Below are positions 1-32,000 of a stretch of DNA of 32,000 bases, one piece after another. The position numbers were made by a program, and so were the translations under genes. Where the stretch lies: assembly GCA_046497275.1 (NCBI GenBank), contig JAWOFX010000084.1, forward strand, positions 1-32,000. Reading direction: 5' to 3'. The notes under the pieces were generated by a model. It did not search any database. It worked only from the letters and a program-made list of their open reading frames with translations, and was not told where the DNA came from. Source of the stretch: Promethearchaeia archaeon (GTDB lineage Archaea > Asgardarchaeota > Lokiarchaeia > Sigyniarchaeales > SOKP01). Position 1 is the first letter of the stretch. Every line of letters starts with the position of its first letter.

Positions 1-18
1 ATATGGGTGAAATTCAAA

Positions 19-315
19 ATGGTAAATGTGTTAGTTACTGTTAAGTATCCTCCACATAAAACTGAGGAAGTTATTAAAGTATATACTTCGGGAAAAGCAG
101 CAGAATATCCTGATTTTGTAAAGAGAAAATTTCAATGGGCTACACCAAATTATGATGTGAAAATCTATAATGTATATGATATTCAAGATGAAAAACTTGT
201 AGAAGGATTGAAAGCGATAGCGAAACGATTTTCTACATATGTTAAAGTAGAGGGATATAAATATAATGTTGAAGTTCTAATCGAAGGAGCTGAAGCTCTC
301 AAAATGATGAGGTAA
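19..315 (+). CDS. Small hypothetical protein, probably ferredoxin-like alpha/beta fold
   Basis: Clean ORF with normal composition. GGTGA (6-10) lies 8 nt before ATG at 19; GTG at 7 is an alternative start. No diagnostic motif. Confidence 0.65.
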   Translation: MVNVLVTVKYPPHKTEEVIKVYTSGKAAEYPDFVKRKFQWATPNYDVKIYNVYDIQDEKLVEGLKAIAKRFSTYVKVEGYKYNVEVLIEGAEALKMMR

Positions 316-472
316 TAATATAACTAAAAGATTTCAGATTCTAATATAATCATAGTGTATAAAAAGAAGATAGTAGAAACAAGATTTATTTTTTTAATAT
401 TATTTAACTTTTTTTTAAAATATCCAGATAAATAATAAAAGAAATAATAAATCAAATCCATGTTTTGATTAT

Positions 473-928
473 TTAGAGTTTTAAAACTTGAAAACGTGAG
501 TATCCATCTTTTACAAAATCATAATCCAATAGTTCAATTTTCTCGGGGATGATTTTCAAAATAAGGGTTCTTTTCCCACGAACTATTTTTTGAGCATGAT
601 CAAAGCCCTCATCCTCTTCTTTCATAAAAATTAAATGATCTTTCCCAGATGCTGTGATTTGCATACCCTGAATCTTTCCAGTATCCATCGGGGTATATAT
701 TCCAATACTCACTATTGGATTTTCTTGTATATTTTTTACTTTTCTTCCAGGAGCGGGACCAACATATATTGAAAAATCATCAACATTTGCATTTTTATCT
801 AGATAAAAATCCATTGGTGTTGCGCGAGGAATATTATTGCTGGAAGTACATAAAACTAAAACCTTTCTACTTTTCAAAAAAAGTCGAATTTGTTTTTTTA
901 ACTCATCTTCTGGCATTTTTTTATTCAA
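473..928 (-). CDS. Pyridoxamine 5'-phosphate oxidase-like (split beta-barrel) flavin/F420-binding protein
   Basis: VLVLCTSSNNIPRATPM and RKVKNIQENPIVSI match the PNPOx-family LAT...P and K..N...NP.VS pattern. Confidence 0.8.
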   Translation of the reverse strand: MNKKMPEDELKKQIRLFLKSRKVLVLCTSSNNIPRATPMDFYLDKNANVDDFSIYVGPAPGRKVKNIQENPIVSIGIYTPMDTGKIQGMQITASGKDHLIFMKEEDEGFDHAQKIVRGKRTLILKIIPEKIELLDYDFVKDGYSRFQVLKL

Positions 929-1030
929 TTATATCAACTCAAATCATGTCATAAGAAATCTTAATAATCACACAAATTAATAACTTAAAAAAAAGATATC
1001 AGTTAAGAAAAAGTAAAAAATAGAAAGAGA

Positions 1031-2191
1031 TCAGCTCATTAATTCATTAAAGGCGTGATCATCGTTATCTACGGCTGCTCTCACGTAAGGACTGATGGGT
1101 CCCCTTCCCAGAACCATTATTCTAATTTTTGAGCCAATTTGTGGATCCATTGCAGTACCTACTTTTAATTGTGCTTCATTAGGGATTTCTTTGGAAATGG
1201 TTGACACGATATTGTCCATTTTATCTAAAGTTAATCGATGATTTCCAGTTACAGAAAGTAAACATTTTTCTACAGATGTAGTATCAAGCTCTAAAAGAGG
1301 ATTATGAATCGCTAATTTTGACTTGGTGATTAAATCCGTTTTATTTCCGAGAGATTCAGTTATTCCAATTAATCCGGATGGATAATTCCCAATTCTTTCA
1401 AAAACTCTTTTCACATCAGCAAAATCAATATTGATAAGTCCGCAACTATTAATTAAATGAACCACTTCTTTGATGCTTCGAATAAGGATTTCATCCATAA
1501 TTTTAAACCCAGTCAAAACAGGAACTTTTGGAATAATATTAACAAGATTATTATTAGGTAGTGGAATTATTGTATCCGAATATTTCGCTAGTTTAGCAAG
1601 TCCTAATCTTGCTCGTCCCCTTCTTTCAGCTCCTTCTGAATTAAAGGGAATAGTACAAAAAGAAACAACAATTGAATCATTTTTTTTCGCCTCTCTCGCT
1701 ACTATAGGAGCAGCGCCTGTTCCAGTACCTCCACCGAGTCCACAAGTAATAAATACAATATCTGAATCCAATGATTTTCTAATTCTTTCCAAATCCTCTT
1801 CAGCAGCCTCTTCACCTATTTCTGGATTATTTCCAGAACCAAGTCCATTACACGTCTCTTTTCCAATCAAAATCTTTTTAGTAGAATTAGAATAGTAAAG
1901 ATCATGTGCATCAGTGTTAATATTAAGTGTCTTTGTGCCATTTAACTCCATTTCCTGAAGTCTTGACACAGTATTATTGCCTGCTCCACCAACCCCAACC
2001 ATTATACTTTTTACTTTTAGAACTTTTAATAAATCTTTTAAATAATCATCATTATCATAATTATCTTTCTGATCCATCTGTTTTGAAGCTTGAGAAAGTT
2101 GTTTAAACCTCGCTCTTACGGAAATATCATTTTTAAGATTATTCGGAAGTAATTCTAAATTTTTGGTTTCTTTGAACAATTTAATCAACAA
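1031..2191 (-). CDS. ftsZ: Cell division GTPase FtsZ
   Basis: GVGGAGNN, INTD, GLGSG, the tubulin signature GLGGGTGTG, and the T7 loop NIDFAD. TTG start preceded by GGAGA. Confidence 0.95.
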   Translation of the reverse strand: MLIKLFKETKNLELLPNNLKNDISVRARFKQLSQASKQMDQKDNYDNDDYLKDLLKVLKVKSIMVGVGGAGNNTVSRLQEMELNGTKTLNINTDAHDLYYSNSTKKILIGKETCNGLGSGNNPEIGEEAAEEDLERIRKSLDSDIVFITCGLGGGTGTGAAPIVAREAKKNDSIVVSFCTIPFNSEGAERRGRARLGLAKLAKYSDTIIPLPNNNLVNIIPKVPVLTGFKIMDEILIRSIKEVVHLINSCGLINIDFADVKRVFERIGNYPSGLIGITESLGNKTDLITKSKLAIHNPLLELDTTSVEKCLLSVTGNHRLTLDKMDNIVSTISKEIPNEAQLKVGTAMDPQIGSKIRIMVLGRGPISPYVRAAVDNDDHAFNELMS

Positions 2192-2221
2192 TTCTCCAAA
2201 ATATTTTATATCTTATGTTAT

Positions 2222-2292
2222 TGAAATATTTCTTCGTAATATTTCAGAGTAATACAAGGATATTACCTTTGATTTTTCAAAGTGTTGAAAAA
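2222..2292. promoter_or_regulatory. Three adjacent inverted repeats in the ftsZ / Zn-ribbon divergent intergenic region
   Basis: TGAAATATT-N7-AATATTTCA (2222-2246), GTAATA-N6-TATTAC (2249-2266) and TTTTTCAA-N4-TTGAAAAA (2273-2292), read directly from the sequence. Confidence 0.35.
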
Positions 2293-2384
2293 AACAACTA
2301 GACTAAATACTTGAAGTTGAAATAATTTGTGTCCTTTTTTCCTATGAAAAAAGTGAGAAAATAACATTTAAAAGATATTGATGA

Positions 2385-2660
2385 GTTTTTTTAAATATAA
2401 TAACGGGTGTTTTAGTCACGGAAATCGAAAAATTTAAAGGTGGAAGTGTTCGTGCTCATAGTGAATCGGCTCATATAGATGAGTTGATTAAAGTTCGCGC
2501 AATTATAACTTGCCCTGGTTGTGGTTATAATAAAGCCTTTAAGAATAAATTTAATCGAGCTAATTTAGAAAATCTCATCGTAAGTCTTAAAGTTTTTGAC
2601 TGGATGGCATGTAATAAATGTGGCGAATTATTAGAGCTAAATGTCGAATTTGAGATATAA
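2385..2660 (+). CDS. Small zinc-ribbon protein (CPGC...CNKC), not in ORF track; start codon uncertain
   Basis: Manual translation: ...VLVTEIEKFKGGSVRAHSESAHIDELIKVRAIITCPGCGYNKAFKNKFNRANLENLIVSLKVFDWMACNKCGELLELNVEFEI*. Frame is open from 2385 to TAA at 2658-2660. No ATG/GTG/TTG start precedes the domain. Confidence 0.75.
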   Translation, partial: VFLNIITGVLVTEIEKFKGGSVRAHSESAHIDELIKVRAIITCPGCGYNKAFKNKFNRANLENLIVSLKVFDWMACNKCGELLELNVEFEI

Positions 2661-2690
2661 GATTTTATTTTAAAAACTCCTTAAATTGAT

Positions 2691-4004
2691 TTATTCTAAA
2701 TCTAATTCTATATTTCCATAAGTACCACCACCACCAGCGGTATAGACGATTTCATTGTTCCTAAACGCGTCTATAACTTTTCCGATTTCTTCATTATAGT
2801 TCAAAATTTTATCGATTGGAAGATCCAATAGGATTTCAAATTCCTTTCCCAGTTTATCAATAATATCATTATAGATTTTTAAAACCGTTTTGGAATTTTT
2901 ACTTTTTATTCCCTTAATTGCTCGGATTATATCGATCAAGGGTATCGCATTAATATAAGCTGGTCGATGATTGGGATGATGTGGTTCCTCAAAGGTTGAA
3001 ATAGTGTCAATGCGTTCACTCACACCCAATTTGATTTTATAATTATTCCCGGTCTTTTCTTTACATGCGGGACATACAACTTTTTTTTCTCCTACTTTTT
3101 GTATATAATCTTTTTTTGCCTTTTCGGGTTCATTTTCATAAAAGATTATGAAATTGTCTGTAATCGAATATTGATTAAAACCCAAACCTAAATTCTTTTT
3201 TGTTTTTTTAAATAAAACTCTCCTTCTACATTTCCCGCAGAACATATTATAATATTTACCAAGTTTTGGATGGAGTCCTATATTTAACGATACTTTCCGT
3301 CCATCTTTTCTTTTCAATGCTAATACTATTTCTTCAAAAGATGGTTCTTCAATTTCAAATTTATTGAATTCTCGTCCAAGAGAATATGCACTTTGAGAAT
3401 GAGCATCACTATTAGATAAGAAAGTAATATCTTTCAAGGATTCCAACCTATCTGCTAAATCAGTATTAGCCGATAATCCTAATTCTAAAAAAAGTACTTT
3501 TTTTAAGGCGCCTTGATAACAGCTCTCTAAAGTCTCAAATTTATTTTGGCGAAATATTGCTCTAAATGGGGTAAAAGCATGAGCAGGACCAATGATTCCC
3601 CCATTATCAAAAATTATATCAGTAAGTTCCGGAGGAGGAAGGTTAACTCGGGGTCGACCTCCCCATTCATCTAAGATATTTTTCGAAAAAGGTTCAAGCT
3701 TATTTTGAATAATTTTCACAGTTTCGAAGTCAGGAAATAAAACAACATGATGGATACTCTCTTCATCTTCAATTTCTGTTTGTAAGATAAAATAAATATC
3801 CTTATAGGAATATATGCCATTTTTCTGTTTCTGAAGATTAGACTTTAGATAGGTTATCCAGTCAGGTTGTAACACATCTCCCGTTCCTAAGATTTGTAGT
3901 CCTTTTTTCCTACAAGTTTCCAGCATCGTGTCCAAATTTAGGCTCTGGGATACCGCAATACTATGAGGTGAGTGAATATGTAAGTCGGCGTTGTAAATCG
4001 GCAT
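2691..4004 (-). CDS. Endonuclease Q family protein (PHP domain + Zn finger)
   Basis: ADLHIHS, GTGD, HHVV, GPAHAFTP, ELGLSA, SNSDAHS, LGKY..CxxC...CPAC and C-terminal GGGGTYG give the EndoQ/TIGR00375 architecture. Confidence 0.9.
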   Translation of the reverse strand: MPIYNADLHIHSPHSIAVSQSLNLDTMLETCRKKGLQILGTGDVLQPDWITYLKSNLQKQKNGIYSYKDIYFILQTEIEDEESIHHVVLFPDFETVKIIQNKLEPFSKNILDEWGGRPRVNLPPPELTDIIFDNGGIIGPAHAFTPFRAIFRQNKFETLESCYQGALKKVLFLELGLSANTDLADRLESLKDITFLSNSDAHSQSAYSLGREFNKFEIEEPSFEEIVLALKRKDGRKVSLNIGLHPKLGKYYNMFCGKCRRRVLFKKTKKNLGLGFNQYSITDNFIIFYENEPEKAKKDYIQKVGEKKVVCPACKEKTGNNYKIKLGVSERIDTISTFEEPHHPNHRPAYINAIPLIDIIRAIKGIKSKNSKTVLKIYNDIIDKLGKEFEILLDLPIDKILNYNEEIGKVIDAFRNNEIVYTAGGGGTYGNIELDLE

Positions 4005-4115
4005 TATAGATCTTAAAATAAAAGGTTTAATATATAATTGAGCCTAATATTCTTAAAAATATATTTATAGTTTAAAACGGAAAGTTTTAGATATAATAAT
4101 CACCACATTTCATCT

Positions 4116-4709
4116 ATGGAAGATAGATCTGATGGAAATGAGAAACCTCGTTTGCCTCCCGGGCAATATGTAGCTAAAAGATTTCCCGTCCTACAAAAGG
4201 GAAAAATACCGCATATAGAAAGAGAGAAATATCGATTAGAAATCTCGGGAGAAGTTCATAATCCAAAAGTATTAAGTTTAGAGGATCTTAATAAGTTAAG
4301 GGATACAGTAATAACGACAGACGTCCATTGTGTGACTTCTTGGTCAAAATTTGATACCAGATGGGAAGGAATTTCGTTTAATGCGATTTTAGATATTGTG
4401 AAACCCAAATCTTCAGCACATTTTTTAGAATTTTTATGTGAAGATGGTGAATTCACCACAACAGTTCCACTAGAAAGGATTCAAGCAGATAATGCAATCT
4501 TAGCATTAAAATATGACGGTTTAGCATTGGGAGATAAACACGGAGGGCCTGTACGCGCTGTGATCCCAGATTTATATTTCTATAAAAGTGCTAAATGGGT
4601 TAAAAAGATAACTTTTCTTGAAGAAGATAGATTGGGATATTGGGAAAAAGGAGGATATTCAAATAAAGCAGATCCATGGAAAGAACAACGATATCGCTCT
4701 GATGATTAA
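4116..4709 (+). CDS. Molybdopterin-dependent oxidoreductase, sulfite oxidase/YuiH-like, cytoplasmic
   Basis: RLPPGQ...FPVL, DVHCVTSWS (Mo-ligand Cys), HGGPVR, YFYKSAKW, GYWEKGGY. No Tat signal. Confidence 0.9.
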   Translation: MEDRSDGNEKPRLPPGQYVAKRFPVLQKGKIPHIEREKYRLEISGEVHNPKVLSLEDLNKLRDTVITTDVHCVTSWSKFDTRWEGISFNAILDIVKPKSSAHFLEFLCEDGEFTTTVPLERIQADNAILALKYDGLALGDKHGGPVRAVIPDLYFYKSAKWVKKITFLEEDRLGYWEKGGYSNKADPWKEQRYRSDD

Positions 4710-4760
4710 AAGATCTTTAAATTAAAAATAGAATTTAATAAACTTTCATATTAAAAGCCT

Positions 4761-4958
4761 TTAATCGTAAGACATTAAATAGGTATATTTTGTCAGATCA
4801 AACTTGTCTAACTTTACCCCATTTCCGTTATGTCCATTAGTATTTAGATGTATGGGTATTTTTACTACGATTTTCTCATCATTTAAATACAGATTATTGT
4901 AAAAAACCTTTTGTTTTTTTTCAAAGTCAATGAATTTTGCAATTCGGTTCATTTTCAA
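4761..4958 (-). CDS. Small hypothetical protein, paralog of 5116-5292
   Basis: Aligns end to end with the neighbouring 58-aa ORF (KFIDF, FYNNL, EK.VVK.P, F.LT, YLM.Y). Confidence 0.75.
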   Translation of the reverse strand: MKMNRIAKFIDFEKKQKVFYNNLYLNDEKIVVKIPIHLNTNGHNGNGVKLDKFDLTKYTYLMSYD

Positions 4959-5115
4959 TATAATTTCCTATTTTTTTCTTATACTCTCAATACTTCCTAT
5001 TTATGAATTAGGGGTATTTTAAATAAAATTAGTTTATATAATCTATATATATTAAATAGAATATATGTAAGAATTAAAAAAGCCAAAGAACTTGAGAAAA
5101 TTATTGTTCTCCTAA

Positions 5116-5292
5116 TTAATAGTGCATCAAATAAGAATTTGTAAGAGTAAATTCTTCAACCTTGATATCTTGTGGAGAAAAAGTTTTATCTATATGCGTT
5201 AAAGGCATTTTCACTACTAATTTCTCTTGTTCTAACCATAAATTATTATAAAATAATCCGTTGGTATTGTCAAAATCAATAAATTTATCCAT
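5116..5292 (-). CDS. 58-aa small hypothetical protein, not in ORF track; paralog of 4761-4958
   Basis: MDKFIDFDNTNGLFYNNLWLEQEKLVVKMPLTHIDKTFSPQDIKVEEFTLTNSYLMHY*. GAGGTG Shine-Dalgarno lies 5 nt upstream of the ATG. Confidence 0.8.
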   Translation of the reverse strand: MDKFIDFDNTNGLFYNNLWLEQEKLVVKMPLTHIDKTFSPQDIKVEEFTLTNSYLMHY

Positions 5293-5673
5293 AAACCCAC
5301 CTCATGTAATTATTGCAATATTCAAATTTAAATTGTGAAAGACTATAAAATTTCTATTATTTTAAAATAATTTGTTTTATTTCACTTAGATATTATATGA
5401 AATAAAAGCATGAAAGGATTCTATTTTGTATCTTTCTTTTCTCAAGAAGTTTTTAAACAAACTTTACAAAATTTTAATCAGGTAATTTTTACCTTATATC
5501 CTTTCAACATAATTTTAAATTCTTTTTTTATTGCCTTGATATATTAAATCTTTTGAGATTTATAAATATTTTGGTAATTCTAATAATCTAAATTAATTTA
5601 ATGTAATTTCTTTGAATCAAGTTTGAAATATTGTTAACTAAAATTGATTTCAAAAGTCTATTGAGCAACATAA

Positions 5674-6732
5674 TTACTTAGCAATGAGAATCATCTTGTC
5701 TATTTTACTATTTCCTAATAAGATTCTATAATAAACTCCTTTCTTTTTATGAGTTACTTTTTCAAATTTTCCTTCCACCATCACTAATTCTCCTTTTTTT
5801 GCGTGCTCACAGAAACGACCTCGAAAAGAATTAACTTCTCTAATAGAATCTAAATCAATATTATCAACATGAATATCCTTTTTAATAGACTCAAAATCAA
5901 TAATTCTAAGCGCATTAATTTTATAAGTTGCTGGAGTAAAGAGACAATCCTTAGCATCTGTAATTTCAGCTTTTAATCGTATTCTACCAAAATTTTCATA
6001 TTTACAATCATAATAGCTAATGGTCCAATCGTCTGGGCTCTTAATATATCGAATAAAAAATTCTATATCCTTAAATATCCCTTGGTGAAGTTTTCTGATC
6101 TCGCTTTTCATAAAATCATTAAAAGATATCCCTGAGCCCCCCGCTCGAAATTTATAATGAGATTTGTATTCTTCAAATTTATAATGGCGAAACTCATTTG
6201 GAGCTTCAAATATAGCAGGTAAATAGGTTTGAAATTCCAGAGATTGCTGAGTTCCATATATTATCAAGTCTATGTCCGAATCTGATTTTTGTAATCCAAT
6301 CATTTGGGATCCAGTGATTCCAATTGAATCAGACGAAAGATTACTGTTCTCGATAAATAATTTACATAAATCATATGAATCCTTCTTGATTCCGTTAATA
6401 TTAGACTTATTTTGTAATTCTTTAAAATAATTTCTTGGATGATATATTCTCTTAATATCAGAATTCTTAACTCCTTGTAATTGCATATCAAATTGTTCTG
6501 AAAAGAAGATGTATTGCGGGAAGTGTTTTTGTAAAAAGGAGTAGCGCTTTTCTAGGTCATAAATTTTTGAATATCTAATGCTCTTTCTCTGTCTCTCTCC
6601 TTCGGGATCTGGATAAAATCGAATAAAACAAATTGTCCGATCTTTTGGATGTGAAACTCCTTTTACGTCAAAAAAAAGGTCATTGCGTTTTGTTTGAAGA
6701 TAATCCCCTTCAATAGCTTTTAGATCATCCAT
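5674..6732 (-). CDS. Archaeal predicted nucleotidyltransferase (COG1665-like, Pol-beta superfamily)
   Basis: GITGS...SDSDIDLIIYG is the Pol-beta NTase motif. N-terminal F.VKG..HP...Y.P and a C-terminal OB-like region are typical of this archaeal family. Confidence 0.8.
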   Translation of the reverse strand: MDDLKAIEGDYLQTKRNDLFFDVKGVSHPKDRTICFIRFYPDPEGERQRKSIRYSKIYDLEKRYSFLQKHFPQYIFFSEQFDMQLQGVKNSDIKRIYHPRNYFKELQNKSNINGIKKDSYDLCKLFIENSNLSSDSIGITGSQMIGLQKSDSDIDLIIYGTQQSLEFQTYLPAIFEAPNEFRHYKFEEYKSHYKFRAGGSGISFNDFMKSEIRKLHQGIFKDIEFFIRYIKSPDDWTISYYDCKYENFGRIRLKAEITDAKDCLFTPATYKINALRIIDFESIKKDIHVDNIDLDSIREVNSFRGRFCEHAKKGELVMVEGKFEKVTHKKKGVYYRILLGNSKIDKMILIAK

Positions 6733-6807
6733 TGTTATAGAATAATGTTAAATACTATAAATTGATGGTGTTTAGCTCTTAAAAAAAATAAAAATAGAAA
6801 AGTAATA

Positions 6808-7005
6808 TTATCTACGAGTCATTTTCGCCCCACAATTGGGACAAGTTTGCTGATAACAAGGTACTCCTACTTGATGAGGCACATTGGTACCACAGTTTGG
6901 ACATACACATTGTCCTCCTGGGCCTGCAGCTGCGGGACCCCCTTGCCTACCTCTCCCTCCACTTCTGGGTGCTCTTCCACGACCTCCTCCTCTTCTTCCG
7001 CTCAT
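6808..7005 (-). CDS. Small Gly/Arg-rich zinc-binding protein
   Basis: N-terminal GRRGGGRGR...GGRGR, then GPGGQCVCPNCG...PHQVGVPC...CPNCGAKM, a recognisable small prokaryotic Cys-rich family. Confidence 0.85.
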   Translation of the reverse strand: MSGRRGGGRGRAPRSGGRGRQGGPAAAGPGGQCVCPNCGTNVPHQVGVPCYQQTCPNCGAKMTRR

Positions 7006-7141
7006 ATTTTAAATTCCCTCCTTATAATTTTTTTATATTATTTCATTTAGTGAATATTTATTCGAAATAAAAAAGATTTGGATTAACTTTTATAAAATTT
7101 AACTTATTGATTAAAATTCAAAAATTTATCTTTACTGAAAA

Positions 7142-8101
7142 TCATTTTTTGGGTCTAATCACAGAATAAAGGTCTCCCACAGTAGTATTCATTTCCGCAT
7201 AAACATTATGTGGATGGATTGATTCAAAACTCTCAATTTTAAAGGTTATTTTAAAATTATCTTGTAAATTTGGAAAATCTCTTCTTAAGAAATTCCGTGC
7301 CATTTCTCGTATAATATCTTCTGCAAAAAGTGGTTTGAGATGAGCACTTCTAACTAATTCCGCTTCCTCATATCTTTTTAACACCGATTGGATTTTTCCA
7401 GACATACTCTCTTCAATCACGTCAATTAATTCCAACACATCAATCTTATGACTGTTTAAATCATTTATTTGGAGGATGATAGTACCTTTGGATCTCTGAT
7501 TATGTGAAGCAAAAGGAAGGATATTAATTAATTTTTTTATATCTTCATCGGAAACATTAATATCTTTTCGTGTTCGGATAACCTCCTCAGCATATTCCTG
7601 TGACATTGATTTTGCGCAAGGGCAACAGCTAATTCCTACAGCTGAAGCACCGATAAAATAATTAGAGTCAATTTCCCCTTTCTGATTCTTTTTTGCTGTG
7701 GTGCGTGAACTTATATCATATGATTTTTGAATATTACCATGGGAATTTTCTCTAACCTGAACGATAATTTTACCTTCAAGATTAACTTCTACTTTTGAGG
7801 TGTAGGGATGGCGTTCTATTAACTTTTTTGCAATTCTATCTCCTACGAGTTCAATAGTAGGTGTTGGTTTGAAAATTACTTCATTAATAATTTCCTCGAT
7901 AGTTTCAGATGTCCGAGACATATGAATGCCCCTCTGTTGAGCGGGAAGAGAGATTAGGGCAGATATTTTTGGATAAAACGAATATCGTTTATTTTCTTGC
8001 ATAATCTCTACCTTCTTCTCAACATTAACAATTCCTACTTTATCGATAGGTAGATCAAAGGCAGATTCAGAATCTTGAAGGTCTTTTTTAAAATGATAAA
8101 T
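7142..8101 (-). CDS. mptA: GTP cyclohydrolase IV / FolE2 family (MptA); probable ATT start at 8101
   Basis: RGIHMSR, SCCPCA, ASHNQRS, LKRYEE, PLFAED, ESIHPHN. The family's N-terminal DLQ...IDKVGI motif lies upstream of the ORF-track ATG (8002) in the same open frame. Confidence 0.92.
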   Translation of the reverse strand: MYHFKKDLQDSESAFDLPIDKVGIVNVEKKVEIMQENKRYSFYPKISALISLPAQQRGIHMSRTSETIEEIINEVIFKPTPTIELVGDRIAKKLIERHPYTSKVEVNLEGKIIVQVRENSHGNIQKSYDISSRTTAKKNQKGEIDSNYFIGASAVGISCCPCAKSMSQEYAEEVIRTRKDINVSDEDIKKLINILPFASHNQRSKGTIILQINDLNSHKIDVLELIDVIEESMSGKIQSVLKRYEEAELVRSAHLKPLFAEDIIREMARNFLRRDFPNLQDNFKITFKIESFESIHPHNVYAEMNTTVGDLYSVIRPKK

Positions 8102-8203
8102 ATTATTTCACCGAAGCCAAAACTTCAATATATAATAATTTACTATTTAATATAGTTAATGTTCAATTTAGTTAATATTTAGTTTAAGAAATATTTTTAG
8201 GTA

Positions 8204-9376
8204 TTGCGTATTTTGACACAATTTTCTTTTCCCTTTGGACTTATTGGAGATGATTTGCTCTTAAAAAAAAATATTCAATTTAAAGTAGATGCGCAAGGAA
8301 GGATTTTAGATCTTATATATGAAGATTGTGGAGAAGTAGAAAGTGAATTTTTAAAAAAAAATCCAGTTCATATTATTCTTCCAGGATTAATCAATTCTCA
8401 TGTTCATATTGGCGATAGTTTTGCAAAAGAGATGGGATACGATAAAAATCTAATTGATGTGGTAGCCCCTCCTAACGGCGTTAAACATAAACTATTAGCC
8501 CATACCCCTTCTAACATAAAAAAAGTGGGAATACAAAAAGCAGCACAAGAAATGATTTCTAACGGGATTACATTTTTTTCAGATTTTAGAGAAAGAGGTT
8601 TAGAGGGAATAAATTTGATAAAAGAGGGCTTAGCTTCAACTCCGATTAAATCACAAATTTTAGGAAGATTTAGAGAGAAAAGTGAAATAGAATCAATCTT
8701 TCAGAATGCTGACGGGATTGGTCTTTCAAGCTATAAAAACATTACATCCCAATTAAAAGATATTTTAAAAACCTTCAAGAAAAAATATAATAAACTTATT
8801 GCTTGTCATCATGCAGAATACAAGAGAGATTCCTTATTATTCAATAACATCTTAAATGATAATATAATTGATGTTATTATACATGGAACTCAATTAAATG
8901 ATGAGGATTTGCTTAAATTAAAAGGTTCTGGGATTTCACTAATCTTATGTCCTCGTTGCAATGGATATTTTGGAGTGGGATTTCCACCCATAGAATCAAT
9001 TATTAGGAATAATATTTTAATTACAATAGGAACAGATAATATGATGGTGAATTCTCCTGATTTATTTGAGGAGATGAGATATTTATATTTGATATTCAAA
9101 GTTTTAAATAAAAGTCAGGATCTTTCACTAACAGCTAAAAGTTTATTGGAAATGATTACTGTTAATGCCGCAAGAATTTTAAATATTGAAAATATGATTG
9201 GGTCTATTAAAGAGGGTAAGCAAGCAGATTTTTTTACTATTAATTTAAATTCAAATAATTATTATTGCCATCAAATTAATTATCATAACATTTATCCCTT
9301 AATAGTCCAAAGAACAAAACCAGAGAATATTAGACAAGTGTATATAAATGGTGAGAAAATCTTTGAAAGAAAATAA
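8204..9376 (+). CDS. Metal-dependent amidohydrolase, deaminase type (COG0402-like)
   Basis: PGLINSHVH (HxH), CHHAE (HxxE), IIHG, LCPRCN, GTDN, GSIKEGKQADF. Confidence 0.88.
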   Translation: MRILTQFSFPFGLIGDDLLLKKNIQFKVDAQGRILDLIYEDCGEVESEFLKKNPVHIILPGLINSHVHIGDSFAKEMGYDKNLIDVVAPPNGVKHKLLAHTPSNIKKVGIQKAAQEMISNGITFFSDFRERGLEGINLIKEGLASTPIKSQILGRFREKSEIESIFQNADGIGLSSYKNITSQLKDILKTFKKKYNKLIACHHAEYKRDSLLFNNILNDNIIDVIIHGTQLNDEDLLKLKGSGISLILCPRCNGYFGVGFPPIESIIRNNILITIGTDNMMVNSPDLFEEMRYLYLIFKVLNKSQDLSLTAKSLLEMITVNAARILNIENMIGSIKEGKQADFFTINLNSNNYYCHQINYHNIYPLIVQRTKPENIRQVYINGEKIFERK

Positions 9377-10037
9377 GAAACCATATATCATATTAAGTGC
9401 CGCAATGACTATTGATGGAAAGATAGCATCTAAAATTGGCGATCCCGAATTATCGGATGAAGAAGATTGGAAAGAAGTCCATAAACTTAGAACAAAGGTC
9501 GATGCCATTATGGTGGGAAAAGGAACAATATTGAAAGATAACCCAAAATTGCATATTAAATATTATGATCATTCGGGATATTATCGGATCGTACTAGATA
9601 GTAATTTATCTATTCCATTAAGTTCAAAGGTAATAAATTTCAAACCAGAGATATATCCAACCCTTATATGCACCACAGAACATGTTCCAAATGGAAAAAT
9701 TAGAGAATATGAATCTAAAAATAATACAGAGATTATCACATGTGGATCTAATGAACAAGTGGATATATCAAAACTTATGCCTATTCTTTTGGAAAAAGGG
9801 ATTGAATCAATCTTGTTAGAGGGAGGAGCAACATTGAACTGGAGCTTTATAGAGCAAGATCTAGTTGATGAGATCAGACTTACTATTGCTCCTTGGATAG
9901 TTGGTGGAGTAAAAGCCACTAGCTTAGTCGAGGGGATGGGATTCGAACAAATGAAACAAGCTCCCAGATTTGAACTTACTGATCTTAAGCATAGAAATAA
10001 TTATGTAATTTTACAATACAAGCGAACCGAGAAATGA
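9348..10037 (+). CDS. arfC: 2,5-diamino-6-(ribosylamino)-4(3H)-pyrimidinone 5'-phosphate reductase (archaeal ArfC/Rib7 type)
   Basis: PYIILSAAMTIDGKIA, VHKLR..VDAIMVGKGT...DNP, LLEGG..LN. Reductase domain only, with no fused deaminase. Confidence 0.92.
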   Translation: MVRKSLKENKKPYIILSAAMTIDGKIASKIGDPELSDEEDWKEVHKLRTKVDAIMVGKGTILKDNPKLHIKYYDHSGYYRIVLDSNLSIPLSSKVINFKPEIYPTLICTTEHVPNGKIREYESKNNTEIITCGSNEQVDISKLMPILLEKGIESILLEGGATLNWSFIEQDLVDEIRLTIAPWIVGGVKATSLVEGMGFEQMKQAPRFELTDLKHRNNYVILQYKRTEK

Positions 10038-11158
10038 AAAAATTGCCTGATATTGACAAATTGCTGGCTTTAAGTATTTCAGAGATACAAGAGCAAGTTA
10101 AAAAAATTAAGTATAACCTGTCATCGGAAGAAAGGAAGATTATTACTTTTTCAAAAAATTATACACTTTCGTTATCAAATTATTGTCAGAATGAATGTGG
10201 ATATTGTTATTATAATTACAAAATCCCAAAAGAAAAGGAAGAAGAAAACGTCGTTTTATTATCCAAAGAGGAAATTGAGAATAAAACTGAAAGAGCATTG
10301 AAATATGGATGTAAAGAAGCATTGATTATGTCAGGAGAAAATCCAGGGATATTTCCAGAAGTTAAAAATTTACTAAATGATAATGGATTTGATAATTATT
10401 TAAATTATGTACAAAATATCTGTCATTATTTATTAAAAGTGAATATGCTTCCTCATACTAACATTGGTTTCCTAGACCTCAAAGAGATGAAATCTCTAAA
10501 AAAGTGTTCCTCTAGTATGGGATTAATGTTAGAAAGTTCTAGCGAAGAATTGTCTAAGAAGGGAAGGGTTCATGAAAAATCCCCCGGGAAATTACCATCT
10601 AAAAGAATAAAGCATATAAAAACAGCCGGTAAATTAAAAATACCCTTTACTACGGGTTTATTATTAGGAATTGGAGAAACTAGAAGAGACCGGATAAATG
10701 ATTTATTATTGATAAAAAATATAAATGATAGATATGGTCATATCCAAGAAGTAATTATTCAGAACTTTGTTAGGAAACCATATATTCAATATCAGCCCTC
10801 TAAAACAATTTCTATTAAAGAAATGCTTAGAGTGGTTGGGCTTGCGAAATTGATTTTTAAAAATAAAATTGCTGTTCAAGTACCTCCTAATTTAATTGCC
10901 GGTTATGAAAAACAATTTTTAAATATGGGAATTGATGATTTTGGAGGAATCTCCCCTTTCACCATTGATTATATTAATCCAGAAAATAGATGGCCAGAAA
11001 TTAAAAGATTAGAGACTATCTGTAAAAAAAATGGGTTTATTTTAAAAGAGAGATTACCAATTTATGAAAAATATATAGATAATGAATCGTTCTGTCCAGA
11101 AAATATACAAAAAATTATAAGAAATATTAGAGGAAATGTCGTTAAAAGAAGTTTGTGA
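10034..11158 (+). CDS. cofG: FO synthase subunit CofG (radical SAM)
   Basis: ITFSKN, CQNECGYC, PHTN.G, SMGLMLES, KSPGK, PFTTGLLLGIG, HIQEVIIQNF, QVPPNL, DDFGGISP...NPE..WP. ATGA overlap with arfC. Confidence 0.93.
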   Translation: MKKLPDIDKLLALSISEIQEQVKKIKYNLSSEERKIITFSKNYTLSLSNYCQNECGYCYYNYKIPKEKEEENVVLLSKEEIENKTERALKYGCKEALIMSGENPGIFPEVKNLLNDNGFDNYLNYVQNICHYLLKVNMLPHTNIGFLDLKEMKSLKKCSSSMGLMLESSSEELSKKGRVHEKSPGKLPSKRIKHIKTAGKLKIPFTTGLLLGIGETRRDRINDLLLIKNINDRYGHIQEVIIQNFVRKPYIQYQPSKTISIKEMLRVVGLAKLIFKNKIAVQVPPNLIAGYEKQFLNMGIDDFGGISPFTIDYINPENRWPEIKRLETICKKNGFILKERLPIYEKYIDNESFCPENIQKIIRNIRGNVVKRSL

Positions 11159-12269
11159 TAATATCGAGCTAGAAATTAAGAATATTCTTGAAAAAAGTCT
11201 TAATAATATTGATATCAGTGAATCAGAAGCTTTAAAGTTATTAAAAACAACTGGTAAAGAATTCCTAGCCTTACAATCTGCTGCGAATCAAATTTGTTTT
11301 AACAAGAAACGAGATATTGTAACTTTTGTTGTTAATAGAAATATAAATTTCACTAATATCTGTTATCAAAAATGCAAATTCTGTTCTTTTAGTGTGCCAA
11401 AAAATCATCCTGATTCTTTTTTATTATTTATAGATGAAGTAGAAAAAAAAGTATTAGAAGCAAGCGATTACAATATAACGGAAGTATGTATGCAAGGAGG
11501 AATAAATCCCGATTTAACGTTCGAATATTATTTAGATATTTTAAGAAAAGTAAAAGAGATTGATTCTAAGATACATATTCATGCGTTTTCTCCTCAAGAA
11601 ATTTTCTATATATCGCAATTATCTCAAAATTCAGTTGAAGACACATTAAAGGAACTTAAAAAGGCAGGTTTAGATTCTATACCGGGTACTGCAGCAGAGA
11701 TGTTAGTAGATAAAATTAGAGAAATCGTTTGTCCTAATAAAATTTCTACACAAAAATGGACTGAAATTGTAAAAACAGCTCATACTTTAGGAATTCCCTC
11801 TACTTCTACTATGATGTATGGACATATTGAATCATTAGAGGATCGAATTGAGCATTTAAGGGTTTTAAGAGAGATTCAAAAAGACACTATGGGATTTACG
11901 GAATTTGTACCATTACCCTTTGTTAAAGATAATCCCATTTTATCTCTACTACCCGAAAAACCCCTCAAACCGAGTTATGGGATGGCAGATTTAAAATTAT
12001 TTTCCGTCGCACGACTCTTTTTTAATAATTATATTGATAATATTCAATGCTCTTGGGTAAAGTTAGGACCAAAATTTGCCCAAGTTTCACTTAATTATGG
12101 AGTAAATGATTTTTCGGGTACGCTTTTAGAAGAAAATATCTCAAAAAGTGCGGGTGCAGAATTTGGGGAATATCTTTCTCCGGAGGAGATTGTTTCGATT
12201 ATCAAAGAGGCTGGTAAAAGACCAGCTCAAAGAACAACCACATATGATGAAATCCTTAAATATTATTGA
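11136..12269 (+). CDS. cofH: FO synthase subunit CofH (radical SAM)
   Basis: VVNRNINFTNICYQKCKFC, MQGG, HIHAFSP, PGTAAE, TMMYGHIE, FVPLPF, NIQCSWVKLG, GTLLEENIS. Follows cofG directly. Confidence 0.93.
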   Translation: MSLKEVCDNIELEIKNILEKSLNNIDISESEALKLLKTTGKEFLALQSAANQICFNKKRDIVTFVVNRNINFTNICYQKCKFCSFSVPKNHPDSFLLFIDEVEKKVLEASDYNITEVCMQGGINPDLTFEYYLDILRKVKEIDSKIHIHAFSPQEIFYISQLSQNSVEDTLKELKKAGLDSIPGTAAEMLVDKIREIVCPNKISTQKWTEIVKTAHTLGIPSTSTMMYGHIESLEDRIEHLRVLREIQKDTMGFTEFVPLPFVKDNPILSLLPEKPLKPSYGMADLKLFSVARLFFNNYIDNIQCSWVKLGPKFAQVSLNYGVNDFSGTLLEENISKSAGAEFGEYLSPEEIVSIIKEAGKRPAQRTTTYDEILKYY

Positions 12270-12316
12270 TAATTTTGATTAATAATTTCAATTAAAAACA
12301 GAATAAGGTGTAAATA

Positions 12317-12610
12317 ATTACAATAACAGTTATTGCAAGTGTCAAAGTAAAAGAAGGAAAGATGGATGAAGCTAAAGAGATGTTAAAGGAATTAGTTCCA
12401 AAAATAAAAAATGCTGAACCTGGAACACTAGAATATATCCCACATACAGTAAAGGGACGAAAAGATAAGAATACTATTATTTTTTATGAAAAATATAAAG
12501 ATGGTGAAGCTTTGCGAAAACATTCTGGAAATTTAGCCGAATCTTTAGGACCTCTTATGCCGTTATTAGAACCAGGTATGGACTTGAAAACATGTTTTGA
12601 AATAGTTTAA
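12317..12610 (+). CDS. Antibiotic-biosynthesis-monooxygenase (ABM) family protein; probable ATT start at 12317
   Basis: EPGTLEY...FYEKY.D.EAL..H is an ABM motif. The typical first strand (ITVIASVKVKEGK) lies upstream of the ORF-track ATG (12362), bounded by an in-frame TAA at 12311. Confidence 0.8.
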   Translation: MTITVIASVKVKEGKMDEAKEMLKELVPKIKNAEPGTLEYIPHTVKGRKDKNTIIFYEKYKDGEALRKHSGNLAESLGPLMPLLEPGMDLKTCFEIV

Positions 12611-12621
12611 AGCAGTTTAAA

Positions 12622-14193
12622 TTATTCGTCTTGAATATATGGTTTTCCAAAATCAAGACACATTTCTGCCTTTTTTAATTCTCTTCCCAAATAATTAATA
12701 TGAGAGAGATTTTTAGTTAATTCTAACTCTATTATTTTTTTTGACATTACTTCTGCATTCTGGCCACTAAAGACCTTGAGCAATTTATCATTATTAGAAT
12801 AAAATAAGACAAAAATTCTTTTTTTATAGTGATCTACATAGATTTTAAAGTAACCAGCTTGATCAGCTTTATAATGAGCGCGTGATCCTTTAATATCAAC
12901 TATGTTTTGAGTGGAAAAATCTGGGATTTCTTGAGATGTTTTTCCTTTCGCTTTAAAGATTTGAATTCCAACATTGATAGGTGGAGTATTTTTATATTTA
13001 GAGAGATAATTTAGCATCAAAGATCTCTTTAATTCTTTCACACCTCCAAACATTTTGGTACTATGCTCCACGGTAAACACTATGCCCATATCCATCTCAA
13101 TTGCTATGCTTGCTAATAATCCATTGATCCCAACTGAATCTACATCCATTAATTCAACAACATTAGAAATTCCAAAAAACATTGGCAATTCAAGATGGCG
13201 ATATTCTTCCTTAGATGCCTTTTGTTTATATAAATAATACGTTTGTAAAGAATTAAGAATTCCCGGAGAGATGGGTGTTTCTAATAAAGGATCTGCTATC
13301 AATTTAGTAAATCCATTGTTTTGCAATTTCTCGGTTAATTCAAATAAGTTTTCCACCCGTTTTTCAGGATCTTTTGGAAAATACCCTTCATCAATATTAG
13401 TTGGGAGAATTACGATAGGAATATCTTTTGGGATATCTAGGAATTCTTTATAATATCCGATATCAAAACTCAAAATCATATCGATCCCTTCCTCTAAAGC
13501 CGAGAAAATCTCTTTTGTATCCATTGAGTCGATACTAATGAGTGTATCAAAATTTTTCCGTAATAATTTAATGATTTCTTTTACTCTAGAGGGTTTAGAG
13601 TTGTTTGCAAGACATCCAATATCGATAATATCCGCACCAGAATCAATATAATGCTCTGCTTTTCTGAGTATAGATCTGTCTGATTTTTTTGTGCAATTTA
13701 CAATTTCTGCGATAATAGGAGGAGGGAGGCTCGGACCTATTATTACATCACTAATTTGTTTATTTAAAAAGAATGTATTATGAGAGATGTTTTTCTTTGC
13801 TTTGTCGATTTTCTCCCGCACTATTTCATTATACTTTTTCTCTCCAGATAACTCAAAAAGTTTATCAGCAGCAATTTGATTTGATAATTCAATTTCTCCG
13901 AGATTATTTAAAATCATTGGAAGATCTGAAGCAAATTCTGGTCCTTTTCGAATTGGTAAATTATATTTATTCTCTATTTTGCTTAAATCCCATTGGACAA
14001 ATCCGGGGAGAAGTATTAAATCATATTTGGTTAAATCTAAGGAGTTTAAGGCATCTTCAGCCATTTTTGGTGTAATAAAAGCGGAAATAGAAACAGGGAT
14101 TTTATTTACTTCAATTTTATGACCTTTGATATTTTCTGATATTCCCCTAAGAATTGAATAACTTTGCTTCCCAGTTAATATTAAGATTCTAAT
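12622..14193 (-). CDS. Dihydropteroate-synthase-like pterin-binding protein of methanopterin pathways, with C-terminal DUF4346-like domain; probable ATT start at 14193
   Basis: GADIIDIG, ISIDS, IADPLL, GISNVVELMDVDSVG.N and C-terminal D..GYF.I. The N-terminal RILILTG...SISAFITP segment is open in frame upstream of ATG 14064. Confidence 0.88.
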   Translation of the reverse strand: MRILILTGKQSYSILRGISENIKGHKIEVNKIPVSISAFITPKMAEDALNSLDLTKYDLILLPGFVQWDLSKIENKYNLPIRKGPEFASDLPMILNNLGEIELSNQIAADKLFELSGEKKYNEIVREKIDKAKKNISHNTFFLNKQISDVIIGPSLPPPIIAEIVNCTKKSDRSILRKAEHYIDSGADIIDIGCLANNSKPSRVKEIIKLLRKNFDTLISIDSMDTKEIFSALEEGIDMILSFDIGYYKEFLDIPKDIPIVILPTNIDEGYFPKDPEKRVENLFELTEKLQNNGFTKLIADPLLETPISPGILNSLQTYYLYKQKASKEEYRHLELPMFFGISNVVELMDVDSVGINGLLASIAIEMDMGIVFTVEHSTKMFGGVKELKRSLMLNYLSKYKNTPPINVGIQIFKAKGKTSQEIPDFSTQNIVDIKGSRAHYKADQAGYFKIYVDHYKKRIFVLFYSNNDKLLKVFSGQNAEVMSKKIIELELTKNLSHINYLGRELKKAEMCLDFGKPYIQDE

Positions 14194-15296
14194 TAGAGAT
14201 CACGATCTATTTTTCCTTTATCGAATGGAATATATATATTATCTAATATTGATCCCGATGCATCTCTTATTCTTAGATTATCAATAATATCTTTATATTT
14301 CCCTCCTAATAATCCATCGGCAATAAAAGCGGCACCTTGAGCTGCTCTTTTTGCTATCTGACTATAACTATTCATTAATCGAACAGGCGCTACTTCTTTA
14401 AGGGTTTGAATGACCTTGTTTCTTAGATAATTTATTTCAGCACCTCTTCCCGCTAACAAAATCTCTGTAATTTTATCTTTTTTTGAAAAAGAGGAAGAAA
14501 TTCCGAATACTGCTTTTTTAACACTTGATAAATAGGCATTAAAAGCTTTTTTTGTTTGATCATCCTTTTCAGCTAAAATTGTAATTTCTTTAAGACTCAG
14601 GTCGCTATACCCACTTATATAGGAAACCCCACCTTTATAGATATTTTTTTTCTTTATATTTTTGATCAAATACGCTAGTTCTCCATCCAGACTCCCACAA
14701 GCTCTAAAACCCATTATATTTGAACCCCCTATTCCATCGATAATTTGACCATTTTCTATTGCTAACACTGCTGTAAATCCATATCCAATTTCTACCATAA
14801 TAAAATTACTTTCTGGAGGAGGTATATCATATTGTTCTGTCTGGTCTTTTATTCCCGTGACTGCGGTACATAATTTATCTGCTGTACCCATATCAATTTT
14901 ATTGATTTTTCTATAGTCTGGAACAGTAAGTAAATGTTTCACACCTGGAACGATTACACCAGGGACACCCAAATCCTTAAGTAATCGTAAAATCTCTCCC
15001 AGTCCTAATAATTTATTTTTTTCCTCACTCTTAAACTTCAATAAGGTTAGGAATAAATCTTTCTCGGTTAAGTCTTCCACTTTCTTTAGGGGCAAACCAA
15101 ATCCGGAAGGTGCAACCATCAAATCGATTTTTTTTCGATCATCTAATGATTGGATAATATCAACGACTTTGGAGGGTTGTCTCATTATTTCTCTTGTAGA
15201 GATTGAAATATCCAATATAATATCATCTCCATCGAGACTAAGGAAATCCCAGCTTTTTGATCCCGGATCTATTCCTAAAACCGTTTTTTTATTCAT
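14193..15296 (-). CDS. DUF1464 family ASKHA-fold protein (COG2441, butyrate-kinase-like)
   Basis: GIDPGSKSWD, APSGFGLP, PGVKHL.TVP..RK.N.IDMGTADK, GSLDGELAY, AAQGAAFIADGL.GG. Confidence 0.85.
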   Translation of the reverse strand: MNKKTVLGIDPGSKSWDFLSLDGDDIILDISISTREIMRQPSKVVDIIQSLDDRKKIDLMVAPSGFGLPLKKVEDLTEKDLFLTLLKFKSEEKNKLLGLGEILRLLKDLGVPGVIVPGVKHLLTVPDYRKINKIDMGTADKLCTAVTGIKDQTEQYDIPPPESNFIMVEIGYGFTAVLAIENGQIIDGIGGSNIMGFRACGSLDGELAYLIKNIKKKNIYKGGVSYISGYSDLSLKEITILAEKDDQTKKAFNAYLSSVKKAVFGISSSFSKKDKITEILLAGRGAEINYLRNKVIQTLKEVAPVRLMNSYSQIAKRAAQGAAFIADGLLGGKYKDIIDNLRIRDASGSILDNIYIPFDKGKIDRDL

Positions 15297-15390
15297 TTTA
15301 AGCAAATTAAATGAATTTTTCTTGACTATTTACAATAATAATCAATTCATTATATTCTTATAATAAATTTTGAAAAAAATTAAAAGCCTT

Positions 15391-16389
15391 TTATTCAGAT
15401 TTATTGGTTCTCCCAATCGCTACAATCATTCCTTTATAATCGAAGATTTCATTATTTTTAAATCCACTTGCTTTTAAATCTTGTAGGATTTCCTCTTTTG
15501 AAAAAATTGAATTAGAAATTGAATCTTTATATATTTTTAGAATCTCATCAGCAGCTATATCCTTTGTTAAAGGGAAAGGTGCTTTCGCAACAATAATTAC
15601 CATACCATCATTTGGTCTTAATATTCTATACAATTCAGCAAGAATTTCAAGACGTTCCATTCCATAAAAATGAATTGTCTTTTTATAATTCGGAATAGCA
15701 ATCATTTCAATAAAATTATCTGGTTCCCTGATTTTTTTATTATAAACTTTAGAAATACGTACATCTTCGAGATCTGTTTTGGAATAATCTTCATAATTTT
15801 CTTTACTTGATAAAATGAATACCTCATCCGCAAGGTTTTTATACCAATTGACTAATCGGAGATGAATATATTCTGAAAACCATACGCCCATGAGGTTATC
15901 TAAATGGGTTTTTCCACTTTTTTCGATGATCAAATTAGTTAATCCCTCATCAAATTTTACGAAATCGGGAATAACCGTTGAATCCATGAAAAATTGCAGA
16001 AGTGTTTTAATAACATTCCGAGCAAGTGGGGTTGGTTCCACTGTCTCGATTCGTCCTTTATGATTAAGATTGAATTTAATTAAACCTCGAGACTCGAGAT
16101 TAGAAAGATTATTATAAAAACTTGAGGTGGAGAGATTTGCACCATTTTTCTCTTTCTTTTTAACATAAGTTAGTAAACGATTTTCATATTCCTTCAATCC
16201 TTTAGTTGATAAATTTTCCAACTCTGTTTTTCTTGTCTGAATTAATTCATTTACAATTACATAGAGTGTGTAGCGTACAATAGGTTTTCCATATTCAAGT
16301 AGAGAATTTAACGTAATAATTTCTACTAAAGAAAGGTTTATTAGATTCCCAATTCGCAACTTTTTTATTAAGGAAGTATCTTCAGAAAT
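15391..16389 (-). CDS. Winged-HTH (PadR/MarR-like) regulator fused to a degenerate SAM-methyltransferase-like domain; probable ATT start at 16389
   Basis: LSTSSFYNNLSNLESRGLI is a wHTH recognition helix. C-terminal ILAELYRILRPNDG...FSKEEI...L..SGF is typical of class I methyltransferase tails. Confidence 0.6.
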   Translation of the reverse strand: MSEDTSLIKKLRIGNLINLSLVEIITLNSLLEYGKPIVRYTLYVIVNELIQTRKTELENLSTKGLKEYENRLLTYVKKKEKNGANLSTSSFYNNLSNLESRGLIKFNLNHKGRIETVEPTPLARNVIKTLLQFFMDSTVIPDFVKFDEGLTNLIIEKSGKTHLDNLMGVWFSEYIHLRLVNWYKNLADEVFILSSKENYEDYSKTDLEDVRISKVYNKKIREPDNFIEMIAIPNYKKTIHFYGMERLEILAELYRILRPNDGMVIIVAKAPFPLTKDIAADEILKIYKDSISNSIFSKEEILQDLKASGFKNNEIFDYKGMIVAIGRTNKSE

Positions 16390-16754
16390 ATTGTTTCACC
16401 CAAACTGCAATCTATTTAATTAAAGTTATTTAGAAATTTAATTTAGTAATTTTTATCTTCTATATATCAATAATTAATGGTTAAAAGATATTTAAATCTT
16501 CTATTTTTTCAATTTTTCTTGTATAGTAATTCTTCGTGGAATTTCCAAAATTGAAAAGAGATATTATAAATAATGAAAAAATATTCCTTTTTTTATTCTT
16601 CAGATAATTAGATTTTAATAATTAAATAATTAATCTGCTTAAATTTGATTAATTTAATAAAAAATAAAACACTTAATTTCTTAGTTAGTATGGGTTATTT
16701 TAAGAAATTATTACTTTTCAATTCAAGACTGAAGATTTATATAAAAAGTAAGAG

Positions 16755-16880
16755 AATGCATTGAAACAATGTGCATTACCTGTGATCCCTTCTTCTGAGA
16801 TATTGTATGTAATTATTTTAATGGTGAACCCCGCTTATAAGGATAGTTAATTAATAAAACCATTTTGCGAGGTTTTTTAT
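16755..16880 (+). promoter_or_regulatory. Candidate structured 5' leader of the CSD-helicase gene
   Basis: Hairpin AATGCATTG-AAA-CAATG(TG)CATT (16755-16777). Hairpin AAAACC-N9-GGTTTT followed by a U-run (16856-16878). AATGGT (16820-16825) can pair alternatively with ACCATT (16859-16864). Confidence 0.25.
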
Positions 16881-16919
16881 GAGAAATTACCCATAAATTA
16901 AGAAATTTACATAAAATTT

Positions 16920-18437
16920 ATGATTATTATGATAAATCAATCAAATAAGATGATGACCGGAACGGTCAAATGGTACAGTGAAGAAAAAGGATATGGATTT
17001 ATATCATCAGAAATTATTGATGAAGATGTATTTTTACATCGTTCTGCTATTCAAAATAATGATGATATTCAACTTTTTGCTGGCGATCGTGTTACATTTA
17101 AGGTTAAAAAGCAAAAAAAAGGACTTGCTGCAAAACATGCAGAAAGGCTTAAGGGAAAAAAATCTCCTGAACAAATTAGTGAAGTTAGTAATGAAATATC
17201 CTTAAGTGATCTTGCAAAATTTAATTCGAGAGATATGCAATCTGAAACAGTAAGACAAAAAAGCACTGATATCTCTTTTACAGATCTTGAACTGATTCCA
17301 GAATTATTACATGCAATACGAGATGCCGGCTATGTTGAACCAACCCCAATACAAGCAAAAGCCATCCCTCTCGTTTCAGATGGGCGTGATCTCTTGGGAT
17401 GTGCTCAGACAGGAACGGGTAAGACTGCAGCATTTGCACTTCCTATACTGCAGCGGCTGAATAAAACTATTCCGAAACGCTCTAATGATGGGAGTATTAA
17501 AAAAACGCATAAAAAACGTCAAATAAGAGCATTAATAATTGCTCCTACAAGAGAGCTTGCCATTCAAATAAAAGATAGTTTCAATATCTATGGTAAATAT
17601 ACGGGATTAAGATCAACTGTGATCTACGGTGGAGTAGGACAAAACCCACAAGTCCAACAACTAAAACGTGGTGTGGATATTGTGACGGCAACACCTGGGC
17701 GACTCCTAGACTTAATGAGACAAGGATATGTCGATCTAAGATATGTTGAAGTATTCGTATTAGATGAGGGTGATAGGATGCTTGATATGGGGTTTATTCC
17801 CGATATTCGGCGTATCATAAAGAAACTTCCTCAAAAAAATCGACAAACAATGCTATTCTCGGCGACACTTCCCGATAAAATCATTGAATTGGCTAAAAAT
17901 ATTCAGACTAATCCTCTTGAGATAAGAATTTCTCCAGAAAAGCCTACCTTAGATATTATCACGCAGGCAGTATGTTTTACATCAAAGAGAAAAAAACAGG
18001 CGCTTTTGGAATTTTTGCTCCGAGATCCCGCTTTTAAACGCGTATTGGTGTTTATTCGTACAAAACGTAGTGTTAATCGAATCGTGAGAAATTTAAAAAG
18101 AAAAGGAATTAATGCCGAACCAATACATGGAGATAAATCACAGACTGCGCGGCAAAGAGCACTTAAAAACTTTCGCGACGGTAGAACCCGTGTACTGATT
18201 GCTACCGATGTAGCCGCTCGGGGTATTGATGTAGATAATATCACACATATCATTCAGTATGACTTACCAGACGTAGCTAAAACTTATGTGCATCGTATCG
18301 GACGTACTGCACGAGCAGGTTCGGGGGGGACAGCAATTGCATTTTGCGAAGACCAAAAACGTGGTATGCTCAAAGAAATTGAGAATTTAATCCAAATGCA
18401 TGTAAATGTGTTTAAAAATCACCCCTACAATGCATAA
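16920..18437 (+). CDS. Cold-shock domain fused to RhlE-like DEAD-box RNA helicase
   Basis: CSD: GTVKWY, KGYGFI (RNP1), VFLH (RNP2). Helicase: Q motif GYVEPTPIQ, AQTGTGKT, PTRELA, TPGR, DEGD, SAT, TDVAARGID, HRIGRTAR. Start may be ATG 16950. Confidence 0.93.
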   Translation: MIIMINQSNKMMTGTVKWYSEEKGYGFISSEIIDEDVFLHRSAIQNNDDIQLFAGDRVTFKVKKQKKGLAAKHAERLKGKKSPEQISEVSNEISLSDLAKFNSRDMQSETVRQKSTDISFTDLELIPELLHAIRDAGYVEPTPIQAKAIPLVSDGRDLLGCAQTGTGKTAAFALPILQRLNKTIPKRSNDGSIKKTHKKRQIRALIIAPTRELAIQIKDSFNIYGKYTGLRSTVIYGGVGQNPQVQQLKRGVDIVTATPGRLLDLMRQGYVDLRYVEVFVLDEGDRMLDMGFIPDIRRIIKKLPQKNRQTMLFSATLPDKIIELAKNIQTNPLEIRISPEKPTLDIITQAVCFTSKRKKQALLEFLLRDPAFKRVLVFIRTKRSVNRIVRNLKRKGINAEPIHGDKSQTARQRALKNFRDGRTRVLIATDVAARGIDVDNITHIIQYDLPDVAKTYVHRIGRTARAGSGGTAIAFCEDQKRGMLKEIENLIQMHVNVFKNHPYNA

Positions 18438-18467
18438 GCTCTTTCTCTCTTTATTGTTTTTTGAAAT

Positions 18468-18820
18468 TTAAAGAAAAAAGTAAAAGTAAAAAAAATTTTG
18501 TTTTAATTTTTCTTTTTCTTTAGAAGCAATCATAAAGCCAATCAAATAAAAAATTAATTCTAACGCGTAAATGGAAATATAGAAGTTAAAGGAAAGAAAA
18601 ATATTGGGGTAAAAAAAAAGAAAGAGAACCCTTCCAATTGTTAGAATAAGAATCCCTCAACCAAAAAAGACAAAAACCTAAAAAGTACGTATTGAATCTT
18701 TTTCTTCTCTCACAGTATGGAATTTTGTTAGAGCAATAGGATTATAGGAATAATTTCCAAAGTTGAAAAAGTAGAGATCAGAATGAGAAAAGCATATATA
18801 GATTCGGAAATTTTTGTTAT
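18468..18820 (-). pseudogene. Possible degraded membrane-protein gene
   Basis: Successive hydrophobic, TM-like segments (SIYAFLILISTFSTLEIIPIILLL*; IQYVLFRFLSFLV; GILILTIGRVLFLFFYP...ALELIFYLIGFMIAS) interrupted by stops and a frame change. Confidence 0.3.
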
Positions 18821-18942
18821 TGTAAAAGAAAAATACAGTTAAAATTAATTATATTTGATATCAATTTTATTTTAATATAATTGTAGTTTCTTTAAAATGG
18901 AAAAATAAAATTAAACATTTACTAAATATTGAGGTCTAAAAA

Positions 18943-21441
18943 ATGAGTAAAGCCACAGAATCATCTGATTCTGGAAAAGGTATGAAATATGAGATTGCTA
19001 AGCCTCATGATCTTTTACCTCGTTCATCATGGTTGAGAAAGTATTATTTTAAAGGAGTAGATCGTGAATGGAACAATGAATATAGCCCTTTTACAGCCGG
19101 AACGGAATGGGATATAATCTTTGAGGAACAAAATTATTACATTGTGCCAGAATTGGTATTGTACATCGGAACTAAGGGGAAAGGTGTATTCGCTACATCA
19201 TTTCGCTCCTCCGCGACTAAAGTCGATTTACCAGAAGATTTTTGGGATCTTCCCATACCTGAACGAAAAATAAAATTTCTGGAAAAAGTTATGACAGAGT
19301 ACATCCCCCAGGAGATAATTTCTGAAAATGATCTAATCGCTGGAGGGAGATTTAATACACAATTAAGCAATTGCCTCTCTGAGAAAGAAACAAAACCATT
19401 TTGGAAAGAAACAATGAGAAATCGAAATGAATACTTTAAATTCCATGGTGCTGGATTTGGTAATACTGGAGCCACCAGTGGACATGTTATCCCGGACTAT
19501 GAGACAGTTATAAATAAAGGATTTAAATTTCTCTATGAAAAAGCAAAGGAAAGCTATGAAAGCCTTTCAGAAAATGAGAAAAAAGGCGCAAAAGGTGACG
19601 AGTTAAAAGCGATGATCACAGCTACTCAAATTCCAAAAAAGCTTGCGAAAAAATATGCAGAGGAGTGCAGACGACTCAAAGAAAACGCTTCTCAAGAACG
19701 TGCGAAAGAACTGGAGCAAATGGCAAAAAACTTAGAAAAAGTTCCCTGGGAACCAGCAAAAACCTTTTGGCAGGGAGTTCAATCGATTTGGTTGACTCAC
19801 ATGCTTATCATGGCAGAAGAATCATATCCTGGTCCTGGTACATCGTTTGGGAGAACTGATCAGCATCTCTGGTATTTATATAAAAAAGATGTGTTGGATG
19901 AGAAAAATATCACGAGAGATTTTGCAAAAGAAATTCTAGGGAGTTTTTGGTTTCATTGTAATACGGCATATGATGCTATGATAAAAGTGGGAAAGCAAGG
20001 AATCACATCTGGATATGGACAATTGATGACACTCTCGGGATGTGGTCCAAATGGCGAAGATTTAACGAATGAACTTACATATGCAATTATTGAGGTAATA
20101 GATGAATGGTCGCCAATTTTAGAACCGAAACCAAATATTCGGATCCATCGAAATACCCCAGACAAACTACTAAATATAATTATAGATTGCGTATCTCGTT
20201 CTCAAGGTGCTCCTTTTTTAATAAATTTTGATGAAAGAAGTATCGCTGGTATGATCACAGAAGGAATACCGAAAGAAGAAGCGTGGGATTATGCGTGCGT
20301 TGGATGTTTGGAAAACACGATGCAAGGCAATGATCGTTCTGGGACTGTGAATTGCAATCCAAACTTAGCAAAAAGCATTGAATTAACCTTATGGGATGGA
20401 AAAATTATGCCTGGAAATTCAAATGAACCTTGGTCAAAAGAAGGGGATCAATTTGGCCCAAAAACAGGCAATCCAGAAGAGTTTGAAACATGGGAAGAGT
20501 TTTGGGAGGCATGGAAAACCCAAATAGAATATATTATTAGTTATTTAGTTGAAGTTAATAATTTAACCGAGCAAACTAGGGGCAAATACTTACCGACTCC
20601 CTATTTATCGACTATTGTTAGGGGATGTATTGAAAAAGGCATTGATATTAGAAATGGGGGTCCAGAACTAAGATTTGTCACAGTCGAAGGAGTCGCATTC
20701 GCCACCACCGTCGACTCCTTATTAGCAATCAAGCATTTTGTATATGATGAGAAAAAATATACAATATCAGAAATCAAAGAAGCATTAGTGAATAATTTTG
20801 AAGGGAAATATGCGGTGATGCAAACGATGCTAAAAAATCGAGCCCCGAAATATGGAAATGATATTGATGAGGCAGATGAGATGGCAAGAAAGGTAATGAA
20901 AATCTGGTCAGATGAAACATGGAAATATAAAACACCTACGAACTTCCAATATCGCCCTGGGATGCTCTCATGGAACTATTGGGCTGGTGAAGATGCTGCG
21001 CTCACACCAGCAACACCAGATGGCAGAAAGGAAGGTGTTTTTTTATCAAATGCAATTAATCCTACCGATGGTGTCGACACAGAAGGACCAACAGCAGTTA
21101 CAAATTCAGTTGGGACGGCTTTAGGAGGCAAAACAGAGAATGGAGAGTATATCAACTATTTACCGAATGGTTCTAGCCACACTATAACCTTTAATCCAAG
21201 TATTCTTAGAGATCCTGAGCATAGAGAAAAATTCAAAGCATATCTTCGTGGTTATATCGAGAATGGAGGTACATGCCTACAAATCAACATACTAGATGCA
21301 GAAGTTTTAAAAGATGCACAACAGCACCCTGAAAATTATGAGAATCTGCTTGTAAGAGTAACGGGATATAATGCATATTTTACAGCAATAGGAAAAGAAT
21401 TACAAGATGAAATAATTGCTCGAGAAAGCCATGGAATGTAA
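18943..21441 (+). CDS. Glycyl radical enzyme, PFL2/eliminase-like, substrate unknown
   Basis: Gly-radical motif LLVRVTGYNAY near the C-terminus; Cys loop YACVGCLEN; also SFGRTDQ, EPKPNIR, PKYGND. GAGGT RBS. Confidence 0.93.
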   Translation: MSKATESSDSGKGMKYEIAKPHDLLPRSSWLRKYYFKGVDREWNNEYSPFTAGTEWDIIFEEQNYYIVPELVLYIGTKGKGVFATSFRSSATKVDLPEDFWDLPIPERKIKFLEKVMTEYIPQEIISENDLIAGGRFNTQLSNCLSEKETKPFWKETMRNRNEYFKFHGAGFGNTGATSGHVIPDYETVINKGFKFLYEKAKESYESLSENEKKGAKGDELKAMITATQIPKKLAKKYAEECRRLKENASQERAKELEQMAKNLEKVPWEPAKTFWQGVQSIWLTHMLIMAEESYPGPGTSFGRTDQHLWYLYKKDVLDEKNITRDFAKEILGSFWFHCNTAYDAMIKVGKQGITSGYGQLMTLSGCGPNGEDLTNELTYAIIEVIDEWSPILEPKPNIRIHRNTPDKLLNIIIDCVSRSQGAPFLINFDERSIAGMITEGIPKEEAWDYACVGCLENTMQGNDRSGTVNCNPNLAKSIELTLWDGKIMPGNSNEPWSKEGDQFGPKTGNPEEFETWEEFWEAWKTQIEYIISYLVEVNNLTEQTRGKYLPTPYLSTIVRGCIEKGIDIRNGGPELRFVTVEGVAFATTVDSLLAIKHFVYDEKKYTISEIKEALVNNFEGKYAVMQTMLKNRAPKYGNDIDEADEMARKVMKIWSDETWKYKTPTNFQYRPGMLSWNYWAGEDAALTPATPDGRKEGVFLSNAINPTDGVDTEGPTAVTNSVGTALGGKTENGEYINYLPNGSSHTITFNPSILRDPEHREKFKAYLRGYIENGGTCLQINILDAEVLKDAQQHPENYENLLVRVTGYNAYFTAIGKELQDEIIARESHGM

Positions 21442-21462
21442 TATATAAAAAAATCACTCAAG

Positions 21463-22476
21463 ATGGTATATTTGTCAGAGTCAAAATCAAAAAAAGGATT
21501 GGTTTTCGAGATTCAAAAAATGTCCACTGAGGATGGACCTGGAATTAGAACAACCGTATTCATGAAACATTGTCCTTTAAAATGCGTATGGTGTCATAAT
21601 CCGGAATCAATTCCTAAAAAACCTTTATTAGAATGGTTATCGCATAAATGCATAGGATGTAAAACTTGTGTTGAAACTTGTAAGCAAGGCGCTCTGAAAT
21701 TTACTGAGGAAGGTCTCTTGATTAACCGAGAAAAATGTATAAGTTGTGGAGAATGTGTAGAAGAATGCCCGAGTACAGCGCTTCATATGTTTGGTAAAGA
21801 ATGGGATTTGGAGGATCTCTTTCATGAAGTAGATAAAGATAGAGTGTATTATGCAAAGTCAGGAGGAGGAGTCACTATTTCTGGTGGGGAACCTACACTT
21901 CAATCCGAATTTGTATATGAATTTCTTAGAAAATGTAAAGACAACGGAATAAATACTGCTTTAGATACATGTGGATATGCCAGGAAGGAAATATACGAGA
22001 AATTATTGCCCTACGTAGATTTGATCCTTTTGGATATTAAAGAAATAGATTCAGAGAAACATAAAGAATTTACAGGTGTACCAAATGAAAAAATTCTTGA
22101 AAATGCGAAATGGCTCGCTAAATACGCCCAACAACATGATAAAAAGTTATGGATTAGAACACCACTTATTCCAAATTATACAGCAACAGAAGAAAACATA
22201 GAAGGAATAGGAAAATTCATTGTTAATGAATTGGATAATATTCCAGAACGATGGGATCTTCTTACGTTCAATAATTTATGCGCTGATAAATATGAAAGGT
22301 TGGATCTTGAATGGGATCTAGCAGGAGTTCCGCTTATGAAGGAAAAGGAGATATTACATCTTTATGAGATTGCGAAAAAAACTGGAGTAAAAAACGTTCA
22401 ATGGTCAGGTCTTACAAAAAGTGAAAAAATAGACGAATCTTCGAAGCTTGATAATATAAAATTACCATCTTGTTAA
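21463..22476 (+). CDS. Glycyl-radical enzyme activating protein (radical SAM with 2x[4Fe-4S] ferredoxin insert)
   Basis: DGPGIRTTVFMKHCPLKCVWCHNPE, CIGCKTCVETC, CISCGECVEECP, GGVTISGGEP, ALDTCG. Confidence 0.95.
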   Translation: MVYLSESKSKKGLVFEIQKMSTEDGPGIRTTVFMKHCPLKCVWCHNPESIPKKPLLEWLSHKCIGCKTCVETCKQGALKFTEEGLLINREKCISCGECVEECPSTALHMFGKEWDLEDLFHEVDKDRVYYAKSGGGVTISGGEPTLQSEFVYEFLRKCKDNGINTALDTCGYARKEIYEKLLPYVDLILLDIKEIDSEKHKEFTGVPNEKILENAKWLAKYAQQHDKKLWIRTPLIPNYTATEENIEGIGKFIVNELDNIPERWDLLTFNNLCADKYERLDLEWDLAGVPLMKEKEILHLYEIAKKTGVKNVQWSGLTKSEKIDESSKLDNIKLPSC

Positions 22477-22515
22477 AAATATTATAAAAAATTAATTAAA
22501 AAAGTTGATATTATA

Positions 22516-23403
22516 ATGGGAAAAGAAAACTCTTTAAAATGGTCTTCTCAATTAACGGATGATGCTGTAGAGTTTACAACGCCGGAAATCATGTTGAAAC
22601 TAGTTTCAACTATTGATGAGAGAGGCTGGCCCCATATAACTATGATTTCTAGTAATATTGCGACAAATAATAATGAAATCGTTTGGGGAGCGTTTACAGA
22701 AGGGACTAGCAAGAAAAATGTAATAAATAATCCGAAACAAGGTATTTTCTATATGACAGCAGATATGCCCTTTAAATTCTTGCAAGTAAAAGCGAATTTT
22801 GATCATAAAACAAAAGAGGGAGAAGAAATAGAATATTTCAATACTCTAAAAATAATGCGCTATAACACTTATATTCGTGTTCATACAGGTTATTATAATG
22901 AAGTAGTAGCAGCAAGATCAGTTAGAGATCTCTCTCTATTGGGTATAGTAGGAGGTATTGTAAAAGATTTAGTTGGAAAAGGTGGTGCTAAAACAGATTT
23001 AAGTGAAGAAAGATTAGGAGTCAGGGGATATGATTTGTTTACCGCTCCGATTGCTATTCGAGCGATAAGTTATCTTGATCCTGAAGATGGATATCCAATC
23101 ATTGTTCCTTGCATTCCGCTACAAGCAGCAGATCATAATAGGCTTGTGTTTCCACTCTCTTCAACAAAAGATGATCTTTTAAAGATACCTAAAGGAGCAA
23201 AAGTCGCAGTATTTTGTATGAATTTTGATTATGCAAATCAAGTTGTAAAAGGTACATATACGGGAATCGAAAGAAGTAGATTGATTAAATTTGGCAGAAT
23301 AGAAATAGAAGAGATTTATAATAGCTGCCCTCCTGTAATTGGGGTTATTTATCCGGAAGAACGTAAATATTCAAGACCAAAGGTAACAGATTTTAATCTT
23401 TAA
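22516..23403 (+). CDS. Tandem (two-domain) pyridoxamine 5'-phosphate oxidase-like split-barrel protein
   Basis: Two repeats: KLVSTIDERGWPHITMISS...SKKNV.NNPK and RAISYLDPEDGYPIIVP...IPKGAKVAV. Confidence 0.75.
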   Translation: MGKENSLKWSSQLTDDAVEFTTPEIMLKLVSTIDERGWPHITMISSNIATNNNEIVWGAFTEGTSKKNVINNPKQGIFYMTADMPFKFLQVKANFDHKTKEGEEIEYFNTLKIMRYNTYIRVHTGYYNEVVAARSVRDLSLLGIVGGIVKDLVGKGGAKTDLSEERLGVRGYDLFTAPIAIRAISYLDPEDGYPIIVPCIPLQAADHNRLVFPLSSTKDDLLKIPKGAKVAVFCMNFDYANQVVKGTYTGIERSRLIKFGRIEIEEIYNSCPPVIGVIYPEERKYSRPKVTDFNL

Positions 23404-23534
23404 AAGGTTTTTTTTATTATTTATTTTTTTTAAAATTTTCAATTAATAACAAATTAGAACTAATTCTTTTATTTGATTTTGAATATTTAAAATTTAAAGC
23501 TAAAAACACATTTTACAATCCTAAGAGAATTAAA

Positions 23535-24293
23535 TTGAGTCCAAGAATTATTAATTTTAAAGAGAAATTTGGGATAGAAAAGGATCATTTATATGAAATT
23601 TTGGCAACTACAATTTCAATTAATAAGGATACAGAAGAAAAATTTCCTAATACATCTTCTATGGGAATAAGATTAAAGGAGAATAATTTGTTTGTAATGA
23701 ATCCTTATCCAAGTACAAAAACGTTCCAAAATCTTGAAGTTAATGGTATAGTAGTGATTAATTTTGTAGATAATATTTATTTGTATGCTTTAGCCGCATT
23801 AAAAGAACCGGAATCCAGAATTGATTTAAAAATCTTTCCAAAAAGATATTATGAATACTTAGATAAATCTGTGATTTCAGAGCTACAAAATTATTTACCA
23901 AATCAGATAGAAAATGTAATATCAAATATTCCCTATATAAAACAATCCTGGGGAATAATTATAGGTATGGTTGAGGGAAAAAAGAAAAAGAAAAAGCAAA
24001 ACGGATTAGGAAAGATCAATCTCACTGAATTTAAGATCAAAGCAATTTATAGTAATAATCTTAGAGCCAGTTATAATCTATATAACAGAGCCGAAAATTT
24101 AGCTTTAGAGATGATTATTTTAGCGACTCGATTGAAGGTTGCGTATATTAAAGAAGACAGGATTTTAATCTCATCAATAGAAGAAAAGATAAGCCAATTT
24201 GAGAATGATATTAGGAGATTCAGTAAAAATAGCCGAGTACTCAAAACTATTAATCTCGTACAAAAATACCGTAAAACGTTAGAAATACCTTAA
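23535..24293 (+). CDS. DUF447 family protein (split-barrel N-domain + helical C-domain)
   Basis: EILATT...N.SSMG...YPSTKTFQNL...NFVD and C-terminal YNRA..LALE..ILATR. Confidence 0.82.
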   Translation: MSPRIINFKEKFGIEKDHLYEILATTISINKDTEEKFPNTSSMGIRLKENNLFVMNPYPSTKTFQNLEVNGIVVINFVDNIYLYALAALKEPESRIDLKIFPKRYYEYLDKSVISELQNYLPNQIENVISNIPYIKQSWGIIIGMVEGKKKKKKQNGLGKINLTEFKIKAIYSNNLRASYNLYNRAENLALEMIILATRLKVAYIKEDRILISSIEEKISQFENDIRRFSKNSRVLKTINLVQKYRKTLEIP

Positions 24294-24314
24294 AAAAGGA
24301 TTTGAAAATGATAT

Positions 24315-24707
24315 TTATTTTCTTTCAACAATTTTCTCTATAAACATTAGAGGATATTCCAAATCCTCTACCCAATCAATTTTAGCTGTTATTTCTACTT
24401 CTTCGAATTCTAATATTAATTGAGCTCTTATGATTTTTCCAGTTATTTCATCATAATCGAATTCATCACTCTTTTTGCCGTTTATGAGATGTCGTGCTAA
24501 ATTGATTTTTATTTGTTTTACGTATGGTTGACATGAAATGCTCTTCTCAATTCCTTTTTCGATTGAGTTTATTACATCTTCATTTGAAGAAATCGGAATC
24601 CCACATAAAATATGATAAAGCGCCCCAAGTTTTATTCCCGTTTCAAAACATGCGCGTTCTCTAATATTTAAATCAGATGGAAAATAAATTTTACTTTTAT
24701 CAGTCAT
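24315..24707 (-). CDS. mptD: Archaeal dihydroneopterin aldolase
   Basis: RERACFETGIKLGALYH...GIP, IEKSISCQPYV, Y.EI.G, L.YPLMFI. Adjacent to mptG. Confidence 0.9.
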   Translation of the reverse strand: MTDKSKIYFPSDLNIRERACFETGIKLGALYHILCGIPISSNEDVINSIEKGIEKSISCQPYVKQIKINLARHLINGKKSDEFDYDEITGKIIRAQLILEFEEVEITAKIDWVEDLEYPLMFIEKIVERK

Positions 24708-24712
24708 AATAA

Positions 24713-25732
24713 CTAATCAAGAATTTCGTATCTTGCTCCTAGATTATTAGGTTTACATATATAAAAATGTCCCAAGTGATTAAGTTTCGTCTTAAGAGCC
24801 TCAAATAATTCTTCCGCTTCTGAATCAGACTCAGTGATTCCAACCACACTTGGTCCGAAGGAACTCATTCCGTAGGCTTTAACCCCAAATTCTCCCATAA
24901 AGTTGAGAAGATCCTTCACGATTTTATCTTGTAAACTTATTTCAATTTTCTTAAATCCTATAGATTGAATCCTTTTAAGACCTTCTCCAAAAACTGTTAA
25001 ATTGTTTTTCAAAATACCAGGAATTATTTTCATTAAAATTTGATGAGATACTTCATTTACTTCTTCTTTCGGAATCGGAGTATGTTTTTGAAAGATTGAA
25101 ACTTCTTCATCGCCGTACGCTCCTTTGCTAACATTAGGAATAACTAAAACAAATCGCCAATGTTCTGGAATATCATAACGGAATATAGTTAAAGCAGGAT
25201 CTGCTGAACTTGAAGCGGAGGATGGCAAAAAGGTTTCTTTTTCTTTTCCTAGACCAAAATCGTGCCCTCCATCTAATATAAAGCCTCCTGTTTTAAATCC
25301 ACGCCATCCAATTCCAGATGTACCTCCCCTTCCAACAATATTAGTGAGAGATTTATGAGAAATATCGAGATCTTTTAATTTTGCGATTGCTGATGCTATT
25401 GCTAATGATAATTGCGTCTTACTTCCCAAGCCAACGTGAGAAGGGTAATATTGTTTTAGATAAAAATGAAAATTCTTATTGCTAATATCAAGTGTTTTAA
25501 AAACTTTTGAGGCTTTCTCATTTATCACTTCAATGGATTCCCTATAGTAGCGATGAGCTTCAATCTTAAATTCTTTAGCCGAATTGGTGGCTTCAAATAC
25601 AACATTTGGTTTATCAAGCATGAGACCGATACCGCCATCCACCCTTCCCGTATATCCATTTTCGTCAATTAGAGATAAATGAATACGACTTGGAGTAATA
25701 ATCCTGATCTTCATTTTTAAAAAGCTCATCAA
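24713..25732 (-). CDS. mptG: Beta-ribofuranosylaminobenzene 5'-phosphate (RFAP) synthase, GHMP family
   Basis: TPSRIHLSLID, GRVDGGIG, PSHVGLGSKTQL, GRGGTSGIG, GGFILDGGH, GMSSFGP. Confidence 0.93.
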   Translation of the reverse strand: MMSFLKMKIRIITPSRIHLSLIDENGYTGRVDGGIGLMLDKPNVVFEATNSAKEFKIEAHRYYRESIEVINEKASKVFKTLDISNKNFHFYLKQYYPSHVGLGSKTQLSLAIASAIAKLKDLDISHKSLTNIVGRGGTSGIGWRGFKTGGFILDGGHDFGLGKEKETFLPSSASSSADPALTIFRYDIPEHWRFVLVIPNVSKGAYGDEEVSIFQKHTPIPKEEVNEVSHQILMKIIPGILKNNLTVFGEGLKRIQSIGFKKIEISLQDKIVKDLLNFMGEFGVKAYGMSSFGPSVVGITESDSEAEELFEALKTKLNHLGHFYICKPNNLGARYEILD

Positions 25733-25867
25733 ATTTTATTAGTAATTCAAATAAATTTTAATGATTTATTTATAAAAAACATTAACAAAGAATTCCCAAA
25801 ATAGGCTTGGGATAATAAAAATTTTGAAAATTTATTATATATAATTAAATTATATAGGAGTAGGATA

Positions 25868-26281
25868 TCATTTTAAAGACCTAATTAAAGCGGTATAATC
25901 TCTCAATGAAAGTTCGGTTATTCCTTTTATCCCACCTAAATGAGTATACCATTTCTCCTTATTTTCTATAAATTGTAATTTATTTACCAAATCTTTAAAC
26001 TTGGTCTTATCTTCAAAAAATTTAATCAAGCTTAATTGAAATCTGAATGGATAGTTCTTATTATGAAATAGTGAAACATTTTCTTTATATTTGGAAATTA
26101 CCTCATATAAAGCTTTTATTTCAGAAATACCACTCACATATACTAATATTTTATCATTTTCACCAATCTGATTATAAATCGTTTCATTATTGGTACCAAT
26201 AATATTGCCTGATTTTACAATCTGCCAATTCAGTTGATCAATGATAAATAGATAATACTTAAAATCTTTAGTTGTCACCAA
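25868..26281 (-). CDS. EVE domain (PUA-like) protein
   Basis: YYLF...NWQIV...G...IGENDKILVYVSG...YPFRF.L matches the EVE domain pattern. Confidence 0.75.
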   Translation of the reverse strand: MVTTKDFKYYLFIIDQLNWQIVKSGNIIGTNNETIYNQIGENDKILVYVSGISEIKALYEVISKYKENVSLFHNKNYPFRFQLSLIKFFEDKTKFKDLVNKLQFIENKEKWYTHLGGIKGITELSLRDYTALIRSLK

Positions 26282-26354
26282 AATTCACCATTCTGATGGA
26301 TAAAAAATAGATTATTCGCTTTTATTTTTTAACTCTAGGAACTATAAATAAATT

Positions 26355-28535
26355 TTAAATAAAATTTAAGATAGCAAAACCTATCCAATTAATCGCCCCT
26401 CCAATCAACAAAGCGATAGCAATTTCTAGTAAACTTACTTGAATCGCATATTTCCAGTTTGTTTCGCGAGCAATAATAATAATTGTTGCGAAACAGGGAA
26501 TATAAAGCATATATACTAGACAGAATGTAATCATTTGTAAGGGAGTAAACAATTCAGGAATACTTAAACCATATATTCCAGCAATAACACCTAGTAAGCT
26601 TATAGTTAACTCCTTTCTTAGAATGCCATAAATCAAGAAAATCCCTATAATGGATGGTAATCCTAAAAAGACCGTAATTGGCCACAAAATTAAATTTACG
26701 GGATCAAGAAGATTAAAGACATACATAATTTCTAAAACCAATCCGATTAATACAATAATTGGTATTGCCTTAAAGATAAATTCTTTAGTTCGAAGCCAAG
26801 TTTGTTTTAAAATTACACTTGTATTTGGCATTCGATATTCATGCATTTCCATAATTAACTCAGTCGATTTTCCAGGCATTGTTCTATTTAAAATTTTACC
26901 AATTAAAATTATTACTAAAAAATTAATAAGGAACAACACCAAAACCCATGAAAAACCAAGGTATCTCCCAACTATACCAGTGACTACGGCCGTTACAGCA
27001 GCGCAAGGGACTAACGAGGTTAATGCGATAGAGATTTTTTTCTCTCGCTCTGTTTCCATTATCCTACAACCTGCACATGCAGGAACATTACAACCAAAAC
27101 CTAAAATCATAGGTATTATTGATTTTCCATGAATTCCTAACACATGCATGAATTTATCCATTAAGAATGCGGCACGAGGAAGATATCCAGAATCTTGGAG
27201 AATTTCAATGATTAAGAAAAATGGTATCACTAGTACTAATACGCCTGCTATCGCTCCAAATAATCCACCAACGGCTCCATCCCATAATATTATCACCCAA
27301 AAATTATCGGAAGAATAAACATTATATATAAACGTGGTCATGATATTAAAAAAGCTCTCAATATACCCACCCAAAAAATCTCCTACGCTGAATGTAAAAT
27401 AATAGGTTCCAACAAGAACAAATATTAATATTATATATCCCCAGAAGGAATGGGTGGTTATGTGATCAATAATATCTGTTAAATTTTTCTTCTTTATATC
27501 ATCTTTAGATTTAATTATGAGAATTTCATCCATTGCTTTATTGATATTATTATAAATTTCTGATGAAATAATTGTCGATATATCTTCTCCATGCAATTCT
27601 TCTAAATATTGGCGACATCTATCTGCTTCATATAGAATCTCACAAGTTTCTTCTTTCGCTTCGAACAATCTTTTTATTTCTTCATCATTTTCAAGGATTT
27701 TGATTGCTAGAAATCTTTTCGGATAATTGAATTGGGAAACATAATCCTCGCATTCATTAATTTTCTTCATTATTGATTGAATTTTTAATTCTATCTCCTT
27801 TCCAAAATGCAACATATGTGAAAGATCTGGAAATTGATAGATTTCTCTAAGAGTGGTACAAGACTCAAGTTTTTCAATAAATTGTTCTTTTGAAAGAAGG
27901 TATTGTGGATGATGATTTCTCCATCGTCCAAGTTGATGGTCTTTATGATGTGGATGAAAATCTTGACAAGCTAAAAATTCTATGGATTCTTCTAGTAATT
28001 CATGAACTCCCTTCCCATGTACAGCAACAGTGGGAATAACTGGTACTTTAAAAATCTCCTCCATTTTTTCAAAGTTAATCTCAATATTTCTTTTCCTCAA
28101 AATATCCATCTGATTAAGACATATAATTATAGGAATTTTTAATTCAAGTAACTGAAAGGTGAGAAAGAGATTTCGCTCAAGATTAGTCGCATCTACAACA
28201 TTTATAATGATATCTACATCTCCAGATACAAGATATTCTCTACTCACGATTTCTTCAAGTGAATATGTGGATAGACTATAAATCCCTGGGAGGTCAACAA
28301 TATTAAAACGAAAACCCATAAAATCTAATTCTCCCATTTTACGCTCAACAGTCTTCCCTGGCCAATTGCCTATTGTTTGAGAAAGCCCGGTTAATTGATT
28401 AAAAATAACAGACTTTCCAACATTAGGATTTCCCGCCAAAGCAATATTTATTTTCCTGTGCTTTTTAAAATGGTTTTTTGCAAGATGGGTAAATTCTCCT
28501 CTTTTATGATGGAAATGTAAATGTTCTTTTTTCAT
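26355..28535 (-). CDS. feoB: Ferrous iron transporter FeoB
   Basis: GNPNVGKS, GNWPGKTVE, DLPGIYSL, NQMD, GFGCNVPA, C-terminal LYIPC, and multiple TM helices. ATG 28535 is preferred over 28574. Confidence 0.95.
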   Translation of the reverse strand: MKKEHLHFHHKRGEFTHLAKNHFKKHRKINIALAGNPNVGKSVIFNQLTGLSQTIGNWPGKTVERKMGELDFMGFRFNIVDLPGIYSLSTYSLEEIVSREYLVSGDVDIIINVVDATNLERNLFLTFQLLELKIPIIICLNQMDILRKRNIEINFEKMEEIFKVPVIPTVAVHGKGVHELLEESIEFLACQDFHPHHKDHQLGRWRNHHPQYLLSKEQFIEKLESCTTLREIYQFPDLSHMLHFGKEIELKIQSIMKKINECEDYVSQFNYPKRFLAIKILENDEEIKRLFEAKEETCEILYEADRCRQYLEELHGEDISTIISSEIYNNINKAMDEILIIKSKDDIKKKNLTDIIDHITTHSFWGYIILIFVLVGTYYFTFSVGDFLGGYIESFFNIMTTFIYNVYSSDNFWVIILWDGAVGGLFGAIAGVLVLVIPFFLIIEILQDSGYLPRAAFLMDKFMHVLGIHGKSIIPMILGFGCNVPACAGCRIMETEREKKISIALTSLVPCAAVTAVVTGIVGRYLGFSWVLVLFLINFLVIILIGKILNRTMPGKSTELIMEMHEYRMPNTSVILKQTWLRTKEFIFKAIPIIVLIGLVLEIMYVFNLLDPVNLILWPITVFLGLPSIIGIFLIYGILRKELTISLLGVIAGIYGLSIPELFTPLQMITFCLVYMLYIPCFATIIIIARETNWKYAIQVSLLEIAIALLIGGAINWIGFAILNFI

Positions 28536-28703
28536 TTTCCTAATCTCACTGTGAGGTTTAGTTATACAATTCAAATAAAATTATCTTATATTCGGCTTAA
28601 ACTTTAAGTTCCATATTCCTATTCAATATATAACATTAAATTATGCATCATAATCTTAAAAGTTCTAAATCCTAGTGTTCAATATTTTCTATCATTTAAA
28701 TAA

Positions 28704-28719
28704 TTTAGGTATATCTAAA
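28704..28719. promoter_or_regulatory. Putative DtxR/MntR-family metal-regulator operator upstream of feoB
   Basis: TTTAGGTATATCTAAA, a near-palindrome about 170 nt upstream of feoB. A second copy of the architecture lies upstream of feoA. Confidence 0.6.
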
Positions 28720-29217
28720 GTGAGGTTTTTTTACTTTTATTAGATTTATCTTAGCTATTTATTCTCTATAAGTTATCGCTTATTATCTCTTTATTATTAT
28801 TCTAAATACTACAGATGGGTCTCTGGATGATTATTTAGAGTCTTTTTAAAAGAGGAAAGATTAGGAAAATAAAGATTTTATGTAAATAAAAAAAGGAAAT
28901 CTAGCGTTATTTTTAATTTTTCAAATAGATTAAATCAATTATCTTTAATCATCTCATTTTTATCGGTTATTTCACCACAAAGACATAATTTTTATGTTAT
29001 AAGACAAATTAAATTATTAAAAGAATTATAAATGTTTGATTATTAGCGTGTAATGAGTTTTTTTAGAATTAAATGCAAAACAATTAAATAAGTATAGTTT
29101 TTATTTTTTAATATCCAATTACCGAATAGTTTTTCTGTCCCTATTGATATAAAAATCAAGCTTATAAATTATTTTTAATGAAAACAAGAATAGTATCTTA
29201 AATTTCAGGAGATGTAA

Positions 29218-29583
29218 ATGGTTTCGATATTCATAGTTGAGGATGACGAGTCTTTATTAAACTTGTATAAGAAAGCTTTAAACTTGAATGGTCACGAGGT
29301 CATTGCTTATGCTAAAGATGGGGAGGAGGCAATAAACACTTTTAAAAAGCTTGAGAAAAAACCAGATGTAATTTTAATGGATCATAGGATGCCAGTTAAA
29401 AATGGATTAGAAGCCGCTAGGGAGATTTTAGCGATTGATAGTGATATAAATATAATTTTTGCGAGCGCTGATAAAAGTGTGAAGGAAAAAGCTCTATCTT
29501 TAGGTATAAAAAGTTTTAAAGATAAACCATTTACGCTTAATCGTTTATTTAAAAATATAGAAAAAGCACTGGACAGTCATTAA
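29218..29583 (+). CDS. Stand-alone response-regulator receiver (CheY-like)
   Basis: IVEDD, ILMDHRMP (phospho-Asp), NG, ASA, KPF. GGAG RBS. Confidence 0.93.
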   Translation: MVSIFIVEDDESLLNLYKKALNLNGHEVIAYAKDGEEAINTFKKLEKKPDVILMDHRMPVKNGLEAAREILAIDSDINIIFASADKSVKEKALSLGIKSFKDKPFTLNRLFKNIEKALDSH

Positions 29584-29661
29584 AGTTAAAATTATTATAT
29601 TTATTGATAACGGATAAATTGAAAAATCAAATTATTCTTAATTATTAATTTTTAGATAATT

Positions 29662-29964
29662 CTAATTAGTACATGTTCCATTTGTACATTTTACAATAAC
29701 TTTTGCAGCCAAACCCCTTCCTAAAACAATATTGGTTCCTTTTACAATTACTTCAACAGGACCACGGAAAGGAGCAGCACGAGATTTCCGTATCTCAACG
29801 CCGGGAACTATTCCGAGGTTTGCTAATCTTTGTTTTGCTCCTCTGCCGGCATTAACAGAAGAAACTACCACTTTATCGCCTGTGGAACATTCAGTTAAAC
29901 ATCTTAAAAGAGTGCTAGTATTTTTGGAATCTACTGTCATGATTTTTTCCATCTTTTGAAACAA
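29662..29964 (-). CDS. feoA: Ferrous iron transport protein FeoA
   Basis: RLANLGIVPG, APFRGPVEV.VKG...LGRG.A..V.V. Start may be ATG 29952 or 29940. Confidence 0.92.
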   Translation of the reverse strand: MFQKMEKIMTVDSKNTSTLLRCLTECSTGDKVVVSSVNAGRGAKQRLANLGIVPGVEIRKSRAAPFRGPVEVIVKGTNIVLGRGLAAKVIVKCTNGTCTN

Positions 29965-30131
29965 GATTATAAAAGAGATTTAAGAATAATTATTCAAAAT
30001 CAAACATATTATTTCTTTTTCACTTTATGTTATAATTATTAGCATTTAAATTTTTAGATTATGATATATATTCCTTCTAATTAATTTAAATGATTTATCT
30101 AAAAGAGAATCTATACTTAAAAACTTATCAA

Positions 30132-30147
30132 TTTAGTTTAAACTAAA
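30132..30147. promoter_or_regulatory. Putative DtxR/MntR-family operator upstream of feoA
   Basis: TTTAGTTTAAACTAAA, a perfect palindrome with the same TTTAG-N6-CTAAA layout and a similar distance from the gene as the feoB box. Confidence 0.6.
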
Positions 30148-30150
30148 ATG

Positions 30151-30179
30151 ACTCCTTAAATTGAAGTAATTTGAGGAGT
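30151..30179. other. 12-bp inverted repeat / hairpin
   Basis: ACTCCTTAAATT-GAAGT-AATTTGAGGAGT (one G-T wobble), 3 nt from the feoA operator. Confidence 0.4.
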
Positions 30180-30284
30180 GAGTTCTATCATCAATATTAT
30201 TAAACTTATAATTTAGTAAATATATGAAAAAATTTTATATGACATTTAGAATAAAATGTGAATAATAAAAAGAATATAGATATC

Positions 30285-30434
30285 TTATTTATACTTTTTA
30301 TCCCATTCTTTTTGTTTTTTTACTGGGTCATCTCTAATTTCACATTTTTTATGAATCATATCTTGCATTTCAAGGGTTTTATCTAATAAATCGTCAAGTT
30401 CATCATCAGAAATCTCTTCTTCTTTTTCAGTCAT
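30285..30434 (-). CDS. 49-aa acidic small protein, not in ORF track
   Basis: MTEKEEEISDDELDDLLDKTLEMQDMIHKKCEIRDDPVKKQKEWDKKYK*. Protein-like composition; fills an otherwise empty gap. Confidence 0.6.
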   Translation of the reverse strand: MTEKEEEISDDELDDLLDKTLEMQDMIHKKCEIRDDPVKKQKEWDKKYK

Positions 30435-30643
30435 AGTTAAAATCAAAATCTGTATTATGATTAGAATCCATTTAAAACTAATAAGCTTTATTTTTATATG
30501 CTATATATTAAGTTATGAGAAAATGTTCAAATCTTAATAATAATTATTTAAACCTATATGAAATATCAATGAAACTCAAATTACTTCATTTATTCTTATA
30601 CTTATAAAAAAAAGATATATAACATATTTAAAAGGTTTCAAAT

Positions 30644-32000
30644 TTGAGTGATTTAGAAGGATTAACGAGAAATTTACTCCAGAAAGGATATTCAGATAAT
30701 AAAATAATTAAACGATTAATTCAGGAATATGTTGATTTTAAAGAAATTAGTGAAGAAAAAGCAAAAATTCTTGCTGAAGCTGTTTTAGAGGAATGCAAAA
30801 AAAGTGATATTTCATCTATTTCTGATCCATTTATAAAAAATTTGCTTTCAATAAATAATGCGGGCATTACGATAGGAGATCAAGGTGTAGGATGTCGTGG
30901 TGCGGGGGACTTCTTTGTTCACAAGATGATAAGTGAATTTTCGGATGCTGGAATTGAGGCATATTTATCTCCTAAATCTTTGGATGATGCAGGGGCAGTG
31001 CTTTTAAAGGATTTTAAATTAATAAAAAAAATGCTTAAGAAGCAAGGAGAAAATTTGATAATTGTTTCTAAAATGGAGGGAATCCATTCTCGTCTGAGTG
31101 ATTTCCCATTTATATGTGGTTTTCATGTTACGAGGGCTGCTCTCCGAGATTTATATGTGAAAGGAGCTATACCAATTTCGATATTAGTTGACGTTCATTT
31201 AGGAGATGATGCTGATGTAGGAAAACTATTTGATTTTATGTCTGGAATTACTGCAGTATGCCAATTATCTAAAGTTCCCTTAACAGCTGGATCTACTCTT
31301 CGTATTGGAGGTGATATGGTAATCGGGAATCGCCTAACTGGAGGAATTGGAGGAGTGGGTATTGCAGGTTCTAATCTTTTTGCGAGGAGAAATATAAATC
31401 CCGATGATAGAATCTTAATGACGGAGGGAGCAGGAGGAGGAACTATCTCAACAACAGCTATTTATTCGGGAAATCATGAAGTTGTAAAAGAAACAATGAA
31501 TATCAAATTCTTGGAGGCATGTAATATAATTTTAAATTCAGAATATAAAAATGGAATTCATGCAATGTGTGATGTGACCAATGGAGGATTAAGAGGGGAT
31601 CTCTATGAAATCAATTATGAATCCAATTGTGGAGTCACAATTTACGAGGAGGATATTAGAAAATTAGTAAATACTAAAGTATTAGATCTATTAGAAAACG
31701 TAGGAGTTGATTATTTAGGAGTATCTCTAGATGCTCTTCTGATATATTGCTCAAAAGAGGTAGAAGAGAAAATTATTAGTGATTTAACTAAAAACAATAT
31801 CAATTGCGTCGAAATTGGATATGTAGATGATTCAAAAGAAGTGAATATGGTTTTTGAGGATAAAAAGAGTAAAAAAATATTACCAAAATTTAGAGAATCG
31901 GCATATACTAAAATTAAACAAGAAATAGGGGAAGAAACTCCGGAGAAAAAAGAAATAATGGAAAATAGAATTGAAAAAATCGCTTCAAAAGCTTTAGAAA
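30644..32000 (+). CDS. AIR-synthase-related protein (PurM/HypE/ThiL superfamily, archaeal family), truncated by window end
   Basis: Manual translation from TTG 30644: MSDLEG...GVGCRGAGDFFVH...LDDAG...MEGIHSRLSDFPF..GFHVTRAALRD...DVTNGGLRGD...FRESAYT. Open to the window edge. Confidence 0.85.
   Translation, partial: MSDLEGLTRNLLQKGYSDNKIIKRLIQEYVDFKEISEEKAKILAEAVLEECKKSDISSISDPFIKNLLSINNAGITIGDQGVGCRGAGDFFVHKMISEFSDAGIEAYLSPKSLDDAGAVLLKDFKLIKKMLKKQGENLIIVSKMEGIHSRLSDFPFICGFHVTRAALRDLYVKGAIPISILVDVHLGDDADVGKLFDFMSGITAVCQLSKVPLTAGSTLRIGGDMVIGNRLTGGIGGVGIAGSNLFARRNINPDDRILMTEGAGGGTISTTAIYSGNHEVVKETMNIKFLEACNIILNSEYKNGIHAMCDVTNGGLRGDLYEINYESNCGVTIYEEDIRKLVNTKVLDLLENVGVDYLGVSLDALLIYCSKEVEEKIISDLTKNNINCVEIGYVDDSKEVNMVFEDKKSKKILPKFRESAYTKIKQEIGEETPEKKEIMENRIEKIASKALE

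Follow-up and report, generated by a model that had tools for sequence, protein, structure and literature searches.

Four ordinary genes in the 32,000-nucleotide window, the whole stretch of DNA analysed here from a Lokiarchaeial genome (Promethearchaeota, Asgard), very probably begin at ATT codons that act as real AUU start codons, to judge from sequence anatomy, conservation and genome-wide counts. Dozens of further genes of the genome probably do the same. In rough terms, ATT would be the third most common start codon of the lineage, serving about 1-4% of genes. Our literature search found no systematic publication on ATT starts of this kind.

The preliminary description had placed the four codons behind a consistently spaced Shine-Dalgarno (SD) motif, and all four are indeed read there, at a spacing of 5-6 nt. 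On the minus strand, mptA (GTP cyclohydrolase MptA; 7142..8101, 319 aa) runs from ATT 8101-8099 to the stop codon 7144-7142, preceded on the same strand by the SD GGTGA (8108..8112) and the 6-nt spacer AATAAT. An uncharacterised 332-aa protein (15391..16389, minus strand) is read from ATT 16389-16387 behind GGGTGA (16396..16401, minus strand) and AACAAT, again 6 nt. The DHPS-like gene (12622..14193, minus strand; 523 aa; TIGR00284, with DUF6513, Pterin_bind and PterinBD-DUF4346) opens at ATT 14193-14191, six nucleotides (TCTCTA) after a short SD-like GTGA (14200..14203, minus strand). This motif lies within the 3' end of the upstream DUF1464 gene, whose TAA (14195-14193) shares an A with the ATT, giving the TAATT overlap that had been pointed out earlier. 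On the plus strand, the ABM-domain protein (PF03992; 12317..12610, 97 aa) is read from ATT 12317-12319 behind AGGTG (12306..12310, plus strand) and the 6-nt spacer TAAATA. Contigs C34 and C67 carry the 16S rRNA 3' end GGATCACCTCCT, which is complementary to GGTGA, GTGA and AGGTG 5-6 nt before the ATTs. In three of the four genes, the in-frame upstream stop is the TGA within the SD, two codons 5' of ATT. In the ABM gene, a TAA is followed in frame by ATA 12314 and then by ATT 12317, and this ATA may alternatively be the start.

Canonical starts first occur at ATG 8002 in mptA, ATG 14064 in the DHPS-like gene and ATG 12362 in the ABM gene, 33, 43 and 15 codons 3' of the respective ATT. In the 332-aa gene, TTG 16359 lies only 10 codons 3' of ATT, so that on the sequence of this genome alone the ATT is not strictly needed. 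A non-canonical start is required only in the same-genus orthologue L064, which keeps GGGTGA-N6-ATT and carries CTC in place of the downstream TTG. Searches of Pfam and NCBIfam at E ≤ 0.001 assigned this protein to no family, wHTH and HTH profiles included; the label "wHTH regulator" given to it earlier is therefore unverified.

Genome-wide, long ORFs behind GGTG[AGT]-N6 are opened by ATT in 20 cases, TTG in 18, ATG in 17 and GTG in 5, as compared to 3, 1, 0 and 9 for the equally abundant control codons AAT, TTT, TAT and AAA, respectively. The ATT count represents 20 of 97 such ORFs against approximately 3.9 expected (binomial p = 1.4e-9). Spacing is also distinctive: at spacers of N5 to N9, ATT is counted 2, 20, 3, 0 and 0 times, with a peak at 6 only, whereas the counts for ATG (8, 17, 16, 8 and 17) are broad. 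In a position-only set, GGTG occurs 5-9 nt before 16% of ATT codons (14/85); the corresponding share is 1.3% for control codons and 3% for ATG starts. A start model in which all 61 codons were free assigned 2,285 starts to ATG, 270 to TTG, 122 to ATT, 101 to GTG and 51 to ATA, and at most 22 to each other codon. The resulting ATT share of about 1.3-4% is a soft estimate, as the model's value of 4% falls to 0.5-1.4% on 0.4-Mb subsamples. At single sites, 38 ATT codons reach a posterior above 0.5 and only three exceed 0.9; the 332-aa gene favours ATT (0.65) over TTG 16359 (0.17), while for the DHPS-like gene the posterior is spread over ATA 14181 (0.30) and ATT 14193 (0.18). ATA starts are also enriched, both in the start model and in the SD-spaced count, and ATA, perhaps with ACG, ATC and CTG, may serve as a start at lower levels.

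Among 20 further ATT candidates searched with Pfam, the domain begins 5' of the first canonical start in 11, and none contradicts the ATT start. Domains cut by a canonical start include Pyr_redox_2 (from residue 2), GDPD (from residue 6), Pirin, ABC_tran and the P-loops of Arf/Rag proteins. Together with the SD-N6-ATT counts and the start model, these candidates support the earlier proposal of routine AUU initiation across the genome. Its companion, a tuning of cofactor genes, proved too narrow: small GTPases, regulators, a histidine kinase, helicases, transporters and oxidoreductases are all found among the candidates.

In orthologues, the SD is conserved and the homologous start codon behind it is ATT, or else ATC, ATA or ATG. 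At 74 distinct related Promethearchaeota loci, the codon homologous to the mptA start is ATT in 51, ATC in 12, ATA in 2, ATG in about 6 (three at the site itself and three at the neighbouring codon) and another codon in 3-4. The arrangement (C/T)GGTG(A/G/T)-N6 is present in 53 of the 63 ATT or ATC loci. No canonical start precedes the conserved FKxDLQ in 55 of the 74 loci, and in many loci a stop codon separates SD and ATT. More distant families use ATG at this position. The DHPS-like gene keeps GTGA-N5/6-ATT throughout family f1, and in four orthologues (L027, L028, L034, L051) ATT is the first codon after the stop, behind GTGA. For the ABM gene, AGGTG/GAGGTG-stop-xxx-ATT is the sole option in L054 and L055, while L059, from a different family, has ATG at the homologous codon. 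The gene of the initiation factor aIF1 likewise starts at ATT (G000 C118:66911), with its CPVC...CVC zinc knuckle ahead of the first TTG; ATT is found in 14 of 16 family-f1 loci, two of which have an in-frame GTG just upstream, and ATC, ATA, GTG or TTG is used elsewhere. Thus, in mptA, DHPS-like, ABM and aIF1 orthologues, the start codon is kept or swapped mainly for codons capable of initiation.

How much regulatory meaning these starts carry is a separate matter. They may be real and yet mean nothing for regulation, having arisen by neutral or slightly deleterious AT-biased mutation (30% G+C) under lax start-codon proofreading. We consider this somewhat unlikely as a full account; it concerns the purpose of the starts and not their mechanism, and it overlaps with initiation at AUU as proposed here. 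The diverse functions of the ATT-start genes and the enrichment of ATA are in line with it, as are lineage-specific changes from ATG to ATT: the genes for a TPP-enzyme beta subunit and for GDPD have ATG in relatives and ATT in the genome studied, so that some ATT "starts" may be recent, weakly deleterious mutations. It accounts less well for the tight spacing requirement, for the deep retention of ATT at mptA and aIF1 over many genera while adjacent bases vary, and for the scarcity of ATA at the mptA site (2/74), although about one Ile codon in three is ATA in this genome.

The encoded proteins bear on a second alternative. As the preliminary description had it, mptA, the DHPS-like gene and the ABM gene contain no ATG, GTG or TTG between the upstream stop and residues required by their families, and the family profiles start at or beside the ATT. 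The mptA product scores 258 bits against TIGR00294 (cut-off 220), residues 7-313 covering profile positions 2-299 of 302. The DHPS-like product scores 298.3 bits against TIGR00284 (cut-off 256.65), with residues 1-522 on positions 1-494 of 497. Position 2 of the Pfam ABM profile falls on residue 3 of the ATT-started product. It is very unlikely that translation begins instead at the first downstream ATG or TTG, that the stretch in between is an open but untranslated leader and that the short proteins are functional. Public Prodigal-type calls (JGI, Logan, ENA) do give such shortened products of 286, 258 and 82 aa, the 332-aa gene has its nearby TTG, and approximately 25 of the 74 mptA loci carry an ATG five codons after ATT (FKMDLQ), a possible alternative start. 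However, the segments skipped in this way (DLQ...IDKVGI, RILILTG and ITVIA) are conserved in homologues that start at a more upstream ATG, the profiles match from position 1-2 at the ATT, and the SD lies 6 nt from ATT but 20-130 nt from a canonical codon. Moreover, the 11 candidates described above would lose P-loops, the Rossmann GxGxxG motif or first domain strands.

Since the genes very probably start at SD-spaced ATT codons, gene finders limited to ATG, GTG and TTG would clip conserved N-termini. The systematic mis-annotation expected earlier applies to the shortened public calls, but only in part to NCBI. NCBI calls mptA as 319 aa with M at ATT 8101 and the DHPS-like protein as 523 aa from its ATT, with a 1-nt overlap with the upstream gene; the ABM protein is called as 92 aa from a later ATT (12332), which has no SD and agrees neither with where the SD lies nor with the codon at which orthologue L059 has its ATG. 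Translation table 11 and the homology-guided calls of PGAP likewise admit ATT, as the calls for mptA and the DHPS-like protein show; such calls are choices of annotation and do not amount to a description of the biology.

The initiator tRNA gene is normal, with A1:U72, a GGG/CCC anticodon stem and the anticodon CAT. Initiator-type stem-loops with any other NAT anticodon were not detected in the MAG, which yields 26 tRNA matches in total. The normal CAU anticodon thus argues for near-cognate initiation at AUU, helped by a strong and optimally spaced SD. In such a mechanism, GGUGA in the mRNA would pair with the 3' end of the 16S rRNA and position the P site about 6 nt 3' of it, the ordinary initiator tRNA would accept AUU through two Watson-Crick pairs and a third-position mismatch, and the protein would begin with Met. 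As AUU is a weak start, it would work only with a strong SD at narrow optimal spacing or, as presumably in the DHPS-like gene, with termination-reinitiation coupling; start selection in the lineage would be permissive, and a lower translational yield is to be expected.

We consider it extremely improbable that AUU is edited to AUG in the RNA or is read by an initiator-like tRNA dedicated to it, possibly with an Ile start. The tRNA set of the MAG is incomplete, which leaves some room for such a tRNA, and the single RNA contig across ATT 14193 (14081-14306), which spans the DUF1464/DHPS-like junction and shows presence only, carries one difference; but the sole initiator-type anticodon stem-loop found has CAT, and ATT, ATC, ATA and ATG interchange at the mptA site in relatives, a pattern better explained by tolerance of a mismatch at the third position than by a device specific to one codon. 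We know of no such editing in archaea. Finally, a G>T sequencing or assembly artefact or a strain-specific mutation of ATG to ATT, for which the ATG in relatives of the TPP-enzyme and GDPD genes might speak, has a negligible probability and is excluded for the genes mptA, DHPS-like and ABM: three separate DNA studies yielded contigs that span ATT 8101, 12317 and 14193 with no change there among the differences listed, the 51 ATT loci at mptA come from independently assembled MAGs, and DHPS-like, ABM and aIF1 have ATT in orthologues family-wide.

AUU initiation as such has precedents. In E. coli, infC and pcnB start at AUU, and the rejection of AUU by IF3 is the basis of infC autoregulation. 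The Lokiarchaeial genes resemble them in placing a weak AUU behind an SD, where a normal initiator tRNA would decode it. However, E. coli has two such genes, as opposed to dozens here (about 1-4% of ORFs); behind a strong SD, AUU is here as numerous as AUG; and the machinery is of archaeal/eukaryote type (aIF1, aIF1A, aIF2), whereas E. coli uses IF3. A related bacterial case is ebpA of E. faecalis (PMC4447247). Among archaea, "a rare ATT start codon" was proposed for atubA of Kariarchaeaceae from a missing first beta strand and the RBS spacing (Sci Adv 2026, PMC13394414). The logic is the same as ours, but there it concerns a single gene, called rare and given as a cloning detail, while the usage described here spans the genome, is quantified and is conserved in about 70 MAGs. 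In eukaryotes, eIF1 autoregulates through the poor start context of its own mRNA. Near-cognate initiation and this autoregulation have been reviewed (PMC4705826). Eukaryotes scan and use mostly CUG, GUG, UUG and ACG, AUU being poor, whereas initiation here would be SD-anchored with a fixed 6-nt spacing.

In aIF1, the proofreading factor's own gene begins at the weak codon that the factor would discriminate against, as infC does in bacteria. The infC precedent invoked earlier gains weight, since aIF1 itself starts at ATT across the family, with no canonical start ahead of the zinc knuckle. aIF1 is the orthologue of eIF1, and in both systems a weak start on the mRNA of the factor would tie the amount of the factor to the stringency of start-codon selection. 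By analogy to infC, one may speculate that the AUU start of aIF1 sets permissiveness by feedback. A regulon sensitive to aIF1, if there is one, would include cofactor enzymes, Arf/Rag-type GTPases and regulators.

Asgard archaea are a heavily mined source of eukaryote-like proteins, and genes in MAGs are mostly called by tools that accept only ATG, GTG and TTG. Should 1-4% of genes begin at ATT, and others at ATA or further codons, many published N-termini would be wrong, including those of small GTPases here and of tubulin and ESCRT proteins elsewhere; wrong N-termini distort structure prediction, expression constructs and domain inventories. AUU as frequent as AUG behind strong SDs, and with tighter spacing, also offers a testable trade of SD strength against codon-anticodon fit in an aIF1/aIF2-type complex, and the AUU start of aIF1 would be a direct parallel to the autoregulation of bacterial infC and eukaryotic eIF1. 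It is a tentative and rather doubtful extension that, in this Lokiarchaeial family, aIF1 feedback through its own AUU sets start stringency and the dozens of SD-N6-AUU genes form an aIF1-sensitive regulon; self-tuning of start selection would then predate eukaryotes and have arisen, in SD-anchored form, in their closest archaeal relatives.

The MAG from which the window derives measures 3.85 Mb (30% G+C, 98.9% complete). Pfam and NCBIfam profiles identify positions 7142-16389 as a cofactor-biosynthesis neighbourhood, composed of mptA, an amidohydrolase, a RibD_C reductase, two radical-SAM CofG/CofH-like genes, an ABM protein, a DHPS-like pterin-binding protein, a DUF1464 gene and an unnamed gene of 332 aa, previously labelled a wHTH regulator. 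The amidohydrolase, the reductase and the two radical-SAM genes are co-oriented and partly overlapping (8201-12269, plus strand), lie between mptA and the ABM and DHPS-like genes, and look like a pterin/deazaflavin cofactor cluster of an Asgard archaeon. Elsewhere in the window, at 16929-18437 (plus strand), a gene encodes a DEAD-box helicase that carries a cold-shock domain at its N-terminus (CSD + DEAD + Helicase_C).

Four genes of the neighbourhood had been described as opening with ATT: mptA (8101), the DHPS-like gene (14193) and the 332-aa gene (16389), all on the minus strand, and the ABM gene (12317, plus strand). The four codons and their upstream motifs are found at exactly the positions and in the sequences described. 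The in-frame stop opening three of the four ATT frames is the TGA within GGTGA or GTGA, two codons upstream of the ATT. Because the 16S rRNA of the host ends in ...GGATCACCTCCT, the upstream motif is a true Shine-Dalgarno (SD) sequence. For mptA, the DHPS-like gene and the ABM gene, the preliminary description had claimed that a near-cognate start is needed for a complete protein, and this holds: the first ATG, GTG or TTG follows 33, 43 and 15 codons downstream of the ATT, respectively, and the family profiles begin at the ATT. Counted from there, position 1 of the curated profile TIGR00284 aligns at residue 1 of the DHPS-like protein, position 2 of the curated TIGR00294 at residue 7 of mptA, and profile position 2 at residue 3 of ABM. 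In the 332-aa gene a TTG occurs 10 codons 3' of the ATT, so that its case depends on comparison with relatives.

The comparison covered 77 public loci and 30 genomes of the order to which the host belongs. Across 74 distinct mptA loci, ATT occupies the position three codons ahead of the conserved F-K-x-D-L-Q in 51 cases, ATC in 12, ATA in 2 and ATG in 3; three more loci carry an ATG one codon off the homologous start. A canonical start is wholly absent before the motif in 55 of the 74, with the caveat that an ATG five codons downstream is also present in about 25 loci. The motif (C/T)GGTG(A/G/T) lies approximately 6 nt upstream in 53 of 63 ATT/ATC loci, often with a stop between SD and ATT. 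Other families of the order start mptA with ATG. The same holds for the DHPS-like gene, whose GTGA-N5/6-ATT is retained across the whole host family. There, a stop at or at most two codons before the ATT leaves four orthologous loci and the host without an upstream start; in other loci the GTG of the SD falls in frame. For ABM, the orthologous loci L054 and L055 offer AGGTG-N6-ATT (N6 being the 6 nt between SD and start codon) as the only start. The closest orthologue of the 332-aa gene retains GGGTGA-N6-ATT, and CTC replaces the downstream TTG.

Artefactual G>T substitutions of original ATG codons are excluded by these orthologues together with independent assemblies. Three independent DNA studies yielded contigs that span three of the four ATTs, and among the differences listed none falls at an ATT position; among the contigs listed, 16387-16389, the ATT of the 332-aa gene, lies outside their reach. 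One of these assemblies represents a strain about 6% divergent, in which the SD of mptA is kept, too. We regard the observation of four ATT codons behind SD motifs as confirmed, and initiation at AUU as a supported interpretation. In a salt-lake metatranscriptome, one contig runs across the DUF1464/DHPS-like junction at 14081-14306 with one difference from the window; it fits co-transcription of these overlapping genes, RNA contigs showing presence but neither 5' ends nor translation.

Systematic N-terminal mis-annotation, an expected consequence, is seen in part of the public gene calls. The NCBI annotation takes the ATT as the start of both mptA (319 aa) and the DHPS-like gene (523 aa), whereas the JGI, Logan and ENA calls are shortened (286, 258 and 82 aa). 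The NCBI call for ABM (92 aa, MASVKV...) starts at the later ATT 12332, which has no SD and is at odds with L059, a locus of another family with ATG at the homologous codon. Both the SD position and this ATG favour ATT 12317 (97 aa).

Routine AUU initiation had been suggested from these four cases, and genome-wide counts in the MAG agree. We tallied the codons that follow GGTG[AGT] and open an ORF of 100 codons or more, provided that a stop lies within the preceding 10 codons and that no canonical start intervenes. The counts for spacer 6 are ATT 20 (binomial p = 1.4e-9), TTG 18, ATG 17, ATA 6 and GTG 5, compared with AAT 3, TTT 1, TAT 0, TTA 3 and AAA 9 for control codons of equal frequency. 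ATT is limited to this spacer (2/20/3/0/0 at N5-N9), whereas ATG is spread (8/17/16/8/17). In an SD-independent set, ORFs without a canonical start in the first 20 codons, GGTG occurs 5-9 nt upstream of 14 of 85 early ATTs; the figure is 5 of 375 for control codons and 3% for unambiguous ATG starts.

A generative start model, combining codon statistics of coding and non-coding DNA with an RBS matrix trained on canonical starts and leaving all 61 codons free, assigns 2285 starts to ATG, 270 to TTG, 122 to ATT, 101 to GTG and 51 to ATA, and at most 22 to every other codon; the posterior exceeds 0.5 at 38 ATT sites. As EM on 0.4-Mb subsamples was unstable (ATT 0.5-1.4%), the ATT share is given as a range, and the start model places it, as a soft estimate, at 1.3-4% of starts. 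An unconstrained EM with free RBS matrix and codon priors, not normalised for codon frequency, was discarded because it converged on A-rich motifs and AAA 'starts'. In one-codon-at-a-time likelihood tests every common codon gains, with ATT and ATA still on top (dLogL 131 and 85); as the fractions are inflated, no estimates were drawn from them. ATA itself appears enriched as a start (about 51 by the model, 6 at SD-N6), as does the rare codon ACG (about 14; 3 at SD-N6 versus 0.7 expected); ATC and CTG, about 10 each, are near noise level. In a closed genome of another family of the order, one 1.2-Mb sample gives a weaker signal (ATT 2.3% by the model; ATG 13 and ATT 3 at SD-N6), which is suggestive of breadth beyond the family.

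Pfam searches on 20 further candidates place the domain start upstream of the first canonical start in 11; nine are uninformative and none contradicts. The candidates include Arf/Rag-type GTPases, an HTH regulator, a PAS histidine kinase, GDPD, Pirin, an ABC ATPase, an acyl-CoA ligase and flavoproteins. With functions this diverse, ATT starts are not confined to cofactor genes, and the proposed tuning of cofactor genes is not upheld. Two of these candidates have ATG at the exact codon in relatives, which shows that ATG/ATT exchange occurs at start sites and that some ATTs are recent. A 2-oxoacid:ferredoxin oxidoreductase beta-type gene is present twice, on MAG contigs C98 (8271) and C182 (4608), with 94% identity in the first 54 residues. 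One copy starts with ATT after GGTGA-N6 and an AT-rich upstream region, the other with ATG in an operon (GGAGGTG); the pair may be paralogous or stem from a co-binned strain.

In bacteria, AUU initiation at infC and pcnB is textbook knowledge, and translation table 11 permits ATT as a start. The searchable literature yielded no systematic account of ATT starts for archaea, Asgard or otherwise; 'a rare ATT start codon' was remarked for the Asgard tubulin gene atubA (PMC13394414), and a Haloferax ribosome-profiling study mentions near-cognate codons at about 30% of its novel sites, which it left aside (PMC7261190). We see in our observations a variant of an established mechanism that stands out for its scale and its strict dependence on SD-N6.

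The initiator tRNA gene is canonical archaeal, with A1:U72, a GGG/CCC anticodon stem, anticodon CAT and an intron of about 30 nt in the D-loop region; it lies at 10959-11081 of contig C34 and was missed by ARAGORN. Owing to introns that program reported only 13-19 tRNAs, and an anticodon-stem pattern and Rfam were used instead, with only 26 tRNA matches in the whole MAG. The pattern search found no initiator-like stem-loop with another NAT anticodon in the genome. In the simplest reading, the initiator tRNA would pair with AUU despite a third-position mismatch, enabled by strong and precisely spaced SD anchoring, which fits the tight spacing of ATT and TTG as opposed to the loose spacing of ATG. 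A strong SD is absent from most ATG genes; most of these are presumably leaderless or SD-independent, and such routes should not tolerate AUU.

The gene of the initiation factor aIF1/SUI1 (contig C118, 66902-67234, outside the window) has no ATG, GTG or TTG before the CPVC...CVC zinc knuckle, and ATT 66911 is its most likely start. The start codon is ATT in most members of the host family, and ATA, TTG or ATG in other families. By analogy, an infC-like feedback through aIF1 may plausibly operate.

Follow-up and report, generated by a model that had tools for sequence, protein, structure and literature searches.

The window analysed here, i.e. the whole stretch of 32,000 nucleotides at the start of a lokiarchaeial contig, contains at 8204-12269 four overlapping plus-strand genes, encoding an amidohydrolase (AH), a reductase-only ArfC, CofG and CofH (Table 1). 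With the starts given in the table, the overlaps are 29 nt (AH/ArfC), 4 nt (ArfC/CofG) and 23 nt (CofG/CofH). In the database, the AH gene starts at TTG 8213 (387 aa), and its true start is likely to be either this codon or ATT 8210. For ArfC, alternative starts are present at GTG 9351 and TTG 9363, and the AH/ArfC overlap persists with either of them.

Table 1. Features of the AH-arfC-cofG-cofH locus and of its immediate surroundings (positions in the window).
Feature	Position	Strand	Remarks
MptA, Fe-dependent GTP cyclohydrolase, FolE2 family	7142..8086	-	divergent from the operon
short AT-rich divergent intergenic region, mptA/operon	8087..8203		from sequence only
AH, putative deaminase of the amidohydrolase superfamily, NF005552/PRK07213 clade ('PyrD' candidate)	8204..9376	+	390 aa from TTG
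H66 codon	8399-8401	+	catalytic set, HxH
H68 codon	8405-8407	+	catalytic set, HxH
H202 codon	8807-8809	+	catalytic set, HxxE
E205 codon	8816-8818	+	catalytic set, HxxE
H227 codon	8882-8884	+	catalytic set
D278 codon	9035-9037	+	catalytic set
ArfC, reductase-only 2,5-diamino-6-ribosylamino-4(3H)-pyrimidinone 5'-phosphate reductase	9348..10037	+	RibD_C; TIGR01508, 189.8 bits (cut-off 186.45); overlaps 3' end of AH gene
CofG, radical-SAM subunit of FO synthase	10034..11158	+	NF004884, 401 bits (cut-off 209); TIGR03550, 383 bits
CofH, radical-SAM subunit of FO synthase	11136..12269	+	TIGR03551, 458 bits (cut-off 374)
small ABM-domain protein, downstream of cofH	12362..12610	+	Pfam; conserved nearby in relatives

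AH matches Amidohydro_1 (E 4e-40). ArfC consists of a single RibD_C domain (residues 12-218), lacks a deaminase domain and is recognized by the archaeal reductase model. For CofH, which uses 5-amino-6-ribitylamino-uracil and tyrosine as substrates, the MqnC model stayed under its own cut-off. Contigs from salt-lake metatranscriptomes, at least 99% identical, match pieces of all four genes, and a few of them bridge the AH/ArfC and CofG/CofH junctions; because these contigs are short and the libraries may contain DNA, they do not prove a single operon transcript. Upstream, the Pfam match of MptA extends beyond the first ATG (8002), so that its start is probably non-canonical. The promoters of both mptA and the operon presumably lie in the intergenic region between them.

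The AH protein carries a complete HxH/HxxE/H/D site, and all six residues are invariant in 34 relatives sharing only 26-53% identity with it. The glutamate of HxxE marks the deaminase subgroup of cog0402. The AF2 model of AH (pLDDT 93.9) superimposes on solved cog0402 deaminases with a TM score of about 0.8 at no more than 20% identity, and the HxH, HxxE, H and D residues, placed on a TIM barrel, are those of the cog0402 subtype-III deaminases. The fold search returned generic cog0402 neighbours only, indicating no specific substrate, and the AH protein gave no match to PF00383, the zinc-binding domain of cytidine/dCMP deaminases. The overlaps, the reductase-only ArfC and the full catalytic site had all been described in the first-pass annotation of this DNA, and the ORF coordinates, domain searches and alignment bear them out.

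Among family models, NF005552 fits AH best, with 259 bits over nearly its full length (residues 13-382, model positions 10-378 of 382) and a lead of about 140 bits over the next family (121 bits, C-terminal part only). It is also the best model for each of ten diverse relatives, and over all the relatives tested scores range from 171 to 583 bits, the highest being that of a Methanotorris member; relatives located within rib operons score above the curated equivalog cut-off of 294 bits. The window AH lies below this value, as does the whole cofGH-linked Asgard subclade (about 234-281 bits), and is therefore to be regarded as belonging to a divergent subclade of NF005552 rather than as a strict equivalog.

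The first-pass annotation had named as its alternative a DadD-like enzyme, which would clear the 5'-deoxyadenosine (or MTA/SAH) generated as radical-SAM by-product of CofG/CofH. Such a role would suit the first gene of an operon that also encodes two radical-SAM enzymes. MTA/SAH/adenosine deaminases are among the closest solved structures in both fold and sequence, and one relative (GBC74874.1) is automatically annotated as MTA/SAH deaminase. Indeed, DadD (MJ1541-type, NF005557) and the MTA/SAH deaminases (TM0936, PDB 1p1m/2plm; 4f0r) share superfamily and metal site with AH, and the latter are its closest solved folds (TM 0.8). However, identity to these enzymes does not exceed 20%, and the N-terminal half of AH has family-specific motifs (HTHxGDSxxKD, VxPPxGLKH and FREGG) that distinguish it from adenosine-type enzymes. 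The DadD model NF005557 gives only a partial match (92 bits, residues 224-389, against a cut-off of 522 bits). Moreover, true DadD-like paralogues of 426-464 aa, scoring 324-429 bits with the DadD model, coexist with the AH family in three Asgard genomes (G014, G021, G100), and in an IQ-TREE phylogeny a 100/100 branch separates 7 DadD-like rows from 30 rows of the AH family. In this tree, the window AH groups with the Methanotorris protein, the rib-operon members and a protein named in SEED (see below).

The genomic context points in the same direction. A scan of genome contigs for related loci yielded Asgard loci only, and in all 80 of them, judged as far as each contig extends, the order and strand AH-ArfC-CofG-CofH are kept at 45-59% identity, which indicates that the arrangement is not due to chance. 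In most of these loci, MptA is the divergent upstream neighbour. The pairing of AH with ArfC is, in addition, independent of cofGH across very divergent clades. Two rib operons without cofGH read RibE-RibB-RibH-ArfA-AH-ArfC (L097) and RibE-RibB-RibH-AH-ArfC (L098), the AH-ArfC pair stands alone in loci of Hodarchaeales and Promethearchaeota, and ArfA-AH-ArfC are contiguous in four Asgard families (f4, f8, f15, f19). In one 636-aa protein (P0142, assembly GCA_054681365.1), AH is even fused to ArfC (TIGR01508, 197 bits), and CofG-like and CofH genes follow it, although this fusion, found on one contig only, could have arisen by a frameshift that merged two overlapping genes. In Methanotorris and Archaeoglobi, the neighbours of the family members are uninformative, and one rib cluster from Altiarchaeota contains an AH-family member together with a CDA-type deaminase. 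Some neighbours of AH-family genes have no Pfam match, and two such genes (in L095 and L100) are not homologous to each other.

The distribution of the family was examined in 121 Asgard genomes. It is present in 48 of the 50 genomes encoding a consumer of the expected product (RibH or CofG) and in none of the remaining 71; as related genomes are not independent of one another, these figures make the number of separate events look larger than it is. All 48 genomes also encode RibD_C, and they comprise 19 with both RibH and CofG, 22 with CofG only and 7 with RibH only. The family co-occurs with ArfA-type, RibA-type and unrecognised first steps, as expected for a step needed by every route. Outside this set, NF005552 matched four of four archaeal control genomes and none of ten bacterial ones (E ≤ 1e-30). 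The phyletic pattern thus differs from that of a DadD-like enzyme: the family occurs in rib operons that lack radical-SAM genes (L097, L098) and in the 7 genomes with RibH and no CofG, and is missing wherever RibH and CofG are both missing, while radical-SAM enzymes are, to our knowledge, in use in all archaea. Considering also the tree, a DadD-like function appears extremely unlikely.

A second possibility is that AH is a formamide hydrolase, i.e. an ArfB analogue deformylating the product of GTP cyclohydrolase III. Amidohydrolases can cleave amides, the AH gene is often found directly between arfA and arfC, and no ArfB is encoded in the window's genome, where the sole creatininase-family gene is an IolN. 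On the other hand, AH is equally present in Asgard families using RibA (f5, f14, f22, f25), a GTP cyclohydrolase II after which no deformylase is needed, and Methanocaldococcus jannaschii has both ArfB and a match to NF005552. The invariant HxxE glutamate is a signature of the deaminase subgroup, and the assignment would leave the deaminase step without any candidate. We consider it very unlikely.

A role in yet another reaction is also very unlikely, if slightly less so. Enzymes that deaminate pterin and isoxanthopterin are found in the same superfamily, and the conserved divergent mptA gene might suggest a pterin or purine deaminase of the neighbouring MptA pathway; another step of the pyrimidine branch might be the uracil nucleotide phosphatase, for which an archaeal enzyme is likewise unassigned (PMC8305020, supplement). 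Against these proposals, the phyletic pattern tracks ArfC, RibH and CofG, and mptA is not found near the rib-operon members (L097, L098). As to the phosphatase, the deaminase-type active site speaks against it, and in one relative a HAD phosphatase is encoded by a gene of its own beside AH.

Taken together, family, context and distribution argue that the product of the first gene of the operon is probably the metal-dependent enzyme responsible for deamination in the archaeal pyrimidine branch common to riboflavin and FO/F420 synthesis. This agrees with the reading preferred in the first-pass annotation, which is supported by the conserved arfC linkage, by the separation from DadD and by the lack of a RibD-type deaminase (PF00383) in a profile search of the window's genome. 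The enzyme would deaminate the ArfC product, 2,5-diamino-6-ribitylamino-4(3H)-pyrimidinone 5'-phosphate (or possibly its ribosyl precursor), hydrolytically at C2, yielding 5-amino-6-ribitylamino-uracil 5'-phosphate, which after dephosphorylation would be condensed with tyrosine by CofH and CofG to give FO. A single metal, presumably held by H66, H68, H227 and D278, would activate the water molecule, and E205 of the HxxE motif may shuttle the proton.

The predicted removal of an amino group from C2 of a 2-amino-4-oxopyrimidine ring is the reaction of guanine deaminase, and the chemistry would not differ, the proposed substrate being essentially a guanine with an opened ring. Guanine deaminase (PDB 2uz9, 6ohb) and other cog0402 deaminases of 2-amino-4-oxopyrimidines share the HxH/HxxE/H/D site with AH, although they resemble it only remotely (profile E 1e-27 to 1e-31). 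Three positions past the second His of HxH, AH has an invariant Asp (D71), where guanine deaminases presumably have a Gln; this difference is a possible lead. The same C2 deamination is carried out by the N-terminal domain of bacterial RibD and by fungal Rib2, which are however PF00383 zinc deaminases with a cytidine-deaminase fold, unrelated to the TIM barrel of AH. RibD combines deaminase and reductase in one polypeptide, a layout that the AH::ArfC fusion P0142 reproduces with a non-homologous deaminase.

To the best of our knowledge, no enzyme has ever been demonstrated for C2 deamination in the synthesis of the archaeal riboflavin/F420 precursor. The novelty implied in the first-pass annotation nevertheless does not hold, as Osterman, Overbeek and Rodionov had, in 2010, reportedly proposed this amidohydrolase family for the pyrimidine deaminase of archaea, under the name 'PyrD'. 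The proposal was repeated with a similar kind of evidence by Rodionova et al. in 2017 (PMC5397151), and MJ0699/HVO_2483 were given as a still untested candidate by Pfeiffer and Dyall-Smith in 2021 (PMC8305020). We assign MJ0699/HVO_2483 to the AH family indirectly, through the control-genome matches, the Methanotorris member and OLS12595.1, a 33%-identical Asgard homologue whose GenBank record bears the SEED name 'Pyrimidine deaminase archaeal predicted'. The AH family likewise clusters and co-occurs with genes of the pyrimidine branch, the evidence on which the published proposal was built. The literature searched contained neither a biochemical nor a genetic test of any family member. The window operon is therefore a well-supported rediscovery.

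AH and 'PyrD' (MJ0699/HVO_2483, NF005552, PRK07213 'chlorohydrolase') belong to the same amidohydrolase clade (100/100) and have in common the catalytic residues, the predicted reaction and the clustering with arfC and other genes of the branch. In contrast to 'PyrD', the window AH represents a divergent Asgard subclade and is tied to cofG-cofH instead of rib genes. What the window adds is a deaminase/ArfC pair in a genome without riboflavin synthesis: the assembly, 98.9% complete, showed no ribB, ribH, arfA, arfB, ribA or folE, so that the pair would serve FO/F420 only and the operon would form a dedicated module leading from a diaminopyrimidine nucleotide to FO. No second cog0402 member was found in this genome. 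Riboflavin-less genomes make it clear that the putative deaminase tracks the need for the uracil intermediate, not riboflavin synthesis itself. As a small and highly conserved unit of four genes, reduced to three by the AH::ArfC fusion, the Asgard operon lends itself to testing the old 'PyrD' prediction.

These genomes also reveal a second gap, the GTP-opening step, as 13 high-quality genomes of this Loki family encode no known first-step enzyme (neither ArfA nor RibA), whereas the sister genus g3 has ArfA. Candidates for ArfB and for the first step were examined. The creatininase-family gene of the window's genome (C52), which adjoins a sugar transporter, was rejected as an ArfB, scoring 527 bits as IolN against 30 bits as ArfB. 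A creatininase::AH fusion (P0227) is not clearly an ArfB, its best model being MftE-like and below cut-off, and carries little weight. The NTP_transf_2-like gene downstream of mptA (5674-6732) is not the first-step enzyme, because it is spread over 80 of the 121 Asgard genomes, some of them in families that lack ArfC, AH, CofG or RibH, and has tandem paralogues. MptA, which is divergent to the operon and was the one GTP cyclohydrolase detected in the window's genome, is the most economical candidate. Besides making the pterin of methanopterin, it would then supply ArfC with a formylamino- or diamino-pyrimidine nucleotide, and the mptA/AH-arfC-cofG-cofH divergon would be a self-contained GTP-to-FO module. 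We regard this picture, with a pyrimidine branch uncoupled from riboflavin and opened by an unrecognised enzyme, as speculative and rather improbable.

At the other end of the operon, the ABM-domain gene is probably not part of it, since in relatives another gene often intervenes between cofH and the ABM gene. This gene of about 2 kb, absent from the window, lies on the minus strand and encodes an ELFV-dehydrogenase/CBS protein.

The first gene of the operon encodes an amidohydrolase (AH) which is very probably the archaeal pyrimidine deaminase of the FO/F420 and riboflavin branch, as the first-pass annotation had proposed; gene linkage, phyletic pattern and phylogeny all favour this reading. 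Its novelty, however, does not stand. Archaea lack RibD-type deaminase domains (Rodionova et al., 2017, PMC5397151), and in 2010 Osterman, Overbeek and Rodionov had used clustering and co-occurrence to put forward a candidate, 'PyrD', which was untested as of 2017 (Rodionova et al., 2017, PMC5397151); HVO_2483 and MJ0699 represent this candidate, for which confirmation was still needed (Pfeiffer and Dyall-Smith, 2021, PMC8305020). No later experimental test was found in the literature searched. The idea is therefore a rediscovery; modest as a discovery, the operon has more to offer as a clean system for tests and through the gap at the first step of the pathway.

The four-gene feature itself is real, ORF calls recovering the genes with overlaps of 29, 4 and 23 nt, and ArfC is indeed reductase-only. 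The window, from a Loki-type Asgard archaeon and about 30% GC, is contig C111 in an assembly of 3.85 Mb with 98.9% completeness. The Pfam/TIGR match to MptA starts about 28 codons 5' of the first ATG (8002, minus strand) through a stretch (8003-8107, minus strand) devoid of ATG, GTG and TTG, so that translation of mptA probably begins at ATT, ATA or another non-canonical codon. The operon and its surroundings form a cofactor island for the H4MPT/F420 system. Parts of mptA and of all four operon genes are represented in short metatranscriptome contigs with identities of at least 99%, a few of which cross gene junctions; they point weakly to expression, as such libraries can contain DNA.

Features of the operon region and of related loci
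Feature	Coordinates	Strand	Basis
Gene 1, AH, Amidohydro_1 protein	8204-9376	+	Domain match
Gene 2, ArfC	9348-10037	+	RibD_C domain only; TIGR01508 above its cut-off
Gene 3, CofG	10034-11158	+	Family model
Gene 4, CofH	11136-12269	+	Above CofH cut-off; MqnC and MqnE models below theirs
mptA, GTP cyclohydrolase, FolE2 family	~120 bp upstream of operon	-, divergent	TIGR00294 above cut-off
Small ABM protein, then DHPS-like protein and DUF1464 (opposite strand)	Downstream of cofH		Domain matches
352-aa protein downstream of mptA	5674-6732	-	Marginal NTP_transf_2 match
Dehydrogenase-like/CBS protein, examples	L015:12024-13886; L036:12035-13900	-
P0142, AH and ArfC in one protein	L111:6001-7911		TIGR01508, 197 bits
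Altiarchaeota riboflavin cluster	L100:6001-11256
IolN	G000:C52:3614-4591 (L101:1423-2400)		527 bits

A scan in which each species was represented by a single genome confirmed that the neighbourhood is conserved. Relatives of AH at 45-59% identity were found at 80 Asgard loci, and all 80 have AH, ArfC, CofG and CofH in this order on the same strand, as far as the contig extends, with mptA divergent upstream in most. In most relatives, cofH and the ABM gene are also separated by the gene for a 620-aa Glu/Leu/Phe/Val-dehydrogenase-like protein with CBS domains at its C terminus, which is missing from the window. Outside the cofGH-linked clade the pairing with ArfC persists, in the arrangements RibE-RibB-RibH-ArfA-AH-ArfC on one strand (L097) and RibE-RibB-RibH-AH-ArfC (L098), and as AH-ArfC alone at one Hodarchaeales and one Promethearchaeota locus. 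AH lies beside ribB, ribH and ribC at an Altiarchaeota locus, and a HAD phosphatase gene adjoins one relative; the neighbours of the Methanotorris and Archaeoglobi members are uninformative. The 636-aa protein P0142 (GCA_054681365.1), with CofG-like and CofH genes directly downstream, mirrors the deaminase-reductase architecture of bacterial RibD, but its deaminase is non-homologous. The fusion may be natural, as in RibD, or an artefact of a frameshift; seen on one contig only, it lends the AH-ArfC link weak support. The Altiarchaeota riboflavin cluster (L100, GCA_016933855.1) combines a PyrD-type amidohydrolase with a 156-aa CDA-type (PF00383) deaminase and two genes without Pfam match.

Among NCBIfam models, AH is best matched, over its full length, by NF005552 (PRK07213, 'chlorohydrolase'), the family of 'PyrD'; the score of 259 bits falls short of the curated cut-off (294) yet exceeds that of every other model by about 140 bits. 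An exhaustive HMMER search yielded 171 cluster representatives at E<=1e-30, and NF005552 was the best model for all relatives tested across the tree (171-583 bits). Because the Methanotorris igneus member (WP_013798840.1) scores 583 bits, the model is Methanococcales-centred. At E<=1e-30 it matches M. jannaschii, H. volcanii, S. acidocaldarius and M. acetivorans, and none of 10 bacterial control genomes. One matching relative, OLS12595.1, bears the GenBank name 'Pyrimidine deaminase archaeal predicted', a SEED role name. The best matches of AH are all from Promethearchaeota, Lokiarchaeota, Thor-, Hermod-, Odin- or Hodarchaeota MAGs. AH thus adds a divergent member to a family of predicted deaminases that had been proposed before.

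The deaminase-type site noted earlier (HxH...HxxE...H...D) is complete (H66-x-H68, H202-x-x-E205, H227, D278) and invariant in 34 relatives with 26-53% identity to AH. With a pLDDT of 93.9, the AlphaFold model is of high confidence, and it resembles solved cog0402 deaminases (TM about 0.8, identity at most 20%), none of the solved structures compared being close. Profile alignments revealed, in the N-terminal, substrate-binding half, the family-specific motifs HTHxGDSxxKD, VxPPxGLKH and FREGG, which adenosine-type enzymes lack. Several basic residues that are invariant (K75, K94, R129, R155, R208, R251 and R370) could by inference hold the 5'-phosphate.

The alternative first considered was a DadD-type (5'-deoxyadenosine deaminase) general scavenger of the radical-SAM by-product. 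The DadD model gives AH no more than 92 bits, over the C-terminal 165 residues only, and the window's genome contains neither a DadD-like paralogue nor a PF00383 deaminase. DadD-like paralogues in other Asgard genomes are 426-464 aa long with full-length matches to the DadD and MTA/SAH-deaminase models (324-429 bits), three genomes carry both types, and in an IQ-TREE phylogeny a 100/100 branch splits seven such paralogues from all 30 AH-family rows, the window's AH grouping with cofGH-linked Asgard relatives. Since AH separates from these paralogues and its genome has no RibD-type deaminase, neither finding that would have told against the original proposal was made.

The distribution of AH does not fit such a scavenger either. 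Six families were searched in 121 Asgard genomes and cross-tabulated genome by genome, the counts being taken as a pattern over about a dozen families and not as a statistic, as related genomes are not independent. True AH-family members occur in 48 genomes (three further weak matches, longer DadD-like proteins, are not counted), all 48 with RibD_C; 19 have both RibH and CofG, the consumers of the pathway product, 22 CofG only and seven RibH only. The family is absent from all 71 genomes without RibH and CofG, and the two consumer-bearing genomes that lack it are 73% and 78% complete. A substitute for ArfB, absent from the window's genome, would likewise be expected to show another profile, because AH also occurs with RibA-type first steps. 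As its distribution tracks RibH/CofG across ArfA-type, RibA-type and unknown first steps, the profile is that of an enzyme required by every route to 5-amino-6-ribitylamino-uracil.

The window's genome has no ribB, ribH/ribC, arfA, ribA or folE, yet it has CofG, CofH, CofD and a CTP-dependent riboflavin kinase, and its gene content predicts a riboflavin auxotroph still making FO/F420; ArfC and the predicted deaminase would thus be retained for FO/F420 alone. The same combination is seen in 13 genomes of this family, the window's included (91-100% complete), whereas the arfA/ribH set is complete in the sister genus g3. No known enzyme for opening GTP was found in the 13 genomes, where MptA is the only GTP cyclohydrolase; the step may be taken by a moonlighting MptA or by some other enzyme. 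A similar gap, a 'missing GTP cyclohydrolase III', has been noted in bacteria as well (PMC9478397). The NTP_transf_2-like neighbour was rejected for this step because its distribution (homologues in 80 of the 121 Asgard genomes, often arranged in tandem pairs) does not track the pyrimidine branch.

In families f7 and f13, 17 Asgard genomes (among them G005, G012, G023 and G027) encode GTP cyclohydrolase II (PF00925) without RibH, ArfC, CofG or PyrD-type amidohydrolase; RibA is an orphan there, its product having no known consumer. The sole creatininase-family gene of the window's genome was rejected as ArfB, being an IolN-type 3-dehydro-scyllo-inosose hydrolase; it adjoins a GPH-family sugar transporter, a hint that this Loki archaeon may break down inositol.

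Follow-up and report, generated by a model that had tools for sequence, protein, structure and literature searches.

A glycyl radical enzyme operon with a predicted split-barrel subunit in a Loki-type Asgard archaeon

Eliminase-type glycyl radical enzymes and the Asgard operon

Glycyl radical enzymes (GREs) share a Gly-loop fingerprint, RVxG[FWY], and the 1,2-eliminases and isomerases among them are defined by a CXE motif; the roles of His164 of glycerol dehydratase and of other catalytic residues have been described, and the GRE substrate channel has been defined (PMC13450708). According to the same 2026 review, the known small subunits of these enzymes are all small Fe-containing proteins, either HiPIP-like or rubredoxin-like, and it also takes up their part in installing the radical and in making it persist (PMC13450708). 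The closest described relative of the enzyme reported here is the B12-independent glycerol dehydratase of Clostridium butyricum, DhaB1, with its activase DhaB2 (1r8w/1r9d). For Asgard archaea, GREs have been labeled alkyl- or benzylsuccinate synthases in a study of Hermodarchaeota (PMC8163825). Our literature search found no publication on a cassette that joins a GRE to a split-barrel protein.

The window analyzed is a 32,000-nucleotide stretch of DNA (GCA_046497275.1 JAWOFX010000084.1:1-32000) from a Loki-type Asgard archaeon, and it contains a three-gene GRE operon, entirely on the + strand. The genes encode the GRE catalytic (alpha) subunit P0001 (18943–21441, 832 aa), a radical-SAM GRE activating enzyme, P0002 (21463–22476, 337 aa), and a tandem split-barrel partner, P0003 (22516–23403, 295 aa), which is a predicted GRE beta subunit. 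The preliminary description had proposed an operon with these same boundaries and intergenic spacings of 21 and 39 nt; both are exact. A Shine-Dalgarno-like GAGGT (18931–18935, +), read off the sequence, lies 7 nt ahead of the ATG of the GRE gene. A single metatranscriptome contig of 4321 nt (19040–23360) crosses all three genes, and in four runs, drawn from two studies, RNA-library contigs stop where the operon does (23358–23390), and RNA depth there falls from 20.8–45.9 in the last operon bin to 0–5.6 in the following bin. Two runs of eight T directly past the gene 3 stop codon (23408–23431, +) form a likely archaeal terminator. The RNA contig and the oligo-T tract together support one transcribed operon. 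The arrangement is far from chance because the cassette recurs in hundreds of genomes. As the preliminary description had noted, no genes for a BMC shell, an aldehyde or alcohol dehydrogenase, or a small Fe-S subunit were found in the window.

The second gene scores 334 bits against the GRE activase model TIGR02494 (cut-off 174) and adjoins the GRE gene, which identifies it as the cognate activating enzyme. Its cysteine motifs are C37x3C41x2C44 and two copies of CxxCxxCxxxC, at residues 63–73 and 92–102, the latter corresponding to a two-cluster ferredoxin insert.

A C-x-E enzyme with its own N-terminal module

P0001 combines a PFL-like barrel domain (PF02901, 432.9 bits) with a C-terminal glycyl radical domain (PF01228, 82.6 bits), and among PDB entries it matches glycerol dehydratase 1r8w best (5.7e-101, 342 bits, residues 179–832). 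Translation confirms the two loops that had been read from the DNA as GCLE and RVTGY: the Cys loop is G454-C455-L456-E457 (20302–20313, +), in which C455-L-E457 is a CXE-class motif, and the Gly loop is R805-V-T-G808-Y (21355–21369, +), which fits the RVxG[FWY] fingerprint and contains the glycyl radical site. In a HMMER alignment to 1r8w, glycerol dehydratase H164, C433, and E435 correspond to H181 on barrel strand beta1 (19483–19485, +), the thiyl-radical cysteine C455, and the CXE glutamate E457; C455 is also aligned with Cys434 of HypD. H181 and the Cys-loop residues C455 and E457 are invariant across 27 cassette GREs.

The glycerol dehydratase residues that we take to be substrate-binding, H281/S282, D447, and Y640, align with P298/G299, V469, and L675 of P0001, in an alignment that is less certain in loops. 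Further specificity positions of P0001 are occupied by Y-P-G-P-G (beta2 motif), T355 (beta3), and W677 (beta8), unlike those of other CXE-type GREs. As judged from these alignments, P0001 has all the catalytic residues of glycerol dehydratase (Cys, Glu, His) but lacks its substrate-binding residues. From the retained Cys455, Glu457, and His181, the chemistry is most likely a radical 1,2-elimination, that is, a dehydration-type C–O cleavage, or a closely related isomerization of a hydroxylated small metabolite. Glycerol, propanediol, hydroxyproline, choline, and C2/C3 sulfonates are predicted not to be the substrate, since the cassette clade has other, invariant residues at the positions where those compounds are recognized.

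The enzyme lies outside every characterized cluster, which is in keeping with the earlier proposal of an uncharacterized module with an eliminase-type GRE. Against TIGR01774 (PFL2/glycerol dehydratase) P0001 scores 422.2 bits, below a cut-off of 678.2 that two GRE paralogs of the same genome pass, and the NCBIfam equivalogs for HypD, CutC, HpsG, HpfG, and the indoleacetate and HPA decarboxylases give 210–387 bits against cut-offs of 1000–1150. The cassette GREs are monophyletic in the tree (support 100/100, stem 2.35). Equivalog scores so far below their cut-offs, together with the fully supported clade, mark the cassette GREs as a distinct family at the sequence level; P0001 is an uncharacterized member, predicted to be oxygen-sensitive. 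Members of this family have in common an N-terminal module of about 160 residues. In P0001 this region (residues 14–176; 18982–19470, +) has no match to positions 1–154 of the PFL-like HMM, a model that the five paralogs match from positions 3–20. BLAST recovered the module in 30/30 cassette GREs tested, at 35–71% identity, and in none of seven other GREs searched.

Two other GRE types were compared with P0001 and rejected, in line with the earlier separation of this enzyme from the Cys-Cys and fumarate-adding types. For pyruvate formate-lyase, the loop reads G454-C455, without two adjacent cysteines, and TIGR01255 yields 85 bits against a cut-off of 994. For the X-succinate synthases (Ass/Bss/Mas), BSS and MASS structures match at 184–215 bits, versus 342 for glycerol dehydratase, and the operon has no room for a small Cys-rich ORF. 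The published Asgard label of alkyl- or benzylsuccinate synthase is relevant here, as proteins labeled Hermodarchaeota are 72–74% identical to P0001; the synthase label was argued from 29–33% identity to AssA/BssA and a single Cys (PMC8163825). Set against that argument are not only the structure scores but also the eliminase CXE glutamate and beta1 histidine, gaps too short for Fe-S small-subunit genes, and a neighborhood in which no fumarate-addition pathway genes occur, and we regard the label as barely credible for P0001.

A tandem split-barrel protein inherited with the enzyme

The AlphaFold2 model of P0003 (pLDDT 94.3) contains two split beta-barrels. Fold comparison with the FMN-binding protein 3in6 gives a VIA Z of 14.2, and Foldseek assigns the split-barrel fold a probability of 1.0; these matches mostly cover the N-terminal barrel (model residues 2–141), and the C-terminal barrel is assigned from the model and from the internal repeat, the two halves being 29% identical (E 6e-5). 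P0003 had been described beforehand as a duplicated PNPOx-like domain. The duplication and the two barrels stand, but the Pfam assignment is weaker, with a PNPOx_N (PF01243) match at residues 29–116 that scores 22.5 bits, below the gathering cut-off of 28.1. In some lineages the partner has just one barrel, as would be expected if the tandem form arose by fusion of a dimer. The family has conserved motifs of its own, R-Y-N-x-Y and V-Y-N-S-M-P-P, and the invariant and near-invariant columns of a 60-sequence partner alignment contain no Cys.

The best fold matches of P0003 are FMN-, F420-, and heme-binding split barrels. Flavin, deazaflavin, and heme enzymes typically have this fold, and the partner may therefore have a catalytic redox role. 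The preliminary description had suggested the use of F420 made by the cofG and cofH products, and these genes do lie 7 kb upstream of the cassette (10034–12269), with F420-binding proteins (3f7e, 5jv4, 5jab) among the fold matches. However, the cofGH and methanopterin neighborhood is the synteny of a single lineage; other Asgard and bacterial cassettes have other neighbors, and none of the five bacterial host genomes tested has a cofH match above the cut-off. A link to F420 is thus very doubtful.

The partner is conserved beside GRE homologs, as emerged when the co-occurrence proposed as a check was examined. Among 201 Asgard genomes, 67 have both the GRE and the partner, 4 the GRE only, 9 a partner-like match only, and 121 neither; a GRE lies within 7 kb in 70/70 bacterial partner loci with enough upstream DNA to be counted. 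Even partner relatives at only 26–34% identity adjoin GRE and activase genes. Between archaea and bacteria the partner is about 35% identical and the GRE about 54%, the partner being the faster evolving of the two, a point against the subunit reading. No GRE–partner fusion protein was found, which speaks weakly against it as well.

The activase and partner genes of some Asgard genomes are 4–50 kb away from the GRE gene, or are carried by a different contig, which also counts against a bound subunit; where the GRE gene has split off, the two remain together. This pairing is consistent with a role for the partner in radical handling, either as a dedicated electron carrier for the activase or in protecting or quenching the glycyl radical, a function that has been suggested for the gamma subunit of HPAD. 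GRE activases are reduced by small flavoproteins, flavodoxin among them. Known GRE small subunits have been discussed as helping to install the radical and to make it last (PMC13450708). Yet the other five GREs of the same genome have no split-barrel partner; the protein is tied to one GRE clade and its N-terminal module rather than to activases generally, and the model of the GRE–partner complex places it on the GRE. A radical-handling role is consequently quite improbable.

Predicted complex and possible mechanism

Complex predictions for the GRE and the partner gave ipSAE values of 0.86, 0.86, and 0.83, against 0.00 for the best control, with at least 95% of contacts in agreement between runs and a partner pLDDT of 87–88. 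In calibration, the same mark was reached by 58/80 solved complexes and 2/110 mismatched pairs, figures that apply only roughly here, where our own alignments were used. The modeled GRE ended at residue 715, without the glycyl radical domain, and there might be less space for the partner on the complete protein. The high score is unlikely to reproduce a known structure, because no GRE/split-barrel complex has been solved. The partner is accordingly modeled, and predicted, to bind the GRE as a new kind of subunit.

On the GRE side, most modeled interface residues belong to the N-terminal module (30–49, 55, 68–90, and 122–127), its predicted docking surface; that this module is confined, among the GREs compared, to those with the partner is independent support for the interface. 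Two further segments, 345–356 and 679–686, come after the helix at 325–341, in the cap-helix position, and after the beta8 strand. The partner's most conserved motifs are modeled on the module and on the loops beside the cap helix, and its interface includes the near-invariant R115, Y116, Y119, G63, and P273. Conservation of the partner's interface is 0.53 versus 0.43 for the rest of the protein (permutation p 0.003), which supports the interface independently; on the GRE, by contrast, interface residues show no higher conservation than the remaining ones, a point against it. Judging by position in the sequence and by a model of medium quality (GRE pLDDT 78, low in active-site loops), rather than from coordinates, we infer that the partner sits where the conserved substrate channel of the GRE opens.

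The preliminary description had instead envisaged a protein that reduces or oxidizes the GRE product, and a free-standing FMN-dependent oxidoreductase acting on a carbonyl product without F420 deserves to be weighed. The likeness to FMN-binding split barrels such as 3in6 and the D. vulgaris FMN-binding protein and the weak PNPOx_N match are consistent with it, as is the near-invariant Lys66, which lies in a G-x-S-K motif at the place in the fold where flavin phosphate is usually bound; products of GRE dehydratases are, moreover, normally handled by a dedicated redox enzyme. But the complex model is strong and built on the partner's conserved face, pointing to a bound subunit rather than a free enzyme. 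Almost all conserved polar residues of P0003 lie in or next to the modeled interface and not in a separate pocket, and the cassette has no nucleotide-binding domain or other electron source. Considering also that the Pfam score is below its cut-off, we consider a free-standing oxidoreductase unlikely.

The reading we favor, with a probability of about 55%, is that of a heteromeric GRE of eliminase type whose additional subunit is new and not an Fe-S protein. It builds on observed features of the cassette, namely its genes, their motifs and co-inheritance, the structure of the clade, and the operon's presence in RNA libraries; binding is predicted from the complex model, and chemistry type, channel-mouth position, and cofactor are more conjectural. 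In such a system, the activase would place a radical on Gly808 of the large subunit, which would generate a thiyl radical on Cys455, and this in turn would take a hydrogen atom from the substrate. Gene 3 would encode a subunit and not an enzyme that acts separately downstream; this subunit, two split barrels fused into a pseudo-dimer, would sit on the N-terminal module and also contact, at the channel mouth, the loop that follows the cap helix and the segment that follows strand beta8. There it could gate or complete the active site, or hold a flavin-like ligand beside it.

In some Asgard genomes the cassette is linked to two unrelated sulfatases and a FabK-like gene, a hint of sulfate-ester-derived substrates. 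A bolder version of the subunit reading, which we consider clearly unlikely, would make the split barrel part of the active site, holding, where the channel opens, either a flavin or one end, phosphorylated or nucleotide-like, of a bulky substrate in a reaction not known from PFL-like GREs, with the linked sulfatase and FabK-like flavoenzyme serving Asgard sulfate-ester breakdown. Such a reaction might be a net reductive dehydroxylation (cf. ribonucleotide reductase) or radical chemistry on a tethered, presented substrate.

Comparison with known systems

Among described systems, DhaB1 is the best sequence match to P0001, with the same Cys, CXE Glu, and beta1 His, and DhaB2 carries the same kind of ferredoxin insert as the product of gene 2; unlike DhaB1, however, P0001 begins with 176 residues of unrelated module, and the cassette adds a third, seemingly obligate protein. 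HypD, CutC, IslA/IseG, HpsG/HpfG, propanediol dehydratase, and the isomerases PflD/YbiW/HplG also share with P0001 the CXE motif, single Cys, ten-stranded barrel, and ferredoxin-insert activase. They rank next after glycerol dehydratase by PDB bit score, their equivalogs give 329–387 bits against cut-offs of 1000–1100, and none is known to have a split-barrel subunit. The PFL2 of Archaeoglobus fulgidus (2f3o), the only structurally studied archaeal example, is likewise a PFL-like GRE with a single Cys, and its function is debated; it belongs to another clade (291 bits), and its match starts at P0001 residue 178, leaving the N-terminal module uncovered.

The fold of P0003 is shared with Swol_0183 (3in6), HupZ, the D. 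vulgaris FMN-binding protein, mycobacterial F420 enzymes, and the GluTR-binding protein (4n7r), at Z 8.8–14.2; the last of these shows that a split barrel can bind an enzyme without being a catalyst itself. Compared with the FMN-binding split barrels, P0003 is a fused tandem with family-specific motifs and 9–16% identity in the matches cited. The partner, whose own binding is modeled, would resemble BSS beta/gamma, HPAD gamma, and MASS beta/gamma/delta in being an extra non-catalytic chain on a catalytic subunit. In contrast to these small subunits, it has 295 aa and a tandem split-barrel fold, lacks conserved Cys ligands, and is predicted to dock on the N-terminal module. The preliminary description had considered it new to characterized GRE loci, and the recent review, which gives Fe-containing small subunits only, agrees (PMC13450708). 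If the predicted binding is true, GRE systems gain a new kind of subunit, one that is not an Fe-S protein.

Gene content and transcription of the cassette

The three open reading frames at window positions 18943-23403 (+) have exactly the coordinates and the gaps of 21 and 39 nt given in the preliminary description. The assembly that contains them measures 3.85 Mb and is 98.9% complete; the G+C content of the window is about 30%. Judging by the names of close homologs, the host is a Loki-type Asgard archaeon. The first gene encodes a glycyl radical enzyme (GRE; P0001, 832 aa) composed of a PFL-like barrel and a glycyl radical domain, with the Cys loop G-C455-L-E457 and the Gly loop R-V-T-G808-Y. 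The second product (P0002, 337 aa) scores above the NCBIfam cut-off as a GRE activase and carries CX3CX2C together with two ferredoxin-type Cys motifs. The third, hereafter the partner (P0003, 295 aa), matches PNPOx_N below threshold only and is modelled as two split barrels. In the sequence itself, GAGGT stands 7 nt 5' of the first ATG, that of the GRE; there are no T-runs in the two internal gaps, and two runs of eight T lie directly 3' of the partner's stop codon. Scans of the window for tRNAs and Rfam families returned no matches.

Eleven sequencing runs recorded as RNA contain all or part of the operon stretch; seven of them are salt-lake metatranscriptomes from two studies, in which 81-97% of the sampled words of the stretch are present. 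In four of these seven runs, which were compared with the window, one 4321-nt contig spans positions 19040-23360, that is, the three genes and both gaps, and two more reach from the end of the GRE gene to the end of the partner gene. Contigs end at 23358-23390 in all four runs. Most of the operon has a depth of 20-75, which falls to 0.2-7 in the spacer before it and to 0-7 immediately downstream. Such contigs are no proof of a single transcript, and DNA may be present in RNA libraries; even so, the boundaries of contigs and depth match the operon in two studies. The reading of these genes as one operon is supported.

Among DNA runs, 18943-23403 is best represented in metagenomes of freshwater sediment, from which the window DNA may have come. 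The RNA runs that contain it are salt-lake metatranscriptomes, mostly at 99% identity or above; near-identical organisms therefore seem to inhabit both kinds of habitat. The operon is embedded in genes for tetrahydromethanopterin-type biosynthesis (window 7142-8002, 12622-16359 and 23535-25732), including an MptA-like GTP cyclohydrolase, a pterin-binding protein with DUF4346, DUF1464 and DUF447 proteins, an archaeal dihydroneopterin aldolase and a GHMP-kinase-like protein. Only one Asgard group retains the synteny of this neighborhood.

Catalytic residues and placement of the GRE

GREs catalyse difficult anaerobic reactions and, to our knowledge, each newly assigned GRE clade to date has revealed a new metabolic route. 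Scores of P0001 against the models of characterised families fall far below their cut-offs (HypD 387 against 1100, HpsG 374 against 1000, CutC 329 against 1050), and the broad subfamily model TIGR01774 is likewise not reached (422 against 678). The best solved relative is the glycerol dehydratase 1r8w, with a match that begins only at residue 179. In this alignment, His164, Cys433 and Glu435 of 1r8w correspond to His181, Cys455 and Glu457 of P0001, and H281/S282, D447 and Y640 correspond to P298/G299, V469 and L675. In glycerol dehydratase, Glu435 takes a proton from the hydroxyl on C1, and the hydroxyl that leaves receives one from His164; the CXE motif is common to GRE eliminases and isomerases (PMC13450708). 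Substrate-contact sites common to GREs lie on strands beta1, beta2, beta3, beta6 and beta8, as described for IslA (PMC8473560), and the residues found there in the cassette clade are both invariant and clade-specific: H181, Y-P-G-P-G (295-299), T355, T468/V469 and W677. The retention of the catalytic set, combined with contact sites peculiar to the clade, points to a chemistry that is probably eliminase-like and a substrate that is probably new. The eliminase-type class assigned in the preliminary description, with its C455-L-E457 loop, stands. When AlphaFold2 models the GRE alone (pLDDT 78.4), the Cys, Gly and active-site loops come out poorly, which makes the model unsuitable for analysing the pocket. 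R671 was considered as an anion-binding counterpart of IslA Arg678 and rejected: it aligns with a conserved HypD Arg that precedes the beta8 site by six residues, and the residue of P0001 that corresponds to Arg678 is G673.

In a maximum-likelihood tree, 30 cassette GREs form one clade (100/100 support, stem 2.35), apart from five paralogs in the window's own genome and from a second GRE family that lies downstream in some bacterial loci. Within it, Asgard clade A, which includes the window (GRE identity 67-77%), is the sister of the bacterial group, and Asgard clade B is basal (GRE identity 44-48%, partner identity 20-29%). Database names on the cassette clade conflict (formate C-acetyltransferase, Hyp dehydratase, and possibly 'Ass/Bss' in the literature), and its transcripts are represented in RNA libraries from sediments. 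The 'Ass/Bss' label, given to Asgard GREs on 29-33% identity and a single Cys (PMC8163825), fits the clade poorly when PDB matches are compared. Among archaeal PFL-like GREs, none has a characterised function, according to a 2026 review (PMC13450708).

The five paralogs (loci L012, C172:82014-83966; L013, on contig C65; L014, on C100; L015, C172:8759-10741; and L016, on C117) are further PFL-like GREs, none of which reaches any NCBIfam equivalog cut-off. Two of them, of about 995 aa each, are extended at the N terminus by about 200 aa. In the short stretches fetched around these paralogs, an adjacent activase occurs only at L014 and L016.

Distribution and neighboring genes

The trio recurs in Asgard metagenome-assembled genomes (MAGs) amid unrelated flanks, with close homologs at 64-95% identity for the partner and 70-95% for the GRE; three more distant relatives of the partner (26-34% identity) were looked up, and each adjoins a GRE and an activase. 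A scan of one genome per species gave at least 593 matching stretches, the best 80 of which were kept as loci. Most of the matches listed belong to Thermodesulfobacteriota (Syntrophales, Desulfomonilia, Desulfobacterales) or to Spirochaetota/Leptospirales; the clade is thus large, and its thermodesulfobacteriotal carriers are sulfate-reducing and syntrophic. The cassette is present in MAGs attributed to Desulfosudis oleivorans and Desulfocicer vacuolatum (L088, L078, L087). Where the fetched bacterial partner loci offered at least 3.7 kb of upstream DNA (70 loci), a GRE 52-58% identical to P0001 lies within 5.5 kb of the partner in 68 and within 7 kb in the other two, and the activase sits between them in 65. 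Among 201 sampled Asgard genomes, 67, about one third, carry both GRE and partner, four the GRE only, nine a partner-like match only (three of them weak) and 121 neither; these counts are descriptive, since related genomes are not independent. The association between the partner gene and the GRE, flagged earlier as a point to check, is kept in 67 Asgard genomes and in all 70 bacterial loci.

Gene order is mostly GRE-activase-partner. A deviation is found in genus g4 (L111, L113), where the partner follows the GRE with an overlap or tiny gap and the activase lies 1-2 kb beyond. Several bacterial loci (L019, L024, L035, L036, L040, L045, L049) have a second GRE 3' of the partner; it belongs to another clade, measures about 790 aa and is 30% identical to P0001. 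A conserved ORF of 46-48 aa, about 200-300 nt 5' of the GRE, is found in one Asgard lineage (L003 4004-4150, L004 3466-3606, L006 168-314); it was considered as an extra subunit and rejected, since neither the window nor any other locus has it.

Neighboring genes offer some clues to the substrate. Bacterial cassettes often start with a co-oriented FadR/FCD-type GntR regulator (27 loci), frequently overlapping the GRE start, whose NCBIfam matches (NanR, FadR, PdhR, GlcC, LldR) do not discriminate between ligands. The other recurrent bacterial neighbors (acyl-CoA synthetase, PlsC-like acyltransferase, NrpR, MCP) reflect single-lineage synteny, and one apparent neighbor family is an artefact of antisense ORFs across the partner gene. 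In Asgard clade A, eight of 21 loci contain a co-oriented type-I sulfatase with a CxPxR motif, and an NMO/FabK-like FMN protein is also encoded in nine. The linked sulfatases belong to two non-orthologous subfamilies, 27% identical, one lying 3' of the partner (L004, L104, L106, L116, L118) and the other 5' of the GRE (L107, L114, L123), in the orders GRE-activase-partner-sulfatase-NMO or sulfatase-NMO-GRE-activase-partner; in one genome, an activase-partner-sulfatase-NMO unit lies 50 kb from the GRE. No such sulfatase occurs in the 80 bacterial loci, and the window's own genome holds unlinked copies only (sulfatases 58-59% identical, an NMO paralog 55% identical). The linkage of these two genes to the cassette weakly suggests that the substrate derives from a sulfate ester in some Asgard archaea. 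Two further loci, L003 and L006, have a sulfatase remnant only.

The partner as a predicted GRE subunit

The first 176 residues of P0001 have no match to positions 1-154 of the PFL-like HMM, which the five paralogs match from positions 3-20. BLAST detects this N-terminal module in every cassette GRE, at 35-71% identity, and finds no match to it in seven other GREs. When GRE residues 14-715, with the glycyl radical domain removed, were modelled together with partner residues 5-295, ipSAE values of 0.86, 0.86 and 0.83 were obtained, against 0.00 for each of three controls; at least 95% of contacts agree between runs, and the partner pLDDT is 87-88. In calibration, 58 of 80 solved complexes and two of 110 mismatched pairs attained this mark, figures that are approximate here, where our own alignments were used. 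The GRE contributes residues 30-49, 55, 68-90 and 122-127 of the clade-specific module to the modelled interface, along with 345-356 and 679-686; the partner contributes 59-63, 112-123, 168-171, 237-242, 269-278 and the C-terminal tail. The signature motifs of the partner family, R115-Y-N-x-Y119 and N-x-C-P-P273, fall inside this interface. Conservation of the partner's interface positions is 0.53, and that of its other positions 0.43 (permutation p 0.003).

Three elements delimit the conserved substrate channel of GREs: the cap helix, the loop that follows beta1, and helix alpha8'. In BSS, the beta subunit plugs this channel (PMC13450708). In the model of the GRE by itself, the helix between beta2 and beta3, at the cap-helix position, consists of residues 325-341, and 345-357 and 679-681 are low-confidence loops. 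We infer from this that the partner would sit at the mouth of the substrate channel. If the large subunit needs the partner, that might account for unsuccessful attempts to express or assay it by itself.

The model of P0003 (pLDDT 94.3) consists of two split barrels with detectably related halves. Its nearest structures are single-domain split barrels that bind FMN, F420 or heme, at 9-16% identity in the best rows; when its sequence was searched against the PDB, the only matches were spurious ones to light-harvesting proteins. Some clade B genomes encode a one-barrel partner of about 160 aa, which can be aligned with each half of P0003; the tandem form may accordingly have arisen as a fused dimer. 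Shorter partners are found in the basal Asgard loci L100 (4424-4909, -) and L102 (6378-7169, +); that of L100, from a complete 3.58-Mb genome, is a single split barrel of 161 aa that keeps a K-Y-N-A-Y-F motif. Longer, fused forms were not found in our search, which is weak evidence.

Flavin binding would be compatible with the fold and with Lys66, which is near-invariant and stands in a G-x-S-K motif. The preliminary description had proposed that the partner could reduce or oxidise the GRE product, possibly with F420 supplied by the nearby cofGH genes. An F420-dependent role of this kind is not supported: none of five bacterial host genomes has a cofH match at cut-off, and cofGH, like the methanopterin neighborhood of the window, is common to one synteny group only. 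F420 is therefore unlikely as a family-wide cofactor.

Among the papers searched, none pairs GREs with split barrels, and nothing relevant was found on Prometheoarchaeum PFL or on new GRE subunits. An expressed PNPOx-like protein, LssP, is described in the operon for limonenylsuccinate synthase in a MAG of the Syntrophobacteraceae (PMC12583861), by this description a further case of a split-barrel-type gene in a GRE operon. A subunit of flavoprotein fold on a dedicated N-terminal module would, if true, be a new architecture for the GRE superfamily. The partner is as unusual as had been proposed: small subunits are known only for HPAD, BSS and MASS, all of them Fe-containing (PMC13450708), whereas the predicted subunit of the cassette is a split barrel.
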